Shown here piece by piece: positions 1 through 64,000 of a DNA stretch of 64,000 nucleotides. The stretch's first letter is position 1, and each line of letters opens with the position of its first letter. Location of the stretch: positions 323,493 through 387,492 of the forward strand of contig NZ_PZOX01000005.1 of NCBI RefSeq assembly GCF_003044305.1, written 5' to 3'. The notes under the pieces were generated by a model that saw only the letters and a program-made list of their open reading frames with translations, was not told the DNA's origin and searched no databases. The stretch comes from Vitiosangium sp. GDMCC 1.1324. GTDB taxonomy: Bacteria; Myxococcota; Myxococcia; Myxococcales; Myxococcaceae. The translations under genes were made by a program, and so were the position numbers.

Positions 1-47
1 GGTGGAGGCGCAGCGCTGGGCCTGACGTGCCCCCCTCGAGGACGCCA

Positions 48-1631
48 ATGAAAGCGGCCAACATCGGCAAGATTCTGGGCGGGTTCGGGCTGCTGCTGCT
101 GTTCTCCAGCCCCTTCACCCTCTTCTTCACCTCTGGCTCCATCCCCATCGTCGCCACCAAGGCGGTGGCCGGCCTGGTGCTCGTGGGTCTGTACTTCGCC
201 ACCAACTTCAAGCAGTTCGGCCAGTTCGCCTCGCGGCGCTCCAGCTTCTTCTTCGCCAGCACCGCGGGGATGGTGCTGGTGGCGCTCGGCGCGCTGGTGG
301 CCCTCAACTACATCGCCCAGAAGAAGAACACGCGGTGGGATCTGACGGAGCAGAAGATCTTCACGCTCTCGCCCCAGACGGTGAGCACGCTCCACGCCCT
401 CAAGGAGCCGGTGCGCGCCATCGGCTTCATCCCCACGGACCACCCCTCCTACGAGGCGCTGCACGCCACCTTCGAGCGCTACCACTCGGAATCCCCCGAC
501 ACCTTCGAGTACTCCTTCAAGGATCCGCGCCGCCACCCGGACCTGGCCGCGAAGTATGAGCTGCACGAGGGCCAGACGACGGTGGTGCTCACGCGCGGCG
601 AGGGCTCCAGCGAGTCGCACACCTCGCTCAACATCATCAGCGAGCAGGAGCTCACCAACGCCCTGCTCAAGCTCACCCGGGTGAGCGAGCAGAAGGTGTA
701 CTTCGTCATCGGCCACGGTGAGTGGCCGCTCGAGGGGCAGATGCCCGTGCCGGGCCAGCGCGGCCGGATGACGAGCCTCTCGGAGATGAAGCAGCAGCTC
801 ATCCAGGAGGGATACAACCCCCGGGAGCTCAACCTCGCAGGCGGCACCACGGTGCCTCCCAACGCCCCGCTGGTGGTCATCGCGGGCTCCAAGGCCCCCT
901 TCAGCCCGCCGGAGGTGGAGTCGCTGCGGAGGTACCTGGCCGCCGGCGGCCGGCTGCTCTACTTCGCCGAGGCCTATGGCGAACCGGGCGCCGAGCTGGC
1001 GAAGCTGCTCGCCGAGTACGGTGTGGAGATCGACAAGGGCGTGGTCGCCGACGCGCAGTTCAACAGCGGCAGCCCCTACGTCGTCCTCTCGCTCTTCTAC
1101 GGCAACCATGAGATTGCCCGGCCCCTGCGCCAGCGGCAGCTCAACATCGAGTTCCCCACCGCGCGAGGCCTCACCGTGCGCACCGAGGGACTCGCCGAGG
1201 GCGTGAAGGTGGAGCCCGTGCTCATGACCTCGCCCTTCGGCTGGGTGGAGACGACTCCCGACGACAAGCCGGCGCCCACCGAGGGCGAGAGGACCGGGCA
1301 GATCCCCCTGGTGACCGCCACGACGCGCAACACCTCGGGCGCCCCGGGCAAGCGCTACGACGAGGCCCGGCTCGTGGTGGTGGGTGACTCGGAGATCCTC
1401 CTGAACTCCAACTGGGGCCACGAGGGCAACCGCAACCTGGTGATGAACGCCTTCGGCTGGGCGAGCGCCCAGGCGGACAAGGTCACCATCCGCCCTCCGG
1501 ATCGGGCGTCCTCCACCCTCCAGCTCGACACGGACATGCTCAACCGCATCCGTTTCGTATCCACCGACGTGCTGCCCCTGTCGCTGCTCGGCGTGGGGCT
1601 GGCCATCTGGCTCTCGAGGCGCAACAAGTGA
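48..1631 (+). CDS. GldG-like auxiliary component of an ABC-type (gliding-motility-associated) transport system; N- and C-terminal TM segments
   Basis: ORF 27..1631. ATG at 48 gives MKAANIGKILGGFGLLLLF, a TM-rich N-terminus. Large periplasmic domain followed by a C-terminal TM (LPLSLLGVGLAIWL). Followed by a DUF4340-type gene, which is the usual gldG neighbour. The frame is open to the window edge, so the true start could lie upstream. Confidence 0.6.
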   Translation: MKAANIGKILGGFGLLLLFSSPFTLFFTSGSIPIVATKAVAGLVLVGLYFATNFKQFGQFASRRSSFFFASTAGMVLVALGALVALNYIAQKKNTRWDLTEQKIFTLSPQTVSTLHALKEPVRAIGFIPTDHPSYEALHATFERYHSESPDTFEYSFKDPRRHPDLAAKYELHEGQTTVVLTRGEGSSESHTSLNIISEQELTNALLKLTRVSEQKVYFVIGHGEWPLEGQMPVPGQRGRMTSLSEMKQQLIQEGYNPRELNLAGGTTVPPNAPLVVIAGSKAPFSPPEVESLRRYLAAGGRLLYFAEAYGEPGAELAKLLAEYGVEIDKGVVADAQFNSGSPYVVLSLFYGNHEIARPLRQRQLNIEFPTARGLTVRTEGLAEGVKVEPVLMTSPFGWVETTPDDKPAPTEGERTGQIPLVTATTRNTSGAPGKRYDEARLVVVGDSEILLNSNWGHEGNRNLVMNAFGWASAQADKVTIRPPDRASSTLQLDTDMLNRIRFVSTDVLPLSLLGVGLAIWLSRRNK

Positions 1632-3121
1632 ACGCCAAACAGAAGAACCTCGTCTCGTTGCTGGCCGCCGCCGCCGCGGCCGGTGGGCTCGGGCTCTATG
1701 CGTACTTTGGCGTGATGAAGCCGGAGGAGAAGACGGCCCAGCGCAAGGAAGCGGATGAGACGCTCTTCGCCGTCAACCCCCCCGCCGAGCGCGGCACCGA
1801 CGCGGGCACTCCCGCCGCTCCCGTCTTCACCTCGGTCTCCGTGGAGGTGCCCCAATCGAAGACGGTGATGGAGCTCCAGGACGGGGTCTGGCGCGTCACC
1901 TCACCGGTGTCCTCGCTCGCGGACAAGATGCAGGTGAGCACCCTCATCAGCGAGATCGCCACCGCGAAGTTCAAGGCGACCCTCGACGAGAACCCCACCG
2001 ACGCGGACCTGGAGCGCTATGGGCTGAAGCCGCCCCGCGCCATCGTGACGGCCCGCGCCTACGTGCCCGATGCGCAGGGCGGCGGGAAGGACGATCCGGC
2101 ACGCCAGCACTCGGTGACCTTCCACATGGGCGTCGAGAATGTCTTCGACGGCACGGCGTACCTGCGCCGCGAAGGGGACCCGCGCGTGTACCTCGCCGGT
2201 GGCGCGCTCCGCTTCGCGCTGCAGAAGAGCACCCATGAATGGCGTGACCACCAGCTGTTCCCCGTCGAGGAGCCCTCGCTCCTGCGCATCGAGGTGAAGG
2301 CGCGCAAGAACTCCCTCACCCTCGAGCGCACCACCACCGACAAGCCCTGGCAGCTGACCCAACCGGAGAAGATGCGCGCGGATCCCGAGCGGGTGGCGCA
2401 GATGATCTCGGATCTCAAGCTCCGCACCGCCCTCACCTTCCCCAACGAGGCCCAGGAGGCCAAGGCGCGCAAGGCCCTGGAGAAGCCCCAGGTGGAGGCC
2501 ACCCTCACGCCCAAGATCGGCCCGCCCGTGCACGTGCGCATGGTCGAGCTGGTGCTGGACGGAGCGAAGCAGTCCTTCGCGCTGAGCGAGTGGGGCTCGG
2601 AGAGCGTCCTCGCCGTCGTGGACTCGGGCACCCTCAACGTCCTGGACCTCGAGGCGCGGGAGTTCAAGGACAAGAAGGTGCTCGCGCTCCAGGTCAACGA
2701 CGTGCGGCAGATCATCATCCACCCGTCCGCTGGCGGCGAGGCGCTCACGCTGGCCAAGGCCCCGGACTCCGGGAAGTGGGAGGTGGTGGCCCCCATGCCC
2801 GGCCTGGCCCGGGAGTTCAAGGTGGCCTCGCTGCTGGGCTCGCTGGAGAAGCTCAAGGCCGCGGCCATCGGCGAGTCCCGCACGAAGAACTGGGCCCGCT
2901 ATGGCATCAGCGATACCTCCCGGGGCGTGTCGCTGATGGACAGCACCGGCCAGGTGATGGCCCGGCTGTGGATTGGCAACCAGGTGAAGGGCAACCCCGA
3001 GCGTGTGTGGGCCCGCGGCTCGTCCGAGGACCTGTTCGAGCTGGACAAGTCGGCCCTCGACGCGCTGCCCTGGAAGCTGGAGGAGTTCCTGGACAGCTCG
3101 TCCGCCGCCGCCCGCCCCTGA
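1628..3121 (+). CDS. DUF4340-like protein (N-terminal TM anchor), partner of the GldG-like protein
   Basis: GTG start overlaps the upstream stop (GTGA). N-terminal hydrophobic segment LLAAAAAAGGLGLYAYF. Normal amino-acid composition. Its position after the GldG homologue is conserved in such ABC loci. Confidence 0.6.
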   Translation: MNAKQKNLVSLLAAAAAAGGLGLYAYFGVMKPEEKTAQRKEADETLFAVNPPAERGTDAGTPAAPVFTSVSVEVPQSKTVMELQDGVWRVTSPVSSLADKMQVSTLISEIATAKFKATLDENPTDADLERYGLKPPRAIVTARAYVPDAQGGGKDDPARQHSVTFHMGVENVFDGTAYLRREGDPRVYLAGGALRFALQKSTHEWRDHQLFPVEEPSLLRIEVKARKNSLTLERTTTDKPWQLTQPEKMRADPERVAQMISDLKLRTALTFPNEAQEAKARKALEKPQVEATLTPKIGPPVHVRMVELVLDGAKQSFALSEWGSESVLAVVDSGTLNVLDLEAREFKDKKVLALQVNDVRQIIIHPSAGGEALTLAKAPDSGKWEVVAPMPGLAREFKVASLLGSLEKLKAAAIGESRTKNWARYGISDTSRGVSLMDSTGQVMARLWIGNQVKGNPERVWARGSSEDLFELDKSALDALPWKLEEFLDSSSAAARP

Positions 3122-3131
3122 AGCTCCCGCC

Positions 3132-3866
3132 TCACACCTCGAGCAGCAGGAAGCGATGCTCGGGGCGCATCTTCGTCATGAGCGGCATCGCCACGTTGTA
3201 GACGGGGATGCCGCTCTTCGTCTTTCCGGCGGGCGAACCGTGGTGCGCGTGGCCGTGGAAGACGGCCTCCGCTCCATAGTGGTCCACCGGCATCGCCAGA
3301 CGGCTCGTCCCGAGAAAGGGGCGGATCTCGATGTTCTCGCCCTCCAGCGTCTCCGGCACCGGGGCGTAGTGCATGATGACCACCTTCTTCGGCGTGTCGA
3401 GGTGGCTGAGCGCCGCTTCCAGCTTGAGCGACTCGTGCACCGCCTCCTGCACGAAGGACTTCGTCTGCCCCTCGCCAAAGGCCTGCAGCGTGGCGTTGCC
3501 GAAACCACCGCCGAAGCCCTTCACCCCGGCCACGCCCAGCGTCTTCTCGAAGATGAAGTGGTCCCCATCCAGGATGTGTACCCCCACCCGGGACAGCTCG
3601 CCGCAGATCTCCTTCCACTGGTTGTGCTCGTAGTCATGGTTGCCGAGCACCGCCGCCACCGGCACCCGCAGCGCCGCCAACTCCTCGGCGAGCACCTTGC
3701 CCTCCTCCACCATCCCCCGATCCGTCAGATCTCCGCACAGCACCAGCATGTCCGCTTCCGCGTTGACCTGCTTGACGAGCTGGCGGAACCGTCCGTGCTG
3801 ATCATCCCGGCAGTGGAGGTCACCGACCGCCGCCAACCGTATTTTCGAGTTCGCGTCCCGCGCCAC
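3132..3866 (-). CDS. metallophosphoesterase (calcineurin-like phosphoesterase, YfcE/Vps29-like)
   Basis: Motifs AAVGDLH, LCGDLTDRG, GNHDYE and GHAHH. Start placed at the GTG preceded by GGGGGAGG. The track ORF extends to 3914, which would overlap the upstream gene by 95 nt. Confidence 0.7.
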   Translation of the reverse strand: MARDANSKIRLAAVGDLHCRDDQHGRFRQLVKQVNAEADMLVLCGDLTDRGMVEEGKVLAEELAALRVPVAAVLGNHDYEHNQWKEICGELSRVGVHILDGDHFIFEKTLGVAGVKGFGGGFGNATLQAFGEGQTKSFVQEAVHESLKLEAALSHLDTPKKVVIMHYAPVPETLEGENIEIRPFLGTSRLAMPVDHYGAEAVFHGHAHHGSPAGKTKSGIPVYNVAMPLMTKMRPEHRFLLLEV

Positions 3867-4677
3867 GTGCCTCCCCCTTCTCTCGCTCTCGCTCGTCCCA
3901 GCACCGTCCGTCACCGAAGCCCCAGTGGTGGATGTCCACCGTGTAGTTCACCCTCGAGATGAGGTTGCCGCGGCACAGCCGCTCGTCCCAGTTGCCCTCC
4001 TTGAGGGTGTCCAGCGTGCGCGACATGAGCTCCGTCATCAGCCACACGGGGATCAGATCCCTCTCGCACGGGTAGGCGAAGCGGAACATCATCAGGTGGC
4101 TGAGCAGCACTTCCCAGTACCGGTCGAAGCGCCGCAGCAGCCGCTCCCAGTCCATCCCCTTCCCCATCTTGAGGATGAGGTGGTTGATGTCCGCCCCGTC
4201 GTACCGCTCGCGCTCGTTCACGAAGGCCTTGGACCAGATCATCTCCTCGGTCGGTGCCACCAGGCAGCGGTGGCCGAAGACGGAGGCCGAGCGCGCGTGG
4301 ACGAACCACTCGTCATCCACCGTGGCCACTCCGTTGCCGGAGGAGAAGATGAAGTCCACAAAGTATTCGCCCCGGAAGGCCTTGTAGAGCCATACGTCAT
4401 CGGTGCGCTCGGTGCGCCAGCCGTCCGCCTCCAGCACCACCAGCGCCCGCTCCGCGTCGCGCTTGCGGGGAAAGAGATCCAGGTCCTTCGTGTCCCGGTA
4501 GATGCCCGTATACGTGGCGTAGGCATAGGCCCCACCCACGAGGAAGGGCACACCGGCGTCCAGCAACACCTCGATGGCCCGGCCCCGGGCGTTGATCTCG
4601 TCCGCTGTCCGGCACCGCTCGGCGAGCGAGGCGTCGATTCCCATCTCCCCGGGGTGGTTGGGGTGGCGCTTTTCCAT
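3820..4677 (-). CDS. Pol-beta-superfamily nucleotidyltransferase-fold protein (NTP_transf_5-like), function unknown
   Basis: Motif LVGGAYAYATYTGIYRDTKDLDLF (G[GS]...DxD) plus a later acidic residue (VDFIF). Trp/Phe-rich C-terminal half and normal composition. The antisense plus-strand ORF is R/H/P-rich junk. Confidence 0.6.
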   Translation of the reverse strand: MEKRHPNHPGEMGIDASLAERCRTADEINARGRAIEVLLDAGVPFLVGGAYAYATYTGIYRDTKDLDLFPRKRDAERALVVLEADGWRTERTDDVWLYKAFRGEYFVDFIFSSGNGVATVDDEWFVHARSASVFGHRCLVAPTEEMIWSKAFVNERERYDGADINHLILKMGKGMDWERLLRRFDRYWEVLLSHLMMFRFAYPCERDLIPVWLMTELMSRTLDTLKEGNWDERLCRGNLISRVNYTVDIHHWGFGDGRCWDEREREKGEARGAGRELENTVGGGR

Positions 4678-4890
4678 GCGGCAAACCTAGGAACGGGTCC
4701 TTTTTCCCGTCGGAGCCCCCGTCCGGTATGCCTGGAGGGCAACCAGGGGACTTCCAAGGGCTCGAAACTCCCGGGGTTTCGAGCCTCCGAAAATCGCCTT
4801 TTCTGTTTTTGGACCCCTGCTGTGTCCCTACGGGCGAACGACCCGCAACGGCCTGAAAGGGACCGGGCGGACACCCGAGAGGACCGACAC

Positions 4891-5892
4891 ATGACGTTCC
4901 GCAAGAGCCTGCTGATCTCCGCGCTGATGCTGGTGGGCTGTGGCCGTATGAGCCGTGAGGACGAGTTCCGCGCCGTGCTGCCGACGCAGGAGATGGTGGC
5001 GGTGAAGACGCCCGAGAAGAGCGGCCAGGCGCTGATGGCGGAGGGGACGGGTGCGCAGTCCGGACAGAACCAGCTGAGCGACCTCTACGTGCTGACCCGC
5101 GTCACGACCGTGGTCGTCAATGGCGGCACGCTGGCGGTGCTGGGCCTGGTGGACGCGGTGACGAAGTACCCGCCCACCTCCGTCACCAACGACACCGCGG
5201 TGTGGGGCCCGCACACCGAGGCGCTCGCCCGCAACACGTGGAAGCTCACCGTGAAGAAGACGGGCGACCACACCTATAGCTATGCCCTCTCGGCCAAGGC
5301 GAAGGACGCGGCGGACTCGGCCTTCGTGGACATTGTCACCGGCACCCATACCGCCTCGCTGGACGCGGCCGGCGAGCCCATGAAGGGCTTCGGCCAGGGT
5401 GAGTTCAAGCTCGACTGGGACAAGGCGGCGACGCTGCCCGAGCACGACAACAACGTGGGCTCCTTCTCCGTCAAGTACTCGCGCCTGGACGACAAGAGCA
5501 CCGCCACCGTGGACGCGAGCTTCCGTCAGATAAAGGACGACAAGGACAGCAGCAAGCGCGTGGACGCGGACTACCGCTACGCCGCCACCCCGGGCCAGGG
5601 CGGCCAGTTCGACTACAAGCTGAACCAGGACTGGTACAAGCCCGAGGGCTCCAGCTCCGCCGCCCCGGAGACCCTCACCATCAAGAGCCGCTGGCAGGAG
5701 ACGGGGGCCGGCCGCTCGGATGTCAAGCTGGCGGGCGGAGACCTGGGCACCGAGGAGGCCACCGCCAGCGAGTGCTGGAACGCCTCCTTCGCCAGCGTGT
5801 ACCTGCGCGCCAGCTACACCTTCCCCCAGGTGCGCTACGGAACGGAGAACACTGACTGCGCCTTCACCCCGGCGGTCTACTCCTCGCTGTAG
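4891..5892 (+). CDS. lipoprotein (myxobacterial family; C-terminal VWGP...ECWNASF motifs)
   Basis: ATG at 4891. MTFRKSLLISALMLVGC carries a lipobox (LVGC). Lys/Asp/Thr-rich mature part. Paralogous to the 8845..9804 lipoprotein. Confidence 0.75.
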   Translation: MTFRKSLLISALMLVGCGRMSREDEFRAVLPTQEMVAVKTPEKSGQALMAEGTGAQSGQNQLSDLYVLTRVTTVVVNGGTLAVLGLVDAVTKYPPTSVTNDTAVWGPHTEALARNTWKLTVKKTGDHTYSYALSAKAKDAADSAFVDIVTGTHTASLDAAGEPMKGFGQGEFKLDWDKAATLPEHDNNVGSFSVKYSRLDDKSTATVDASFRQIKDDKDSSKRVDADYRYAATPGQGGQFDYKLNQDWYKPEGSSSAAPETLTIKSRWQETGAGRSDVKLAGGDLGTEEATASECWNASFASVYLRASYTFPQVRYGTENTDCAFTPAVYSSL

Positions 5893-5944
5893 GCCCTCGT
5901 TGTAAGCTCGGGACCTTCCACCCCGAGGCGAGACGAGGAAGTTC

Positions 5945-6484
5945 GTGGCAGGAACGACCCAACCGGCCCTGAAGGTCATCGACGGAGGTCAGAAGGATCG
6001 GCGCGCGTTCCTGCGCGAGCTGTACACGGTCCATGGCGGCAGCGTGTACGGGCGCTGCCGCTATCTGTTGAAGGACGCGAGCAAGGCCGAGGACGCGATG
6101 CAGGAGGTGTTCGCCCGCGCCCTCACCCACTCGGACGCTTTCCGCGCGGAGACCTCGCCGCTGGCGTGGTTGATGAAGATCGCCACCCACCACTGTCTCA
6201 ACCAGCTGCGTGCGGAGCGGGCTCCGTGGAGGCGCTGGTTCGAGCGGGACGAGAAGGCCCGTCCGGAGGGAGACCGGGGCGCGCAGGCGATGGAGACGCG
6301 GGAGCTGGTGCGCTCGCTCCTGTCGAAGGTGGACCCGGAGACCCAGGCGGCGGTGGTGCATTACTGGGTGGACGGGATGACGCTGGAAGAGGTAGCAGCG
6401 CTGCTGGAGCGCTCTGTCCCCACGGTGCGCAAGCGGCTGGAGCGGTTCGCCGCCCTGACGAATGAGGAGTTGAAGGTCCCATGA
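5945..6484 (+). CDS. ECF (sigma-70 family, group IV) RNA polymerase sigma factor
   Basis: Region 2 (FRELYTVHGGSVYGRCRYLL...DAEDAMQEVFARAL) and region 4 HTH (MTLEEVAALLERSVPTVRKRL). About 179 aa. AGGAAG ribosome-binding site before the GTG start. Confidence 0.85.
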   Translation: MAGTTQPALKVIDGGQKDRRAFLRELYTVHGGSVYGRCRYLLKDASKAEDAMQEVFARALTHSDAFRAETSPLAWLMKIATHHCLNQLRAERAPWRRWFERDEKARPEGDRGAQAMETRELVRSLLSKVDPETQAAVVHYWVDGMTLEEVAALLERSVPTVRKRLERFAALTNEELKVP

Positions 6485-7233
6485 GCGCGCACCTGTCGGA
6501 ATGGACGCTGCGGCGGCTGCATGCCGGAGAGCTCCCGGGCGCGGAGTCCCAGCAGGCCCGCGCGCACGTGGCCGCGTGCGCGGAGTGCCATGGGGTGCTC
6601 AAGGGCCTCGAGTCGGACCAGGCCCGCTTCGAGGCGGAGGTTCCCTTCGACCGCTTCGCGGCCGGCGTGGAGCGCGCGCTGAAGAATCCATCGGAGGAGA
6701 ACTCGTCGCCGCGGTTCCACGGCTTCATGGTGGCGGTGGCGGCCACGGTGCTGCTGGCATTGCTGGTCCGGCCGATGCTGTCCGAGCCGCCCACCAACCG
6801 GCTCAAGGGCGGGGCCTCGGCGGAGCTGCGCATCGGAGGCGAGGGGCCGCAGCGCGCCGTCATGCCGGGCGACACCGAGTCGCTCCTTCAGGGCGAGCGG
6901 GTGCGGGTGGGGTATGTGCCGGGAACGTACCGGTACGTGATGACGGTGTCGGTGGACGAGGCCGGCGAGGTGTCTCCGCTCTACTCCCAGGCGGGGATGA
7001 GCCTTCCCGTGGAGGAGGGCGCCACCGTGCGGCACTGGCTGCCCGAGAGCGTGGTGTTCACCGGCTCCGGCTACGAGCGCGTGGTGGTGGTGCTCTCCGA
7101 GAGGCCCCTGGAGGTGGAGACGGTGAGAGAGGCGGCGCGTCGGGCCTGGGAGTCCGCGGGCGGTAATGTCTCGGCCATGTCCTCGCTGGGCGTGGACGGA
7201 GAAGAGAGTCACTGGCTCCTGCGCAAGCCATGA
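6481..7233 (+). CDS. anti-sigma factor, zinc-finger (HxxxCxxC) type with a single TM helix
   Basis: ATGA overlap with the sigma-factor stop. N-terminal HVAACAECH zinc-binding motif. Single TM segment (FMVAVAATVLLALLV) followed by a periplasmic C-domain. Confidence 0.8.
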   Translation: MSAHLSEWTLRRLHAGELPGAESQQARAHVAACAECHGVLKGLESDQARFEAEVPFDRFAAGVERALKNPSEENSSPRFHGFMVAVAATVLLALLVRPMLSEPPTNRLKGGASAELRIGGEGPQRAVMPGDTESLLQGERVRVGYVPGTYRYVMTVSVDEAGEVSPLYSQAGMSLPVEEGATVRHWLPESVVFTGSGYERVVVVLSERPLEVETVREAARRAWESAGGNVSAMSSLGVDGEESHWLLRKP

Positions 7234-8831
7234 GGCGCGCTCCCGCTCATGGCCAGGCGTTGGTCCTGGCGCTACTGCTGGCGGCGGCCGTGCAGGCCCA
7301 GCCGGTGCGCCGCTTCGCGCTGGTGGCGGGCAACGACGAGGGCGGCTCGGACACCCGGACGCTGCGCTTCGCCCGGGACGACGCGCGCAAGATGCACGGC
7401 CTCCTCGTGCGGCTCGGTGGCGTGGCACCCGGTGACGAACGGCTGCTGCTGGACAAGAGCGCGAAGGACTTCCTCCAGGCACTCACTGAATTGGAGACAG
7501 GCGCACAGGCGGCACGCGCTCGGGGCGAGCGCACCGCGCTCATCGTCTACTACTCGGGCCATGCGAAGGACGGCTCGCTGCGGCTGGGGGACAGCACGCT
7601 GGACCTCGAGGCGCTCAAGCGCCGGTTGTCGGCGGCACCGGCGGACATCCGCATCGCCATCCTGGACTCGTGCCGCTCGGGGGCACTCACTCGGACGAAG
7701 GGAGCTCGGCGCGCGCCTGCCTTCGCCATCGACGCGGGCGCCACGCGCGAGGCCCGGGGGCTCGTCATCCTCACCTCCAGTTCGGCGGACGAGGACTCAC
7801 AGGAGTCGGACCTGCTGGGCGGCAGCTACTTCTCCCACCACCTGGCCAGTGGACTGATGGGGGACGCGGATCGCTCGGGCGACGGACAGGTGACGCTCTT
7901 CGAAGCCTATTCCCATGCCTACGCCCGCACCGTGGCGGACACCGCGGACAGCAGCGCCGGGCCCCAGCATCCCACCTTCAGCTATGACCTGGCCGGCAAT
8001 GGCGACCTGGTGCTGACGGATCTGCGAGGGCGTGACGAGGGCCTGCTGGTGCCCCGCACCGCGCCCGCCGGGGCCTATTACTTCGTGAGCCCGGGTGGCC
8101 TCGTGGTGGCGGAGCTGGACAAGGCCGTGGACACCGAGCGGCGCCTGGGCCTGGCCCCGGGCACGTACACGGTGAAGCGGCGGATGCCGGATCGGCTGCG
8201 CATCGGAGAGGCCGAGGTCCGGCGCGGGCGCACCACGGTGCTCGACGAGTCGCAGCTGCGCGACGCACCGTTCTCCGATGATCCGGTGAAGGGCGTGCCG
8301 CCCCAGCCGCGCGCGCTTCGCACGTACTGGACGCTGGGGCTCGCCGGTGGCTACCACTCCTTCTTCGACGCGCCGACGCGCGAGAACCTTTTCCTCTCCA
8401 CGCCGCTGCTGGGCCTGGAGGTGGGACTGCACCACTACTTCCGCGAGAACTGGCGCTGGGACTTCGACCTGTCGCTGGGCGCGCGCCAGGCCACGCTGGA
8501 GCTACCGACCCTCTCGGGGCCACGCTACCGCTACTCGCTGCTGACCGTGGGCACCTCGTTGGTGGCCGAGTGGCCCTTCGGCCCCGTGGCCCCCTTCGTC
8601 GGCGTGCGGCTCGCCTATCTCCTCACGGGCCGGGACTTCGAGGACCCGAGCCTTCCAGACCAATTCTACGCGGTGCTCACGCCCGGCCTCGTGGGTGGCG
8701 TGCGCTGGCACATGTCGGAGCACTTCGAGCTCACCGGGCGCGGCCGCGTCCACTACCTTCTCTACAACGTCGACGCACAACGCTCCCTGGGGTACTGGGA
8801 ACTCGGGGCGCTCGTGACGTACCGCTTCTGA
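7230..8831 (+). CDS. secreted caspase-family (peptidase C14) protein fused to a C-terminal outer-membrane beta-barrel domain
   Basis: ATGA overlap with the anti-sigma stop. Signal peptide (ALVLALLLAAAVQAQP). Caspase His/Cys dyad (IVYYSGHA ... ILDSCRSGA). C-terminal ~190 aa with alternating hydrophobic strands ending in YRF, an OMP-type terminal aromatic. Confidence 0.75.
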   Translation: MRRAPAHGQALVLALLLAAAVQAQPVRRFALVAGNDEGGSDTRTLRFARDDARKMHGLLVRLGGVAPGDERLLLDKSAKDFLQALTELETGAQAARARGERTALIVYYSGHAKDGSLRLGDSTLDLEALKRRLSAAPADIRIAILDSCRSGALTRTKGARRAPAFAIDAGATREARGLVILTSSSADEDSQESDLLGGSYFSHHLASGLMGDADRSGDGQVTLFEAYSHAYARTVADTADSSAGPQHPTFSYDLAGNGDLVLTDLRGRDEGLLVPRTAPAGAYYFVSPGGLVVAELDKAVDTERRLGLAPGTYTVKRRMPDRLRIGEAEVRRGRTTVLDESQLRDAPFSDDPVKGVPPQPRALRTYWTLGLAGGYHSFFDAPTRENLFLSTPLLGLEVGLHHYFRENWRWDFDLSLGARQATLELPTLSGPRYRYSLLTVGTSLVAEWPFGPVAPFVGVRLAYLLTGRDFEDPSLPDQFYAVLTPGLVGGVRWHMSEHFELTGRGRVHYLLYNVDAQRSLGYWELGALVTYRF

Positions 8832-8844
8832 CAGGGAGCACACG

Positions 8845-9804
8845 ATGCGGACCTCCTGGCTCCTCCTCCTGGGCTGCCTCGCCACCGCGTGCGGTGGGAA
8901 CCTCTCCAACGACGACCTCGAGTTCTTCAACGCATTGCCGATGCGAGAGGACCTGGCTTCCAAGCTGCCCGGGAGCGAGCGCTCCGCCAGCGGGGGAGGC
9001 CTGCGCCAGCGCTCGGACCTGTTGACGCTGGGGGCTCCCTCGGAAATCTACGTGGAGACGCGCGCGGCGTCGGACACGTTCAACCAGGGGATGGATGGGC
9101 TGCTCACCGTGCTGGAGGAGATCCGCAAGCTCCCGCCGACGACGCGCGGACCGGATTACCGCGTGTGGGGACCCTGGCCGGACGAGCAGCATCCCGGCCA
9201 CGAGGTGCGCTTCCTGATGGTCCGCGACGCGAACACCTTCGGCTACCAACTCCAGTTCCGGCCCAAGGGCTCCGGCGAGGAAGGGTGGTGGTCCGCCCTG
9301 GAGGGAACCTTCCAGGCGGACGGAGGGCTGCGCAAGGGCACGGGCGCGGTGCGGGTACTCGTCAAGGAGACGAAGGCCCACGGCTTCGACATGGGGTCTC
9401 TGTCGGGGATGGACCTGTTGGAGATCGTCTATCAAACGCGGGCGCTGCCCATCAGCGTGCGGATGCGCTTCGTGCCCGCCTCCACCCAGGCCGCGTCGGA
9501 GATCCTCTACGCGTACCGCGAGATTCCCGGGGGCCTGGGGGAGATGGGGTTCGTGCTCCAGGACACCGACCTGATCCCCGGGACACAGAAGGAGGATCTG
9601 ACCATCCTCAGCCGGTGGACGCGGGACAGCGGGGGCGTAGGAGTCATCTCGGTGACGGGCGGAGACGTTCCCGCGGGCTTCACGTGGACCCAGATCGAGT
9701 GCTGGGATGCCAGCTTCCGCCTCACCTACCTGAAGCAGAGCTGGGAGACGGCGGCGATAGGCAACGCCTCCGCCTGCCCGGACGTGTCCGCGCTGGAGAA
9801 CTGA
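8845..9804 (+). CDS. lipoprotein, paralog of the 4891..5892 product (RVWGP... and ECWDASF motifs)
   Basis: MRTSWLLLLGCLATAC lipobox. Sits 13 nt after the caspase gene on the same strand. Shares the C-terminal motif TQIECWDASFRLTYL with 4891..5892. Confidence 0.75.
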   Translation: MRTSWLLLLGCLATACGGNLSNDDLEFFNALPMREDLASKLPGSERSASGGGLRQRSDLLTLGAPSEIYVETRAASDTFNQGMDGLLTVLEEIRKLPPTTRGPDYRVWGPWPDEQHPGHEVRFLMVRDANTFGYQLQFRPKGSGEEGWWSALEGTFQADGGLRKGTGAVRVLVKETKAHGFDMGSLSGMDLLEIVYQTRALPISVRMRFVPASTQAASEILYAYREIPGGLGEMGFVLQDTDLIPGTQKEDLTILSRWTRDSGGVGVISVTGGDVPAGFTWTQIECWDASFRLTYLKQSWETAAIGNASACPDVSALEN

Positions 9805-9819
9805 GGGCGCGCGAGCCCA

Positions 9820-11016
9820 TCACGGAGTCACGGCGGCGGCGAAGTGACGCTTGCCCTCGTGGATGGTGAGGATGACCGCCGGCTTCACCGGGTTGCGATC
9901 GGCATCCATGGTGAGGGTGCCCGTGGCGCCGGGGAAGTCCTTCGTGCTCGCGAGCGCGTCCCGGATGTCCGGGCCCGAGAGCGACTTCGCCCGCTCGATG
10001 GCGGCGAGCGCCACCTTGGCGGCGTCATAGCCCAGCGCGGAGGCGGCCTCGGGAGAGCGGCCGTAGCGCGCCCGGAACGAGGTGATGAAGCGCTGCAATT
10101 CGGGCGCGGGGTTGTCCTCGGCGTAGTGCGAGGAGTAGTAGGCGCCCTCGAGCGCACCACCCGCGAGCTCGAAGATGCGATCCGATTCCCAACCATCCCC
10201 GCCCAGCAAGGGCTGCATCAGCCCCAGCTCGCGCGCCTGGCGGGCGATGACCCCCACCTCGCTGTAGAAGCCCGGCAGGTACACCGCCTGGGGCTTCGCC
10301 TTCTTCACCGCCAGCAGCGGCGCACGGTAGTCCGTGTCGCCCTTGGAGTAGCTCTCCACGGCCACCACCGTCCCGCCCAGCTTCTTGAAGGCCTCGGTGA
10401 AGGCCTCGCTCAATCCGAGCGAGGAGGCGTTCTTGCTGTCATGCAGCACCGCCACGCGATCGATCTTCAGGTGCTCCCGGGCGAAGCGCGCCATGGCACC
10501 ACCCTGAAAGGGATCGATGAAGCAGGTGCGGAAGATGAAGTCGCCCTTCTTCGTCACGTCCGGGTGGGTGGCCGAGGGCGTCACCATGGGAACGCGCGCC
10601 GCCTGCACCGCGTCCGCGATGGCCAGCGAGCCGGAAGACGTCACGTCTCCGAGGATGAGCACCACCCGGTCCTGCGTGAGGAGACGCTTGGCCGCGGCCA
10701 CGGACTCCTCGAGCTTGCCCTGGGTGTCATAGGAGCGGAGCTCCACCTTGCGGCCCTTCACTCCGCCCGAGGCATTCACCTGCTCCACCGCGAACTGGAT
10801 GCCATCGCGAACCACCGTACCGAACGAGGCCTCCGAGCCCGTGAGGCTCCCGAGCATCCCGATGACGATCGGCCCCTCGTCCGCGGCAGCACGCTGCTCC
10901 GAAGAGGCAGCCGACGGAGCCGGAGACGATTGAGGAGGAGACTTCCGCTCACAAGCGAGGGAGCACAGCGCGAAGACGGCGAGCAGCGGAACGAAGCGAT
11001 GCATGAGGTGGCTCAC
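9820..11016 (-). CDS. ABC transporter substrate-binding lipoprotein, branched-chain amino-acid (LivK/LivJ-type, periplasmic binding protein type I)
   Basis: Lipobox (FALCSLAC). Motifs IVIGMLGSLTGSEASFG and GVKGRKVELRSYDTQ typical of Leu/Ile/Val-binding proteins. The start could be Met5 at 11004. Confidence 0.8.
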   Translation of the reverse strand: MSHLMHRFVPLLAVFALCSLACERKSPPQSSPAPSAASSEQRAAADEGPIVIGMLGSLTGSEASFGTVVRDGIQFAVEQVNASGGVKGRKVELRSYDTQGKLEESVAAAKRLLTQDRVVLILGDVTSSGSLAIADAVQAARVPMVTPSATHPDVTKKGDFIFRTCFIDPFQGGAMARFAREHLKIDRVAVLHDSKNASSLGLSEAFTEAFKKLGGTVVAVESYSKGDTDYRAPLLAVKKAKPQAVYLPGFYSEVGVIARQARELGLMQPLLGGDGWESDRIFELAGGALEGAYYSSHYAEDNPAPELQRFITSFRARYGRSPEAASALGYDAAKVALAAIERAKSLSGPDIRDALASTKDFPGATGTLTMDADRNPVKPAVILTIHEGKRHFAAAVTP

Positions 11017-11102
11017 GGGGAGCGCACTCTGTCATGGACGCCGGAGGTGGGCATCTCGGATGCACCCGAGCCGCCCGGAAGGCGGGCCTGTGCGCGGGGT
11101 CC

Positions 11103-12470
11103 TCAGGCGGCGCCCTGGGCTCCTCCCTCCGGTGCGGTGGAGGGCTCCTCCTCGGGAGGCTCGACCGGGCGGACCGGGAGCTCGATGCGCAGCCGCGCCC
11201 CGCCCTCGGGACGGTTGCTGGCGGTGAGCGCGCCGCCGAACTGCTCCACCAGCTCGCGCGACAGGGTCAGACCCAGGCCGGTGCCCTTCTCGGGGCTCTT
11301 GGTGGTGAAGAAGGCCTCGAAGAGCCGGGACAGCACATGCGGGGCGAACCCGGGCCCGTTGTCCTCGACGAGCAGCACCACGCGCTCCTGCTCGGCCCGG
11401 CCCGTCACCCGCACCTCGCCACCCTCCACCTTGTGCGACTCCAGCACGTCGCCCGCGTTGACCAGCAGGTTGAGCAGCACCTGCACCAGCCGCTGCCGCA
11501 CGGCGAAGATCTCCGGCAGGTCCGCGGGCACGTCCACCCGCAGCAGCGCCACGTGCTTGAGCCGGAGCGAGGCCAGCTTCATGGCATCGGCCACCACGTC
11601 CGCCAGAGAACACGGCGTGGGCTCGTTGGCGTCCATCCGCGCGAAGCCCCTCAGGTCCGCGACGACCTGCCGGATGTGCTGGATGCCCACGCGCGTCTCC
11701 GCGAGCACCTCGGCCAGCTCCTCCCGGTCCACCTCCCGCCCCGACGTCAGCTCGTTGCGCACGAAGTCGACGTTGGAGCCGACGTAGGCGATCGGGTTGT
11801 TGATCTCATGCGCCACCCCCGACGCCAGCCGCCCGACGATGGCCAGCTTCTCCGACTGGGCCCGGCGATGCTCGCTCAGGGCCAGGGCCTCCAGGGACTC
11901 GCGGCGGGCGCGCTCGAGCCGGGCCTGCTGCTCGGCCGTCTGGACGTGGCGCGCCTGGCGCGAGAGGAAGTCCGCCAGCACCGCGGTGCCCATCATCATG
12001 AGCACCCAGGTCAACCGCTCGGCGAAGGAGTGATTCGCCCCCCCCACGAGCACGAGGGTGCCCACGAAGCTCACCCCGCCCGCGGCGAGGGTGGCGCGCC
12101 GATCCTCGCGGAGGACCAGGGCGGTGCCGAGCGGCAGGGTGGGCACCATGACGAAGTAGGGGCTCCCCACGCCTCCCATCACGAAGGAGAGCCCCGCGAC
12201 GCAGATGCCGGACAGCCCCACGGACACATAGACCCGCCAGCGCGCCCCGGACGAGGAGTCCCCCGGAATGCCCCACATGAGCAGCAGGCTCACCACCCAC
12301 CCCAGGCGGAACACGAGTGCCCAGACGCTGAAGGAGCCCAGGTAGAGGACGTCCACCCCGTAGAAGCCCAGGATGATCGCGGCGAGCCCCCAGAGCATCC
12401 GGCTGTTCCAGACACCTCGCTGCTCGTCCCGCTCGGCGGGGGTCGGCCCGGGTTCAGGGGAGCGAGGCAT
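11103..12470 (-). CDS. membrane sensor histidine kinase (HisKA + HATPase_c)
   Basis: About 6 TM helices. H-box (ASGVAHEINNP), N-box (NLLVNAGD) and G-boxes (DNGPGF, GTGLGLTLS). Start placed at MPRSPEP (Met51 of the track ORF), so the exact start is uncertain. Confidence 0.75.
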   Translation of the reverse strand: MPRSPEPGPTPAERDEQRGVWNSRMLWGLAAIILGFYGVDVLYLGSFSVWALVFRLGWVVSLLLMWGIPGDSSSGARWRVYVSVGLSGICVAGLSFVMGGVGSPYFVMVPTLPLGTALVLREDRRATLAAGGVSFVGTLVLVGGANHSFAERLTWVLMMMGTAVLADFLSRQARHVQTAEQQARLERARRESLEALALSEHRRAQSEKLAIVGRLASGVAHEINNPIAYVGSNVDFVRNELTSGREVDREELAEVLAETRVGIQHIRQVVADLRGFARMDANEPTPCSLADVVADAMKLASLRLKHVALLRVDVPADLPEIFAVRQRLVQVLLNLLVNAGDVLESHKVEGGEVRVTGRAEQERVVLLVEDNGPGFAPHVLSRLFEAFFTTKSPEKGTGLGLTLSRELVEQFGGALTASNRPEGGARLRIELPVRPVEPPEEEPSTAPEGGAQGAA

Positions 12471-12671
12471 CAAGGAATTCACCGGGATACGGGAAGCGGA
12501 GCATCTTCTTCCGGAAAGGCACTGAAACCCGAAAAGCGTACCACGTCTCCGGTGGGGAGCAGGCGTCGCGTCCCGTGGCTGACGGGCAGCTCCATCCTTC
12601 CTTGACTCGGTGGGGGTCACTCTCTAGGTTGACTCCCTTACCTCAGTACCCTGCGAAGGATCTTCTCCACC

Positions 12672-12923
12672 ATGGCTCGCGTCACAGTCGAAGACTGCCT
12701 CCCCCTGGTCGACAACCGCTTCGCGCTCGTGCTGCTGGCGGCCAAGCGCGCCCGTCAGCTCATGGCCGGCGCCCGCCCCATCATCGACACCTCGAAGAAC
12801 AAGCCCCCCGTGCTCTCGCTGCGCGAGGTCGCCACCGGCCGGGTGAAGTTCGACCGGGACGTGCGCGAGGCCCTCACGGGCAAGTACTCGCAGAACGAGC
12901 CGCCGAAGGCCAACGCCAGCTAG
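12672..12923 (+). CDS. rpoZ: DNA-directed RNA polymerase subunit omega
   Basis: [30 protein letters not shown] is the canonical RpoZ N-terminus. 83 aa. ATG at 12672. Confidence 0.85.
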
Positions 12924-13399
12924 TCCCCGGAGCCCTCCGGACGCACTCCGGAGAGGGCGAGGGTGGCCCCCGCGCGCAGCAGCATCCTGGCCGCTCGCGC
13001 GGCAATGGCCTTCTCGCCCTTGTAGCCCAGCAGGGCCGCCACCCGGGCGAGCGGTACCCAGCGCGTCTCGTCCACCTCCACCCGGTGTCCCTCGTGCTGG
13101 ATGTCTCCCAGCACCCCGGACTCGTGGCGGAAGAGGAAGAAGTGGACGCGCTTGAAGATGCGCTGTCCGCGGAACTGGTAGACGTAGCGGATCTCCCCCA
13201 GCGGCGCGACGAGCGTGGCCCTCAGGCCCGTCTCCTCCCACACCTCACGTACGGCCGTCTGCTCGGGCGACTCCCCGGGGTCCACATGCCCCTTGGGAAG
13301 CGCCCACAGGGAGCGGCCGTGGGGCCGGATGACGGCCACCTCCAGCTCGCCCCCCTGTTCTCGGACGACAACTCCTCCAGCGGAGGCCTCACGGGGCAT
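12920..13399 (-). CDS. NUDIX hydrolase
   Basis: Nudix box [23 protein letters not shown] (GX5EX7REVXEEXGU). Confidence 0.85.
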
Positions 13400-13434
13400 A
13401 CGCCCTCAAGGTAACCGATGCCCGGCCGCCGCGT

Positions 13435-14076
13435 TCATGAGACTTGCGCGAAGTGCCTCAGCTTGGCTTCTGCACCCAACCGGTACGCGTAACGCAGCTC
13501 CGACAGGAGCCGCTCCAGCCGCCGGGCCGTCACGTGCCCCATCAGCCGGGAGCAGAAGTTGCGCGACAGCCGGTTGGCCTCCTCGTAGCGCCAGCGCTCC
13601 TCCCCGGACAGCTGCTCCCGGTAGGACACCCGATCGAACAGCCTCCGCCGCAGCTCCCCCGCCCACGCCCCCACCCCATCCCCCCACCGGTGCAGCAGGC
13701 ACAGGGCGAACTTGTCCACCTCCGCCTGGGCCTCCAGCTCCAGCAGCGACACGGTACGCCCATGTGTGGCCGTGTGCGCCACATAGACAAAGTGGGACAC
13801 ACCCTCGGCGAGCTGGCAGAAGCCGTCCAGCTCGCGCTCCAGCAGGGAGGCCACCGGGCCGCTCTCGTAGGGCTTGAGGCGGTGGAGCAGCGAGGGGGCG
13901 AGGTAGAGGGCGAGCTCCAGCTGCCCCTCCCCCTCGAGCACCAGCAACTCCTCCTCGGCGCGTCCGGTGGCGCCGAGCTGGACGGCGGCCTCCGTGTCCA
14001 CCACGAAGACCTCCGCCCGGGCGGCGCAGGTAATCCCGTAGATGGCCTCCAGGTGCGCCTGAACGCGACCGATCAT
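13435..14076 (-). CDS. hypothetical protein (213 aa), co-oriented with the NUDIX gene
   Basis: Normal composition (K/E/F/Y present). The overlapping alternative frame 13406..14245 is R/G/A/P-rich and was rejected. Confidence 0.55.
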   Translation of the reverse strand: MIGRVQAHLEAIYGITCAARAEVFVVDTEAAVQLGATGRAEEELLVLEGEGQLELALYLAPSLLHRLKPYESGPVASLLERELDGFCQLAEGVSHFVYVAHTATHGRTVSLLELEAQAEVDKFALCLLHRWGDGVGAWAGELRRRLFDRVSYREQLSGEERWRYEEANRLSRNFCSRLMGHVTARRLERLLSELRYAYRLGAEAKLRHFAQVS

Positions 14077-14090
14077 GCAGGGCTCTCCGG

Positions 14091-14684
14091 CTAGTTGGGC
14101 AGACCCTTGGGCACCACCATGCCGGCGTCCACGAGCACCTGCTCCAGCCGGTCATTCCCCGTGCGCACCCAGCTCTCGTACACCTTGAGGGTGCCCGAGG
14201 GGCCGTTCTGTACCAGCCCTCGCGCGGCGATCTCCTCGAGCACATCCACCAGGGCGCGGAAGCGGGCGCTCAGCTCGCGGTAGACGGAGGCGAAGCCCGC
14301 GGCGGGTGCCAGGTCGGCCACCTGCCCGTAGGCCGCCCCACCCATCTGGATGTAGTAGTCCTGCCCCACCGGCCCCTCGCGCAGCGCGCCCGAGAAGAAC
14401 CCGGCCTGGTAGAGCGAGACGTCCCCCAGCCGCCGCAGCGTGCGGATGCGCTCGTCCCGCTGCTGCTGGAGCGCGCGGTGGTAGAGCATCGCCAGCGGCT
14501 CCTGCTCCTTGCGCCCGTCATCGCCCTTGCTGAACAGGTTGTCCGCGCTCGCGAACTCGGCCAGCAGGTTCACCAGATAGAACTCGGTCGTCTCCGCGAC
14601 CGCGAGCTTCTGGCGCCGGATGACTTCATCCAACAGCGTCCTGAAGAACTCCTTCAACGACGGGGCCGTCACCAGTTGACTCAT
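14091..14684 (-). CDS. hypothetical protein (197 aa), first gene of a probable 3-gene minus-strand operon
   Basis: Normal composition. Lies 14 nt upstream of the next minus-strand gene. Divergent from the groES promoter. Confidence 0.55.
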   Translation of the reverse strand: MSQLVTAPSLKEFFRTLLDEVIRRQKLAVAETTEFYLVNLLAEFASADNLFSKGDDGRKEQEPLAMLYHRALQQQRDERIRTLRRLGDVSLYQAGFFSGALREGPVGQDYYIQMGGAAYGQVADLAPAAGFASVYRELSARFRALVDVLEEIAARGLVQNGPSGTLKVYESWVRTGNDRLEQVLVDAGMVVPKGLPN

Positions 14685-14938
14685 GGACTCTCGACCTCCC
14701 TCGTCCCCGGGGAAGAATCAGGCCGGGGACGCCATGAAAAATTTACCAACGGCCCCCCACATGCCGCAAAAGGACCTCCAGTCATTCCGGACACTTACGC
14801 TGGCACTCGCCACCTCCGACTGCCAGAAACGCACGGCCTGCCCACCCACCAGGCCCAGGATGTCCACAGGCAGACAGAGTCGAAAAAGCGAGTTGTGACG
14901 AGGGTTTGGCGGAACCCTGCCCTCGGGTCTGGGCTCGC

Positions 14939-14966
14939 TTGACGGGTCGACTTCGCTGGTTATTAT
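14939..14966 (+). promoter_or_regulatory. sigma-70-type promoter of groESL (TTGACG-N16-TATTAT)
   Basis: -35 TTGACG at 14939-14944 and -10 TATTAT at 14961-14966. Lies 16 nt upstream of the CIRCE operator. Confidence 0.5.
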
Positions 14967-14982
14967 CCCGCGCGCTCGCCGG

Positions 14983-15009
14983 TTAGCACTCATGTGGTGT
15001 GAGTGCTAA
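14983..15009 (+). promoter_or_regulatory. CIRCE (HrcA operator) inverted repeat TTAGCACTC-N9-GAGTGCTAA
   Basis: Perfect match to the CIRCE consensus. Located 83 nt upstream of the groES start. Confidence 0.9.
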
Positions 15010-15091
15010 CGGCCCAGGGCCCCAGGCCCCATTTCCAACCCCTACACGGGTGCCCCGTGAGCGGGGTGCCTCATCAGGAAGGAGACAAACC

Positions 15092-15382
15092 GTGAAGATT
15101 CGTCCCCTGCAGGATCGTCTGATCATCAAGCGCGTGGCCGAGGAGAACAAGACCAAGGGTGGTCTGTTCATCCCCGACACCGCCAAGGAGAAGCCCCTCG
15201 AGGGCAAGGTGATCGCCGTCGGCAACGGCAAGGTGCTCGAGGACGGCAAGGTCCGCCCGCTCGACATCAAGGCTGGCGACACCATCCTGTTCAGCAAGTA
15301 CGCGGGCACGGAGATCAAGATCGACGGCGAGGACCACCTCATCCTCCGTGAGGAGGATGTGCTCGGCGTGATCGAGAAGTAA
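15092..15382 (+). CDS. groES: co-chaperonin GroES
   Basis: GTG start after an AGGAAGGAGA ribosome-binding site. [14 protein letters not shown]...GKVIAVGNG is canonical. Confidence 0.95.
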
Positions 15383-17065
<1,683 letters not shown>

Positions 17066-17079
17066 TCCCCTCCAGGACT

Positions 17080-17107
17080 CCGGAGCGCGGCTCCTCCCGC
17101 GCTCCGG
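17080..17107 (+). terminator. GC-rich hairpin (11-bp perfect stem CCGGAGCGCGG / CCGCGCTCCGG) downstream of groEL
   Basis: Inverted repeat 15 nt after the groEL stop. No strong U-tract. Confidence 0.5.
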
Positions 17108-17250
17108 GTGCCTCGCAACGGCCTCCGGTTCCCTCGTGGAATCGGGGGCCGTTCGCGTTTGCGGGAAGCCAGCGGGCATCCATCGGGCGGCCATCGGGTG
17201 GCGCGCTGTCCCCTGCCCTCTTAGTTTGGAGGAAGACACCAGGAGGACAT

Positions 17251-17505
17251 GTGAAGCCCGTCAAAATCTACACCACCACCTACTGCGGCTACTGCGTCCG
17301 GGCGAAGGATCTGCTCACGCGCAAGGGCGTGAAGTACGAGGAGCTGGACGTCACCGGCAACGACGACATGCGCGAGAAGCTGGTGGAGATGAGCGGCGGC
17401 CAGCGGACCGTGCCGCAGATCTGGATCGGCGACACCCACGTGGGTGGGTACTCGGACCTCGCCCGCCTGGAGACCGAGGGTCGGCTCGATCCGCTGCTGG
17501 CCTGA
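17251..17505 (+). CDS. glutaredoxin (Grx3-type, CGYC active site)
   Basis: KIYTTTYCGYCVRAKDLL...TVPQIWIGDTHVGGYSDL. AGGAGGA ribosome-binding site. GTG start. Confidence 0.9.
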   Translation: MKPVKIYTTTYCGYCVRAKDLLTRKGVKYEELDVTGNDDMREKLVEMSGGQRTVPQIWIGDTHVGGYSDLARLETEGRLDPLLA

Positions 17506-17617
17506 GCCTGAGCCATCCACGATGCCCGGGGGCAGGCGGCCAGCCAGTCCCCATGGGCGTCCTCCCTCCGCCGTGAGCAGGTTGCCCGGAGTGATGGGCT
17601 CACACAGGAGGTGGACG

Positions 17618-18058
17618 ATGGCAGAGACAGGGGAACAGGTCACCGGCACCAAGGACGAGAACTACGACGTCATCAGCGTGCTCTACCACTGTCTCCAGGC
17701 GGCCTCGTCGGTGGACCAGTACATCCAGGACGCCGATCAGAGCGGGGACCGGGAGCTGGTGGACTTCTTCCGCGACTACCAGGAGTCCCAGCGTGACCTG
17801 GCCGAGCGCGCGAAGAACCTGCTCGCGGCCCGGCTGATGCGGACCGGGCGCGTGCAGACCCGGAAGAGCCAGAAGGCCGCGGGCGGCAGGAAGGGCGGCA
17901 GGAAGCCGGTGGTGGATGCGGGCCAGGGAATCAGCCCGGAGCAGCTCGGCGCCCAGACCAACGCCCAGGTGAACTCCGGCGGCCCCGAGTTCGAGGACCT
18001 CGTAGACGAGGAGTCCATGGAGTCCTTCCCGGCCAGCGACCCGCCCGGCAGGTACTAG
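17618..18058 (+). CDS. hypothetical protein with a helical N-domain and a Lys/Gly-rich low-complexity C-region
   Basis: ATG at 17618 after GGAGGTGG. Opens MAETGEQVTGTKDENYDVISVLYHCLQAASSVDQYIQDA and ends ESFPASDPPGRY. Domain family not confidently recognised. Confidence 0.5.
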   Translation: MAETGEQVTGTKDENYDVISVLYHCLQAASSVDQYIQDADQSGDRELVDFFRDYQESQRDLAERAKNLLAARLMRTGRVQTRKSQKAAGGRKGGRKPVVDAGQGISPEQLGAQTNAQVNSGGPEFEDLVDEESMESFPASDPPGRY

Positions 18059-18354
18059 CGGCGAACAGCTGCGCTTCGACAACCCAGGGCTGGCAACCCG
18101 ATGCGCTGCTTCAGCACACCGGGATGTCGGCCTGTTCGTGCGCGAAGCCCCGGACGGGCAGAAAACCTGGCTCCGTTTGAGGCCGCGTTCGCCGTCCGGA
18201 TGGAAATTTTCCCGAGCGACTCCTGCCCTGACGCACTGCCCCGCGGGCCTCGTCGGTAACGCTTGCCCCCGCCGTACCAACCCCCATAAACAGGGAACTC
18301 CCGCGACGCTGGCGGTGCTCGTAGCACTCCGCTCCGGGGGGAGGGTCTACGCCA

Positions 18355-19740
<1,386 letters not shown>

Positions 19741-19778
19741 GTCCCCCCGCTGTCCCAACCCCAAGGGAGATCCCCGAC

Positions 19779-20969
19779 ATGATGCGCCGTATCGCCATCG
19801 CCTCCGTCCTCTTCGTCGCGGCTGGGTGTGCCACCCAGGAGCAGGCCCAGAAGAAGCAGCAGGGCCCGACCACCAAAGAGGAGCGGATGCGCATCACCAA
19901 CCAGTCGCCGTTCGACGTGGCGGTGTGCCAGCCCAAGACGCGCTCCCTGCCCCAGCCCGCCAACCAGGAAGTCATCCTGGGCGCGCTCACCTCCGCCCGC
20001 CCCCAGGTGCTCGAGTGTCTGGTGGATCCCAAGTCCCGCGGCGCCGCGGACACCACCAACGTGACGGTGAAGACCACCGTCAACGACCAGGGCGGCACCC
20101 ACGCCGTCTCCGGGGAGAACCTCACCCCCGAGGGCACCGCGTGCATCCAGAAGGTGGTGGATACGCAGGTGCCGCTCACCGCCCTGCCCAAGGGCGCGCA
20201 GCCGGTGACGTCCGAGAGCAGCTTCGTCCACGAGACGAGCAACAGCGCCAGCGTCAAGTTCGGCATCAACCCGGGCTCGGACTACTCGGGCACCGTGCGG
20301 CTCGCCCTGCCCACCTGGTGTGACTGCTACGCGAGCTTCGGAAACAAGGCTCCGCCCATCCTCAAGGCCAGCGTGGACCTGAAGAAGGGCCTGGCGACCG
20401 CGGCCGACATCACCTTCGATCCCGTGGGCACCCCCGAGGGTGACCAGCTCGCCGCCTGCCTCAAGGGCAAGATGATGGCGCTGCCGGCCAAGCTGGAGAC
20501 GGACGAGCTGAAGTTCGGCTACCGCTTCGTCCAGTTCAACTCGCAGGCCTCCGAGCCCGCCGCGGACCTGCCGCCCGAGCTGCGCTTCCTGCAGCTGGAC
20601 CTGGTGCGCAACCAGCGCTCCGCCGACGTGGCCATCGCCTCGGGCGCCCGCACCAACGCCGCCGAGGCCTATGACGCCATCGTCACCAAGTACCAGAAGA
20701 GCAAGGACTGGAAGCTGATCGACGAGCTGAAGACCAAGTGCAAGGCGCTCGTCGACTCCGCCCAGGGCTGGGTGAACGCGATCGACTCCCAGCTCAAGGT
20801 GGACCAGGCCTCGCTGGCCATCGTCCAGGAGCTCAAGGCCAAGGACACGGCCTGGGCCGATGTGGAGACGAAGAGCCAGGAGGTCATCGGCAACACCGAG
20901 AAGTACCTGGCCAATGCCCAGCAGCGTCTCAAGGACGACCAGGCGGCCTGCCCCAAGGAGCGCAAGTAG
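19779..20969 (+). CDS. lipoprotein (396 aa), probably co-transcribed with the FHA-EBP gene
   Basis: AAGGGAGA ribosome-binding site. MMRRIAIASVLFVAAGC lipobox. Confidence 0.7.
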   Translation: MMRRIAIASVLFVAAGCATQEQAQKKQQGPTTKEERMRITNQSPFDVAVCQPKTRSLPQPANQEVILGALTSARPQVLECLVDPKSRGAADTTNVTVKTTVNDQGGTHAVSGENLTPEGTACIQKVVDTQVPLTALPKGAQPVTSESSFVHETSNSASVKFGINPGSDYSGTVRLALPTWCDCYASFGNKAPPILKASVDLKKGLATAADITFDPVGTPEGDQLAACLKGKMMALPAKLETDELKFGYRFVQFNSQASEPAADLPPELRFLQLDLVRNQRSADVAIASGARTNAAEAYDAIVTKYQKSKDWKLIDELKTKCKALVDSAQGWVNAIDSQLKVDQASLAIVQELKAKDTAWADVETKSQEVIGNTEKYLANAQQRLKDDQAACPKERK

Positions 20970-21006
20970 CACGCGCTCCGGCCCGAGCACACGGGCCTGA
21001 AACGAC

Positions 21007-21042
21007 GAAGGCGCGGGACCTGGAGCCAGGTTCCGCGCCTTC
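21007..21042 (+). terminator. hairpin (GAAGGCGCGGGACC...GGTTCCGCGCCTTC) followed by TTCAATTCAA
   Basis: Near-perfect 14-bp inverted repeat 38 nt after the lipoprotein stop. Confidence 0.45.
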
Positions 21043-21097
21043 TTCAATTCAACCGCCATGGCAGGCGATACCGCCCATTCCTAGATTGAACACAGCC

Positions 21098-22279
21098 ATG
21101 GATGTTCCCGCGTCATTGCAGGACTTCTCGCTGCTCCAGGGAGGCCCGTTCCTCCTGCTGCGGCGGCGGTTCCATCTCCTCCGCCCGGGACGTCCAACCC
21201 TGCGCTGGCGCCTGCTCGCCCTCACGCTCCTGGGCTGGCTCCCCCTCCTGCTCCTCACGGCCGTGCGAGGAGAGCCCGCGGCGCTCCGTGCCTTCCTGCT
21301 CGACTACCACGTCCACACCCAGTTGCTGATCTCCCTGCCCGTGCTCATCGCCGCTGAGCGCTATGTCGACAAGCGGCTCGCGCTGGCCGTGCGCCAGCTC
21401 GTCTCCTCGGAGCTGATCGAAGCGGAGAACCTGAGTGCCCTCGACGACGCCGCGCGCAAGGCGCAGCGGCTCCGGAGCCTGGGACTCGTCGAGGCCGGGC
21501 TGCTGCTCGTCAGCTACATGCTCTCCTTCTGGCAACAGCTCCCCAAGCAGCACGTGGAGTGGCTCTTCGCGGACGGCGAGGGACACCTCACCCCGGCCGG
21601 CTTGTGGTACGTGGCGGGGAGCCTGCCCCTCTTCCGGTTCATGGTGCTCTGGTGGCTGTGGCGCGGAGCCGTGTGGGCCCTGTTCCTGTTCCGCGTCTCA
21701 CGGATGCCCCTTGCCCTGAGACCGACCCACCCGGACTTCACGGGAGGCCTGCGGTTCCTGAGTACCTGCCAGAGCAGCTTCTCCGTCGTCGTCTTCGCAC
21801 TGGCCTGCGCTTCCGCCAGTGCCACCCGTCACCTCAACCGGGTGAGCCCCACCGAGGACCCGCTGAGATACGCCAGCCCCCAGCTCGTCCTCGCGCTCAT
21901 TGCCTTCATCCTCGTGTTCGCACCGCTGCTGCCCTTCGGGATCCCTCTCCTGAGAGCGAAACGGCGCGGAGTGCTCCAGTTCTCCGCGCTGGCGGCCCAC
22001 CACTCGCGGGACTTCGAGCGCAGGTGGTTCGACCCCCAGGGCGGCCCACAGGGCGCTCCGGGCAACTCCGAGCGCCCTCTCCTGGGTGCCGCCGAGTTCT
22101 CCTCGCTCGCTGACCTGGGAACATCATTCGACGTCACGCACCGGATGCGGCTCATCCCGTGGGGCCGCCGGCCGCTCCTGAGCGTCGCCGCCGCGGCCCT
22201 GGCGCCCCTGGTGCCGCTACTCATCGTGGACCGGCAGTTCCTCGCCCTCGTGTTGCAACTCATCCAGAACCTGCTCTGA
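21098..22279 (+). CDS. polytopic membrane protein, Trp/Leu-rich, function unknown
   Basis: ATG at 21098. Multiple hydrophobic helices (LALTLLGWLPLLLLTAV, LVLALIAFILVFAPLLPFGI and others). Confidence 0.55.
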   Translation: MDVPASLQDFSLLQGGPFLLLRRRFHLLRPGRPTLRWRLLALTLLGWLPLLLLTAVRGEPAALRAFLLDYHVHTQLLISLPVLIAAERYVDKRLALAVRQLVSSELIEAENLSALDDAARKAQRLRSLGLVEAGLLLVSYMLSFWQQLPKQHVEWLFADGEGHLTPAGLWYVAGSLPLFRFMVLWWLWRGAVWALFLFRVSRMPLALRPTHPDFTGGLRFLSTCQSSFSVVVFALACASASATRHLNRVSPTEDPLRYASPQLVLALIAFILVFAPLLPFGIPLLRAKRRGVLQFSALAAHHSRDFERRWFDPQGGPQGAPGNSERPLLGAAEFSSLADLGTSFDVTHRMRLIPWGRRPLLSVAAAALAPLVPLLIVDRQFLALVLQLIQNLL

Positions 22280-22296
22280 AGCGCGCCGCGCCCCAC

Positions 22297-24318
22297 TCAG
22301 CGAGGCGCGAGCTTGGGGGCGGATGCCTTCTCGTTCCGCTCGATGCCCGGTGCAACGGGCAGGGTGAAGAAGAACGTGGTCCCCCGCCCGAGGGTGCTCT
22401 CCGCCCAGATGCGTCCCCCATGGGCCTCGACGATGCCCTTGGCGATGTAGAGTCCCAGGCCCGCGCCCCGCCGGTCCGTGGGCCTCTCCTGCCAGAAGCG
22501 GTCGAAGAGCCGGGAGAGGTGCATCGGCGCGATTCCCTTGCCCGTATCCGAGACCGAGAAGCACACCTCGCTGTCGCGGCGCTCGGCGCCAATACGGATG
22601 TGGCCACCAGGGGGCGTGAACTTCACGGCGTTGCCGAGGAGGTTCGAGAAGACCTGCAGAATCCTGCCCCGGTCGGCCATGACCAGCGGAAGCGCCTCGG
22701 CCAGTTCGGTCCGCAGCTCGAGGGATGCTGCGGACGCCGCCGCGGTGAACAACTGGACTGCCCCGGCCACCAGCTCCCCCGGCGCCACGCATTCACGCTC
22801 GAGGTGAAGCCCTTGCTTCTCGATTCGCGCCACGTCCAGCAGGTCCTCGATGAGTCGATTCGCCTGGTGGATGTGCCGTTCAATGGTCTCCGCCGCCTTG
22901 TGGACGGTTCTTCCCGGGTCGTCTTGCGGCACATTACGCCGGAGCGCCGCCGCGGCGAGCCCGACCGCCTGGAGCGGATTGCGAAGGTCATGCGCGACGA
23001 TACTGAGCACCTCGTCCCTCGCGGCAACGGCCTGCTGTGCGGCCCGATAGAGGCGCGCGTTGTCGACCGCCAGGGCCGCACGGCGGGCCAACTCCTCGCC
23101 CAGCCGAAGGTCCTCCGGGTCGTAGTGACGGCGCGAGTCCGTGGAAACGACGAGGAGGACTCCCACCAGGTGCCCATGGGCCAGGAGCGGAAGTCCCATG
23201 AAGGAAGTGGGATGGAGCTGGCGGAGCAGCTCGAGGTGCTCGGGCCCCTGGGCAATGGACTGGAGGACTTCCGCGGAGACGTCGGACACCAGTATCGGCT
23301 GTTTCGTCTCGAAGATCTGACAGTAGAGAGAGCCCCTGTTTCGGTCCAGCGGCACCTGCTCGAGCGCGGCTGCGAGCTGCACCCTGGCGGGCTCCCGGTG
23401 AACGACGCGGAGCCGATGGAGCTGCCCCCCCTCCTCCACGATGTCGATGATGCAGGCGTCCGCCAGGAAGAGAACCGCGAGCTGGGCAATGCGGGTGAGG
23501 ACCTCCTGGTAGTCCAGGGTCGCGGCGAGGACGCTTCCGACCTCCACCAGGAATCGCTGGTCGCGCTCGACGCGGGCGCGCTCGGTGATGTCGCGCAGCA
23601 CGACGTTGAAGAGCACCTTCCCCCCGACTTTCAGCTTCGAGATGGCGGCCTCCGCGGGGAACTCCTGGCCGCTCTTGCGCAGGCCGAAGATGGCGGGGCG
23701 ATGCTCGCCCATGTATCGCGCTTTCACGGGCCCGGCCGCGAACTCACGCATGTGCTGCCGGTGAATCTCCCGGAATCGCTCTGGCAGCAGGATGTCGAGC
23801 GGCCTCCCGAGGATCTCGTCACTCCGCCAACCGAAGATGCTCTCGGCGCCTTCGTTGTAGATGACGATGTGTTGCTCCTCATCGACCGAGATGACGGCGT
23901 CCAGGGCGATGGAGACAATCCCCGCGAACTTCGCCTCTGACTCGCGAAGCGCCTCCTCCACGAGCTTGGCGCCCGTCCGGTCAACGCCCACCAGATAGAC
24001 GAACTCCGGCGTTCCGTCGGGGCGCCTCGACACCTGCGCCGACCAGGCAATCCACCTGCGCTCCCCCGCCTTCGTGAACACGACGGATTCCTGAGGGGGA
24101 GACTTGCCTTCCAGGAGCTGGGTGAGAAGGCGCCTGGCGGACTCGGCCCTGTCTGAAGCGGGATTGAACTCTCCGACCTTCCGGCCCCGGACCTCCTCGA
24201 AGTCATACCCGAGCAACTCCGAGCACGCCCGGTTCCACAGGAGGACCCGCCCCTCCCGGTCGAGGACGACCACGAGGGGCTCCCTCATCTCCAGGAGCCT
24301 CACATCGAAATCCATCAT
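22297..24318 (-). CDS. cytoplasmic PAS-PAS-GAF sensor histidine kinase
   Basis: Start at MMDFD after GGGAGAGG. H-box (IVAHDLRNPL) and HATPase_c motifs (SDTGKGIAPMHLSRLFDRF, GAGLGLYIAKG). Two PAS-like segments plus a GAF-like middle region. Confidence 0.8.
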   Translation of the reverse strand: MMDFDVRLLEMREPLVVVLDREGRVLLWNRACSELLGYDFEEVRGRKVGEFNPASDRAESARRLLTQLLEGKSPPQESVVFTKAGERRWIAWSAQVSRRPDGTPEFVYLVGVDRTGAKLVEEALRESEAKFAGIVSIALDAVISVDEEQHIVIYNEGAESIFGWRSDEILGRPLDILLPERFREIHRQHMREFAAGPVKARYMGEHRPAIFGLRKSGQEFPAEAAISKLKVGGKVLFNVVLRDITERARVERDQRFLVEVGSVLAATLDYQEVLTRIAQLAVLFLADACIIDIVEEGGQLHRLRVVHREPARVQLAAALEQVPLDRNRGSLYCQIFETKQPILVSDVSAEVLQSIAQGPEHLELLRQLHPTSFMGLPLLAHGHLVGVLLVVSTDSRRHYDPEDLRLGEELARRAALAVDNARLYRAAQQAVAARDEVLSIVAHDLRNPLQAVGLAAAALRRNVPQDDPGRTVHKAAETIERHIHQANRLIEDLLDVARIEKQGLHLERECVAPGELVAGAVQLFTAAASAASLELRTELAEALPLVMADRGRILQVFSNLLGNAVKFTPPGGHIRIGAERRDSEVCFSVSDTGKGIAPMHLSRLFDRFWQERPTDRRGAGLGLYIAKGIVEAHGGRIWAESTLGRGTTFFFTLPVAPGIERNEKASAPKLAPR

Positions 24319-24590
24319 GGGGCGGACCTCTCCCGGGCCGCACCGACTGCACGGGCTCAACGCTCGCCGCTGTCCTCAAGGGTGAGCATCCCGGCCGGGC
24401 CTTGCCATGCCCGGCGTCCCCTTCGGCCAGGCGAGCCCCCAGCCGGATGTCTTCAAGACGCACATGGCAAGAAGCCCATCAGCCAGGCGAGCGGGGAGGA
24501 GCGGGCGAAGCCCCGAACCGAGACCCATGCATGCACCGGAGGGCAGCCGGGCGCTTCGCGGACTGGAGGACAAGACCCGCTCCGCGCAGC

Positions 24591-25520
24591 TCAGCGCGAC
24601 TTCGTCACCAGGAGCACGGCGAGCAGGAGCGCGCTGCCCGCCCCCGCCACGACGACGAAGGGCTTGCGCAGACCCTCTCCCAGCGCGGCCAGGATGCCGC
24701 TGGACACCTCGCGGCCCGCTCGCTGAAGAACTCCCCCGACCGGAATGGACTCGCCCAGGGAGCGCACCTGGTGGACCAGCTCCCCGGTGGCGCCCCGCAC
24801 GCATGCCGCGGCGATCTGCTCGGCCGTGCCTTCCAGGGCCCGGCCCAGCCTCCCCTCCTCCTTGCCCCACCGGGCCCGCAGCTCCGTGTCGAGCTGGTCC
24901 ACGAGCGCGTGAACGAAGCGACGCCCCGCATGCTCGAGGAACTCGGCCAATGCATCGCTCTTCTCCGCCGCCTTCGCGCCGAGTCCCTCGATGAAACCAG
25001 CCCCTACCTGCGACGAGAGCTCGGCCGCCACTGGCACCAGCTCCTGCATCGAGTCGTGGACCTGTCCCAGCACGCCCCGCACCGCTCCTGCGGCGGTGAG
25101 CCGGGCGCGCATCTCGACCGTGTGAAGCTCCGTCTCCCGGTTCGCCTCGACCCTGATGGAGCGCTCGAGCAACTGGTTCAGACGCACCACCACCTCACGG
25201 GAGAGCACATCCACGCCGGGCATCAAGCGCCGCAGCTCCTCGACCGCTCCCCGCACCGCGCTCTCCGCGACGAGGCGCGACCACTCCTCGGGTGGCCGGA
25301 AGGGGCGCCCGGCGGCCTCGTGTGCCATGCGCTCGAGAAGCGTCAACACCTCCTTGAAGACCGCCTGGAGCTGCCCGTCGAGCTCCGGATGCCCCGCCCG
25401 GAGCTCCTCGGTGGCACCGCGCACCGCGCCGCTGGCGATTCCCTGGGCCGCGAGGCGCTCGACCGACAGGGTGAGTTGCCTCAGCAGCTCGACAGGAGAC
25501 AGGCGCGCCTCTTTGCTCAT
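24591..25520 (-). CDS. tail-anchored alpha-helical repeat protein (repeated AVRGA[TV][EG]EL segments, C-terminal TM)
   Basis: GGGAGGAG ribosome-binding site then MSKEARLS. C-terminal TM (FVVVAGAGSALLLAVLLVTKSR). The opposite-strand ORF 24402..25571 is H/R/Q-rich junk. Confidence 0.6.
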   Translation of the reverse strand: MSKEARLSPVELLRQLTLSVERLAAQGIASGAVRGATEELRAGHPELDGQLQAVFKEVLTLLERMAHEAAGRPFRPPEEWSRLVAESAVRGAVEELRRLMPGVDVLSREVVVRLNQLLERSIRVEANRETELHTVEMRARLTAAGAVRGVLGQVHDSMQELVPVAAELSSQVGAGFIEGLGAKAAEKSDALAEFLEHAGRRFVHALVDQLDTELRARWGKEEGRLGRALEGTAEQIAAACVRGATGELVHQVRSLGESIPVGGVLQRAGREVSSGILAALGEGLRKPFVVVAGAGSALLLAVLLVTKSR

Positions 25521-25558
25521 CGCTCCTCCCGGAGAAGACGCTCGGCCCTGCCGGAGAC

Positions 25559-26614
25559 TCACCAGATGTAACGGAGGATGAGCTGGCCATAGTAGAGCGT
25601 GGGCCTGCCGGACTTCGCGGGGTTGCCATCCGAGTCGCGACCGATGCGGGACTCCGCGTGGAGCACGGCCACGCCGCCCAGACCGAACTGCAGGTTGGGC
25701 CGCCCCGAGTAGTAGAGGCCGAGGCCGACCGAGCTGGTGTTCAGGTTCGTGCGGGCCAGCGCCACCTCCGACTGGTAGCCCGCGGTGAAGAGGTACTCGC
25801 CCATCAGCGCCAGGGGGACGCCGAGCGGCTTGAAGTCCGCCGAGAGCGCGGCCGCCAGATCGACGCGGGTGGAGGTGGAGTACTGGTCGACGCGATCGCC
25901 CAGGACGGAATCGAAGGGCCTGCGCGAGCGCCAGATGCGCGTGGCCGAGGCCGAGGCCTGGAACCCCATGACGGACCCCCCGAGCGCCTGGGCCAGGAAC
26001 AGGCCGCCATTCGCCGAGTACTCGGAGGTGGGTACGGTGACGAGCTCGCCCAGGCGGCCACGCAGGATGTCCTCCAGCGTCGCGCCCGGGGTGTCCAGGA
26101 TGGAGGTCACGAGTGTAAACAGCGAGAGCTCCCGGCCCTGCTGGTAACCGCCGCCACCGCGCAGCGACAACTGAGTGCCGCTCGAGTCGAGGTGAAGCAG
26201 CCGCACCACGAGACCGCCGTCGCCGCCCGCCTGGAAGTTGGCGCCATCCGAAAGGAACGAGCCCACCGTCAGGCCGGCGTAGAGGGTGCCTCGCGCCTGA
26301 CCCCACAGACCAAGCCAGCGGGTGAGCCGCACGCCCAGGTCCAGCGTCTGCTGGTAGCCCGTGAGTGACACGTCCACCGTCCCCAACCTGCCGATGGGCA
26401 GATCCGGCACGTCGTACACCGCCGCGCCCGAGCGGAGGCCCACGTAGCTGGAGACGAAGGCGCTCTGCTGGAGCATGGGAAAGAGGAAGTTGTGGCCCCC
26501 GAGCTGGTGCGAACGGCCCTGGCCACACTCGCACGCCGGCGGCTCCCGGGCAGCCGCGCTCTCCGCAGGCGCCACGTTCAAGGCAAGAAGCAACGCAATC
26601 GCGGTCAGGTTCAT
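25559..26614 (-). CDS. outer-membrane beta-barrel protein
   Basis: Signal peptide (MNLTAIALLLALNVAPAESAAA). Alternating amphipathic strands. Terminal ...LILRYIW aromatic. 38 nt upstream of the 24591..25520 gene. Confidence 0.65.
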   Translation of the reverse strand: MNLTAIALLLALNVAPAESAAAREPPACECGQGRSHQLGGHNFLFPMLQQSAFVSSYVGLRSGAAVYDVPDLPIGRLGTVDVSLTGYQQTLDLGVRLTRWLGLWGQARGTLYAGLTVGSFLSDGANFQAGGDGGLVVRLLHLDSSGTQLSLRGGGGYQQGRELSLFTLVTSILDTPGATLEDILRGRLGELVTVPTSEYSANGGLFLAQALGGSVMGFQASASATRIWRSRRPFDSVLGDRVDQYSTSTRVDLAAALSADFKPLGVPLALMGEYLFTAGYQSEVALARTNLNTSSVGLGLYYSGRPNLQFGLGGVAVLHAESRIGRDSDGNPAKSGRPTLYYGQLILRYIW

Positions 26615-26889
26615 GGCCCGGATATGAGGCCCGGGCACACGCGCGACACCTGCTTGCGAGGCGGGGCGGGAAGCGGAGTGGTGAACGCTGGCGGAAGGAT
26701 GCCTGTCCACACAGCAGGCATCGCCCGTCCACCTCGCGACACCCCATGGCCCTGGAGTGCCGGGAGCCCGCGAGGGAGCGGAGACAGGCAGGTCACCCCT
26801 GGACTCCTCGAACGAGCACACCCGGATGTCCCCTCGCGAATGAACACCCCATGTTTCACGGCCAGAAGCACCCTGTACCGGAGCCGCAC

Positions 26890-28770
26890 ATGAGCCAGCG
26901 GGGCACAACCACGGACAGACGCTCCTCCTTCATTCCGTTCCTGGCCTCGATGCGGGGTTACCGCCCGAGCTGGCTGAAGCGAGACCTGGTGGGAGCGCTC
27001 ACCATCACGGCCCTCCTCATCCCCGAGGGCATGGCGTACGCCCAGCTCGCCGGCGCACCACCCCAGGCGGCCTTCTATGCGTGCCCGGTGGCCCTGGTGC
27101 TCTACGCCCTGCTGGGCAGCTCGCGTCAGCTCGTGGTGGCCGTCTCCGCCACGGTGGCCGTCCTCTCCGCCGCCACCATCAGCGCGCTGGCGCCTTCGGG
27201 CTCGGCCCACTTCCTCGCCCTCACCGCTGGCCTGGCCATGCTGGCGGGCCTCATCTCCCTGCTCGCGGGCGTGCTGCGGCTCGGGCGCATCGCCCAGTTC
27301 TTCTCCCCTTCCGTCCTCACCGGCTTCGTCTTCGGACTGGCGCTCGTCATCGCCATCAAGCAGGTGCCCAAGCTCTTCGGATTGAAGGGCGCCGAGGGCG
27401 GATTCTTCGAGCGGCTGTGGTTCGTTCTCACCCACCTCCCGCGGACCCACCTGCCCACGCTCCTGGTGGGCGCGAGCTGCCTGGTGCTGCTGGTGGTCCT
27501 CGAGCGCATCTCGGAGCGCCTCCCCGCGGCCCTGGTGGTCCTGGTGCTGGCCATCCTCGCCTCCCATCTGCTCGGCCTCCAGGCGCGGGGGGTGGAGGTG
27601 GTGGGGAACATCCCTTCCGGGCTCGTGGCGCCACGGCTGCCGGGCATGAAATGGAGTGACGTGCTGACCCTGCTGCCGGGAGCGTGCGGCATCGCGCTGG
27701 TGGCCTTCGCGGAGGCCATCGGCCCGGCACGCATGCTGGGGGCCCGGCATGGCTACCCGGTGAATCCCAATCAGGAGTTGATCGGCCTGGGCTGCGCCAA
27801 CCTGGGCGCCGGTCTCTTCCAGGGCTTCTCCGTCGGCTGCAGCCTGTCCAAGTCAGCGGCCAATGATCAGGCGGGAGCCCACAGCCAGCTCTCCTCCCTG
27901 GTGGCGGCCGGCTTCACGCTGCTGGTGGCACTCTTCTTCACGCCCCTCTTCCGGGCCCTGCCCGAGGCCACCCTGGGCGCCATCGTGGTGGTGGCCGTGT
28001 CGGGGATGATGGAGGTGGGCGAGCTGCGGCGGCTGTCCCGGCTGCGCCGTGTCGACTTCCTCGTGTCGATGACCGCCCTGCTGGGCGTGCTCGTCCTCGA
28101 CGTGCTGCCGGGCCTGCTCCTCGCGGTGGGCCTCTCCCTGTTCCTCACCGTCTATCGCGCCAGCCTCCCCCGGCTGAGCGAGCTGGGGCGGGCCGCGGGC
28201 ACCCTGGACTTCGTCGACATGCGGCACGACCCCTCGGCGCGTTCCCTGCCTGGGCTGAAGGTCCTCCGCCCCAACGAAGGCATCTTCTTCGCCAACGCCG
28301 AGTCCCTCCGCGAGGAGATCCTGGAACACGTGCGGCGCGGCCCCCTCTCGGTCCAGGCCGTGCTGTTGGATCTGGAGGTGACGACGGATCTGGACGTGCC
28401 CGGAGCCGACATGCTGGCCGGCCTTCACGAGGAGCTGGAGAGCCGGGGGGTGACGCTGATGCTGGCGCGGGCCATCGCTCCCACGCAGGAGATGATGGAG
28501 CGCACCGGCGTGCTGGAGAAGGTGGGCCGAGACCACCTCTACCCGCATGTGCTGGGCGGGGTGGTGGACTATCTGGCCCGGCACGCACCCCACGCTCGGG
28601 ACGAGCGGGCGTTCTTCCACGACGGCCTGCACCGGCTGGGCACCCTGGCGGAGGAGGTCGAAGCCTCCATGCCGGACGAGGAGCGCGAACAACTGGAGCG
28701 GATGCGGCGGGAGCTCCGCCAGGCCGAGTCCGCGCTGGAAGAGCCACCCCACGGAGGCAGCGGACCATGA
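26890..28770 (+). CDS. SulP-family sulfate/inorganic-anion permease with a C-terminal STAS domain
   Basis: TM core (ALTITALLIPEGMAYAQLAG..., SulP signature region). STAS-like segment (LDLEVTTDLDVPGADMLAGLHEEL). An alternative ATG lies at 26851. Upstream ORF extension 26365.. is R/P-rich junk. Confidence 0.8.
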   Translation: MSQRGTTTDRRSSFIPFLASMRGYRPSWLKRDLVGALTITALLIPEGMAYAQLAGAPPQAAFYACPVALVLYALLGSSRQLVVAVSATVAVLSAATISALAPSGSAHFLALTAGLAMLAGLISLLAGVLRLGRIAQFFSPSVLTGFVFGLALVIAIKQVPKLFGLKGAEGGFFERLWFVLTHLPRTHLPTLLVGASCLVLLVVLERISERLPAALVVLVLAILASHLLGLQARGVEVVGNIPSGLVAPRLPGMKWSDVLTLLPGACGIALVAFAEAIGPARMLGARHGYPVNPNQELIGLGCANLGAGLFQGFSVGCSLSKSAANDQAGAHSQLSSLVAAGFTLLVALFFTPLFRALPEATLGAIVVVAVSGMMEVGELRRLSRLRRVDFLVSMTALLGVLVLDVLPGLLLAVGLSLFLTVYRASLPRLSELGRAAGTLDFVDMRHDPSARSLPGLKVLRPNEGIFFANAESLREEILEHVRRGPLSVQAVLLDLEVTTDLDVPGADMLAGLHEELESRGVTLMLARAIAPTQEMMERTGVLEKVGRDHLYPHVLGGVVDYLARHAPHARDERAFFHDGLHRLGTLAEEVEASMPDEEREQLERMRRELRQAESALEEPPHGGSGP

Positions 28771-29810
28771 CGGCATTCCCAACACTTCGCACCGCTCGCG
28801 CGGTGGCCCTGCCACTGCTGGTCCTGACAGCGCTCGCCGCGAGCACCCCCACCATCGCCCAGGCTCCAACGGCGCAGGTGGATCCACTTCCCTCCTGGAA
28901 CGAGGGAGCGCCGAGGAAGGCCATTCTCGACTTCGTCAAACGTGTCACCACGCCGGGCAGCCCGGACTTCATCCCGGTCGAGGAGCGCATCGCCACCTTC
29001 GACAACGATGGCACGCTCTGGCCCGAGCAGCCCGTCATCCAGGGCGCCTTCGCGCTCATGCAACTCCAGAAGCGCGTCGCGAAGGATCCCTCGCTCAAGC
29101 AGAAGCCCGCGGTCAAGGCCGCCCTCGACGGAGACCTCGAGTACCTCACCCGGGCCGGTGAGAAAGCGGTGCTGGAACTGCTGGCGATCACCTCCGCCAA
29201 CATGACCAACGAGCAATTCGACCAGGAGGTCCGCGACTTCTTCCAGACGGCGAAGCACCCGAAGCTCGGCGTGCCCTACACGCAGCTCGCCTACAAACCC
29301 ATGGTGGAGCTGCTGGAGTACCTCCGCGCCAACGGCTTCCGTACGTACCTCTGCTCGGGGGGTGGCATCGACTTCATGCGGGTCGTCTCCCAGCGGATGT
29401 ATGGGATTCCACCGGAGCAGGTGATCGGCAGCTCCCTGAAGAAGGAGTTCAAGACCCAGAACGGCAAGTCCGAGCTCTGGAGGAAGCCCGAGCCCGGCGC
29501 GGTCAACGACAAGGAGACCAAGCCGGTGAACATCGATCTGCACATCGGGAAGCGTCCGGTGCTCGCGGCCGGCAACGAGCGCAGCGGTGGAGACATCGCG
29601 ATGCTCGAATACTCCCAGGGCCGAGAGGGGCCCTCGCTCCAACTCCTCGTCAACCACGACGACGGTCAGCGGGAGTTCGCCTACCAGGAGAAGGACAACG
29701 CCTCGCTCAACGCCGCCCGGACACACGGCTGGACGGTCGTGAGCATCAAGAACGACTGGAAGACTGTCTTCGCCCCTCCGCCCCCAGGCGCGAGTGGCCA
29801 GAAGCCGTGA
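28767..29810 (+). CDS. secreted HAD-superfamily hydrolase (phosphatase-like)
   Basis: ATGA overlap with the SulP stop. Signal peptide. HAD motif I (FDNDGTLW). Motif IV-like (GNERSGGDIAML). Confidence 0.7.
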   Translation: MTAFPTLRTARAVALPLLVLTALAASTPTIAQAPTAQVDPLPSWNEGAPRKAILDFVKRVTTPGSPDFIPVEERIATFDNDGTLWPEQPVIQGAFALMQLQKRVAKDPSLKQKPAVKAALDGDLEYLTRAGEKAVLELLAITSANMTNEQFDQEVRDFFQTAKHPKLGVPYTQLAYKPMVELLEYLRANGFRTYLCSGGGIDFMRVVSQRMYGIPPEQVIGSSLKKEFKTQNGKSELWRKPEPGAVNDKETKPVNIDLHIGKRPVLAAGNERSGGDIAMLEYSQGREGPSLQLLVNHDDGQREFAYQEKDNASLNAARTHGWTVVSIKNDWKTVFAPPPPGASGQKP

Positions 29811-29949
29811 AGCGTGGATCCCGGCTCCGGGACCCCGCCCCTCCGGGCTGTACGAGCAGCGGGGCTGGCGAGAGTCCCTCCCCGGAGCATGCACATCGTT
29901 CCTGCCAGACCTACCCGGAACCGGGCAACCACGGAGAGGGAGAAACACC

Positions 29950-31425
29950 ATGGCCAGAGCTGCGAAGCCCCCCAACATCCTCGTCATCTTCGGAGACGAC
30001 ATCGGCTACTGGAACGTCAGCGCCTACAACCAGGGAATGCTGGGCTACGAAACGCCCCACATCGACCGTCTGGCGAAGGAAGGAGCGATCTTCACCAATT
30101 ACTACGGGCAGCAGAGCTGTACCGCCGGCCGCGCGGCCTTCATCACCGGCCAGTGCCCCTTCCGCACGGGCCTGACGAAGGTCGGCATGCCGGGAGCCAA
30201 GGTGGGCCTGAGCGACGAGGACCCGACGATCGCCGAGATGCTCAAGCCCCTGGGCTACCAGACGGCCCAGTTCGGCAAGAACCACCTCGGGGACCGGGAC
30301 GAATACCTGCCCACGAACCACGGCTTCGACGAGTTCTTCGGCAACCTGTACCACCTCAACGCGGAAGAGGAGCCCGAGAACCCGGACTACCCGAAGGATC
30401 CCCAGTTCCGGAAGCGCTTCGGTCCGCGCGGCGTCATCCGCTCGTACGCGGAAGGCCGCATCGAGGACACCGGGCCCCTCACGAAGAAGCGCATGGAGAC
30501 GGTCGATGAGGAGTTCCTCGCCGCGGCCCTCGACTACCTCGAGCGGGTGGCGGACTCCGACAAGCCTTTCTTCATGTGGTTCAACACCACGCGCATGCAC
30601 ATCCACACGCACCTGAAGCCGGAGTCCCAGGGCAAGACGGGAATCGGGCTCTATCCCGACGGCATGGTCGAGCACGACGGACACATCGGCCAGCTCCTGG
30701 ACAAGCTCGACGAGCTGGAGCTGAGGGAGAACACCATCGTCATCTACACCACGGACAACGGCGCCATGGTCAACATGTGGCCGGACGCCGGAGCGACTCC
30801 CTTCCGCGGCGAGAAGGACACCAACTGGGAGGGCGCGTTCCGCGTGCCGTGCCTCATCCGCTGGCCCGAGGTCATCAAGCCGGGCACCCGCATCAACGAG
30901 CTCGTCTCGTCCGAAGACTGGCTGCCCACGCTGGTGTCCGCCGCGGGCGACCCGGACGTCAAGGACAAGCTCCTCAAGGGCTACGAAGCCAATGACAAGA
31001 CGTTCAAGGTGCACCTGGACGGCTATGATCAGACCGGGCTGCTCGCGGGGCGGGAACCCTCCCGGCGCAAGGAGTTCTTCTACTTCGGCGATGATGGCGA
31101 GTTGCTCGCGGTGCGCCATGGGCGCCTCAAGGTGGTCTTCGCCGAACAGAAGGCCGAGGGCATCGACGTCTGGTCGACGCCCTTCGTGATGCGCCGGGCG
31201 CCGCTCCTCTTCGACCTGGGAGCGGACCCGTTCGAGCGGGGAGAGGACGGAATCGGCTACCACTCCTGGCTGATCGACCGGGCCTTCATGTTCCTCCCGG
31301 CTCAGCAGGTGGTGGCCCGGTTCCTGGAGAGCTTCAAGGAGTTCCCGCCGCGTCAGAAGGCGGCGAGCTTCACCATCGACCAGGTGCTGGAGAAGCTGGA
31401 GAACGCGCCGCCCCCGGACCATTGA
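29950..31425 (+). CDS. Cys-type sulfatase (arylsulfatase family) with CTAGR formylglycine motif, no signal peptide
   Basis: GGAGAGGGAGA ribosome-binding site. PNILVIFGDDIGYWN...QQSCTAGRAAFITG...GKNHLGD. 491 aa. Alanine sits at the Pro position of the CxPxR motif. Confidence 0.85.
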   Translation: MARAAKPPNILVIFGDDIGYWNVSAYNQGMLGYETPHIDRLAKEGAIFTNYYGQQSCTAGRAAFITGQCPFRTGLTKVGMPGAKVGLSDEDPTIAEMLKPLGYQTAQFGKNHLGDRDEYLPTNHGFDEFFGNLYHLNAEEEPENPDYPKDPQFRKRFGPRGVIRSYAEGRIEDTGPLTKKRMETVDEEFLAAALDYLERVADSDKPFFMWFNTTRMHIHTHLKPESQGKTGIGLYPDGMVEHDGHIGQLLDKLDELELRENTIVIYTTDNGAMVNMWPDAGATPFRGEKDTNWEGAFRVPCLIRWPEVIKPGTRINELVSSEDWLPTLVSAAGDPDVKDKLLKGYEANDKTFKVHLDGYDQTGLLAGREPSRRKEFFYFGDDGELLAVRHGRLKVVFAEQKAEGIDVWSTPFVMRRAPLLFDLGADPFERGEDGIGYHSWLIDRAFMFLPAQQVVARFLESFKEFPPRQKAASFTIDQVLEKLENAPPPDH

Positions 31426-31526
31426 CGGTGACGAGCGGCCCGCCCCCTGTGAGCCATTCCAGGGGGCGGGTCCAGCTCCGGTTCATCTTCTCGCTGCTCT
31501 TCCCGACAAAGAAATAGAGGTTTCCA

Positions 31527-31931
31527 ATGTCAGATGTGCTCACTCAGATGTGGCGGGAGATCGTCGAACGCCCCGATGGGCCGATGGCATTCCGCTTCTA
31601 CTTTCAACCGCTGATGGCGCTGCTGTTCGCCGTGCGCGACGGCATCAAGGACGCGCACGAGGGACGGCCCGCCTACTTCTGGGCGCTCTTCACGGACAAG
31701 CCGCACCGTCGCGAGTTGCTGCGCTCTGGCTGGAGCTCGGTCGGCAAGATCTTCATCCTCGCGGTGGTGCTCGACACGGTCTATCAACTCCTCGTGTTCA
31801 AGGGGCTACGGCCACTCCAGGGACTGATCGTGGCCGTGCTCCTGGCGCTCGTGCCGTACGTGCTGCTCCGAGGCCCGGTGAACCGGATCGCCCGCGGCCT
31901 CCTCCACCGCCGTGCCAGCCGGCAAGGATGA
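31527..31931 (+). CDS. small membrane protein (134 aa)
   Basis: AGAGG ribosome-binding site. Two hydrophobic helices (FQPLMALLFAV, IFILAVVLDTVYQLLVF..LIVAVLLALVPYVLL). Confidence 0.5.
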   Translation: MSDVLTQMWREIVERPDGPMAFRFYFQPLMALLFAVRDGIKDAHEGRPAYFWALFTDKPHRRELLRSGWSSVGKIFILAVVLDTVYQLLVFKGLRPLQGLIVAVLLALVPYVLLRGPVNRIARGLLHRRASRQG

Positions 31932-32146
31932 GCGGTGTCGGGGTGGTGATAGGTCCACCCTCGAACAAGGCGCGGACCCCGGGCCGTACTGCACATCCCG
32001 CTCTCATGCCAGGCAGGGAGCCGAGGGGATACACGCTCCCGTCCGGAGCCGGATGCGCCGTCCTGGCACCAACCCTCCTCCCGCCCTCGCGGTCTGATGG
32101 GAGTACCGCTCACCCGATACATACCCTCGACGCCAGGAGGAGCGAG

Positions 32147-32863
32147 ATGCGATTCATTTCCATGAGGACCGTGGGGCTGCTGGTGGCGTTCGCAGGCGCC
32201 TGCCCCGCCCTGGCGGCCGAACCCGACATTCCCGCGAGCTTCGTCACCGAGAACGAGCAGGATTCGCTCGTACCGCACGTGGGCTTCAACATCGGAGCCG
32301 GCGTGAGCTTCCCGCTCGCCGACTCGGGCAAGCGCTTCGAGACGGGCGGCGCCTTCCAGCTCGGAGTGACGTACAACTTCAACCGGCTTCTGGGCGTGCA
32401 GGCCGAGTACCTCTACAGCGGCTACAACATCCAGTCCAACGTGCTGGACTCGACAGGCGTCAACGGCTACCACTCCATGCAGTACGGGGACCTCAACGCC
32501 GTCTTCAACGTGATCCCCGCCCGCCCCTTCGGCATCTACGTGCTGGGCGGGCCCGGCATCTACCATCGGCGGGTGGAAATCACCGAGTTCGCGGGGGTGG
32601 CCGCGGTGCCGTACTGCGACCCCTGGCTGTACATCTGCTACACCACGCCCGTGTCGGTCGAGTCCGTGCTCGGCGCGCGGAGCAGGACGGACTTCGGGCT
32701 CAACGCGGGCGTCGGCATCAGCCTGAGGCTCTTCGGAGGCCCCATGCGCCTCTACGCGGAAGCCCGCTACCACTACATCTTCAGCGGCGACATCGATACG
32801 GCGGCGGGCCCGAAGAAAGCGAATGGTCAGTACATTCCCCTCGTGTTCGGGTTGCGCCTCTGA
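32147..32863 (+). CDS. outer-membrane beta-barrel protein (OMP_b-brl/OmpA-like porin family)
   Basis: AGGAGGAG ribosome-binding site. Signal peptide (MRFISMRTVGLLVAFAGACPALAA). Beta-strand pattern. The terminal residue is Leu (ends ...PLVFGLRL) rather than the Phe/Trp typical of OMPs, which lowers confidence in the beta-barrel call. The ORF-track upstream extension was rejected. Confidence 0.65.
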   Translation: MRFISMRTVGLLVAFAGACPALAAEPDIPASFVTENEQDSLVPHVGFNIGAGVSFPLADSGKRFETGGAFQLGVTYNFNRLLGVQAEYLYSGYNIQSNVLDSTGVNGYHSMQYGDLNAVFNVIPARPFGIYVLGGPGIYHRRVEITEFAGVAAVPYCDPWLYICYTTPVSVESVLGARSRTDFGLNAGVGISLRLFGGPMRLYAEARYHYIFSGDIDTAAGPKKANGQYIPLVFGLRL

Positions 32864-32918
32864 GGCCCGCGTCAGGCGCGGCCGCCCGTGTCTCATGACG
32901 GGCGGCCTCATCTCGCCC

Positions 32919-34628
32919 TTAGACGTGAGCCTGCTGGAAGCGGGCGATGGCCTGCTCGACCTGATCGGCGAAGTGATGGAGCACCTCGCCGATGTTCGTG
33001 GTCGCGCCCTCCTCCTCTTCCTCGCGCTGCGCCTTCATCTTCGCTGACTTCTCCTTCATCTTCTCGCGCACCCTGTCCTTGAGGGGCCCGATGCTGAGAC
33101 TGCCGGGCGCCTGGCTCGGTGGATAGTCGATGAGGCTCTCGGCGAACTGCCGGACGAGCACCTGCCCTGGCACGAAGAGGAACATCCGTTCGCCATACCA
33201 GCTGGTGTACTGCCCCGAGTGCGTGGCGTATTCGAACGGGTCGGAGCGCAGGTTGATGATGTAGGGCCATGCGGGGTTGAAGCGCTTGCCGCTGAACCAC
33301 ATGTCCGGCCCTTCGCCGTCCTGATAGGAGAAGATGAGCTTCCAGTCGTCGTAGCGGACGGCGGCGAGGTTGCCGCTGTCGAGCACGTAGATGTACTCAT
33401 GACGCTTGCCGGGCCCCTGGCCCGCGAGCAGCTCGCGCTGGTCGTACCCGTCCAGGTACACGCGGAACTTCTTCTGGCCCACCTGGAAGCCCGTCTTGCA
33501 CCGCTCGACCAGATCCTCGGGGCCTCCCGCGGCCGCCACGAGGGTCGGCATCCAGTCCTCGTGGGAGAAGATGTCATTGATGATGGTGCCCGGCTGGATG
33601 ATGCCCGGCCAGCGCATCACACAGGGCACACGGACACCGCCCTCCCAGGTGGAGCCCTTCTCGCCCCGGAACGGCGCGTTGCCACCGTCGGGCCAGCCCA
33701 TCTTCTCCACGCCATTGTCGGTGGAGAAGACGACGAGGGTGTTGTCCGCGATGCCCAGCTCCTCGAGCTTGGCGAGCAGGGCGCCCACGATGTCGTCGAG
33801 CTGGGTCATGGCGTCTGCGTAGAGGCCCTTGCCCGTCTTGTCCTTGTATTTGTCGCTGAGGTACGTCCACACGTGGGTGCGCGTGGTGTTGTGCCAGACG
33901 AAGAAGGGCTTGCCCTCCTTCGCCGCCCGCTCGATGAACTTCAGCGAGGAGTCCAAGAACTCGTCGTCCACCGTCTCCATGCGCTTCCGCGTGAGGGGCC
34001 CGGTGTCCTCGATGCGCTGCTTGCCCACGCGACCCCAGCGCGGATCCTCGGTCGGATCGTCCCGGTCCGTCGCCCAGCAGTGGAGCACGCCCCGCGGCCC
34101 GAACCGCTCCTTGAACTTCGGATCCTTCGGGTAGTCGGGGCACTCCGGCTCGTTCTCGGCGTTGAGGTGGTAGAGATTGCCGTGGAATTCATCAAAGCCG
34201 TGCACGGTGGGCAGATAGGGATTGGAGTCGCCCAGGTGGTTCTTGCCGAACTGGCCACACACGTAACCCAGGGGCTTGAGCATCTCGGCGATGGTGGGGT
34301 CCGAGTCCTGCAGTCCGTACTTGGCGCCGGGCATGCCGATGGTGGTGAGCCCCGTGCGCAGCGGGTTCATGCCGGTGATGAAGGCGGCGCGGCCCGCCGT
34401 GCAGCTCTGCTGCCCGTAGCAGTCGGTGAGCAGCGCCCCCTCCTTCGCGATGCGGTCGATGTTCGGGGTGCGGTAGCCCATCATGCCCTGGTTGTAGGCG
34501 CTGATGTTCCAGTACCCGATGTCATCTCCCCAGATGACGAGGATGTTGGGCTGCCGCTGCTCGCCCTTCTTCTCGTGGCCATTGCCCGTTTTCGAGTGGC
34601 CGTTGCCCGTCTTCTTGCCCTGCGGCAT
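32919..34628 (-). CDS. Cys-type sulfatase paralog (CTAGR motif) with an N-terminal KTGNGH tandem repeat and a charged C-terminal tail
   Basis: Strong GAGGAAGGAG ribosome-binding site. About 75% identical to the 29950..31425 product over the catalytic core. Opens MPQGKKTGNGHSKTGNGHEKKGEQ. C-terminal tail ...KMKEKSAKMKAQREEEEEG... Confidence 0.85.
   Translation of the reverse strand: MPQGKKTGNGHSKTGNGHEKKGEQRQPNILVIWGDDIGYWNISAYNQGMMGYRTPNIDRIAKEGALLTDCYGQQSCTAGRAAFITGMNPLRTGLTTIGMPGAKYGLQDSDPTIAEMLKPLGYVCGQFGKNHLGDSNPYLPTVHGFDEFHGNLYHLNAENEPECPDYPKDPKFKERFGPRGVLHCWATDRDDPTEDPRWGRVGKQRIEDTGPLTRKRMETVDDEFLDSSLKFIERAAKEGKPFFVWHNTTRTHVWTYLSDKYKDKTGKGLYADAMTQLDDIVGALLAKLEELGIADNTLVVFSTDNGVEKMGWPDGGNAPFRGEKGSTWEGGVRVPCVMRWPGIIQPGTIINDIFSHEDWMPTLVAAAGGPEDLVERCKTGFQVGQKKFRVYLDGYDQRELLAGQGPGKRHEYIYVLDSGNLAAVRYDDWKLIFSYQDGEGPDMWFSGKRFNPAWPYIINLRSDPFEYATHSGQYTSWYGERMFLFVPGQVLVRQFAESLIDYPPSQAPGSLSIGPLKDRVREKMKEKSAKMKAQREEEEEGATTNIGEVLHHFADQVEQAIARFQQAHV
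34575..34613 (-). repeat. in-frame 18-nt tandem repeat encoding KTGNGH x2 at the sulfatase N-terminus
   Basis: DNA GTGGCCATTGCCCGTTTT / GAGTGGCCGTTGCCCGTCTT. Confidence 0.6.
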
Positions 34629-34920
34629 GTGCAGACTCCTTCCTCATGGGGACGACCGTCTCCGGTTACTTCGCGCCGGGCACTGGTGCCCGGGGATGTG
34701 TCCTCCGGAACAATCCGTGCGCATCCCGGCCGACACAGGGCAACGAGGTGGCGAGCGGCGGCATGGCGATGCCCGTGTCCTGTCCTCCGGGGAGGGACGG
34801 GCGGCGGCTCATGAACACGTGCCCCGGCCTGGAGTCCCGGGTGGCCCCGCTCCGGACGCTCCCCAGCTTGCGCCTGGGTAGGGAGCGCGAGTGCTCCACC
34901 CGGAAGAAGGGAGCGCACCC

Positions 34921-35931
34921 ATGAGCACGGAAGACATTGGAGTGTCAGCGAGCCTGGAGACCCGGCCCCAGGAGCAACCCGCTCCGTGCAAGGCTCCGTT
35001 CCCGGACATGGTGTGGATTCCCGGCGGCACCTATTGGATGGGCTCGGATCACCACTACCCCGAGGAGAGGCCCGCCCATCAGGTGACGGTGTCTGGCTTC
35101 TGGATGGACATCCATCTGGTGACGAACTCGCGCTTCGCCTGCTTCGTGGAGGCCACCGGCTACATCACCGTGGCCGAGCGCCCACTGGACGCCAAGGATT
35201 ATCCGGGAGCGGACCCCGCAATGCTCGTCCCCGGCTCGCTCGTCTTCCGCAAGCCCGAGCAGCGCGTCAGCCTCGACGACTTCTCGCAGTGGTGGGCCTA
35301 TGTGCCGGGCACCTGCTGGAGGCACCCCGAGGGCCCCGGCAGCACCTGGGAGGGACGCGAGCAGCACCCGGCCGTCCACGTGGCCTTCGAGGACGTGGAG
35401 GCCTATGCCACCTGGGCCGGCAAGGAGCTGCCCACCGAGGCCGAGTGGGAGCGCGCCGCGCGCGGAGGCCTGGACCGCAAGAGCTACGCCTGGGGAGACC
35501 TGCTCTCGCCCGAGGGCCGGATGATGGCCAACACCTGGCAGGGACAGTTCCCCATGCAGAACCTGCTCGAGGACGGCTACGAGGGCACATCCCCCGTGGG
35601 CACCTTCCCCGCCAACGGCTACGGCCTCTTCGACATGATCGGCAACGTCTGGGAATGGACCACGGACTGGTACCAGGACCGGCACCAGGGCAACCGGGGC
35701 AAGGCGTGCTGCATCCCGGTGAACCCGCACGGGCCGGCCAGTCCGGAAGGAACCCAGGACCCTCTGACGCCCCAGGTGATGATTCCGCGCCGCGTGCTCA
35801 AGGGCGGCAGCCACCTGTGCGCGCCCAACTACTGCCAGCGCTACCGCCCCGCCGCGCGCTCCCCGCAAGCGGTGGACAGCGGAGCCGGTCATCTCGGCTT
35901 CCGCTGCATCGTCCGTCCTCCCTTCCAGTGA
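34921..35931 (+). CDS. formylglycine-generating enzyme (FGE/SUMF1-type sulfatase-modifying factor)
   Basis: MVWIPGGTYWMGSD...GNVWEWT...RVLKGGSHLCAPNYCQRYRPAAR is the classic FGE signature. No signal peptide. An alternative GTG lies at 34891. Confidence 0.9.
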   Translation: MSTEDIGVSASLETRPQEQPAPCKAPFPDMVWIPGGTYWMGSDHHYPEERPAHQVTVSGFWMDIHLVTNSRFACFVEATGYITVAERPLDAKDYPGADPAMLVPGSLVFRKPEQRVSLDDFSQWWAYVPGTCWRHPEGPGSTWEGREQHPAVHVAFEDVEAYATWAGKELPTEAEWERAARGGLDRKSYAWGDLLSPEGRMMANTWQGQFPMQNLLEDGYEGTSPVGTFPANGYGLFDMIGNVWEWTTDWYQDRHQGNRGKACCIPVNPHGPASPEGTQDPLTPQVMIPRRVLKGGSHLCAPNYCQRYRPAARSPQAVDSGAGHLGFRCIVRPPFQ

Positions 35932-35950
35932 GCCGCACGGAGGAAACCCC

Positions 35951-36721
35951 TCAGGAGGGGGTATCCACCGGGCGCCGGGTGGCCAGCCGCTCGGCCCGCT
36001 CGCTCTCCAGGGCCCGCTCGGCACCGGTGGCGGTGATGGCCGCCGAGGGGCGATGCACCGTGCGGTACACGGCCGCCGCCGTGGCCCCGCCCAGCAGGGG
36101 CGCCACGATGAACACCCAGAGCTGGCTCAACGCCCAGCCTCCCACGAACAGCGCCGGCCCCAGGCTGCGCGCTGGATTGACGGAGGTGTTGGTGATGGGA
36201 ATGCCCACCAGGTGCACGAGCGTCAGCACCAGGCCGATCGCCACTCCGGCGAACCCCACGGGAGCGCGGGCGTCGGTGGCGCCCAGCACCGTCAGCACCA
36301 GGAAGAAGGTGAGGACCACCTCGGCCAGGAAGGCCGCGCCAATGCTGTACCCTTCCGGCGAGTGGGCCCCGAAACCGTTGGCCGCCAGCCCCTGGGAGGC
36401 CGCCGAGTAGCCCTCCGGCGCGCCCTTGGCCAGCAGCAGCACCACGCCCGCGCCCACGATGCCCCCCACGCACTGGGCCACCACGTACCCCAGGGCGTAG
36501 CGGCGCTCCATCTTCCCGCTGAGGAGCAGGCCGAGCGTCACCGCGGGATTCAGGTGACAGCCCGAGATGGGACCGATGGCGTACACCATCGCGAGGAGCG
36601 CTAGCCCGAAGGCGAAGGCCACCCCGAGGAAGCCAATCCGCGCCCCCGCGAACACGGCGGCGCCCACGCCACCGACCACCAGGGCGAACGTGCCGACGAA
36701 CTCCGCCCCGTAGCGCCGCAT
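35951..36721 (-). CDS. aqpZ: aquaporin (MIP family, AqpZ-like) with an extended C-terminal tail
   Basis: Two NPA boxes (HLNPAVT, NTSVNPAR). Start at MRRYGAEFVGTF. Confidence 0.85.
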   Translation of the reverse strand: MRRYGAEFVGTFALVVGGVGAAVFAGARIGFLGVAFAFGLALLAMVYAIGPISGCHLNPAVTLGLLLSGKMERRYALGYVVAQCVGGIVGAGVVLLLAKGAPEGYSAASQGLAANGFGAHSPEGYSIGAAFLAEVVLTFFLVLTVLGATDARAPVGFAGVAIGLVLTLVHLVGIPITNTSVNPARSLGPALFVGGWALSQLWVFIVAPLLGGATAAAVYRTVHRPSAAITATGAERALESERAERLATRRPVDTPS

Positions 36722-37048
36722 CGCCTCCGTTCCACCGGAGGGAGCTGCAGACCTCACCTCGACCTTGTCCATGGTCAGCCTCACCAGGCGGGAGCCCGGA
36801 CTCATATCCGGTTCCCACCAAACGGGTCTCACGGGTCACGCTGTGCACGGTGCTTCACGAAGCAATCACCCAGGCAACGCACTCCCCCGCGCCTGCTGGG
36901 TCCGCGGATGGGGTACTCCCAGCGGGGCGGTCTTCCGCTCGGCGCCCACCCTGAGCCCCGCCGCCGGCCGCACTCCGACGATCTGCGCGTAGGCGAGCCC
37001 CTGGGGAATGAGCATCGCGCTGATGAATTCCTTCGGGGCTGTCAGTCC

Positions 37049-37393
37049 TCACATGGGCGTCGGGACGTACACGAGGTTGGGGCCGTCGTAGCTCGGCCGG
37101 TAATAGGTGGTCCCGCACTTCTGGTACACGACGCCCGCGTTGACGACCTCGACGCAGCCAGCGGGCAGCGTGGACACCACCGCTGCCGTCCCTACCGCGG
37201 CCGCTGTTCCCACTGCGGCGGCGGTCCCCACGGCCGCTGCCGTGGCTGCTCCCGCATAGGCCACTCGCCGGGTGGTGCGGCGGGCCACCCCCGCATAGCT
37301 CATGGGCGTCGCGGGCATGCCAATCACGGCCAGCGCCTCGCCCGCGACGAGCACGAGCGCAAGCGAGAGGGCGGAAAGGTGAGCACGTTTCAT
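37049..37393 (-). CDS. small secreted protein with (AAAVGT)x3 repeats and a C-terminal two-Cys module
   Basis: AAGGAGG ribosome-binding site. Start codon overlaps the upstream stop (ATGA). Signal peptide (MKRAHLSALSLALVLVAGEALA). Contains CVEVVNAGVVYQKC. Confidence 0.6.
   Translation of the reverse strand: MKRAHLSALSLALVLVAGEALAVIGMPATPMSYAGVARRTTRRVAYAGAATAAAVGTAAAVGTAAAVGTAAVVSTLPAGCVEVVNAGVVYQKCGTTYYRPSYDGPNLVYVPTPM
37172..37250 (-). repeat. 18-nt tandem repeats encoding AAAVGT x3
   Basis: GCCGCTGCCGTCCCTACCGCGGCCGCTGTTCCCACTGCGGCGGCGGTCCCCACGGCC... Confidence 0.55.
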
Positions 37394-38229
37394 TTCTTGC
37401 CTCCTTGGGTCTCCGGTACGGCCGACTTCACCGTGAGGAAGTCGATGCGCTTGGCGTCTCGGGGCGGAACGAAGTGGAACACCTCGTCGGGGAGCCTGGG
37501 CGAGAAGTTCCACTGCGTGAGCTCGACCGAGAACTCGGGTGAGCCTTGAACCTTCTTCGAGGTGATCACGAACTTGCGCGGCGCGGGCTTGGGCCCGTCC
37601 TCGATCCAGATCTGCCAGTCGGTCTCGTTTCCACGAAACGCCAGGTGGTGGCAGGGAACACCGCGGACGGAGCTCATTCCCAGGTCGGTCCCCGAAACGA
37701 CGTCCTCCATCAGGACCTCATAGGGATTGCTGTAGAGCAGATCCGCCCCGGGCGCCTCGATCCCCAGCTTCTCGCGCGCGGCATCGATCGCCTCGTCGAG
37801 GTTGGGCGGGGCATCCGTGGTCGCGTAGTAGTGTCTGTACTTCCCGAACAAGGTGAAGCTGCGTCCGTCGTAATAGAACTCCGCGTCCACCTTCTCTCCG
37901 CGCCGGTCGCTCCTGAGCATGTTGGGCCGCCTGACCCGAACGGTGCTCGAGTGCTCGAACTCCACCTTCTCTCCCGACTGGAGCACGACCTCCATCGAGC
38001 CGTCCGCCTCGACACTGAACTCCTGCTGGCTGGCGAGGAAGTCGCTCATCCCCTTGAGCAGCGAGCGAGCCTTGGGATCGACGTCAGGCTTCTGGGCGTT
38101 TTCTGCCTCCGGGGATGCTGCCCAGAGAGTTCCGCCAGCAAGCGCGGCGAGCACTGCGATTGGCCCGACCCACCGCCGCAGGACTGTGGCGGTTCCAAGG
38201 TGCTGCCCCCGTGGCACTGGCTTCCCCAT
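37390..38229 (-). CDS. DUF2092-family periplasmic protein (LolA-like fold predicted)
   Basis: Start at MGKPVPRG after GGAGG. Signal/TM (VGPIAVLAALAGGTLWAA). Conserved DUF2092 blocks (FYYDGRSFTLFGKY, LDEAIDAAREKLGIEAPGADLLYSNPYE, VPCHHLAFRGNETDWQIWIEDGPKPAPRKFVITSK). Confidence 0.75.
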   Translation of the reverse strand: MGKPVPRGQHLGTATVLRRWVGPIAVLAALAGGTLWAASPEAENAQKPDVDPKARSLLKGMSDFLASQQEFSVEADGSMEVVLQSGEKVEFEHSSTVRVRRPNMLRSDRRGEKVDAEFYYDGRSFTLFGKYRHYYATTDAPPNLDEAIDAAREKLGIEAPGADLLYSNPYEVLMEDVVSGTDLGMSSVRGVPCHHLAFRGNETDWQIWIEDGPKPAPRKFVITSKKVQGSPEFSVELTQWNFSPRLPDEVFHFVPPRDAKRIDFLTVKSAVPETQGGKK

Positions 38230-38517
38230 CTTCGCCTCCGGCCGCGACCAACGGAGCCCCGGGTGGGAGGGGCCGTGGATTCGCGGACTGTGGAGAATCT
38301 GATGAGCACCCGATCGAGAAACAACCGCGGCTCCTCCACCCGCTCTCGGCCAGGCGGAACGCCCGCACAGCAGTTCGCCGCCCTGCCGATGAGGCCAAGG
38401 CATTCCCAAGCGAACGAGAGTCTGAGCTCGAAGGTCTGGACGGTGTCGCTGCCGCCGGGCATCCGAGCGGCGCGTACTCCAGGGCGGGGCAGGCGCGGAA
38501 CCAGCCAGGCGCGAAGT

Positions 38518-38540
38518 GGGAGCCCGGAAGCCGGGCTCCC
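38518..38540 (-). terminator. palindromic hairpin GGGAGCCCGG-AAG-CCGGGCTCCC just downstream of the smc stop
   Basis: Perfect 10-bp stem about 30 nt after the smc stop on the minus strand. Confidence 0.45.
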
Positions 38541-38568
38541 GTCCCCTCCCGGAGGAGAGGGGTAGCGG

Positions 38569-41500
38569 CTACGCCGCGGTGACGTTGTCGTTGGCGGCCT
38601 TGGCCTCGCGCAGCTTCACGCTCACCAGCTTGGAGATGCCGGGCTCTTCCATCGTCACGCCGTACAGCGTGTCCGCCACTTCCATGGTCCGCTTGTTGTG
38701 GGTGATGAGGATGAACTGCGACTGCTTGCTCATCTCCTTCACCATGTCGTTGTAGCGGCCCACGTTGCCCTCATCCAGCGGCGCGTCGACCTCGTCCAGG
38801 AGGCAGAAGGGCGTGGGCTTGATGAGGAAGATGGCGAAGATGAGCGCCACGGCCGTCAGCGCCTTCTCGCCGCCGGACAGCAGGTTCATGCTCTGCAGCT
38901 TCTTGCCAGGGGGCTGCGCGACGATCTCCACGCCCGGCTCCCCGCCCTGCCCCTCGTTCGTCAGCACCAGGCTGGCGCGCCCGCCGCCGAACAGCCGCGG
39001 GAAGATGGCCTGGAACTTCTCGTTGACGATCTCGAACGTCTGCTTGAAGCGCTCGCGGCTCGTCGCGTCGATGCGCCGAATGGCCTCCTGCAGCTTCTCC
39101 ACCGACTCCGCCAGGTCCTTCTTCTGCGTGAGCAGGAACTCCGAGCGCTTGGACAGATCCGTGTGCTCGTCGATGGCGGTGAGGTTGATCTCCCCCATCT
39201 TCTCCACCTGCGCGCGCAGGTCCTTCAGCTCCTGCTCCGCCTCCGCGCTCAGCGACGGCAGCATGTGGTAGCGGTGGACCTCCTCGCTCAGCTCCGTCGC
39301 GTGCCGCTCGCGGATGCCCGCCACCAGGTGCTCCAGCTCGAGGGCGATCTCCCGCTCGCGCAGGGTGATCTGCGACAGGCCCTGGGTGAGACCTTCCAGC
39401 TTCGTGCGCAGCTCGCGGAACACGTTGTCCTGCTCGCGCACCCCGGCCGAGGCCGCGCCATGGGCCATGCGCCGGGCATCCAGGCCCTCGGACACACCGC
39501 GCAGCTCCTCGGCCTTCTTGCCGCGCTCCTCCTGCGTCTCGGAGATGCGGCGCTGCAGCTCCTCCACCCGCGAGGCGCCCTCGCGCACCGTGGACTCCAG
39601 CTTGCGCACCCGGCCCGCCATCTCCTCCTTCTGGGCCAGCAGGCTCTCCAGCTCCTTGCGAGCCGACTCGCCGCGCTCGCCGCCGGCGGCCACCTTCACC
39701 TTCAGGCTGGTGAGGTTGCTCGTGGCCGTCTCGCCCCGCTGCTTGAGCGACTCCAGCTCGCCCACCAGCTGCTTCACGCGCTCCTCGCGGCCCTCGCGGT
39801 CCGTCTGGCCGTGCGCCACCTCGCCCCGGCTGTTCTCCTCCTCGTGCGCCAGGCCGTCGTACATCTGCGTGAGGTGGGACTCGTCGGCGTCCAGCGCGCG
39901 CAGACGGTCGCGCACCCGCGCCAGGTCCTCGCTCGCCTTGTGCAGGTCCTTCTCCTGGCTGGCAAGGCTCAGCTCCTCGGCGTGCTGGTTCTTCGCCAGC
40001 CCCTTGAGGACGTCCTCCGTGTCCCCCATCTGCTTCTGCAGGGTGTAGTGCCGGGTGAGGATCTCGTTGTAGCGCTCCTCCACCCGGGCCACCTCGGTGG
40101 CCAGCTCGGCGATCTCGCGCTTCTTCTGCAGGGCACCCACCGCGGCGCCCTCGCGCTCGCCGCCGGTGATGGTGCCATCCGGACGGAACACCTCACCGTC
40201 CAGGGTGACGAGCGTGCATGCATTGCCCTCGGCGTCCGCGTAGGACTTCGCGGCGGCCAGGTCCTCCACGATGACCACATCCCCGAGCAGCAGCCGCACC
40301 ACCGGCTGGAGCGACTCCTCGCACGTCACCTCGTCGAGTGCGCGGGCCAGCACCCCGGAGCGGGCCATGTCCGGCTGCACCGCGGAGGGAACGCGCTCGG
40401 GAGGAGGCACCGGCAGGAAGCTGCCCCGGCCCTCGGCGGCGTCCCGGAGGTACTCCACCAGCTCCACGCCTTTGTCGCGGCTCTCCACGACGACGTGCTG
40501 CAGGCGCTCGCCCAGCACGGCCTCCACGGCGCGCTCGAAGCGAGGCGTGGTGGAGATGACGTCCGCGACGAGGCCGAAGATGCCCTGGGTCCGGGCGTCG
40601 TCACCGGCGCGCACCATCACCGCGCGCACGCCCTTGTCGAAGCCCTCGTAGTCCTTCTGCAGCGCCTCGAGCGAGGCGAGCCGGCTGCGCTTGTCGCTCA
40701 GCTCCTCGCGCAGGCCGATGACCTGGACCTCGTTCTCCATGAAGGCCTGACGCGTGCGCATCAGAGCCTCCTCCTCGTGGCCCTTGCGCTCGGCGAGCTC
40801 CACGGACAGGTGGCGGCTCTCCTCCACCCGGCGAGCCACCTCCTGGCGCACGTCCTCGAGCTGCTTCTCCTGCTCGCGCAGCGCGTCCGCCTCGGTGCGG
40901 TTGCGCGAGCGCCGGGCCTCGAGGTCCGTCTTCTGGCGGGCCAGATTGACGAGGTTGCTCTCGTGGTTGGCCAGGCGGCTGGCCACGGTGACGAGCGCCG
41001 CGCGCTCCTGCTCCAGCCGCAGGGAGATCTCCGTCTGCAGCTGGCTCACCCGGCGCAGCTCCTCCTGCGCCACCTTCATGGCGACCTCGTCCTCCTTCCA
41101 CGAGCCGGCGATGTTGCTGAGCTCCGCCTCGCGGGAGGCCATGGTGTCGGCCACCTCGGACTGGCGGGCCAGGAGCGCGCTGAGCTCCGTGTCGGACTGG
41201 GCGACGCGGGCGCTCGTCTCCTCCAGGTCCTTGCGCCAGTAGGCCAGGTCCTGGTCCGCGCGCTGCACGGCGCTCTCCAGCGTGTGCACGTCGGCGGAGA
41301 GCTTCTGGAGCGCCTCGGCCTCGGCCTCCAGCTCGGTGCGGCGGTTGGCGATGACCACTTCCAGCTCGCGCAACTTCTCCAGGCCCTCGCGCTCCTCTGT
41401 GCTCACGCTGTCCAGCCGCGTCTGGAGCACCTTGGCTTCCGCGTGCAGCTCCAGGAAGCGGTGCGAGGCCGAGTGCAGCTCGATCTCCCGCATGCGCGTC

Positions 41501-42168
41501 TTGAGCTTCTTGTACTTCTCCGCCTTCTTCGCCTGGCGCGAGAGGCTCTCGAGGCGGCGCTCCAGCTCGCTCGTAATATCCGTGACGCGCAGGAGGTTGG
41601 CCTGGGTGGCCTCCAGCTTGCGCTCGGCGGCCTTGCGGCGGGACTTGTACTTGGTGACGCCCGCGGCCTCTTCAATCAGGTGGCGCCGGTCCTCGGGCTT
41701 GCTGGAGACGATGAGGCCCACGCGGCCCTGCTCGATGATGGAGTAGGCCTTGGTGCCCACGCCGGTGCCGAGGAAGAGCTCGGTGATGTCCAGCAGGCGG
41801 CAGATGGTCTTGTTGATGAGGTACTCGGACTCACCGCTGCGGAAGAGGCGGCGGGTGACGGTCACCTCGGAGAGGCCGGAGAGGTGAACCGGGAGCGTGT
41901 CCGTCTCGTCCACGTGGAAGGTGAGCGACACCTCGGCCATGGACAGGGGCGGCTTGGACTCCGAGCCGTTGAAGATGACGTCCTCCATGCCGCGGCCGCG
42001 CAGGTTCTTGGCGCTCTGCTCGCCCATCACCCAGCGGATGGAGTCCACCACGTTCGACTTGCCGCAACCGTTGGGGCCGACGATGCCCGTCACCCCGTCA
42101 TCGAACGTGAAGACGCTGCGTTCCATGAACGATTTGAAGCCGGTGATGTCCAGGCGCTTGATTCGCAT
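38569..42168 (-). CDS. smc: chromosome segregation protein SMC
   Basis: MRIKRLDITGFKSFMERSVFTFDDGVTGIVGPNGCGKSNVVD (Walker A). Long coiled coils and hinge. C-terminal LSGGEKALTAVALIFAIF...LLDEVDAPLD. 1199 aa. Confidence 0.95.
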   Translation of the reverse strand: MRIKRLDITGFKSFMERSVFTFDDGVTGIVGPNGCGKSNVVDSIRWVMGEQSAKNLRGRGMEDVIFNGSESKPPLSMAEVSLTFHVDETDTLPVHLSGLSEVTVTRRLFRSGESEYLINKTICRLLDITELFLGTGVGTKAYSIIEQGRVGLIVSSKPEDRRHLIEEAAGVTKYKSRRKAAERKLEATQANLLRVTDITSELERRLESLSRQAKKAEKYKKLKTRMREIELHSASHRFLELHAEAKVLQTRLDSVSTEEREGLEKLRELEVVIANRRTELEAEAEALQKLSADVHTLESAVQRADQDLAYWRKDLEETSARVAQSDTELSALLARQSEVADTMASREAELSNIAGSWKEDEVAMKVAQEELRRVSQLQTEISLRLEQERAALVTVASRLANHESNLVNLARQKTDLEARRSRNRTEADALREQEKQLEDVRQEVARRVEESRHLSVELAERKGHEEEALMRTRQAFMENEVQVIGLREELSDKRSRLASLEALQKDYEGFDKGVRAVMVRAGDDARTQGIFGLVADVISTTPRFERAVEAVLGERLQHVVVESRDKGVELVEYLRDAAEGRGSFLPVPPPERVPSAVQPDMARSGVLARALDEVTCEESLQPVVRLLLGDVVIVEDLAAAKSYADAEGNACTLVTLDGEVFRPDGTITGGEREGAAVGALQKKREIAELATEVARVEERYNEILTRHYTLQKQMGDTEDVLKGLAKNQHAEELSLASQEKDLHKASEDLARVRDRLRALDADESHLTQMYDGLAHEEENSRGEVAHGQTDREGREERVKQLVGELESLKQRGETATSNLTSLKVKVAAGGERGESARKELESLLAQKEEMAGRVRKLESTVREGASRVEELQRRISETQEERGKKAEELRGVSEGLDARRMAHGAASAGVREQDNVFRELRTKLEGLTQGLSQITLREREIALELEHLVAGIRERHATELSEEVHRYHMLPSLSAEAEQELKDLRAQVEKMGEINLTAIDEHTDLSKRSEFLLTQKKDLAESVEKLQEAIRRIDATSRERFKQTFEIVNEKFQAIFPRLFGGGRASLVLTNEGQGGEPGVEIVAQPPGKKLQSMNLLSGGEKALTAVALIFAIFLIKPTPFCLLDEVDAPLDEGNVGRYNDMVKEMSKQSQFILITHNKRTMEVADTLYGVTMEEPGISKLVSVKLREAKAANDNVTAA

Positions 42169-42603
42169 GTGAAACGGGCTCCCGAAAGGTGTGCAGGCGA
42201 GGGAGAAAGCGCGCCGGAGGCCGAAAAATCGGCCTCGGAGCGTTCAGACGAGTAGCACGCTGGATCTCAGCCGATCAAGCATGACCCTGCCATGCGTGAC
42301 GATATGCGAGCAGGCAAGCATGGCGCCCAACGGCCTGGCGACCGGGGGGTTGTCCGGGCGGGAACAGACCTTATCTGCACTCAATCGTTTCTGGAGGCGA
42401 CCTGGGTTCAGGCCCCTGCCTGCTCTCTCCCTCCTCGTAGGAGCGTCCGGGGCGGGCATACCAGATGGGTCTGACACGCCTGCTCCCCAGGCGGGCAGCC
42501 CACCCCTCGCCCTGTCACTCCTGCTGACGCACACCCCGTCCACCGGCTCGGCTTCACCTACGACTCCGGCCGACACCGGGCGGCTGACGTAGGCTGGAGC
42601 GTC

Positions 42604-43875
42604 ATGGCCCTCGTCATCCGCTACCGCTGCCATGCCTGTGGAGCCCATGTGGACTCCACGGGCCACGCCGCCTGGGTGCGCTGCGGCTACTGCCGTGCGC
42701 TGGTGGGAATCGACTGGCAGGCGTGGTTCGAGTCCCCCGCATACGCGGAGTGGCTCCGGAGCTACACGGCGCTACAGCCGAAGTTCACCGCCCTGCAGCA
42801 GCATCGGACCCAGGCCGAGGCGGCCGTCCGAGCGGGCCGGCTGGACGAAGCGGAGCGGCACCTGCGAGAGGTGGTGACACTCCAGATGGAGGTGACGCCA
42901 CAGCTCTTCCCGCCGGAGGTCCGCACCGATGCGGCCTACCGCGAGCGCTACATCCGCTACGAAGCCTGGTCCCGTCTCCAGACGCTCGAGGACCCCACCC
43001 TCGCGGCGCTCGACGCACAGATGCAGGCGGTCAGCGTCTCGATGGATCTCAAGGATCCCATTCCCACGGCGGAGAAGGTGCTGGACATCGTGCGCCAGCA
43101 CTACGACCGCCTCTTCACCCTGCCCGGCTTCGAGGATCCCGACGGCATGCCTCCCGCCTCGCGCTGCCGGCTCTCCCTCACGCTGATCGCCAATGCGTAC
43201 CTGCCGCTGCTCTCCCCCGAGCAGCGGCTCACCCTGCTGCGGAGCGTGCACGGTGCGAACAACGTCCTGGAGACGGGGAAAACAGCCTCGGACGAGGTGG
43301 GCGTGTACCTCGAATGGACGTGCCCCACCTGCGGACTGGTGTCGTTCCAGGGGCGCACCGCGACGGAGCTCACATGTGTCGGGTGCTTCTACAAGCGCCC
43401 CTTCTCCGCCGACGTGCTGGGGCTCGACGAGGTCTCCACCCGCTGCGGAAGCTGCGGTCACCCGGTGACGCTCCCCGAGGGGACATTGGAGCTGCCCTGT
43501 GACGTGTGCGGTGCGCAGGTGCGGCGGATCGCCCGGACCGGCGCGGTGGAGCAGACGTTCTCGCGAGACATGGCGGCGCGTTACGGCACGGGGCTTCCGG
43601 TGCTCCCGGACGAGGGGGCGCCCGGGCTTCCGGTCACGGAGAGCAACCGGTGGGAGCTGCGCCTCGCCGGGCTGGCGCGCCAGGCGAGCTGGTACGCGAA
43701 GATCGTCCCGCTGTCCCGCTACGTGAGGCTCGTCCGCCAGAGCTTCCCGGAGCTGACGGACGCCGAGCGCGCAGCGATGCTGGAGCGCGTGGGAGAGCTG
43801 AAGACCTTCGAGGGGCTATCGGAAGATGGCCGGGTCCGGCTCGCCGAGGCCCGGGCGAAGCTGTTGGGCGCGTGA
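42604..43875 (+). CDS. hypothetical protein with three CxxC...CxxC zinc-ribbon modules
   Basis: CHACG...CGYC, then CPTCG...CVGC, then CGSCG...CDVCG. Normal composition. 423 aa. Confidence 0.6.
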   Translation: MALVIRYRCHACGAHVDSTGHAAWVRCGYCRALVGIDWQAWFESPAYAEWLRSYTALQPKFTALQQHRTQAEAAVRAGRLDEAERHLREVVTLQMEVTPQLFPPEVRTDAAYRERYIRYEAWSRLQTLEDPTLAALDAQMQAVSVSMDLKDPIPTAEKVLDIVRQHYDRLFTLPGFEDPDGMPPASRCRLSLTLIANAYLPLLSPEQRLTLLRSVHGANNVLETGKTASDEVGVYLEWTCPTCGLVSFQGRTATELTCVGCFYKRPFSADVLGLDEVSTRCGSCGHPVTLPEGTLELPCDVCGAQVRRIARTGAVEQTFSRDMAARYGTGLPVLPDEGAPGLPVTESNRWELRLAGLARQASWYAKIVPLSRYVRLVRQSFPELTDAERAAMLERVGELKTFEGLSEDGRVRLAEARAKLLGA

Positions 43876-43878
43876 CGG

Positions 43879-45033
43879 TCAGCGCTTGAGACGCCGGGTC
43901 CACTCGAGGCAGGGAGCCTCCACCCAGGTGTGCAGCAGGTGGGCGACGGAGATGCTCACCGCGAAGATGACTCCGAGGAACGCGAGGGCGACCGCGTCCG
44001 AGGGCGGAGCGACGCGCGACTTCACGGACATCAGGAGCATGCACAGGGGCACGTGAACGAGGTAGAGGCTGTAGGAGATGCGACCCAGGTACTGGAAGGG
44101 CCGGGCGGCGAGCCAGGAGTAGAGGCGCTGGCGGCGTCCGGCCACGTAGAGGATCGACGTGGTGGCGGCCGTCACGAACACGCGGTCGTCGAGCTTCCAC
44201 AGGAAGAGGCCCCACAGCCCGAGCGTGAAGACGTACCAGACCGCGCGAGGCAGGCGGCCCTCGAGCGTCCACCACGTCAGGGCGCCGGCCAGGAAGACGA
44301 ACACATGGGGAGGCAGGTACCGCACGTGAATCCGGGGGGACACCGTCTCCACCAGCCCCGTGGGCCAGGCGAGCGACAGCACGAAGAGGACCGCGAAGAA
44401 CAGCGGCAGCACGCCCTCGCGGCCCGTCCGGCGGGAGAGCGCCTGGGCGAGTCCCAGGAGCACGGCGAACGCCAGGTAGAACTGGAACTCGATGCAGAGG
44501 GTCCAGAAGGCGACGTTGAGCTGCCCGTAGCCGAGGATGTCCTGCAGGTAGAGCAGGTGCGAGAGCAGATGCGGCCCCGAGGGCAGTCCCGCGGGAGTCC
44601 GGGTCACCCACGCGCGCAGGAACTCGTAGCCGCAGAACAGACCGATGGCCACCCAGTAGGGGGGATCCAGACGCAGCGAGCGGCGGAGGATGAAGTTGCC
44701 GATGGCCCCCGGGGACAGGTGCGTGCGGCGCAGCGAGAAGGCGATGACGAAGCCACTCAGCGCGAAGAACACCTCGACGCCACGGTTTCCGAAGACAGCC
44801 AGGCGCCCCATCAGCTCGGACAGGGCCCCCGCACCGGCGAACCGGAAGAGGCCCACGGAGTGCGGCACCACCACGGCAAGCGCGGCGAACCCGCGCAACC
44901 CATCCACCAGGGCCATCCGGCGAGCGGAGCCCCCTGCCTCGGGAGAGGGCCCGGCCTGCCCGGCGACGGACGGGGGCCCGGGCTCAACGGAGCGAGGCGC
45001 GTCGGAGGCGGGAGTCGAGGACGGGGACGACAT
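43879..45033 (-). CDS. acyltransferase family 3 (OafA-like) integral membrane protein
   Basis: LVDGLRGFAALAVVVPHS motif and about 10 TM helices. The start is uncertain (Met45 at 45033 or Met84 at 44916); a Ser/Pro-rich N-terminal extension is present if the longer start is used. Confidence 0.7.
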   Translation of the reverse strand: MSSPSSTPASDAPRSVEPGPPSVAGQAGPSPEAGGSARRMALVDGLRGFAALAVVVPHSVGLFRFAGAGALSELMGRLAVFGNRGVEVFFALSGFVIAFSLRRTHLSPGAIGNFILRRSLRLDPPYWVAIGLFCGYEFLRAWVTRTPAGLPSGPHLLSHLLYLQDILGYGQLNVAFWTLCIEFQFYLAFAVLLGLAQALSRRTGREGVLPLFFAVLFVLSLAWPTGLVETVSPRIHVRYLPPHVFVFLAGALTWWTLEGRLPRAVWYVFTLGLWGLFLWKLDDRVFVTAATTSILYVAGRRQRLYSWLAARPFQYLGRISYSLYLVHVPLCMLLMSVKSRVAPPSDAVALAFLGVIFAVSISVAHLLHTWVEAPCLEWTRRLKR

Positions 45034-45059
45034 GCAGACCGGGAACAAACGAGCGCGGC

Positions 45060-46400
45060 TCAGGCATCCGCTGGCGCCGCCACCGGGGGCTTCGGGCTCG
45101 ACTGGGGTTCGACCGTCACCCGCACCACACGAGGCCCATCCACCTCCTCCACCTGGATGCGCCACATGTCCAGCTTGAGCGAGTCCCCCTTCTCCGGAAT
45201 GCGGCCCAACTTCGCCATGATGTAGCCGGCGATCGTCGTCACCTCGACCTCCTCGTCCTCGATCTCGAACGAGACGTCCAGGCGATCCTCCAGGTCATCC
45301 AGCTGGGCCGTGCCCGGCAGCTCGAAGCGGCCGCCCGGCAGCGAGCGCACCTCGTCCACCCGGCGGCCCAGCTCGGCGACGTCGCCAACCACCTCGGCCA
45401 CCACGTCCGCGATGGTGACCAGCCCCGACGTACCGCCGTGCTCGTCCACCACCAGTGCTGTCTGCCGGCGCCGTCGGCGGAACTCGTTGAGCAGCTGCTC
45501 CAGCGTCACGTGCTCCGGCACGTACAGCACCGGCCGCTGCACCTGGGACAGGCTGCGCAGCTCGCCTCGGGACAGGAGGAAGAAGAGGTCCTTCACGTTG
45601 ACCAGCCCCTCGACCTCGTCCAGGTTGCCCCGGCACACCGGCAGCCATGTGTGGCCCGCGGCCCGCGCGTCCGCGATGCACTTCTCCAGGGGCTCCTCCA
45701 TGTCCAGGAACTTCACCTGGTTGCGCGGCACCATCACCTGGCGAGCCGTCTTCTGGGCCATCTCCAGCGAGCGCTCCAGCAGCTCCGCGCGGGCCGTGGT
45801 GATGGCCCCCGCCTGCGCCGAGCTGTGGAGGATGACGCGCAGCTCCTCCTCGCTGTGGGCCTCCTGCGCCTCGTGCGCGGTGTCCAACCCGAAGGCCTTC
45901 AACACCCAGCCCGCCACGCCGTTGAGCAGCCAGATGGCGGGGTAGAAGAGGAAATAGAAGAGCCGCATGGGCAGCGCGACGGCGATCGTCGTCTGCTCGG
46001 CGCGCTGGATGGCGAAGCTCTTGGGTGCCAGCTCTCCCACCACGATGTGGAGGAAGGTGATGATGGCGAAGGCGATGGCCACCGCCAGCGAGTGCGCCAG
46101 CGCCACGCCCGCTGCCTCCGGCACCACCCGCGTCAGCACTGGCTCCAGCAGGTGGGCGAACGCCGGCTCACCCAGCCAGCCGAGTCCCAGCGACGCGAGG
46201 GTGATGCCGAACTGCGTGGCGGAGAGGTAGGCATCCAACTTCTCCACCATCTTCAGGGCGGAGCCGGCACCCGGCCTCCCCTCATCCGCCAGTGCCTGCA
46301 GGCGGGTGTGGCGGATCTTCACGATGGCGAACTCGGTCGCCACGAAGAACCCGTTCGCGAAGACCAGCAGCAGCGCCAGTCCGAGGAAGACCCATTCCAT
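45060..46400 (-). CDS. CNNM/HlyC-CorC family transporter (DUF21 + CBS pair + CorC_HlyC)
   Basis: N-terminal DUF21 TM domain (MEWVFLGLALLLVFANGFFVATEFAIVKIR). CBS region. C-terminal transporter-associated domain. Confidence 0.85.
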   Translation of the reverse strand: MEWVFLGLALLLVFANGFFVATEFAIVKIRHTRLQALADEGRPGAGSALKMVEKLDAYLSATQFGITLASLGLGWLGEPAFAHLLEPVLTRVVPEAAGVALAHSLAVAIAFAIITFLHIVVGELAPKSFAIQRAEQTTIAVALPMRLFYFLFYPAIWLLNGVAGWVLKAFGLDTAHEAQEAHSEEELRVILHSSAQAGAITTARAELLERSLEMAQKTARQVMVPRNQVKFLDMEEPLEKCIADARAAGHTWLPVCRGNLDEVEGLVNVKDLFFLLSRGELRSLSQVQRPVLYVPEHVTLEQLLNEFRRRRRQTALVVDEHGGTSGLVTIADVVAEVVGDVAELGRRVDEVRSLPGGRFELPGTAQLDDLEDRLDVSFEIEDEEVEVTTIAGYIMAKLGRIPEKGDSLKLDMWRIQVEEVDGPRVVRVTVEPQSSPKPPVAAPADA

Positions 46401-46416
46401 AGAAGAGCTCAGACGC

Positions 46417-47232
46417 TCAGAAGAGCGCCTCGAACTCGGGGTCGCCCTTCAGCGAGTCGAACATCGTATCCGTGGCCAGCCAGCCCTGCACCTTTTGGCG
46501 ATCCGCCGTCACGGCCTTCTGCAGATAGGTCAACGCATCCGGCCGGCGGCCCCACAGCGCATAGAGCGCAGCCAGGTTGTAGTTGAGCAGCAGATCCTCG
46601 GCGTTGAGGGCGCGCGCCTTCTCGTAGGAGCGCTCGGCCTCGGCGTAGAAGCCCTTCTGGGCGTAGCAGATGCCCAGGTCCAGGTGCGCCTCGAAGTTCT
46701 CCGCCTCCAGGCGGACCACTTCCTTCAGCTGGGTGATGGCCGAGCGGTAGTCCCCCTCGTCCATCAGCAGCGCGGCAAGCTCGTGCCGGGGGAAGGCGTC
46801 CTGCGGATCCAACTCGATGGCCGTCTGCAGCTCGCGCATGGCGTCCTCGATACGCCCCTGGTCCGCGTAGGTGAGACCCAGGTTGAGGTGCGCGTCCGGA
46901 TACTCGGGGTCCAGCTCGATGGCCTCGCGGTACTCGGTCACCGCCATCTCGGCCGCATGCGTGGAGAGGAAGCAGGCGAGGTTGTAATGGGCAGTGGGGC
47001 TCTCCGGCTCCAGTTTGAGCGCGGTGAGGTACTCGCCCAGGGCCTCGCGGAAGAGCTTCTTCTCGGCGTAGACGGTGGCGAGGTTGTCGTGCGCGTGGGC
47101 GGAGTCCGGATCGAGGTCGATCGCCTTCTTGAACTCCTTGATCGCCTCGTCGAGCCACCCGCGATCGGCCAGTTCGATGCCGCGCGAGTTGTGCTCGTCG
47201 GAGAGTACGATGTTGTCCTTTTCCCGGGCCAT
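46417..47232 (-). CDS. tetratricopeptide-repeat (TPR) protein
   Basis: Start MAREKDNIVL. Repeated AxxYxNLAxxY-type TPR units across the protein. Confidence 0.7.
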   Translation of the reverse strand: MAREKDNIVLSDEHNSRGIELADRGWLDEAIKEFKKAIDLDPDSAHAHDNLATVYAEKKLFREALGEYLTALKLEPESPTAHYNLACFLSTHAAEMAVTEYREAIELDPEYPDAHLNLGLTYADQGRIEDAMRELQTAIELDPQDAFPRHELAALLMDEGDYRSAITQLKEVVRLEAENFEAHLDLGICYAQKGFYAEAERSYEKARALNAEDLLLNYNLAALYALWGRRPDALTYLQKAVTADRQKVQGWLATDTMFDSLKGDPEFEALF

Positions 47233-47414
47233 GAATTCGCGGGGCAATCTACGCGCCGCCACTTTCGCGGCGCAAGGAAGAGTCATGCCTCCCGCCGAGG
47301 GCTCGGCGGGTAAACCCTCAGGCTGCCCCGACGGGCCCGCCCCAAGGGAGTCCGGCGCAGGAAAGGGGTGCTCACCCCCTCCCCCAGGACTCGGGGGAGG
47401 AGGCAGGCAGAGGA

Positions 47415-47519
47415 CTACTTGCGGCGCGCGCGATCGCGGCGGCGCTTGAGAGCCGACTTCTTCGAGGAAGCACGGTTGGACAGCTTCTTCTTGCTGCGAT
47501 TTCCCTTCTGGGCAGGCAT
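47415..47519 (-). CDS. candidate small highly basic protein (34 aa: MPAQKGNRSKKKLSNRASSKKSALKRRRDRARRK)
   Basis: ATG with a weak GGAG about 11 nt upstream. K/R-rich with GC-biased codons. Lies 190 nt upstream of the TPR gene on the same strand. Not a recognised ribosomal protein. Confidence 0.35.
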   Translation of the reverse strand: MPAQKGNRSKKKLSNRASSKKSALKRRRDRARRK

Positions 47520-47673
47520 CTTCTGGTACTCCGTGATAGGCGGAAGTGGGCCGCACTGGCGGCAGCGAACCGCCCTTTTTTCACGCCCTCGGGCCCGAAG
47601 TCCACGGAATTTCTTGACCCCGTCCGGCCTTGCCTGTGGCCTGACAACGGGGCACAACCCCGACCCCTGACCG

Positions 47674-48758
<1,085 letters not shown>

Positions 48759-48762
<4 letters not shown>

Positions 48763-49640
48763 GCGGAGACACCTGGACCCTCCGGAAGCTCCTCACCTGG
48801 ACGACGCAGCACTTCGAGAAGAAGGGCATCGACGCGCCCCGGCTCACCACCGAGGTGCTGCTCGCCCACGTGCTGAAGACGACCCGGGTGCGTCTGTACG
48901 TGGACCTGGACCGGCCCATGGAGAAGGCGGAGCTCGCCGCCTTCCGCGCCCTCATCGAGCGGCGCGTGGCCGGCGAGCCCACCCAGTACCTCACCGGTGT
49001 GCGGGAGTTCTACAACCGCCCCTTCAAGGTGGACCCACGGGTGCTCATCCCCCGGCCGGAGACGGAGCTGCTGGTGGAGGCCGCCCTGCACAAGCTGCCC
49101 AAGGACGGGCCCGGTACGGCGCTGGATGTGTGCACGGGCTCGGGCTGCATCGCCATCAGCCTCGCGGCCGAGCGGCCCCAGGCCACGGTGCTCGCCACGG
49201 ACCTCTCCCCGGATGCCTGCTCGCTGGCCAAGGAGAACGCCCAGGCGCTGGGCGTGGCGGACCGGGTGACGGTGCTCCAGGGCAGCCTCTTCACTCCCCT
49301 TCCCCCGGACGCCCGCTTCGACGTGGTGGTGTCCAATCCCCCCTACATCGCCTCGGGGGAGATTCCGGGCCTGTCCGCCGAGGTGCGCCGCGAGCCCCAC
49401 ATGGCGCTGGACGGCGGACCGGACGGGCTGGTGCTCATCCGCAAGGTCATCGAGGGAGCCCGCCGCTTCCTCAAACCTGGCGGGCTGCTTGCAATGGAGA
49501 TTGGCGAGACGCAGGGCGCCGCCGTCCAGGGGCTCCTCCAGGCCGCGGGTTACGAGGACGCGCGGGTGGAGAAGGACCTGGAGCGGCGGGATCGCCTCGC
49601 TTTTGGGACACAGCCCGTGGCCGCAGGGCCACAGGGGTGA
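48759..49640 (+). CDS. prmC: release-factor glutamine N5-methyltransferase PrmC/HemK
   Basis: VVSNPPYI (NPPY) and a SAM-binding motif ([12 protein letters not shown]). Overlaps the prfA stop. Confidence 0.9.
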
Positions 49641-49650
49641 GACGGAACTG

Positions 49651-50916
49651 ATGGACAAGATCATCGTGAAGGGTGGCCGCCCGCTGCAGGGCGAAGTGAA
49701 CGTGTCGGGCGCGAAGAACGCGGCGCTCCCCATCCTCGCCTCGGCGCTGCTGGCGGACGGCAAGAGCGTGTACCGCAACGTGCCGGACCTGGCGGACGTG
49801 AAGACCATGCTCAAGGTGCTGGAAACCATGGGCTGTGGCACCGCGCGGCTCACCGGCCGCAAGAAGGACGTGTGCGAGGTGGCCGTCGAGGGCCCCATCA
49901 CCCCCGAGGCCCCGTACGATCTCGTGAAGACGATGCGCGCCTCGGTGCTGGTGCTCGGCCCGCTAGTGGCCCGCTACGGCCGCGCCCGCGTGTCCATGCC
50001 GGGAGGGTGCGCCATCGGGGCCCGGCCCATCGACCAGCACCTCAAGGGCCTCAAGGCCCTGGGCGCCGACATCACCCTCACCGAGGGCTACGTCGAGGCC
50101 CGGGCGAAGCAGCTCAAGGGCGGCACCGTCAACTTCGACGTCATCACCGTGACGGGCACGGAGAACGTGATGATGGCGGCCGTGCTGGCCAAGGGCCGCA
50201 GCGTGCTGGAGAACTGCGCGCGCGAGCCCGAGGTGGAGGAGCTCGCCCGGGTGCTCAACAAGATGGGCGCCCGCATCGAGGGCGCGGGCACCTCCGTCAT
50301 CACCATCGACGGCGTGGAGGCCCTCAACCCGGTGGAGCACGCCATCCTCCCGGACCGGATTGAGGCGGGAACACTCATGGTGGCCGCCGCCATCACCGGC
50401 GGTAACGTGCTGGTGAAGCACGCCGTCCCCGAACACCTGGAGGCCGTCATCCTCAAGCTGCGCGAGACGGGCTGCACCGTCACCGCCGAGCAGGGGGGGC
50501 TGCGGGTGAAGGCCCCCAAGGTCGTCGGCTCGGTGGACGTGAAGACGACCGAGCACCCCGGCTTCCCCACGGACATGCAGGCCCAGCTCATGGGGCTGAT
50601 GACGGTGGCCAGCGGTACCTCGGTCATCTCGGAGAGCATCTTCGAGAACCGGTTCATGCACGTGCCGGAGCTGCACCGCATGGGGGCGGACATCACCATC
50701 CAGGGCCATACGGCGGTGGTGAAGGGGGTCAAGAAGCTGTCCGGGGCGCCCGTGATGGCCACGGACCTGCGCGCCAGCGCCTCCCTCGTGCTGGCGGGCC
50801 TGCGCGCCGAGGGCAAGACCGAGGTCCAGCGCATCTACCACCTGGACCGCGGCTACGAGCGCCTGGAGCGCAAGCTTCGCAACCTGGGGGCTGACATCCG
50901 CCGGGTGAAGGCCTGA
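49651..50916 (+). CDS. murA: UDP-N-acetylglucosamine 1-carboxyvinyltransferase
   Basis: [31 protein letters not shown]... Active-site Cys in [14 protein letters not shown]. Confidence 0.95.
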
Positions 50917-51080
50917 GCCTGGGGGGCCCCCGGGTTTGCGCACGTGAACACATTGTGGCGGTCGGGTTGCATCTCAAAATTCATGCGACCTATCATTCTC
51001 TGAACGTCCGGGGGTGCACAGCTCCCCTGGACGCTCACCACGGGAGCGTTGCTCCCCCCTACAGGAGAATGAGCCACCCC

Positions 51081-51470
51081 ATGAATTGCCCCGGTTGCAG
51101 CGTCGAGATGGCCGATCTCGAAGGCGACCACGAGACGTTGCGTAAGTGTGGAGAGTGCGGCGGGCTGTGGATAGACGTCGCGGATCTCAACCGGATCCTC
51201 CTTCACAACAACCTTCCCGGGCTCGAGAGCCAGGGCGGCAAGGTGGACGCGGAAGCGCTCACCGGCCAGTGTCCCGAGTGCCAGGTGGACCTCATTCGGG
51301 TGGACGGGGGTGATCGTCAGCACCCGTTGCACTACGACACCTGCGAGTCCTGCGGCGGCATCTTCCTCGAGTCGGAGTTCGCCGACGCCACCGACGCCAA
51401 GATCGCCGAGCAGGAGATCATCGACTTCTTCCGGCACTTCGGAGCCAAGAAGAAGACGGCCGCCGGCTGA
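51081..51470 (+). CDS. TFIIB-type zinc-ribbon domain protein (zf-TFIIB/DUF-like, two ribbons)
   Basis: MNCPGCSVEM...CGECGGLW...LNRIL then CPECQV...CESCGGIFLE. AGGAGA ribosome-binding site 12 nt upstream. Confidence 0.65.
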   Translation: MNCPGCSVEMADLEGDHETLRKCGECGGLWIDVADLNRILLHNNLPGLESQGGKVDAEALTGQCPECQVDLIRVDGGDRQHPLHYDTCESCGGIFLESEFADATDAKIAEQEIIDFFRHFGAKKKTAAG

Positions 51471-51662
51471 CGCCCCCACCGCGGGCGTCCCCTTGCGCAC
51501 CACCCCTCCGGGCCCGTCGTCGTCGCGCGGGCCGGGAATACCCCCGCTCCGTCCTCCCTCCTTTCCCCCCTCGGGATGAAAGCGTCGCGCTGTCTGTTGG
51601 CGAACCTTGACACCCGGGCGCCAGGGGATTGAGTAGGCGCCCGAATGCCAAGAGGGAACGGA

Positions 51663-53630
51663 ATGCGACGTCTGGGGTGGGTGTGGCCGTGCGCACTGCT
51701 GCTCGCCGGCTGTCCGAGCAGCTGCTCCAACAAGGGCTCCGAGGCACCGGACGCGGGTCCGGTCGTCACGGGGCCCGAGCAGCTCAACGAGAAGGAGCCC
51801 AACGACCGGCCCGAGCAGGCCCCCACCCTCGCGAGGGACGCGACGGTGAGCGCCAGCCTGGGGGCGGATCCGTCCAAACCCGACGAGGACTGGTACCGGC
51901 TCGCGCCCGACAGCCCGCGAGTGGCGGACGTCACCGTCTCCGGCATTCCCGGCGGGAACGTGGTGCTGGAGGTGTTCGACGCTCCCGGCGTGCGCAGCGC
52001 CAGCATCAACAGCGAGGGGGACGGCAAGCCGGAGCGCTTCCCCAACCTCTATGTCGAGCGCGAGCGCTGGGTGCGCGTGGCCTCGGCGCGCAAGGGCACG
52101 GGCGGCGCGTATACGCTCGAGGTGCGCTACCACGTGCCCGAGGACGGTGTGGAGCGCGAGCCCAATGACCGGGCCGTGGACGCCACGCCGATGCAGCTCG
52201 GACAGGCGGTAGCGGGGTTCCTCGGCCATGCGGGCGACGAGGACTGGTATCGGCTGGAGCTGCCCGAGCCGGCCGGTAGCACTCCCTCGGAGCCTGGAAC
52301 GGCTCCGGACTCGGGTGGGGCCACCGGTGCCGCGCCCTCCACCGAGCAGCCCCCTACGGGCCAGCCCCCCGAGGGGACCGGCACCCCACCTCCCCCTCCT
52401 GGTTCCTCCGAGACGGCCCCCGCCACGCCTCCCGAGGAAACGGCCAACGCCCCCACGGGCGAGGGCAACCCGGCCGGCACGGGCACGCAGCCGCAGCCGG
52501 GGGGCTCACCACAATTCCAGGTTCCCGTGCCCGTCCCGGGCCAGGGCCTGCAGGCGCCCCCTCCCGAGGAGCCTCCCGCGGTGGCGCTGAAAATTGAACT
52601 CACCGGCATCGAGGGCGTGCGTCCGGAGCTGTCGGTCCTGTCGGCGGCGGAGGCGCCCCTGTTCACCACCCCCAAGGGCAAGGAGGGCGAGGGCTTCTCG
52701 CTGCGCAACATCGGCGTGCGCTCGAGCGATCGCGTCGTGTACCTGGTGGTGAAGAGCGGCTGGACGGGGACGGGCAAGGACGCGAAGCGGGGCTTCAACT
52801 CGGAGAAGCCCTACACGCTCACGGTGTCCTTGGAGGAGGCCGGGGCGAACGCGGAGCTCGAGCCCAACGACGAGCTGTACAAGGCCACGCCCCTGCCGGT
52901 GTCCGGCTTCAAGGAGGGCTTCCTGTCGCCCAAGGGGGACATCGACAACTTCGTCCTGAAGACGACGGAGCCGGTGCTGGCCAAGGTGGAGGTGTCCGGT
53001 GTGGAGCGCGTGGACCTGGAACTGTCGGTGGTGCAGCCCCCCGAGGGCGAGGGCCAGAAGGAGACGGTGCTCCAGCGGGCCAACGACGGCGCCATCAAGG
53101 AGCCCGAGCGCCTCAACAACGTGGCGTGCAGTGGCACCTGCTACTTCCGGGTGCAGGGAGCGGCGCGCAAGGTGGAGGGCAAGTGGGTGCGCGACTACGA
53201 GAACGCGGAGCAGCCCTACCGGCTGACCATCACCACCGTGCCCGACGATGGCAGCCAGGAGCGCGAGCCCAACAACACCCCCGACCGCGCCACGGAGCTC
53301 ACCCCTGGCAAGGCGGTGCGCGGCACCATCTATCCACTCAAGGACGTGGACTACTACCGATTGGACCTGTCGGACCGGCCCGTGCGCACTCCGCTCAAGG
53401 CCACCCTGCTGGGCATCCTCAAGGTGGACGTGGGGCTGTACCTGCACCGCCTGGGCGAGGACGGAAAGCTGGCGCTCGTGCAGACGTCCGATCGCGCCAA
53501 GGGAGATCAGCCCGAGGTCATCCGCTACAGCGCCGAGCCGGGCGTCTACATCCTCGAGGTCCGCGACGCGCGCAACCGCGAGGCGAACTTCCAGGATGCC
53601 TACCAGCTCACTGTCGAGGAGGGCGAATAG
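51663..53630 (+). CDS. secreted lipoprotein with four PPC (pre-peptidase C-terminal)-like domains and a Pro/Thr-rich linker
   Basis: Lipobox (LLLAGC). Four repeats of E.EPND...DA..L..G..V.G.L....D.DWYRL. 100-aa P/T/G-rich linker at residues ~200-300. Confidence 0.7.
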   Translation: MRRLGWVWPCALLLAGCPSSCSNKGSEAPDAGPVVTGPEQLNEKEPNDRPEQAPTLARDATVSASLGADPSKPDEDWYRLAPDSPRVADVTVSGIPGGNVVLEVFDAPGVRSASINSEGDGKPERFPNLYVERERWVRVASARKGTGGAYTLEVRYHVPEDGVEREPNDRAVDATPMQLGQAVAGFLGHAGDEDWYRLELPEPAGSTPSEPGTAPDSGGATGAAPSTEQPPTGQPPEGTGTPPPPPGSSETAPATPPEETANAPTGEGNPAGTGTQPQPGGSPQFQVPVPVPGQGLQAPPPEEPPAVALKIELTGIEGVRPELSVLSAAEAPLFTTPKGKEGEGFSLRNIGVRSSDRVVYLVVKSGWTGTGKDAKRGFNSEKPYTLTVSLEEAGANAELEPNDELYKATPLPVSGFKEGFLSPKGDIDNFVLKTTEPVLAKVEVSGVERVDLELSVVQPPEGEGQKETVLQRANDGAIKEPERLNNVACSGTCYFRVQGAARKVEGKWVRDYENAEQPYRLTITTVPDDGSQEREPNNTPDRATELTPGKAVRGTIYPLKDVDYYRLDLSDRPVRTPLKATLLGILKVDVGLYLHRLGEDGKLALVQTSDRAKGDQPEVIRYSAEPGVYILEVRDARNREANFQDAYQLTVEEGE

Positions 53631-53649
53631 CCCCCCGCGATACTTCTCG

Positions 53650-53678
53650 TTGACAAGCAGCGCTCAGCTCCCTACTTT
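53650..53678 (+). promoter_or_regulatory. putative sigma-70 promoter of tRNA-Gly (TTGACA-N17-TACTTT)
   Basis: -35 consensus hexamer and a 4/6 -10 match ending 16 nt before the tRNA 5' end. Confidence 0.4.
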
Positions 53679-53693
53679 GCGCCTGCTTGCGAC

Positions 53694-53766
53694 GCGGTGG
53701 TAGCTCAGTTGGTAGAGCACGAGCTTCCCAAGCTCGGGGTCGAGGGTTCGAATCCCTTCCGCCGCT
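53694..53766 (+). tRNA. tRNA-Gly (anticodon CCC)
   Basis: Cloverleaf with acceptor GCGGTGG/CCGCCGC (one G-U pair). D-arm GCTC-AGTTGGTA-GAGC. Anticodon loop TTCCCAA. T-arm GAGGG-TTCGAAT-CCCTT. Discriminator U. 73 nt. Confidence 0.85.
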
Positions 53767-53771
53767 CACTT

Positions 53772-53813
53772 GAGGCCGACAGTTTCCGGGTCAACCCGGG
53801 GATTGTCGGCCTC
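53772..53813 (+). terminator. intrinsic terminator after tRNA-Gly (GAGGCCGACA ... TGTCGGCCTC, then TTCCTTTT)
   Basis: Perfect 10-bp outer stem with a nested CCGGGTCAACCCGG hairpin, followed by a T-rich run. Confidence 0.65.
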
Positions 53814-53869
53814 TTCCTTTTCCGGCCCTCGAAGGAATTTTCCCGCGCGACCGGCTGTGCAGACTGCGC

Positions 53870-54874
53870 GTGAGCTCATTCCGTACCCGCCTGCCCCTCG
53901 GCCGTTCCGCCATCCTCTTCCTGGTCGCCGCCCTGCTCCTCCTGGCGCAGTACGCCATGGCGGCCACCCCTGCATCCGAAGCCATGGGGGGTAGCGCCGG
54001 GCAAAGCGTTCCTCGCGTGGAGCTGCTCTCCCGTGGGTTCAGCGGCGCCCTGCGTGCCGTCGTCGTGCCGCCGGGCGAGTCGCTCCAACCGTACCTCTCC
54101 GTCCGAGAGAGCTCGAAAGAGGCGCGTTGGTTCTCGCTGGGCTCCGGCCTGCAGGCCCCCGCCACTGTGTCCAACGAAGGACTGAAGGCACCGGACCAGC
54201 CGGGTATCTGGACGCTCGATTCCGCGCAGCCCGGCCTGGACGCTGCCCTGCACGCCGTCATCACCCCTGTCCACTTCGACGGCTCGAAGACCCACCTCAA
54301 CGGCTACCACATCGGTCGCTGGCCGGCCCGCGCCGCCGGCCGCACCGGCCGCTACGCCCCACCCGAGCTCTTCATCGAGGTGACGCCTCGGAACCAGGAC
54401 TTCGCCGTCTCCGAGCACTTCCGCCTCCGGAACTTCCTCACCAAGGACCAGGCCGACGTCTGGCCCAAGTACCTCGTGCTCGATCTGCGGCTGGTGGACA
54501 AGCTGGAGCTCGTGATCCAGGAGCTGCGCACCCTGGGCCATCCGGCGAAGGGACTCCACGTGATGAGCGGCTTCCGCACGCCCCAGTACAACGGGCCCGG
54601 CGAGAACGGCCGCGCGAAGTTCAGCCGCCACACCTATGGCGACGCGGCGGACGTCTGGCTCGATGATGACGGCGACGGGCAGATGGATGACCTCGATGGC
54701 AATGGGCGCATCGACGCGAAGGACGCCGAGGTGCTCGCCCAGGTTGTCGAGCGCGTGGAGCAACGTGTGCCCGCCCTGACCGGTGGCTGCGGGCTCTACC
54801 GCGCCAACCCGGCGCACGGGCCCTTCGTGCACATCGACGTGCGCGGCACTCCGGCCCGCTGGACCCGGCGCTAA
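53870..54874 (+). CDS. secreted peptidase M15 family protein (DUF882 / YcbK-MepK-like murein endopeptidase)
   Basis: Signal peptide. M15 metal-ligand region (HVMSGFRTPQYN...FSRHTYGDAADV...HGPFVHIDVR). Confidence 0.75.
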   Translation: MSSFRTRLPLGRSAILFLVAALLLLAQYAMAATPASEAMGGSAGQSVPRVELLSRGFSGALRAVVVPPGESLQPYLSVRESSKEARWFSLGSGLQAPATVSNEGLKAPDQPGIWTLDSAQPGLDAALHAVITPVHFDGSKTHLNGYHIGRWPARAAGRTGRYAPPELFIEVTPRNQDFAVSEHFRLRNFLTKDQADVWPKYLVLDLRLVDKLELVIQELRTLGHPAKGLHVMSGFRTPQYNGPGENGRAKFSRHTYGDAADVWLDDDGDGQMDDLDGNGRIDAKDAEVLAQVVERVEQRVPALTGGCGLYRANPAHGPFVHIDVRGTPARWTRR

Positions 54875-56622
54875 CCGCGCATTCCGCTCGAGGACGGAGG
54901 CTCACCCACCCGGGGCGGCGAATTCACCGCCAGCGCCTGCAACACCACTTCGTCCTGCTCGTAGATGTCCGGCCGGAACCCGACCCAGCCCTCCGTGTCC
55001 ACGAAGGCCGTCCAGTAGAGCAGGTACACGGGGATCGGCGAGGGCAGTTCCACCCGCCTCGGCTCGCCACCCACCTTCATCTCGGCCGCCAGAGCGGCCT
55101 CCGACCAACCCTCGTGGCCCCGCAGCATGAAGTCCGCGAGCTTCGCCGGCTCCGCCACCCGGACGCAGCCGTGGCTGAAGGCCCGGTTCGTCTGGGTGAA
55201 GAGCACCGGATTGGGCGTGTCGTGCAGGTAGATGGCGAAGCGGTTGGGGAACATGAACTTCATCTGGCCCAGCGGGTTGGCCTCTCCGGGCGCCTGCGCG
55301 AAGCGGTAGGGCAGCTTTCCGGGTTCCAGCCCATTCCAGTCCACCGACCACGGGTCCACCTCCTCCCCCGTGGTCTTGTCGAGCACCGTCAACCCGAGTG
55401 CCTCGGCCGCGCCCGGATCCTCCCTTAGCTGCGGCAGCACCTCTTCCTCGGTGATGTCCGGGGGCACGTTCCATTCCGGATGGAGCACCAGGTACTTCAC
55501 CTTGTCCTCCAGGACGGGCGTGCTCCAGTCCGGCATCCCGATGATGACGGGCATCCGCAACACCGTCCGGCCCTGCTCCACCGCCTCCAGCTCGAAGGCC
55601 GGAAGGTTCACCATCACGTACTGCGGCCCCAGGTTCCTCGGCATCCAGCGCCAGCGCTCCAGGTTCACCCGGATCTCGCCGATGCGCTCCTCCACCGGAA
55701 CCCGCAGCTCCGCCAACGTCTCCTCACCCACCTTCCCGTCCACCGCCAACCCGTGCCGCCGCTGGAAGGTCTTCACCGCCGCCTCCATTTCCGCGTCATA
55801 GAGATCGTCCGGCGGAGGCATCCGGGGTGGCTCTGGAGCCGCCATCACCGCTCGGACGAGCTTGCCCACCAGCGCCACCGCGCCCACGCCCGGAACCTTC
55901 GCGTAGAGCTGCCGCTCCTCCGGGGCTGGCGGCAGGTCTCCCGTGACACGCAGCCGAGCACGTAACACAGACACCCGCGCCCCCTTCATCCCCCGCCTGA
56001 GCGGCTCGCCCTCCGGCACCAGGGGCCAGCCCCCAGCGGCGTCGATGGCCCGATAGCGAGCGAGTGCCTCGCGGAGTCGCACGAAGCCCTCGTTGCTCGG
56101 GGAGAGATTCCGCAGCGCACCGGCCAGGTCTCCGCTCGCGAGCGACCCTTCCAGCAGCGCCGCGAGCGCCACGGGCCCCGGTAGCTTCGTCCTCCACCGG
56201 ATGAGCCGCGAGGACACCTCGCCGGACAGGAGATGCGAGGCGTAGGAGAGAAAGCTCGACGTCAACCCGAGCTCCATCCCCACCCACGCGTCCTCCGGCG
56301 CGCCACCCAGCGTCAGCCGGCGCAAGGACGCCTCGAGCTCCGAGCGGTGGTAACGCTCCGGCGACAGGCCCTCCGTCTCCGCCTCGCTAAGCGCCGTGAG
56401 GTACTGCTCCACCTGGGGCCGCACCGAGCCGTCATAGGAGAACCACGCGGGCTGGAAGCCCCGCGACTCGTAGAAGCGCAGCAGGGCCCTGGCAGTCTCC
56501 CGGGGCTCCATCTCCACCCGGGCCCGTACTGAGGACTCAAAGGAGGGAGGCATACCTCCTCCCGCGGCGAGAGCGGGCATCCCAACGAGCAAGCACCACA
56601 GGAGGACGAGCCAGGGCCTCAT
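54871..56622 (-). CDS. L,D-transpeptidase (YcbB/LdtD family, YkuD catalytic domain)
   Basis: Signal peptide (MRPWLVLLWCLLVGMPALAAGG). Catalytic FSHGCVRV motif. Large N-terminal scaffold domain. Convergent with the M15 gene, overlapping by 4 nt. Confidence 0.8.
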   Translation of the reverse strand: MRPWLVLLWCLLVGMPALAAGGGMPPSFESSVRARVEMEPRETARALLRFYESRGFQPAWFSYDGSVRPQVEQYLTALSEAETEGLSPERYHRSELEASLRRLTLGGAPEDAWVGMELGLTSSFLSYASHLLSGEVSSRLIRWRTKLPGPVALAALLEGSLASGDLAGALRNLSPSNEGFVRLREALARYRAIDAAGGWPLVPEGEPLRRGMKGARVSVLRARLRVTGDLPPAPEERQLYAKVPGVGAVALVGKLVRAVMAAPEPPRMPPPDDLYDAEMEAAVKTFQRRHGLAVDGKVGEETLAELRVPVEERIGEIRVNLERWRWMPRNLGPQYVMVNLPAFELEAVEQGRTVLRMPVIIGMPDWSTPVLEDKVKYLVLHPEWNVPPDITEEEVLPQLREDPGAAEALGLTVLDKTTGEEVDPWSVDWNGLEPGKLPYRFAQAPGEANPLGQMKFMFPNRFAIYLHDTPNPVLFTQTNRAFSHGCVRVAEPAKLADFMLRGHEGWSEAALAAEMKVGGEPRRVELPSPIPVYLLYWTAFVDTEGWVGFRPDIYEQDEVVLQALAVNSPPRVGEPPSSSGMRG

Positions 56623-56757
56623 GGGACGACGGTAGGCATCCCCGGAGTGCGAGGCAGGCGAGCAGGCCCGCCCGCCCGCTCTCTTGACCGTTCAGGTATG
56701 GAGCCACCTGACCAATCAAACCTTGACTGAACGTCCTTTCAGCCCCACCCTGGGAGT

Positions 56758-57798
56758 GTGAAACCCCGCCCCGTCTCCAACCCGCCCAACCCTTGGGACA
56801 CCACCGCGGTGGAGTACCTGGAGGAGATTCCTCCCGCGAAGTTGGAGGTCCTGGAGGACCACAGCCGCGAGGTGCTCGGGCGCAACGACAGCCCGGACGT
56901 GGGCTTCACCTGGAGCGTCAACCCGTACCGGGGCTGCCTCCATGCGTGCGCGTACTGCTATGCCCGGCCCTACCACGAGTACCTCGGATTCGGAGCCGGC
57001 ACGGACTTCGAGACGAAGCTGGTGGTGAAGCCGCGCGCCGCGGAGCTGCTGCGCGCGGCCTTCGAGCGCAAGAGCTGGAAGGGAGAGACGGTCGCGTTCA
57101 GCGGCGTGACCGATTGCTATCAGCCGCTCGAGGCCTCGCTGCGGCTCACCCGGGCATGCCTGGAGGTGTGCGCCGAGTACCGCAACCCGGTGGGCATCAT
57201 CACCAAGGGGCCGCTCATCGAGCGGGACCTGGACGTACTGCAGACGCTCGCACAGGAGGCCCGGCTGTCGGTGTGCATCACCCTGCCCTTCCACGACGAG
57301 CAGGTGGCACGCGCCATGGAGCCGTACGTCGCCACACCCCGGAGGCGGCTGCAGACCATCGAGCGGCTGGCCGCCGCGGGCATCACCGTGGGAGTGGCGG
57401 TGGCCCCCGTCATCCCCGGACTCAACGACGAGGACATGGTGCGAGTCCTCACGGCGGCGCGAGAGGCCGGAGCCACCCGGGCCTTCTACACGCTGCTGCG
57501 ACTTCCCGGCCCGGTGCAGAACGTCTTCGAGGAGCGCCTGCGCGAGAAGCTCCCCCTGCGGGCCGAGCGAGTGCTGCACCGCATCCGCGAGACGCGAGGG
57601 GGCGAGCTCAACGACGCGCGTTTCCGCGTCCGCATGCGCGGCGAGGGCCTCTACGCGGACACCATCCGCAAGCTCTTCGAGACCACCGTGCGCCGAGTGG
57701 GGTTGAACACCGCGTGGCCCATGGACGAGACGGAGAAGGAGAAGGAGAGCCCCTTCCGCCGCCCCATGAAGCCGGGCACGCAGCTCAGTTTCTTCTGA
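56758..57798 (+). CDS. radical SAM protein (PA0069/SplB-like, DNA-repair-photolyase-related family)
   Basis: CLHACAYCY (CxxxCxxC) near the N-terminus. GTG start. Confidence 0.75.
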   Translation: MKPRPVSNPPNPWDTTAVEYLEEIPPAKLEVLEDHSREVLGRNDSPDVGFTWSVNPYRGCLHACAYCYARPYHEYLGFGAGTDFETKLVVKPRAAELLRAAFERKSWKGETVAFSGVTDCYQPLEASLRLTRACLEVCAEYRNPVGIITKGPLIERDLDVLQTLAQEARLSVCITLPFHDEQVARAMEPYVATPRRRLQTIERLAAAGITVGVAVAPVIPGLNDEDMVRVLTAAREAGATRAFYTLLRLPGPVQNVFEERLREKLPLRAERVLHRIRETRGGELNDARFRVRMRGEGLYADTIRKLFETTVRRVGLNTAWPMDETEKEKESPFRRPMKPGTQLSFF

Positions 57799-58041
57799 GC
57801 GCCAACCATTCGAGTTCCAGAGCAAGGTCCGACGGCACCGGGCACCGGGTGGGATGATGTGCGCCAGCTGTCTCAGGCGTGTACGGCCGTCCAAGAGGCA
57901 AGACACTCTAGGAGGGGCAGGAGACCCTCGACCGGGGCCTTGGAGCCAGGGAGGGGCTTGACGAGACCCGACTGGCACGGCGAGTGCTTTCCCCGCCGAC
58001 CGCACGCACAGCATCAATACGCCGTGCATCGAGCGAAACCC

Positions 58042-60171
58042 ATGCACCGACGACTTCTCAAGACCCTTCTACCTCTCTGCATCCTGGGCAGCCCTGCCTG
58101 CATCGATGTCCCCGACATCGACACGCCCGGCCAGACGGTCGGCAACTTCTCGCTGTCCATCGACCCGAGCCAGACCAGTGTCTTCCAAGGAGGGAGCCGC
58201 GGCATCCAGCTCACGCTCACCCGTACGGGCGGCTTCACCGACAGCGTCACGGTCGAACTGCACAATCCTCCAGCCGGCATCAGTGCTCAGCCCGTCACGA
58301 TCGACGCGGGAAGCACCTCCGCCACGCTGACTGTCTCCGCCAGCGGCAGCGCCGAGCCCGGCCCCAAGACACTCACCGTGCGAGGCAGCTCGGGGACACT
58401 CATCCTGGACGTCTCCGTGACGCTCACGGTGGCGCGGCAGGGGGACATCCTCGTGCAGTGGGCGAGCCCCACCCAGTCCAAGGCATACGCGAAGGACTCC
58501 ATCCAGGTGCAGGTGGTGGTCGAGGGCGGCACGGCGGATTCCATCGACCTGTACAAGGGGACTCAGTTCCTGACGCGCCTGTCAGGGCCCTCGTACCAGT
58601 ACACGTGGGACACCAGCCAGGAGACGGAGGGAGAGTACCCGCTCACGGCTCGCGCCACGGTGGGAGGCAAAACCTTCGACAGTGCGATTCGCACCATCGC
58701 GGTCGACCACACGGCGCCCAAGGTGGCTACGCGGACTCCGACCGCCGGAGCCACTTCTGTCTCCGTCCGAGACACCATCCAGGTGAGCTTCGATGAAGCG
58801 CTGAAGGCCGCCTCGGTGACCGATGCATCCGTGGTGCTGAGCACTCCGAGCGCGTCGAACATCGCCAAGACGCTCTCACTGTCGGCGGATGGGAAGACGC
58901 TGACGATCAGCCCTACGGCACCACTGGCGTTGCCGGCCGATGTCACCATCAGCATGGGCACGGGCACGGCACCGCTGACGGATCTGGCAGGCAACGCGCT
59001 GGCGTCCTCGTCAGCCTGGAGTTTCACGGTTCCTGCCTGGCTGCCACTGGGAGGAGCCATCAGCGCAGTCCCTGACAACACTCCCGCCGAAAACGTAGCC
59101 ATGAAGGTCGGTACAGACGGAAACCCCGTGATTGCCTGGTCCGAATCCAACGGGGCGACGAAGAATATCTACGTCAGGCGCTGGACGGGCACGAACTGGG
59201 TGGACCTCGGAAGCACGATGAGCGCGGTAGCAGATACGGGCACACATTCAGACATGCCTGCGATTGCCCTGGACGCTTCGAACCGGCCCATCGTGGTGTG
59301 GCAGGAACTCACGACCACCTCCGGCCCCACCAACCTGTACGGAAGACAGTGGACTGGCTCAACTTGGGAGGCCCTTCCTGAAATCCCGGCCACCACAGGT
59401 TCTGACACCAGGCGCTACGAACCTTACGTCGCTTTTGACAGCACAGGCAACCTGGTCATCTCCGCATCCTACTATAATGGTGCCGGCTTTCAGGCACTCG
59501 CCTTCAAACTCGACGCCACCACCAACACATGGGCCGACGTCTCGCCTCCCAAGCCGAGCGATCTAATCCAGCCCAGCAATCCTGTCCTGGCTATGGATGG
59601 CACAGGCAACTGGTTTATCGCCTATGACGCCTACTCGGAAGCCTTGAGCCAGCGAGGCATTGTTGTACAAAAAAGAGACTCTTACGGCGCCTGGTCTCCA
59701 CAGATGGGCAGTACAGTCACCAGCCCATCAAAGAACATCGGGTACCAAGCTTCACTTACCCTGGATGGAACCGGCTCTCCCTATATTGCATGGAAAGAGA
59801 CCCCGGCGTGGGATAGCACGAACAACTCCATCTATGCCGCGTTCTGGAATGGATCGTCCTGGCAGATGATTGGCAGCAGTGTCAGCGGCAGCACAACCGC
59901 AAACTCGTTCCCCTCCATCATCATGGGCAGTGATGGACGTCCGCTCATCGCATGGAGTGGCTATGCCGCCCCCGAGACCTCCATCTGGGTGAGCCGGTGG
60001 AATGGCACCACCTGGCAGCCTGTAGGCCCTCGGCTCAGCGCGGAAACAGGCATCAGCACCGCTGGTTTCCAGCCGGCTCTGGCCCTCGACAAGAACGGGC
60101 AGCCCCTGGTCGCCTGGCATGAGTCCGATGGCGCCGTGTCGAACGTCTACGTCTATCGCTACAACTATTAG
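58042..60171 (+). CDS. large secreted (probable lipo)protein with Ig-like N-terminal domains and about 7 C-terminal Trp-rich propeller-like repeats
   Basis: Signal peptide (MHRRLLKTLLPLCILGSPAC). Ig-like segments. Repeats (P)[IV][IV]AW.E....NIYV.RW.G..W..[LV]G (for example NIYVRRWTGTNWVDLG, SIWVSRWNGTTWQPVG). Confidence 0.65.
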   Translation: MHRRLLKTLLPLCILGSPACIDVPDIDTPGQTVGNFSLSIDPSQTSVFQGGSRGIQLTLTRTGGFTDSVTVELHNPPAGISAQPVTIDAGSTSATLTVSASGSAEPGPKTLTVRGSSGTLILDVSVTLTVARQGDILVQWASPTQSKAYAKDSIQVQVVVEGGTADSIDLYKGTQFLTRLSGPSYQYTWDTSQETEGEYPLTARATVGGKTFDSAIRTIAVDHTAPKVATRTPTAGATSVSVRDTIQVSFDEALKAASVTDASVVLSTPSASNIAKTLSLSADGKTLTISPTAPLALPADVTISMGTGTAPLTDLAGNALASSSAWSFTVPAWLPLGGAISAVPDNTPAENVAMKVGTDGNPVIAWSESNGATKNIYVRRWTGTNWVDLGSTMSAVADTGTHSDMPAIALDASNRPIVVWQELTTTSGPTNLYGRQWTGSTWEALPEIPATTGSDTRRYEPYVAFDSTGNLVISASYYNGAGFQALAFKLDATTNTWADVSPPKPSDLIQPSNPVLAMDGTGNWFIAYDAYSEALSQRGIVVQKRDSYGAWSPQMGSTVTSPSKNIGYQASLTLDGTGSPYIAWKETPAWDSTNNSIYAAFWNGSSWQMIGSSVSGSTTANSFPSIIMGSDGRPLIAWSGYAAPETSIWVSRWNGTTWQPVGPRLSAETGISTAGFQPALALDKNGQPLVAWHESDGAVSNVYVYRYNY

Positions 60172-60212
60172 CCTCGACGGCGTGCGCCTGAGCGAGTGCT
60201 TTGAATAGAAGA

Positions 60213-60242
60213 AGGGCCGTGCCCGGTTGCAGGCACGGCCCT
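60213..60242. terminator. bidirectional hairpin between convergent genes (AGGGCCGTGCC-N8-GGCACGGCCCT)
   Basis: Perfect 11-bp stem between the 60171 stop and the 60274 stop. Confidence 0.55.
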
Positions 60243-60273
60243 CGTCTTCAACTCCGCGGCTCCGCTCGAATCG

Positions 60274-62370
60274 CTACCAGACCTCGCAGCGCTGCGCGGC
60301 CGGGCGCACCATCTTCGCGCCTTCCTTGCACTGGAAGGCCTTCTGGAACCCGGGCAGGTTCACCACCGGCCCGTTCACCCGCCAGTACGGCGGCGAGTGC
60401 GGATCCACCACCGCCATCTGCCTCGCGAACGCGTCCCGGTACTTCGAGCACCACGACTGCGCGTATCCCAGGAAGAACTGCTGGCTCGGCGTGAACCGGT
60501 AGCTGTTCGCCTGCTTCGCCACCTCCGGCTCCTTCGCCAGCCACGCCTCCATCGCCGCGTGCGCCAGCTTCAGTCCTCCCAGGTCCGCCACGTTCTCGCC
60601 CAGCGTCAGCGCTCCGTTCACCTTCAGCTCGTCCACCGCCGTGTAGCCGTCGTACTGCGCCTTCACGCACGCCACGCGCTCGCGGAATGCCTTGTCCGAG
60701 GCCTGCGTCCACCAGTCGCGCAGGTTGCCCTCCGCGTCGTACTGACGGCCCTCGTCGTCGAAGCCGTGGGTGATCTCATGCCCCACCACCATCCCCATCG
60801 CCCCGAAGTTCACCGCCGGCGTCGCCTCGCGCGTGAAGAATGGAGGCTGCAGGATGCCCGCAGGGAAGACGATCTCGTTGAACGGCGGGTTGTAGTAGGC
60901 GTTCACCGTCGGCGGCGACATCAGCCACTCGGCCTTGTCCACCGGCTTGCCGATCTTCGCCAGCTGCCGCGCCTGCTCGAACGCCGCCGCGTTCTGGAAC
61001 GAGTTCAGGAACGAGCCCCGCTCCACCTTCAGCGCGTCGTAGTTCCGCCACTGGTCCGGATAGCCAATCTTGTTGATGATCTTCCGCACCTTCACCAGCG
61101 CCTGCTCGCGCGTGGGCGCGTCCATCCACGTCAGCGTGTCCAGGTTGCGCTCGAAGGCCTTCTCGATCTCCACCACCATGTCCTGCGTGGTCTTCTTGCC
61201 CTCCGCGCCGAACGTCTGCGTGATGAAGGGCTGCGCCAGCGCCTCGCCCAGCGCTCCGTTGGTGAAGCGCACGCACTTCTTCCAGCGCGGCACATCCTCC
61301 TTCGCTCCCGTCAGGTTCTGCGCGTTGAAGCGGAAGCGCTCGTCCTGGAAGCTCTTGGGCAGCGCCGGAACGACGCTCACCACGTAGTTCCAGGTCAGGT
61401 AGGGCTTCCAGGCATCGGGCTTCGTCGCCTTCACCAGGCGATCCACTTCCGCGAAGAACGGCGGGTGGGTGACGTTGAGCGCCTGCACGTCCTTGGCGCT
61501 CGCCGCCGTGAAGTACACGTCCCACGGGAATGTCGGCGCGGTCTCCTTCAGTCCCTTGCGCTCCAGCCGGTGGTAGACGTTCTTCGGCTCGCGGCGGTCC
61601 ACGCGCGACAGCGAGGCCTTCGCCAGCGCAGTCTCCAGCTCCATCACCGACGCCGCGCTCTTCGCCGCCTGCTCGGGCTTCTCGCCCAGCAGCCCGAAGA
61701 TGTTCTTCATATGCTCCACGTACGCCGCGCGCAGCGCCTTCGATTTCTCGTCATCCTTCAGGTAGTAGTCCCGGTCCGGCAGACCGAGTCCGCCCTGATC
61801 CACCTCTCCGATGACCTGGGTGGCGTCCTTGAAGTCGGTGTTGGAGCCGAGCTGGAAGAACGGGAACACGTGCTGGGCATGCAGCGAGCCCACCACCTGG
61901 GCCAGCTCCTTGGCGTTCTTCACCGCCGTCAGCTTCGCCAGCTGGGCCTTCAACACGGGCAGCGATGCCTCGAGCTGGTTCTCGTCCATACAGGCGCCGT
62001 AGTAGTCCCCCAGCTTCTGCGCGTAGGGCGTGCCCTCGGGGGCCTTGCCCGTGGACGTCGCCGCCAGGATGTCCCGGAGGATTTCCTCGTTACGCGCCGC
62101 GATGGTGTCGAAGCCTCGCGACCAACGTGGGCGATCCGCGGGAATCTCCGCGCTCTTCACCCAGTTGCCGCACGCGTACTCGTAGAAGTCCTCGCAGGGA
62201 TTCGCCTGCTCATTGAGCGCCGCGGCGTCCAGCCCGGACGGCAGCGGCTTCGTCTCGGCCACCGGCTGCGGCTGGGGCGCAGGCGCGGACTGAGGCTGCG
62301 CGGGAGCGGGTTCCGCCGTCTTGCAGGCGGACGCCAGGAGACAGCAGGCGGCGAGCAATGCCTTTCTCAT
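60274..62370 (-). CDS. M13 family metallopeptidase (neprilysin/PepO-like) lipoprotein
   Basis: Lipobox (MRKALLAACCLLASAC). HEXXH (VVGHEITHGFDD) and ENxADxGG (GENVADLGG). C-terminal CEVW. Confidence 0.9.
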   Translation of the reverse strand: MRKALLAACCLLASACKTAEPAPAQPQSAPAPQPQPVAETKPLPSGLDAAALNEQANPCEDFYEYACGNWVKSAEIPADRPRWSRGFDTIAARNEEILRDILAATSTGKAPEGTPYAQKLGDYYGACMDENQLEASLPVLKAQLAKLTAVKNAKELAQVVGSLHAQHVFPFFQLGSNTDFKDATQVIGEVDQGGLGLPDRDYYLKDDEKSKALRAAYVEHMKNIFGLLGEKPEQAAKSAASVMELETALAKASLSRVDRREPKNVYHRLERKGLKETAPTFPWDVYFTAASAKDVQALNVTHPPFFAEVDRLVKATKPDAWKPYLTWNYVVSVVPALPKSFQDERFRFNAQNLTGAKEDVPRWKKCVRFTNGALGEALAQPFITQTFGAEGKKTTQDMVVEIEKAFERNLDTLTWMDAPTREQALVKVRKIINKIGYPDQWRNYDALKVERGSFLNSFQNAAAFEQARQLAKIGKPVDKAEWLMSPPTVNAYYNPPFNEIVFPAGILQPPFFTREATPAVNFGAMGMVVGHEITHGFDDEGRQYDAEGNLRDWWTQASDKAFRERVACVKAQYDGYTAVDELKVNGALTLGENVADLGGLKLAHAAMEAWLAKEPEVAKQANSYRFTPSQQFFLGYAQSWCSKYRDAFARQMAVVDPHSPPYWRVNGPVVNLPGFQKAFQCKEGAKMVRPAAQRCEVW

Positions 62371-62638
62371 CCAGTATTTCTCCATGTAGAGAGTCAAAGC
62401 GGTCCGCACCCTACTCGGCGGCTGGCTCCCTGCAACCTCTGGATGTGAGTGGCACTCCACGGCGAGCATGGGAGTGGGAACGCCTCGACACTCCGCGCCT
62501 CGGAGCCCCAGGCCCGGCGCTCCACGTACGCACCGCGCGAGGACGGGTGACACGGTGCGACGCGGCTCTCCATGATGTCCATCCCTCCCCCCGCCCTTCA
62601 CTCCCAGGACGAGGCGGAGGGTGGCGCCCGGGTGGGGA

Positions 62639-63196
62639 CTACTTGCCCAGCATTGCGTCCTTGAGGCTCTCGTCGACCGGGCTCTTCCCCAGCCACACCG
62701 AGAAGAGCGCGTCCGAGAAGTCCTTGCCCTCCACCGAGATCTTCTGCCCCGCCTTGCTCTCGATGGTGGTGCCCTTGCCCGGCGTGTACGTCAGCACCAG
62801 CTCGTCGCCCTTCTTCAGGTCCGGGATCGCCGCGGTGAACGTGTCCAGCCGCTGCTGCAGCGCCGGCAGCTTGTCCTTCGCGTTCTTCTTGAAGCCTTCC
62901 TCGATGGCCTCGACGATCGTCTTCTTCTCCAGGTCGCGCAGCATGGACATCCGCACGCGCTTCACCTGATCCGACTCGATGACCTGCTGGGCACTCTGCG
63001 ACGGGTTCTGCAGGTACAGCCCGGCCGTGTACACGTTGAAGACGAACTTCTTGCGCAGGCCCGCACCGTTCAGCTTCAACTCCTTGCCCTCGACCGTCAC
63101 CGTGTCGGGGAACTGAACCCCCGACACCTCCTTGGCGGCAGCGGGCAGCGCGAGCACGACGGCCATCACGACAGCGCACAGCGTAGCGTTCTTCAT
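62639..63196 (-). CDS. chalcone isomerase-like family periplasmic protein
   Basis: AGGAGGGG ribosome-binding site. Signal peptide (MKNATLCAVVMAVVLALPAAA). CHI-like fold family pattern (GVQFPDTV...GAGLRKKFVFNVYTAGLYL). Confidence 0.6.
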   Translation of the reverse strand: MKNATLCAVVMAVVLALPAAAKEVSGVQFPDTVTVEGKELKLNGAGLRKKFVFNVYTAGLYLQNPSQSAQQVIESDQVKRVRMSMLRDLEKKTIVEAIEEGFKKNAKDKLPALQQRLDTFTAAIPDLKKGDELVLTYTPGKGTTIESKAGQKISVEGKDFSDALFSVWLGKSPVDESLKDAMLGK

Positions 63197-63289
63197 GACC
63201 CCTCCTGAAAGGTAAGGCCCCCCAGGTCTAGCCAATCGAACGCCCCTCCGTCGACAGATGGATGGATGGCGCCTCGCGTCAGCGGCGCC

Positions 63290-64000
63290 CTACCCGTTCT
63301 TGCGGATGAACTCCTCCATGAAGGACACCAGCGTCCGCACGTTGTCCACCGTCACCGCGTTGTACAGGGACACCCGGATGCCCCCCGCCGTGCGGTAGCC
63401 CTTGAGGCCCACCATGCCCACCTTCTTCGCCTCGGCCACGAACCGGTCGTCCAGCTCCGGCGTGGGCAGCTTGAAGACCGCGTTCATGTACGAGCGCGAG
63501 TCCTTCTCCACCGGCGCCTGGTAGAAGCCGGCGTGCTTGTCGAGTGCCGCGTAGAGCAGCTCGCCCTTCTGCCGGTTCCACTTCTCCAGCTGGGGCAGCC
63601 CTCCCACCTGCTTCACCCAGGCCAGCACATTGCGGCACAGGTAGATGGCCAAGGTCGGTGGGGTGTTGTAGAGCGAGTTGTTTTCCGCGTGGGTCGAGTA
63701 GCGGAAGATCTTCGGGATGTCCTTGCGGCCACGGGCGATGAAGTCCTTGCGGGCCACGGCGATCAACACGCCCGAGGGGCCGAGGTTCTTCTGGGCTCCC
63801 GCGTAGATGAAGGAGAAGCGGCTCACGTCCGTCGGCTTCCACAGGAAGTCCGAGCTCATGTCCGCCACCAGCGGGACGTCCCCCACCTCGGGCCACCAGT
63901 GCCACTGGGTGCCGTAGATGGTGTTGTTGGTCGTCACGTGGACGTAGGCCGCCTTTGGATCCAGCTTCAGCTCGTCCTGGCGCGGAATCCGCACGTAGCG
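63290..64000 (-). CDS. serC: phosphoserine aminotransferase, C-terminal part (5' portion of the gene lies beyond the window end)
   Basis: Track ORF 63290..63994 reads ...[18 protein letters not shown]...[13 protein letters not shown]...[12 protein letters not shown], the SerC C-terminal half. The frame is open to the window edge. Confidence 0.8.

Follow-up and report, generated by a model that had tools for sequence, protein, structure and literature searches.

An operon of Myxococcota pairs an ECF sigma factor and its anti-sigma factor with a caspase homologue predicted to be anchored in the outer membrane

[quoted passage not shown] Linkage of this kind was noted in passing, without experiment, in a 2012 survey: four of the five metacaspases of M. 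xanthus are encoded in predicted operons that include a sigma factor of the sigma-70 family, and such operons likewise occur in Anaeromyxobacter, Haliangium, Sorangium, Ralstonia and Fibrobacter (Asplund-Samuelsson et al. 2012, PMC3501461). The surveyed loci are of the same kind as the operon described here, so the original prediction that this is not a described system fails as regards the linkage; it stands as regards mechanism, as none has been worked out and no functional study of sigma-metacaspase operons was found in the literature searched. The survey is silent on the anti-sigma factor and its DUF4384 domain, the outer-membrane barrel, the flanking lipoproteins, the promoter motif and a shared R-x-K-G sequence, and these are the features added here.

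Results

In the window (the whole 64-kb stretch of DNA analysed), the ORF list contains four co-directional genes on the + strand at exactly the coordinates first predicted. They encode a group 4 ECF sigma factor (5945..6484; 179 aa, GTG start), a single-pass anti-sigma factor with a zinc motif (6481..7233; 250 aa), a C14 caspase homologue, predicted to be secreted and to carry a beta-sandwich and a barrel (7230..8831; 533 aa), and a lipoprotein (8845..9804; 319 aa). Direct reading of the sequence bears out the ATGA stop/start overlaps between the sigma and anti-sigma genes (6481-6484) and between the anti-sigma and caspase genes (7230-7233), as well as the 13-nt gap (CAGGGAGCACACG) that ends before 8845. 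A four-gene operon is nevertheless one gene too short, since the ORF list and a neighbourhood comparison place another lipoprotein gene (4891..5892, + strand; 333 aa) 52 nt ahead of the sigma gene. This first cistron is paralogous to the last, and the sole conserved promoter-like motif lies upstream of it. The transcription unit thus comprises five genes, in the order lipoprotein, sigma factor, anti-sigma factor, caspase, lipoprotein, and 16 nt beyond it lies the end of a convergent gene.

The five-gene order was found in about 80 Myxococcota genomes. Order and strand are kept at every one of these 80 related loci with enough flanking sequence, apart from the absence of the upstream lipoprotein gene from four of them, while identity ranges from 55 to 90% for the caspase and from 59 to 91% for the sigma factor, and the arrangement is therefore not due to chance. 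The neighbourhood is common to Vitiosangium and Myxococcus, with ABC-transporter/DUF4340 genes upstream and rpoZ, a NUDIX gene and groES/EL further downstream. The caspase has 1632 homologues, and seven much more distant members of its family were sampled: five have a triad of sigma factor, ~250-aa protein and caspase, one has a divergent sigma operon beside the caspase and one has no sigma gene nearby. Across very diverged lineages the triad is kept as a unit and the flanking genes differ. Linkage of homologues to ECF sigma genes, on which the original prediction had been staked, is borne out.

A bipartite promoter-like motif, TTTCTGTT-N14-GTGTC (4800..4826, + strand), lies 91 nt 5' of the first gene and is the single match in the 64-kb window, where none would be expected. 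Of the 67 loci that contain this upstream region, most have the motif 50-125 nt 5' of the first lipoprotein gene, and in the four loci without that gene it stands 164-233 nt 5' of the sigma gene. No sigma-70-type promoter was found in 4500-10100. The motif is a candidate autoregulated ECF-dependent promoter, which may be read by the operon's own sigma factor. The -35 element of ECF promoters typically contains AAC, and its absence from the -35-like half of this motif is counted against the model.

The sigma factor matches Sigma70_r2 (E 2e-14) and Sigma70_r4_2 (E 3e-8) in Pfam, and TIGR02937 at 75.9 bits against a cut-off of 42.9; its database names are all generic. The anti-sigma factor consists of a cytoplasmic zinc-motif domain, one transmembrane helix at residues ~81-100 (a single segment by hydropathy), a periplasmic domain and a C-terminal tail ending in K-P. 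Alignment of 38 orthologues defines a zinc-binding (ZAS) motif, H29-x3-C33-x2-C36 (6565..6588, + strand), with both cysteines invariant and H29 conserved to at least 90%. Of the 38 orthologues, 32 have a zf-HC2 match; that of the window protein is weak, at 18.9 bits. The best PDB matches to the family profile are the anti-sigma N-domains of DdvA (weak, E 0.04) and ChrR. The predicted pairing of an ECF sigma factor with a zinc anti-sigma factor is well supported by these matches, but the periplasmic domain of the anti-sigma factor had been overlooked. By sequence this is a DUF4384 domain, matched in 32/38 orthologues and below significance in the window's own protein. The literature connects DUF4384 with proteases of the caspase type, and also with Csx30, the substrate of craspase (bioRxiv 10.1101/2022.08.17.504292).

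The third gene product begins with a signal peptide, read from the sequence as residues 1-23 (7230..7298, + strand), with a hydrophobic segment at residues 8-26, no lipobox and, by the A-x-A rule, a probable cleavage site after A-V-Q-A and before Q-P. The p20-like caspase domain follows (residues 26-251, 7305..7982, + strand; Pfam Peptidase_C14 over residues 27-251, 40.1 bits against a cut-off of 21.4, E 4e-10). Its catalytic dyad, His111 (7560-7562) and Cys148 (7671-7673), is invariant in 52 homologues, as the original prediction of a caspase dyad would have it, and an alignment pairs the domain's SGH and DSCxSG motifs with those of yeast metacaspase-1. In the AlphaFold2 model (mean pLDDT 79), which matches procaspase-6, metacaspase-9 and OmpA-type barrels in Foldseek, the strand pattern gives a middle beta-sandwich (residues 260-346, 8007..8267, + strand; block-mean pLDDT 81-91) that matches no Pfam family and whose profile is not significantly similar to that of DUF4384 in the anti-sigma factor. 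Between sandwich and barrel lies the conserved linker F-S-D-D-P-V-K354-G355 (8271..8294, + strand), in which F348, D351, P352, V353, K354 and G355 are invariant across the 52 homologues, and a low-pLDDT segment (353-362) comes after this motif. The protein has only two K-G dipeptides, of which K354-G355 is the second, and four distant relatives have a basic-Gly pair at the same position.

The C-terminal region, for which structure prediction had been proposed as the test, is modelled as an 8-stranded OmpA-like outer-membrane beta-barrel of 168 aa (residues 366-533, 8325..8828, + strand), slightly shorter than the ~190 aa first estimated and ending in YRF as described. Block-mean pLDDT is mostly above 90, with two 10-residue blocks at 74 and 66; the strands alternate hydrophobic and polar faces, and the loops are 4-12 residues long. 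Foldseek retrieves OmpA, NspA, Ail, OmpX and OprF (E 2e-9 to 2e-6, TM 0.64-0.75 on the target), with OmpA 1bxw at TM 0.75. Pfam OMP_b-brl matches just two of the 52 family members, weakly. Both termini of the OmpA N-domain are periplasmic. With its eight strands, short loops and likeness to OmpA, the predicted barrel looks like a minimal membrane anchor, and we infer that the caspase is most probably tethered beneath the outer membrane, in the periplasm, facing the anti-sigma factor.

The two lipoproteins are the paralogues that the original prediction had in mind (28% identity over 315 aa, E 2e-21). In the upstream protein, which matches no Pfam family, the cysteine of the lipobox LVG-C is conserved in 35 orthologues, and its gene keeps position and strand in all but four loci with enough flank. 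The downstream lipoprotein has a lipobox conserved in 36 orthologues and a mature N-terminus C-G-G-N-x-S-N-D-D-L, whose C16 is invariant; its AF2 model (pLDDT 85) is a long helix with a meander sheet of ~13 strands and has no significant PDB neighbour. An exposed basic-Lys-Gly loop, R163-K-G165, occurs on the two conserved lipoproteins.

A short motif recurs in the protease and the anti-sigma factor. In the caspase, R155-T-K-G158 (7692..7703, + strand) lies in a low-confidence loop (150-191) predicted to be disordered, and R-x-K-G stands exactly 7 residues past the catalytic Cys in 52/52 homologues; by analogy with the caspase intersubunit linker it is a candidate autoprocessing site. The anti-sigma factor carries R107-L-K-G110 (6799..6810, + strand) on the periplasmic side next to the membrane, a candidate site-1 cleavage site. 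Among 38 orthologues the conservation of R107, K109 and G110 reaches at least 90%, and 34 of these proteins have R-x-K-G 5-21 residues past the transmembrane helix. In four diverged triads, read by eye, the motif is kept in both proteins alike. Its background frequency is ~1.4e-4 per residue. The motif is short, however, its match between the two proteins is suggestive and not statistically compelling, and the variable residue does not co-vary between caspase and anti-sigma partners.

Discussion

Taken together, the gene order, domain content, invariant dyad, predicted folds, promoter-like motif and shared R-x-K-G lead us to propose, tentatively and at somewhat less than an even chance, that site-1 cleavage of the anti-sigma factor is the dedicated task of the caspase in a probably self-activating ECF module of Myxococcota. 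The sigma factor would be held at the inner membrane by its single-pass, zinc-motif anti-sigma factor, with DUF4384 in the periplasm, while the caspase would be made as a zymogen, exported by its signal peptide and anchored by insertion of the small 8-stranded barrel, leaving the metacaspase-like domain and beta-sandwich to hang into the periplasm. On an envelope signal the protease would cut its own loop at R-T-K157/G (the slash marking the bond), 7-10 residues past the catalytic Cys, and then the anti-sigma factor at the matching R-L-K109/G outside the membrane helix, possibly with DUF4384 as its docking domain. A site-2 protease would next free the sigma factor, which would transcribe the entire operon from the motif at 4800-4826. 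As for the pair of paralogous lipoproteins, they are probably partners at the outer membrane, there to sense the signal or to keep the protease in check. Periplasmic topology, specificity for a basic P1 residue, each of the cleavages, autoregulation and the lipoprotein roles are the inferred parts of this scheme. Its geometry is demanding: the candidate anti-sigma site is 5-21 residues from the inner membrane and the protease sits on a linker of ~16 residues to the outer membrane, and altered envelope geometry or release of the anchor may be needed for the two to meet. Speculatively, K354-G355 in the linker could be such a release site. Regulated proteolysis, as first suggested, remains the best hypothesis, with DUF4384 and the shared R-x-K-G in its favour; the cell-surface part of that suggestion is unlikely.

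Co-transcription is equally compatible with the protease simply belonging to the regulon. On that view the caspase-barrel protein, together with the lipoproteins, would be the output of the sigma factor and not its activator, serving as a stress-induced periplasmic protease system for envelope quality control, developmental remodelling or cell death, with the anti-sigma factor inactivated by some other protease or by a ligand that binds DUF4384 directly. Effector genes are often found within ECF operons, one promoter-like motif for all five genes implies that they rise together on induction, and, with no second copy of the motif in the 64-kb window, the operon may be the main target of its own sigma factor; a part in developmental autolysis was likewise suggested in the 2012 survey (PMC3501461). 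This explanation, unlikely but deserving of serious weight, does not account for the retention of the triad across diverged lineages in which flanking genes change, for a caspase-associated domain on the anti-sigma factor, or for the same R-x-K-G in the anti-sigma factor and the protease loop.

A protein in the outer membrane whose N-terminal module is periplasmic, an anti-sigma factor in the inner membrane and an ECF sigma factor would also suit FecA-FecR-FecI-style contact signalling, in which the outer-membrane protein and lipoproteins would sense a signal and bind the anti-sigma DUF4384, leaving the caspase to process lipoproteins or other clients. The exposed R163-K-G165 loop of the two conserved lipoproteins counts in favour of this reading. 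We consider it improbable, given that a barrel of eight strands with 4-12-residue loops offers no obvious surface receptor or channel, that TonB box and plug domain are absent, and that the invariant dyad argues for proteolysis as the central activity. Display of the protease on the cell surface against external substrates, in the manner of an autotransporter and as originally envisaged, would fit the N-terminal signal peptide and the C-terminal barrel with its terminal aromatic residue. Barrels of eight strands are, however, too narrow for a passenger domain, folded or not, to be exported through them; the barrel here matches OmpA, OmpX, NspA and Ail whereas type V barrels have 12 strands, a helical plug segment is missing and the linker is short, making display very improbable. 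Least credible is an anti-phage or abortive-infection system akin to other caspase/CHAT conflict systems, for although there are precedents in craspase and in DdvS/DdvA control of CBASS-CRISPR, and a weak match to the NCBIfam 'caspase, EACC1-associated type' (57 bits, below the cut-off of 140), PADLOC matches none of the five operon proteins and the locus lies in a conserved core-genome neighbourhood, not a variable island, with no adjacent defence genes.

The proposal that the caspase performs site-1 cleavage has parallels in known systems. DdvS/DdvA of M. xanthus, which controls CBASS-CRISPR, is an ECF sigma factor with an anti-sigma factor bearing a periplasmic TPR-CHAT caspase-like domain (PMC11506125, PMC6061681), for which self-cleavage has been proposed (PMC11506125). 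It comes from the same phylum and shares the zinc-bound anti-sigma domain, the single transmembrane helix and a periplasmic caspase-fold His/Cys protease proposed to start anti-sigma regulated proteolysis. In DdvA, however, a CHAT-type protease with TPR repeats forms one polypeptide with the anti-sigma factor and has its anchor in the inner membrane, whereas the present module would have a separate C14 protease on the outer membrane and DUF4384 on the anti-sigma factor. In craspase (type III-E CRISPR Cas7-11-Csx29 with Csx30/Csx31/RpoE), the caspase-like CHAT protease Csx29 cleaves Csx30, an anti-sigma-like protein that binds an ECF sigma factor and whose C-terminal domain is in some cases DUF4384 (bioRxiv 10.1101/2022.08.17.504292), but that system is cytoplasmic, RNA-triggered and encoded in a CRISPR locus.

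The same logic governs E. coli RpoE/RseA/DegS-RseP, an autoregulated operon in which a periplasmic site-1 cut of a single-pass anti-sigma factor is followed by a site-2 cut. There, DegS is a PDZ serine protease anchored in the inner membrane and switched on by the C-termini of outer-membrane proteins, whereas the present candidate is a cysteine protease predicted to be tethered to the outer membrane, and no RseB-like protein is recognisable in the module. The C14 fold with SGH and DSCxSG motifs is common to orthocaspases and metacaspases such as Microcystis MaOC1 and yeast Yca1, and by analogy Arg/Lys at P1 and autoprocessing are expected of the present caspase. Those proteins are cytoplasmic or soluble, and we know of no characterised caspase with a signal peptide and an outer-membrane barrel anchor.

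Databases give the name 'ActD' to the caspase's orthologue in Stigmatella aurantiaca (UniProt Q08XS8) and 'ActD-like' to that in M. fulvus HW-1. In M. xanthus, actD is part of actABCD, an operon that sets the timing of C-signal production (PMC4320627). The first genes of that operon encode a response regulator and an activator of sigma-54 instead of an ECF pair, and it is therefore a different locus; ActD is perhaps a paralogue of the present caspase and the fifth M. xanthus metacaspase.

A predicted five-gene sigma factor operon in myxobacteria

The four open reading frames of the original prediction, encoding an ECF sigma factor, an anti-sigma factor, a caspase-barrel protein and a lipoprotein, lie on the + strand at 5945-6484 (179 aa), 6481-7233 (250 aa), 7230-8831 (533 aa) and 8845-9804 (319 aa). 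Direct reading of the sequence confirmed both ATGA overlaps, in the first of which the stop codon of the sigma gene is shared with the start of the anti-sigma gene, and the 13-nt gap in front of the lipoprotein gene. The predicted architecture is supported as a whole but requires correction as to the periplasmic orientation of the caspase, the probable presence of DUF4384 on the anti-sigma factor, prior mention of the gene linkage and the number of genes, which is really five; the first is a lipoprotein gene at 4891-5892 (+ strand), whose 333-aa product and the downstream lipoprotein are paralogues (28% identity over 315 aa, E 2e-21). The window comes from a myxobacterium of the Archangiaceae, and its downstream lipoprotein shows 100% identity to a hypothetical protein of Vitiosangium sp. 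GDMCC 1.1324. Each lipoprotein has a signal peptide that ends in a lipobox, LVG-C in the upstream protein (kept in 35 orthologues) and A-C-G-G in the downstream protein (36 orthologues), in which C16 is invariant, and both are presumably sorted to the outer membrane.

Related loci were fetched from 80 places in species-representative genomes, i.e. from Archangium, Cystobacter, Myxococcus, Corallococcus, Pyxidicoccus, Hyalangium, Citreicoccus and metagenome-assembled genomes (MAGs) of Myxococcales and 'Polyangia', with caspase identities to the window protein of 55-90%. In loci with enough flanking sequence the order lipoprotein, sigma factor, anti-sigma factor, caspase, lipoprotein is kept on one strand, except for four Cystobacter fuscus and Archangium minus loci (L010, L011, L012 and L056), which lack the first lipoprotein; two of these, L010 and L011, are copies of the module on a single chromosome, that of C. 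fuscus Cbf 10. The five genes were also called independently in Myxococcus sp. NMCA1, and this strain and the window share the directly upstream neighbours (ABC transporter, DUF4340, metallophosphoesterase and nucleotidyltransferase genes) and those further downstream (rpoZ, NUDIX and groES/EL). In one locus, L062, a second caspase paralogue (2373-3368, - strand; 36% identity over 337 aa) is found directly upstream of the module in divergent orientation.

Upstream of the first gene, a promoter-like motif, TTTCTGTT-N14-GTGTC, occurs at 4800-4826 and has no second match in the 64-kb window, the number expected by chance being zero. Of the 67 loci holding that upstream region, most have it 50-125 nt 5' of the gene for the first lipoprotein, amid variable flanking sequence; where this gene is missing (four loci), it is instead 164-233 nt upstream of the sigma gene. 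The -35-like half of the motif differs from the usual GGAAC. Between 4500 and 10100 neither a sigma-70-type promoter nor a + strand terminator was found, G+C content across the operon region is even (0.68-0.72), and a convergent gene ends 16 nt past the last stop codon. The five genes probably constitute one operon that is autoregulated from a conserved promoter, and the motif at 4800-4826 would be recognised by the operon's own sigma factor. At 4827-4890 a conserved block runs past the -10-like element, reading GTGTCC-AT/CT-A-GGGGCGAA in many loci, and is followed by a G+C-rich inverted repeat within the approximately 65-nt leader before the first start codon; block and repeat may represent the start-site region or a leader structure.

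The sigma and anti-sigma factors

The sigma factor matches Sigma70_r2 (53.5 bits) and Sigma70_r4_2 (33.6 bits), both over cut-off, and its TIGR02937 score of 75.9 bits against a cut-off of 42.9 places it in the ECF (group 4) sigma-70 family. Its homologue search returned generic names only, and caspases are absent from the main text of the ECF classification paper (PMC7826278).

The anti-sigma factor of the window is a weak match to zf-HC2 (18.9 bits, below the 22.2 cut-off), and 32 of its 38 orthologues, each scanned separately, also match this family. In an alignment of the 38, the two cysteines of the H-x3-C-x2-C motif, C33 and C36, never vary and H29 is conserved in at least 90%, so that the N-terminal domain bears the hallmark of class I ZAS (zf-HC2) proteins. 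The best PDB profile matches, both weak, are the N-domains of DdvA and ChrR. Proteins of this class bind zinc and inhibit the sigma factor to which they bind, and the window protein may do the same. There is one hydrophobic segment, residues 81-100, and the periplasmic part matches DUF4384 (PF14326), a recurrent accessory domain of cyanobacterial orthocaspases, in 32 of the 38 orthologues (best E 7.7e-6); the periplasmic fragment of the window protein itself gave no significant DUF4384 match and no Pfam match. Almost all orthologues end in hydrophobic-x-K-P, with K249 invariant and P250 at least 90% conserved, a tail by which a tail-specific or PDZ protease could recognise the protein.

The caspase carries a predicted outer membrane barrel

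Peptidase_C14 matches residues 27-251 of the caspase (40.1 bits, cut-off 21.4) as well as all 52 homologues, in which the His111/Cys148 catalytic dyad is invariant; the dyad was also seen in distant relatives read by eye. Yeast metacaspase-1, the sole sequence relative in the PDB (E 0.0025), aligns with the caspase at the SGH and DSCxSG motifs. Likeness to DSCxSG enzymes, along with a conserved basic loop, suggests that the protein may be proteolytically active, prefer Arg or Lys at P1, as meta- and orthocaspases do, and process itself. A CHAT or TPR-CHAT identity was rejected, as the only domain that Pfam gives is Peptidase_C14, with neither CHAT nor TPR. The five proteins have generic database names, save for two caspase orthologues, P0075 from Stigmatella ('ActD') and P0129 from M. 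fulvus HW-1 ('ActD-like protein'). No domain description of M. xanthus ActD was found in the literature, though ActD may be a paralogue of the caspase; the first genes of the M. xanthus actABCD operon encode a response regulator and a sigma-54 activator, which makes it a locus other than the five-gene module.

An AlphaFold2 model built on the 52 sequences (mean pLDDT 79) has an N-terminal signal peptide, also read from the sequence, a caspase domain (residues 26-250), a beta-sandwich (260-346), a short low-confidence linker (347-362) and eight long strands (366-532) with block-mean pLDDT mostly above 90. Foldseek matched the strands to OmpA (1bxw, TM 0.75), NspA, Ail, OmpX and OprF in the PDB (E 2e-9 to 2e-6; TM measured on the target), with probability 1.0 for the first four, and the N-terminal part to procaspase-6 and metacaspase-9, in line with a caspase-hemoglobinase fold. 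In most strands one face is hydrophobic and the other polar, and the loops that join them are all of 4-12 residues. The C-terminus is thus predicted by the model to be a closed 8-stranded OmpA-like barrel, in support of the caspase-barrel fusion originally proposed. No Pfam family, OMP_b-brl and OmpA_membrane included, matches the barrel and sandwich region of the window protein, and OMP_b-brl matches only 2/52 homologues (E 0.025); as Pfam barrel models barely see the region, its relation to OmpA-like barrels is at the fold level only. The window protein combines its signal peptide with a hydrophobic/aromatic beta-signal at the C-terminus, where the last residue is F, compared with L (35), F (7), P (9) or M (1) among the 52 homologues. 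Identity of the beta-sandwich with DUF4384, which would have hinted at homotypic docking onto the anti-sigma factor, was unsupported (hhalign E 0.28, probability 0.2).

In barrels of the 8-stranded OmpA type the two termini are periplasmic, and such barrels are unable to export a passenger. A position beneath the outer membrane, tethered and hanging into the periplasm, is therefore most likely for the caspase, if the modelled barrel is correct, and it is probably not displayed on the cell surface as was first suggested. A type V autotransporter was also considered and rejected, because the model has 8 rather than 12 strands, the linker lacks a helix and no autotransporter is among the Foldseek matches.

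The triad is the conserved core of a large family

Among 1.8 billion cluster representatives, a profile search recovered 15,337 relatives at E <= 1e-3, of which 2,727 reached E <= 1e-30. Many are 520-565 aa long and span the whole profile; others, of 650-830 aa, have only the caspase and sandwich in common and a different C-terminus. Genomic context was examined for seven distant members, and in five the caspase gene follows genes for a sigma factor (158-195 aa) and a 243-294-aa protein on the same strand; one is beside a divergent ECF sigma operon and one has no sigma gene nearby. DUF4384 was weakly matched by two of the four middle proteins scanned, and a homologue of the downstream lipoprotein was present at one distant locus. 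These contexts indicate that the sigma/anti-sigma/caspase triad is the conserved core and that the paired lipoproteins belong to a sub-clade.

Wherever the organism is named, family members come from the Myxococcota, apart from records titled Comamonas. The record titled 'Comamonas sp. KCTC 72670 / JC664' (BNCN01000006.1, locus L028, and protein P0058) holds a full five-gene module with 69% caspase identity and may be mislabelled or contaminated. Longer paralogues of 795-834 aa (L084:6001-8505 and L086:5001-7388) have long Gly/Gln-rich repeats (G-x-Q-x-x-x-G-x-N...) in place of the small barrel and a terminal segment ending W-P-G-(F/V)-x-x-G-(I/L)-(Q/R)-I; the next gene in L086 (7526-8758, 410 aa) encodes these repeats and this ending but no protease domain.

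A basic motif shared by caspase and anti-sigma factor

The motif R-x-K-G begins exactly 7 residues past the catalytic Cys in 52/52 caspases (R155-T-K-G158 in the window), a position corresponding to the intersubunit linker where caspases and metacaspases self-process. The surrounding residues 150-191 are predicted to be disordered yet hold invariant residues. The window caspase has only two K-G dipeptides, both invariant: the first is part of this post-Cys motif, inside the low-confidence loop, and the second is K354-G355, which belongs to the conserved linker F-S-D-D-P-V-K-G in front of the barrel and stands where the low-confidence segment 353-362 starts. In the anti-sigma factor, R-x-K-G (R107-L-K-G110) occurs 5-21 residues past the membrane helix in 34/38 orthologues, and K-G is kept in three of the other four. 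Both proteins of four strongly diverged triads retain the motif, for example as RDKG in both proteins of L082, against a crude background frequency of 1.4e-4 per residue. The variable residue showed no co-variation between protease and anti-sigma factor, and a shared motif this short is a lead, not proof.

Discussion

The linkage of caspase and sigma factor genes is not new, having been mentioned in a 2012 survey (Asplund-Samuelsson et al., PMC3501461), in which four of the five M. xanthus metacaspases were found in operons with sigma factors. Similar operons were reported there for Anaeromyxobacter, Haliangium, Sorangium, Ralstonia and Fibrobacter, and a link to developmental cell death was suggested without further analysis (PMC3501461). 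Among the papers searched, ECF, anti-sigma, caspase and Myxococcus came up together only in the work on DdvA and in a review that notes CHAT domains near ECF54.

Caspase-like control of ECF sigma factors has only lately become visible. In 2022 Csx29, the CHAT protease of the type III-E CRISPR system (craspase), was reported to cleave Csx30, which binds an ECF sigma factor, RpoE (bioRxiv 10.1101/2022.08.17.504292), and in 2024 the M. xanthus anti-sigma factor DdvA was described as combining a zinc motif with a periplasmic CHAT domain and was proposed to cut itself before RseP acts (PMC11506125). Both proteases are of the CHAT type, whereas the window encodes a classical C14 enzyme on a polypeptide of its own with a predicted outer membrane tether, and its anti-sigma partner probably carries DUF4384. 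The separate outer membrane-tethered C14 caspase and the concrete candidate cleavage motif are the distinguishing features of the locus, which suggests that the module belongs among the protease-controlled ECF sigma/anti-sigma systems as a third version of caspase-like control.

The caspase's own loop shares its basic motif with the juxtamembrane segment of its operon partner, making it a natural candidate for the site-1 protease. Given this motif, the cleavage after Arg or Lys known for metacaspase-type enzymes (PMC3501461) and the precedents of Csx29 and DdvA, it is tentatively proposed that the caspase is the site-1 protease of the anti-sigma factor, although the case falls somewhat short of an even one. 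The caspase zymogen would be activated and would cut the anti-sigma factor at R-x-K|G; site-2 cleavage would then follow, releasing the sigma factor, which would exert positive feedback on its operon, with the lipoproteins acting as sensors or restraints. A weak point of such a scheme is the outer membrane tether, since the protease must reach a site beside the inner membrane. Another is that co-transcription is equally compatible with the caspase being an effector, i.e. a product of the sigma regulon, an explanation considered rather unlikely. Were it only such a product, the locus would amount to a conserved ECF operon of the ordinary sort whose effector is unusual.

A more elaborate form of the site-1 proposal, regarded as distinctly improbable, sees in the triad a hitherto undescribed kind of trans-envelope proteolytic switch. 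The caspase zymogen in the outer membrane and the anti-sigma factor in the inner membrane would be held apart by the periplasm and the two lipoproteins until envelope damage or developmental remodelling freed the protease to act. The protease may first liberate itself by cutting the invariant linker at K354|G and would then reach and cut the anti-sigma factor at R-x-K|G, with DUF4384 serving caspase-type proteases generally as a docking or degron domain. If true, this would unify the caspase family with craspase/Csx30 and the many DUF4384-protease fusions. A role in defence is unlikely, as none of the five proteins has a PADLOC match to a known anti-phage system and the locus sits in a conserved core neighbourhood.

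Should R-x-K-G prove to be the cleavage site, as the site-1 proposal holds, a prokaryotic caspase homologue would gain a defined physiological substrate and DUF4384, a widespread domain of unknown function, would gain a role. Furthermore, there would be a route by which the state of the outer membrane or periplasm could be signalled to the transcription machinery in myxobacteria. In M. xanthus, which is open to genetic work and has four such operons, the model could be put to a direct test.

Other features of the window

On the - strand upstream of the operon, the longest open reading frames for a metallophosphoesterase and an NTP_transf_5 nucleotidyltransferase (3132-3914 and 3820-4677) overlap by 95 nt; as the overlap of the called genes in NMCA1 is just 17 nt, the downstream gene probably starts at an internal position. 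Some 3 kb past the end of the operon are rpoZ (RNA polymerase omega subunit, 12672-12923) and a NUDIX hydrolase gene (12920-13399, - strand), as in Myxococcus. The sole Rfam match in the window is one tRNA at 53694-53766.

Follow-up and report, generated by a model that had tools for sequence, protein, structure and literature searches.

RESULTS

Gene content of the locus

We analyzed a stretch of 64,000 nucleotides (hereafter, the window) from the myxobacterium Vitiosangium sp. GDMCC 1.1324, which contains an ordinary sulfate-ester utilization cluster of the sulfatase–FGE kind (Table 1). An earlier note, made from the letters of this DNA alone, had proposed eight open reading frames and had read them as a locus for sulfate esters and sulfur. 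The reading, the family assignments, and the coordinates given for all eight frames were borne out, specifically for a SulP permease, a HAD hydrolase, two sulfatases (Sulf1 and Sulf2), a small membrane protein, an outer-membrane protein (OMP), an FGE, and aquaporin Z (AqpZ). SulP is the first gene of a SulP-HAD-Sulf1 run, and its ATGA stop/start overlap with the HAD gene, at 28767-28770, is visible directly in the sequence.

Table 1. Features of the sulfate-ester cluster, in coordinates of the 64-kb window
Feature	Position	Strand	Family or basis
SulP-family anion permease, C-terminal STAS domain	26890..28770	+	PF00916, STAS PF01740, TIGR00815
HAD-superfamily hydrolase, exported (Sec signal peptide)	28767..29810	+	PF12710; motif I DNDGT
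Sulfatase 1 (Sulf1), 491 aa, S1 formylglycine-dependent, without signal peptide	29950..31425	+	PF00884
Sulf1 FGly motif codons, C-T-A-G-R	30118..30132	+	TGT ACC GCC GGC CGC, read directly
Small membrane protein, 134 aa	31527..31931	+	no Pfam family
Outer-membrane beta-barrel protein (OMP), signal peptide	32144..32863	+	PF13505, 2.2e-13
Sulfatase 2 (Sulf2), 569 aa, without signal peptide	32919..34628	-	PF00884
Sulf2 C-terminal extension, ~45-60 aa: charged linker, then conserved amphipathic helix	32922..33101	-	
Sulf2 FGly motif codons, C-T-A-G-R	34389..34403	-	reverse complement TGC ACG GCG GGC CGC
Sulf2 N-terminal KTGNGH/GNGH repeat, predicted disordered	34575..34610	-	
Aerobic FGE, without signal peptide, divergent from Sulf2	34921..35931	+	PF03781
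Aquaporin Z (AqpZ)	35951..36721	-	NF003838; open frame runs on to 36832
71-bp remnant of second SulP gene	36953..37023	none	94% identity to L001 19833-19903

The permease scores 410.6 bits against TIGR00815 (cut-off, 380.45) and carries both a Sulfate_transp domain (PF00916, 1.9e-97) and a STAS domain (PF01740), which by sequence make it a SulP anion transporter. Its place ahead of HAD and Sulf1, together with the FGE/MIP neighborhood, is also kept in Archangium (A. violaceum). The link between SulP and the sulfatases drawn in the earlier note did not generalize further, being confined to the Archangium and Vitiosangium genomes examined, with SulP near the sulfatase in 1 of 80 loci of the sulfatase clade described below. 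AqpZ (287 bits against NF003838; cut-off, 256) adjoins the FGE gene in all four Archangiaceae genomes compared, lies near the sulfatase in 2 of the 80 clade loci, and is probably an incidental neighbor. The OMP gene adjoins FGE in A. violaceum, where the small membrane protein is conserved as well. Family searches returned no family for the latter, a distant homolog of which adjoins HAD, anSME, and sulfatase genes on a Synergistaceae contig (L086). We regard these three genes as lineage-specific neighbors. Finally, A. violaceum has a second SulP gene that is missing here, and the 71-bp remnant matches its 5' part (the matching stretch of L001 falls inside a 586-aa SulP gene at 18261-20021); the remnant is likely a deletion scar.

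Two sulfatases without export signals

Against PF00884, Sulf1 scores 189.6 bits (1e-55) and Sulf2 169.3 bits (1.6e-49), where the cut-off is 25. Sulf1 is 89% identical to an Archangium arylsulfatase, and Sulf2 is 100% identical to an arylsulfatase of Vitiosangium sp. GDMCC 1.1324, its gene being already annotated as such. Read codon by codon, both genes encode the C-T-A-G-R motif as first noted, with Ala in place of Pro and no Pro codon. The sequence SCTAGRAAFITG, which both proteins contain, fits the core motif (C/S)-X-(P/A)-X-R and continues into the extended signature, whose end is T-G. The catalytic set of Sulf1 (D16/D17, C57, R61, K110, H112, H217, D269/N270, and K289) is invariant in the clade alignment and aligns with the active site of ARSA, whose metal-binding and catalytic residues D29, D30, R73, K123, H125, H229, D281, N282, and K302 correspond to those of Sulf1 other than C57. 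By these sequence features, Sulf1 and Sulf2 are S1 formylglycine-dependent sulfatases.

The claim that neither sulfatase carries an export signal also held, in that there is no room for one: the conserved first beta-strand (PNILVI) begins at residue 8 in Sulf1 and at residue 27 in Sulf2, where the preceding leader is purely hydrophilic. Most relatives in the clade carry Sec or Tat signals, making their loss in the Myxococcota an unusual feature. These relatives, the signal peptide on the HAD partner, and the presence of an OMP gene inside the locus could be taken to mean that the sulfatases are exported after all, by a nonclassical route or from a miscalled start, and work in the periplasm with the HAD protein. 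We consider this improbable, given that each called ATG has a good ribosome-binding site ahead of it (for Sulf1, the Shine-Dalgarno-like GGAGAGGGAG), that extending Sulf1 upstream in frame runs into the end of the HAD gene and adds a hydrophilic segment with no hydrophobic stretch, and that a hydrophobic N-region is likewise absent from all ~40 myxobacterial orthologs, which share the same short hydrophilic N-termini.

Both of the peculiarities previously described for Sulf2, a KTGNGH repeat at the N terminus and an acidic/basic tail at the C terminus, are present. GNGH-type repeats occur in variable number in most of 23 Sulf2-type orthologs, the most distant of which have degenerate NG-rich leaders, and residues 1-23 of Sulf2 are modeled with a pLDDT of <50. 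The C-terminal extension is conserved in Sulf2-type orthologs only and is predicted, with low confidence, to form two helices. A search of the tail against 1.8 billion representatives gave a single true match, a fragment ortholog.

The paralogs are old and keep their orientation

The two sulfatases had been described as about 75% identical, a figure that proved too high: they share 56% of their protein residues and 70.5% of their DNA (1462 aligned columns), and only the first 324 nt reach 81%. The subclade of Sulf2 is marked by a 16-aa insertion, common to P0146, P0167, and P0204, and the two proteins, as old paralogs, fall into separate subclades within a single, very large clade of S1 sulfatases.

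The same divergence bears on the suggestion that the inverted genes act as homologous recombination arms, flipping the 1.5-kb segment between them. The paralogs are indeed inverted and 1.5 kb apart, in a neighborhood prone to rearrangement, in which a histidine-kinase gene, Sulf2, and the second SulP gene have moved or been lost between genomes. However, the longest exact run shared by the arms is 27 nt, the paralogs stem from different old subclades, and the relative orientation of Sulf1, OMP, FGE, Sulf2, and MIP is identical in the four genomes compared (Vitiosangium, two Archangium violaceum strains, and A. lansingense), despite differences in the intervening gene content. We therefore rejected an invertible segment with inverted repeats as a description of this DNA, and recombinational flipping appears extremely unlikely.

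CTAGR is the norm in a large clade

The Ala of the FGly motif had been singled out as a deviation, a view that the comparative data do not sustain. CTAGR occurs in 231 of the 239 closest database homologs (120/120 for Sulf1 and 111/119 for Sulf2) and in 95 sulfatase ORFs across the 80 genome loci, within a clade that numbers at least 600 loci from many phyla. Further, CX[P/A]XR is already established as the core motif in the literature (PMC2459300).

An FGE gene lies within 10 kb of the sulfatase in 17 of the 80 clade loci, mostly directly adjacent. Tat-type signals are present on at least nine of the sulfatases in those loci, in line with folding and maturation ahead of export. Genes resembling anSME stand beside clade members in three loci (two from Vibrio and one from a Synergistaceae genome), while HAD genes are near the sulfatase in 32 loci, with a reciprocal count of 46/80. 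In M. xanthus, the surroundings of the Sulf2 ortholog are unrelated and contain no FGE.

The adjacent FGE as candidate maturase

The FGE matches PF03781 at 7.8e-82 (275 bits) and human and bacterial FGE structures at E ~1e-73 (roughly 250 bits). In the alignment with solved FGEs, its GGSHLCAPNYCQRYR pairs with their GGSYMCHRSYCYRYR, and both catalytic, copper-binding Cys are kept. With an FGE-sulfatase domain and these two Cys, the gene product is, by sequence, an aerobic FGE/SUMF1 protein. Myxobacteria are aerobes, in which an O2-dependent FGE is the expected maturase.

Which maturase serves CTAGR sulfatases can be argued from the literature in two directions. Carlson et al. (2008) assigned CXAXR-type sulfatases to the radical-SAM maturase anSME, and reviews report that AtsB of M. 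mazei, also a radical-SAM maturase, converts CTAGR. The reviews also describe CTAGR as a tag converted by bacterial aerobic FGEs (MtFGE/scFGE), in contrast to human FGE, which targets the Pro-containing CTPSR. On the former evidence, and given the anSME-like genes beside the Vibrio and Synergistaceae sulfatases, an anSME encoded elsewhere in the genome could mature Sulf1 and Sulf2, leaving the neighboring FGE to serve other, CXPXR-type sulfatases. This arrangement seems unlikely, considering that FGE is the neighbor about six times more often than anSME in the 80 loci, that bacterial FGEs are reported to convert this very motif, and that the aerobic lifestyle of the host favors an O2-dependent enzyme. 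Moreover, no anSME-like ORF was found within the window, where the sole CxxxCxxC match, near 56.9 kb, is without the anSME N-terminal signature; an anSME-dependent CXAXR system with a linked radical-SAM/SPASM maturase was accordingly set aside for this stretch. The adjacent FGE, which is signal-less, keeps its catalytic Cys, and recurs beside clade members, thus appears to be the most plausible maturase, as the earlier note had proposed.

An exported HAD hydrolase linked to the clade

A clear Sec signal peptide, which the earlier note had missed, marks the HAD protein as exported. The protein matches PDB 4OVY over its full length (E 1.2e-82) and keeps HAD motifs I to IV (FDNDGTLW, GGG, the GKP-equivalent Lys252, and GN..S.GD). 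The motifs recur in 29 homologs, and signal peptides are present in nearly all homologs of full length. By sequence it is a HAD-superfamily, phosphatase-like hydrolase of the 4OVY family. Given the counts above, we regard the exported HAD protein as a conserved, reciprocal, cross-phylum neighbor of the CTAGR sulfatase clade.

The alkaline-phosphatase superfamily is well known for its promiscuity. That trait, the weak matches of the sulfatases to PehA and Phosphodiest, and the intact phosphatase-type DxDxT motif of the HAD partner raise the question of whether the enzymes, as members of that superfamily, primarily hydrolyze phosphate or phosphonate monoesters, a role that would account for the linked phosphatase. 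We judge this very unlikely: sulfatases are by far the best matches (PF00884; PsFucS1, ARSA, and GALNS in the PDB), the PehA score of 43 bits falls far under the 900-bit cut-off, and SulP and FGE share the locus.

DISCUSSION

A probable cytoplasmic sulfatase module in Vitiosangium and Archangium

Maturation of a cytoplasmic Cys-type sulfatase by FGE is a textbook bacterial arrangement. The best explanation for the locus, to which we give a probability of about 0.7, is that it represents the Vitiosangium/Archangium version of a common bacterial sulfatase module, in which cytoplasmic sulfatases are matured by the FGE encoded next to them. Specifically, Sulf1 and Sulf2, lacking signal peptides, would fold in the cytoplasm, where the signal-less copper/O2-type FGE would generate formylglycine by oxidizing Cys57 (Sulf1) and Cys76 (Sulf2), a step suggested by the adjacent position of its gene, by linkage in the comparative data, and by published peptide biochemistry. 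The active enzymes, as their conserved catalytic residues suggest, would then hydrolyze an imported organic sulfate ester, releasing sulfate for assimilation. SulP may transport either sulfate or some small sulfated anion through the inner membrane, and the exported HAD protein is probably active outside the cytoplasm, on the substrate of the sulfatases or one related to it.

Several points count against this explanation. Export applies to most members of the clade as well as to the HAD partner, so that a cytoplasmic sulfatase working with a periplasmic HAD protein makes for an awkward split. We also counted against it the anSME assignment of the CXAXR type, the rarity of SulP among the clade loci, and the M. 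xanthus ortholog without a nearby FGE.

The linkage of the HAD protein to the sulfatase clade is the most interesting by-product of the analysis. More speculatively, and with considerable doubt on our part, the CTAGR clade and the exported 4OVY-type HAD could constitute a conserved two-enzyme module, spread over about ten phyla and directed at one substrate class, which in the Myxococcota would have been split across the inner membrane. The substrate could bear both phosphate and sulfate esters, or could be a phospho/sulfo pair on the same alcohol. The HAD protein would have stayed outside, while the sulfatases, one with its lineage-specific GNGH leader and helical tail, would have moved to the cytoplasm beside FGE, with SulP recruited to import the sulfated intermediate.

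Beyond this locus, the results show that an Ala-for-Pro FGly motif is the norm in a huge sulfatase clade, in keeping with a core definition that allows it and with its reported conversion by bacterial FGEs. The neighborhood counts (FGE in 17 and anSME in 3 of the 80 loci) amount to evidence from natural history for the use of both maturation systems on CTAGR sulfatases in vivo. The linkage of sulfatase and HAD genes, being reciprocal, offers a clue to the function of 4OVY, an orphan from structural genomics, and to that of a sulfatase clade with almost no characterized members.

Comparison with known systems

The best PDB match of the sulfatases is PsFucS1 (7AJ0; E 9e-57), of SulfAtlas subfamily S1_13 (PMC8484680). 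It shares with the window sulfatases the Pfam domain, the full set of catalytic residues, and the C-terminal subdomain, and its motif, C-T-S-S-R, is also without Pro, although it differs from CTAGR. PsFucS1 is secreted, marine, and active on fucoidan oligosaccharides, whereas the window proteins are signal-less and come from a soil myxobacterium.

Another known system is the AtsA-type arylsulfatase of Pseudomonas aeruginosa, likewise a signal-less, presumably cytoplasmic Cys-type enzyme linked to sulfur-acquisition genes, which Kertesz is said to have described in 2000 as cytoplasmic and used in sulfur scavenging. The motif of AtsA, however, is C-T-P-T-R, and its linked genes are those of an ABC transporter (atsRBC) in place of the SulP, HAD, and FGE genes found here; the AtsA-type structures 1hdh/4cxk match only distantly (E ~1e-17 to 1e-18, over the N-terminal 150 residues). 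For the HAD protein, the full-length likeness is to the HAD-domain hydrolase of Planctomyces limnophilus (4OVY), a structural-genomics entry with no assigned function, in which motif IV is two residues shorter (GN--SDGD, against GNERSGGD in the window protein).

The window FGE shares PF03781 and both catalytic Cys with the FGEs of M. tuberculosis, S. coelicolor, and T. curvata and with human SUMF1. Its gene adjoins its presumed substrates, native CTAGR sulfatases on which it is predicted to act, and these contain Ala, whereas the reported targets of human FGE contain Pro. Lastly, the CXAXR sulfatase and anSME systems of Clostridium perfringens and M. mazei (AtsB) have the same Ala-containing core motif, CTAGR being the very sequence used for AtsB, but they rely on a radical-SAM maturase, whereas the maturase linked to the window sulfatases is an O2-dependent FGE.

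Gene content of the sulfatase locus

The locus is an ordinary sulfatase-FGE (formylglycine-generating enzyme) sulfur-acquisition locus, for which maturation, localization, and substrate are inferred. The window is high-GC DNA (~68%). Sulfatase 2 (Sulf2) is 100% identical to a protein annotated as arylsulfatase in Vitiosangium sp. GDMCC 1.1324, and Sulfatase 1 (Sulf1) shares 89% identity with arylsulfatases from Archangium violaceum and A. lansingense; these identities therefore place the window in a myxobacterial chromosome already deposited publicly. ORF mapping, together with Pfam and NCBIfam searches, recovered every gene of the earlier note where that note had placed it (Table), and the ATGA overlap that it described between the SulP stop and the HAD start could be read directly from the sequence. 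No equivalog-level NCBIfam name was returned for Sulf1, Sulf2, the HAD protein, the outer-membrane protein (OMP), or the small membrane protein, and neither the latter nor the two ORFs upstream of SulP had a Pfam match. Scanning 26.3-37.2 kb for promoters and terminators yielded nothing exceeding shuffled expectation.

Table. Features of the sulfatase locus and its flanks (window coordinates)
Feature	Position	Strand	Remarks
PAS-PAS-GAF histidine kinase	22297-24360	-	upstream of the locus
SulP	26890-28770	+	TIGR00815 over cut-off
HAD hydrolase	28767-29810	+	start overlaps SulP stop
Sulf1	29950-31425	+	sulfatase
Small membrane protein	31527-31931	+	134 aa, no family
OMP beta-barrel	32144-32863	+	outer-membrane protein
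Sulf2	32919-34628	-	sulfatase
Sulf2 C-terminal extension	within 32922-33101	-	~45 residues
Sulf2 GNGH-type repeats	34575-34610	-	N-terminal
FGE	34921-35931	+	both catalytic cysteines retained; E ~1e-73 vs human and bacterial FGE structures
AqpZ	35951-36721	-	aquaporin (MIP)
SulP2-like stretch	36953-37023		71 bp
Small ORF	37049-37393	-	114 aa

Two minor genes deserve a brief description. For the small membrane protein, a single distant homolog (47% identical across 112 aa) was recovered, at 4356-4691 of a Synergistaceae contig (L086), where it adjoins HAD, anSME (radical-SAM maturase), and sulfatase genes. Beyond the aquaporin, the 114-aa ORF is secreted-looking, contains AAAVGT repeated in tandem, matches DUF6515 weakly, and adjoins a gene for a DUF2092 periplasmic protein.

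An exported HAD protein accompanies the sulfatase clade

The most informative finding made along the way was the pairing of the HAD protein with the sulfatases. This protein bears an obvious Sec signal peptide, and thus should work outside the cytoplasm; its match in the PDB, at E 1e-82, is 4OVY, a Planctomyces limnophilus protein solved by structural genomics and without an assigned function. Among the 80 best genome loci of the large group of S1 sulfatases close to Sulf1 and Sulf2 (hereafter, the clade), a HAD homolog lay within 10 kb of the sulfatase in 32, across phyla and mostly immediately downstream on the same strand. The reverse test, seeded with HAD homologs in metagenome contigs (80 loci), recovered a sulfatase homolog in 46, including 16 of the 23 whose flanks both extended for 1.5 kb or more; of the 37 with an upstream flank of 1.7 kb or more, 19 had a same-strand sulfatase ending within 600 bp. 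Six-frame scans of these HAD-seeded loci gave 19 CTAGR and 3 CTPGR motifs; further, the HAD motifs were conserved, and nearly all full-length homologs had signal peptides. The exported 4OVY-family HAD is, then, a reciprocal, cross-phylum neighbor of the CTAGR sulfatase clade, a pairing for which our literature search found no paper, nor anything usable on 4OVY. SulP was near a clade sulfatase in 1 of 80 loci, its linkage being limited to the Archangium/Vitiosangium genomes examined.

Another neighbor, adjoining the clade sulfatase at 15 of 80 genome loci, several of them from Vibrio, is a protein of ~780 aa that has numerous CxxCH haem-binding motifs and is TPR-rich in its C-terminal half (for example, L033 11613-13967, L045 6791-9130, and in L035, L041, and L077).

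Maturation and localization

In 17 of the 80 best loci, an FGE homolog lay no more than 10 kb from the clade sulfatase, usually directly adjacent and with 48-75% identity, one of the 17 having a partial match only. An anSME-like radical-SAM ORF was within the same distance in 3 of 80 loci (two Vibrio, one Synergistaceae), and none was present in the 64-kb window; FGE is therefore favored as the maturase. Its adjacency, taken with reported peptide biochemistry, makes it the best-supported candidate here. The anSME-like ORFs next to CTAGR sulfatases (L033 16501-17880, L052 11447-12796, and L086 6181-7476) carry the signature HVMAKP.G..CN.DC.YCF. Since they adjoin such sulfatases too, both maturase types accompany CTAGR in nature.

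The earlier note had read both sulfatases as lacking export signals, and inspection of the N-termini bore this out, as they leave no space for either a Sec or a Tat signal. Specifically, the first conserved strand, PNILVI, starts at residue 8 in Sulf1 and at residue 27, behind a purely hydrophilic leader, in Sulf2. Plausible ribosome-binding sites precede the called ATGs of both genes, and the in-frame stretch preceding Sulf1 has no hydrophobic core. Sec or Tat signals are present in most clade members but in none of the ~40 myxobacterial orthologs of the two paralogs, and few other members lack them; the loss of export in Myxococcota is thus what is specific to this lineage. In bacteria, a cytoplasmic location is classical for Cys-type sulfatases (as in P. 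aeruginosa AtsA), so signal-less myxobacterial enzymes are unsurprising in themselves. At least nine FGE-linked sulfatases bear twin-arginine signals, which fits cytoplasmic maturation and folding before export. Clade sulfatases that adjoin an FGE mostly have such signals, for example RRDLLL or RRDMLLGG (loci L017, L024, L029, L031, L034, L047, L066, and L067).

Divergence and rearrangement of the paralogs

The two sulfatases, previously put at about 75% identity, proved to be 56% identical as proteins and 70.5% identical as DNA. A recent duplication is ruled out by this protein identity and by a 16-residue insertion in Sulf2 that is common to a separate subclade, which takes in rhizobial plasmid enzymes; Sulf1 falls in the insertion-less subclade. 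Within Myxococcota, the Sulf2 orthogroup has N-terminal GNGH-type repeats, predicted by AlphaFold to be disordered; their number varies, and they are degenerate in the orthologs that are most distant. The C-terminal extension of the orthogroup is conserved, and AlphaFold predicts two helices for it at low confidence. When its last 60 residues were searched with phmmer against 1.84 billion representatives, no relatives of the tail emerged beyond the orthogroup; the search returned one fragment ortholog and two chance-level TPR-repeat matches, and the idea of a shared targeting peptide was rejected on this result.

The proposal that the inverted paralogs act as an inversion substrate did not hold up. 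Their inverted arms are 72-81% identical, and the genes' global DNA identity and longest exact run (27 nt) make them poor recombination substrates. Further, synteny in four genomes revealed translocations and deletions without any flip. In two strains of A. violaceum, the order is SulP-HAD-Sulf1-...-histidine kinase-...-OMP-FGE-MIP-SulP2-DUF2254-Sulf2, while A. lansingense has FGE and Sulf2 as divergent neighbors, as in the window, with Sulf1 ~10 kb off. Sulf2 has been relocated between genomes, yet the relative orientation of Sulf1, FGE, Sulf2, and MIP is constant despite gene moves and losses. The kinase gene, which in A. violaceum sits between the small membrane protein and OMP, has the same orientation in the window but lies upstream of the locus, and so was translocated without inversion. 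Downstream of the aquaporin, 71 bp match the 5' part of the A. violaceum SulP2 at 94% identity; the gene is otherwise missing here, and the stretch looks like a SulP2 deletion scar. DUF2254 and ThrE are also gone.

The CTAGR motif

Both sulfatases have an intact S1 catalytic residue set and, as the earlier note stated, the formylglycine motif C-T-A-G-R, whose Ala codons, as read in the DNA, are GCC and GCG. The motif is not, however, a notable feature of this locus, as it is constant across the family: it was present in 120 of the 120 best Sulf1 homologs and 111 of the 119 best Sulf2 homologs. A scan for the clade motif pattern, with one genome per species, gave at least 600 loci from Planctomycetota, Verrucomicrobiota, Alpha-, Beta-, and Gammaproteobacteria (including Vibrio), Bacteroidota, Acidobacteriota, Gemmatimonadota, Synergistota, and Myxococcota, the best 80 of which held 95 CTAGR-bearing sulfatase ORFs. 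CTAGR is thus the rule within the clade. The sulfatase core motif had already been defined as CX[P/A]XR (PMC2459300); a literature search on CXAXR among SulfAtlas papers, and one on the localization of Cys-type and Ser-type enzymes, gave nothing usable. CTAGR is in use as an aldehyde tag, being recognized by the M. mazei radical-SAM AtsB according to one review (PMC8068374). Another names it as one of the tags for aerobic FGEs of bacteria, the human enzyme instead targeting CTPSR, which contains Pro (PMC12054377). Among solved structures, the nearest is PsFucS1 (7AJ0, SulfAtlas S1_13), which likewise lacks the Pro, with the motif CTSSR.
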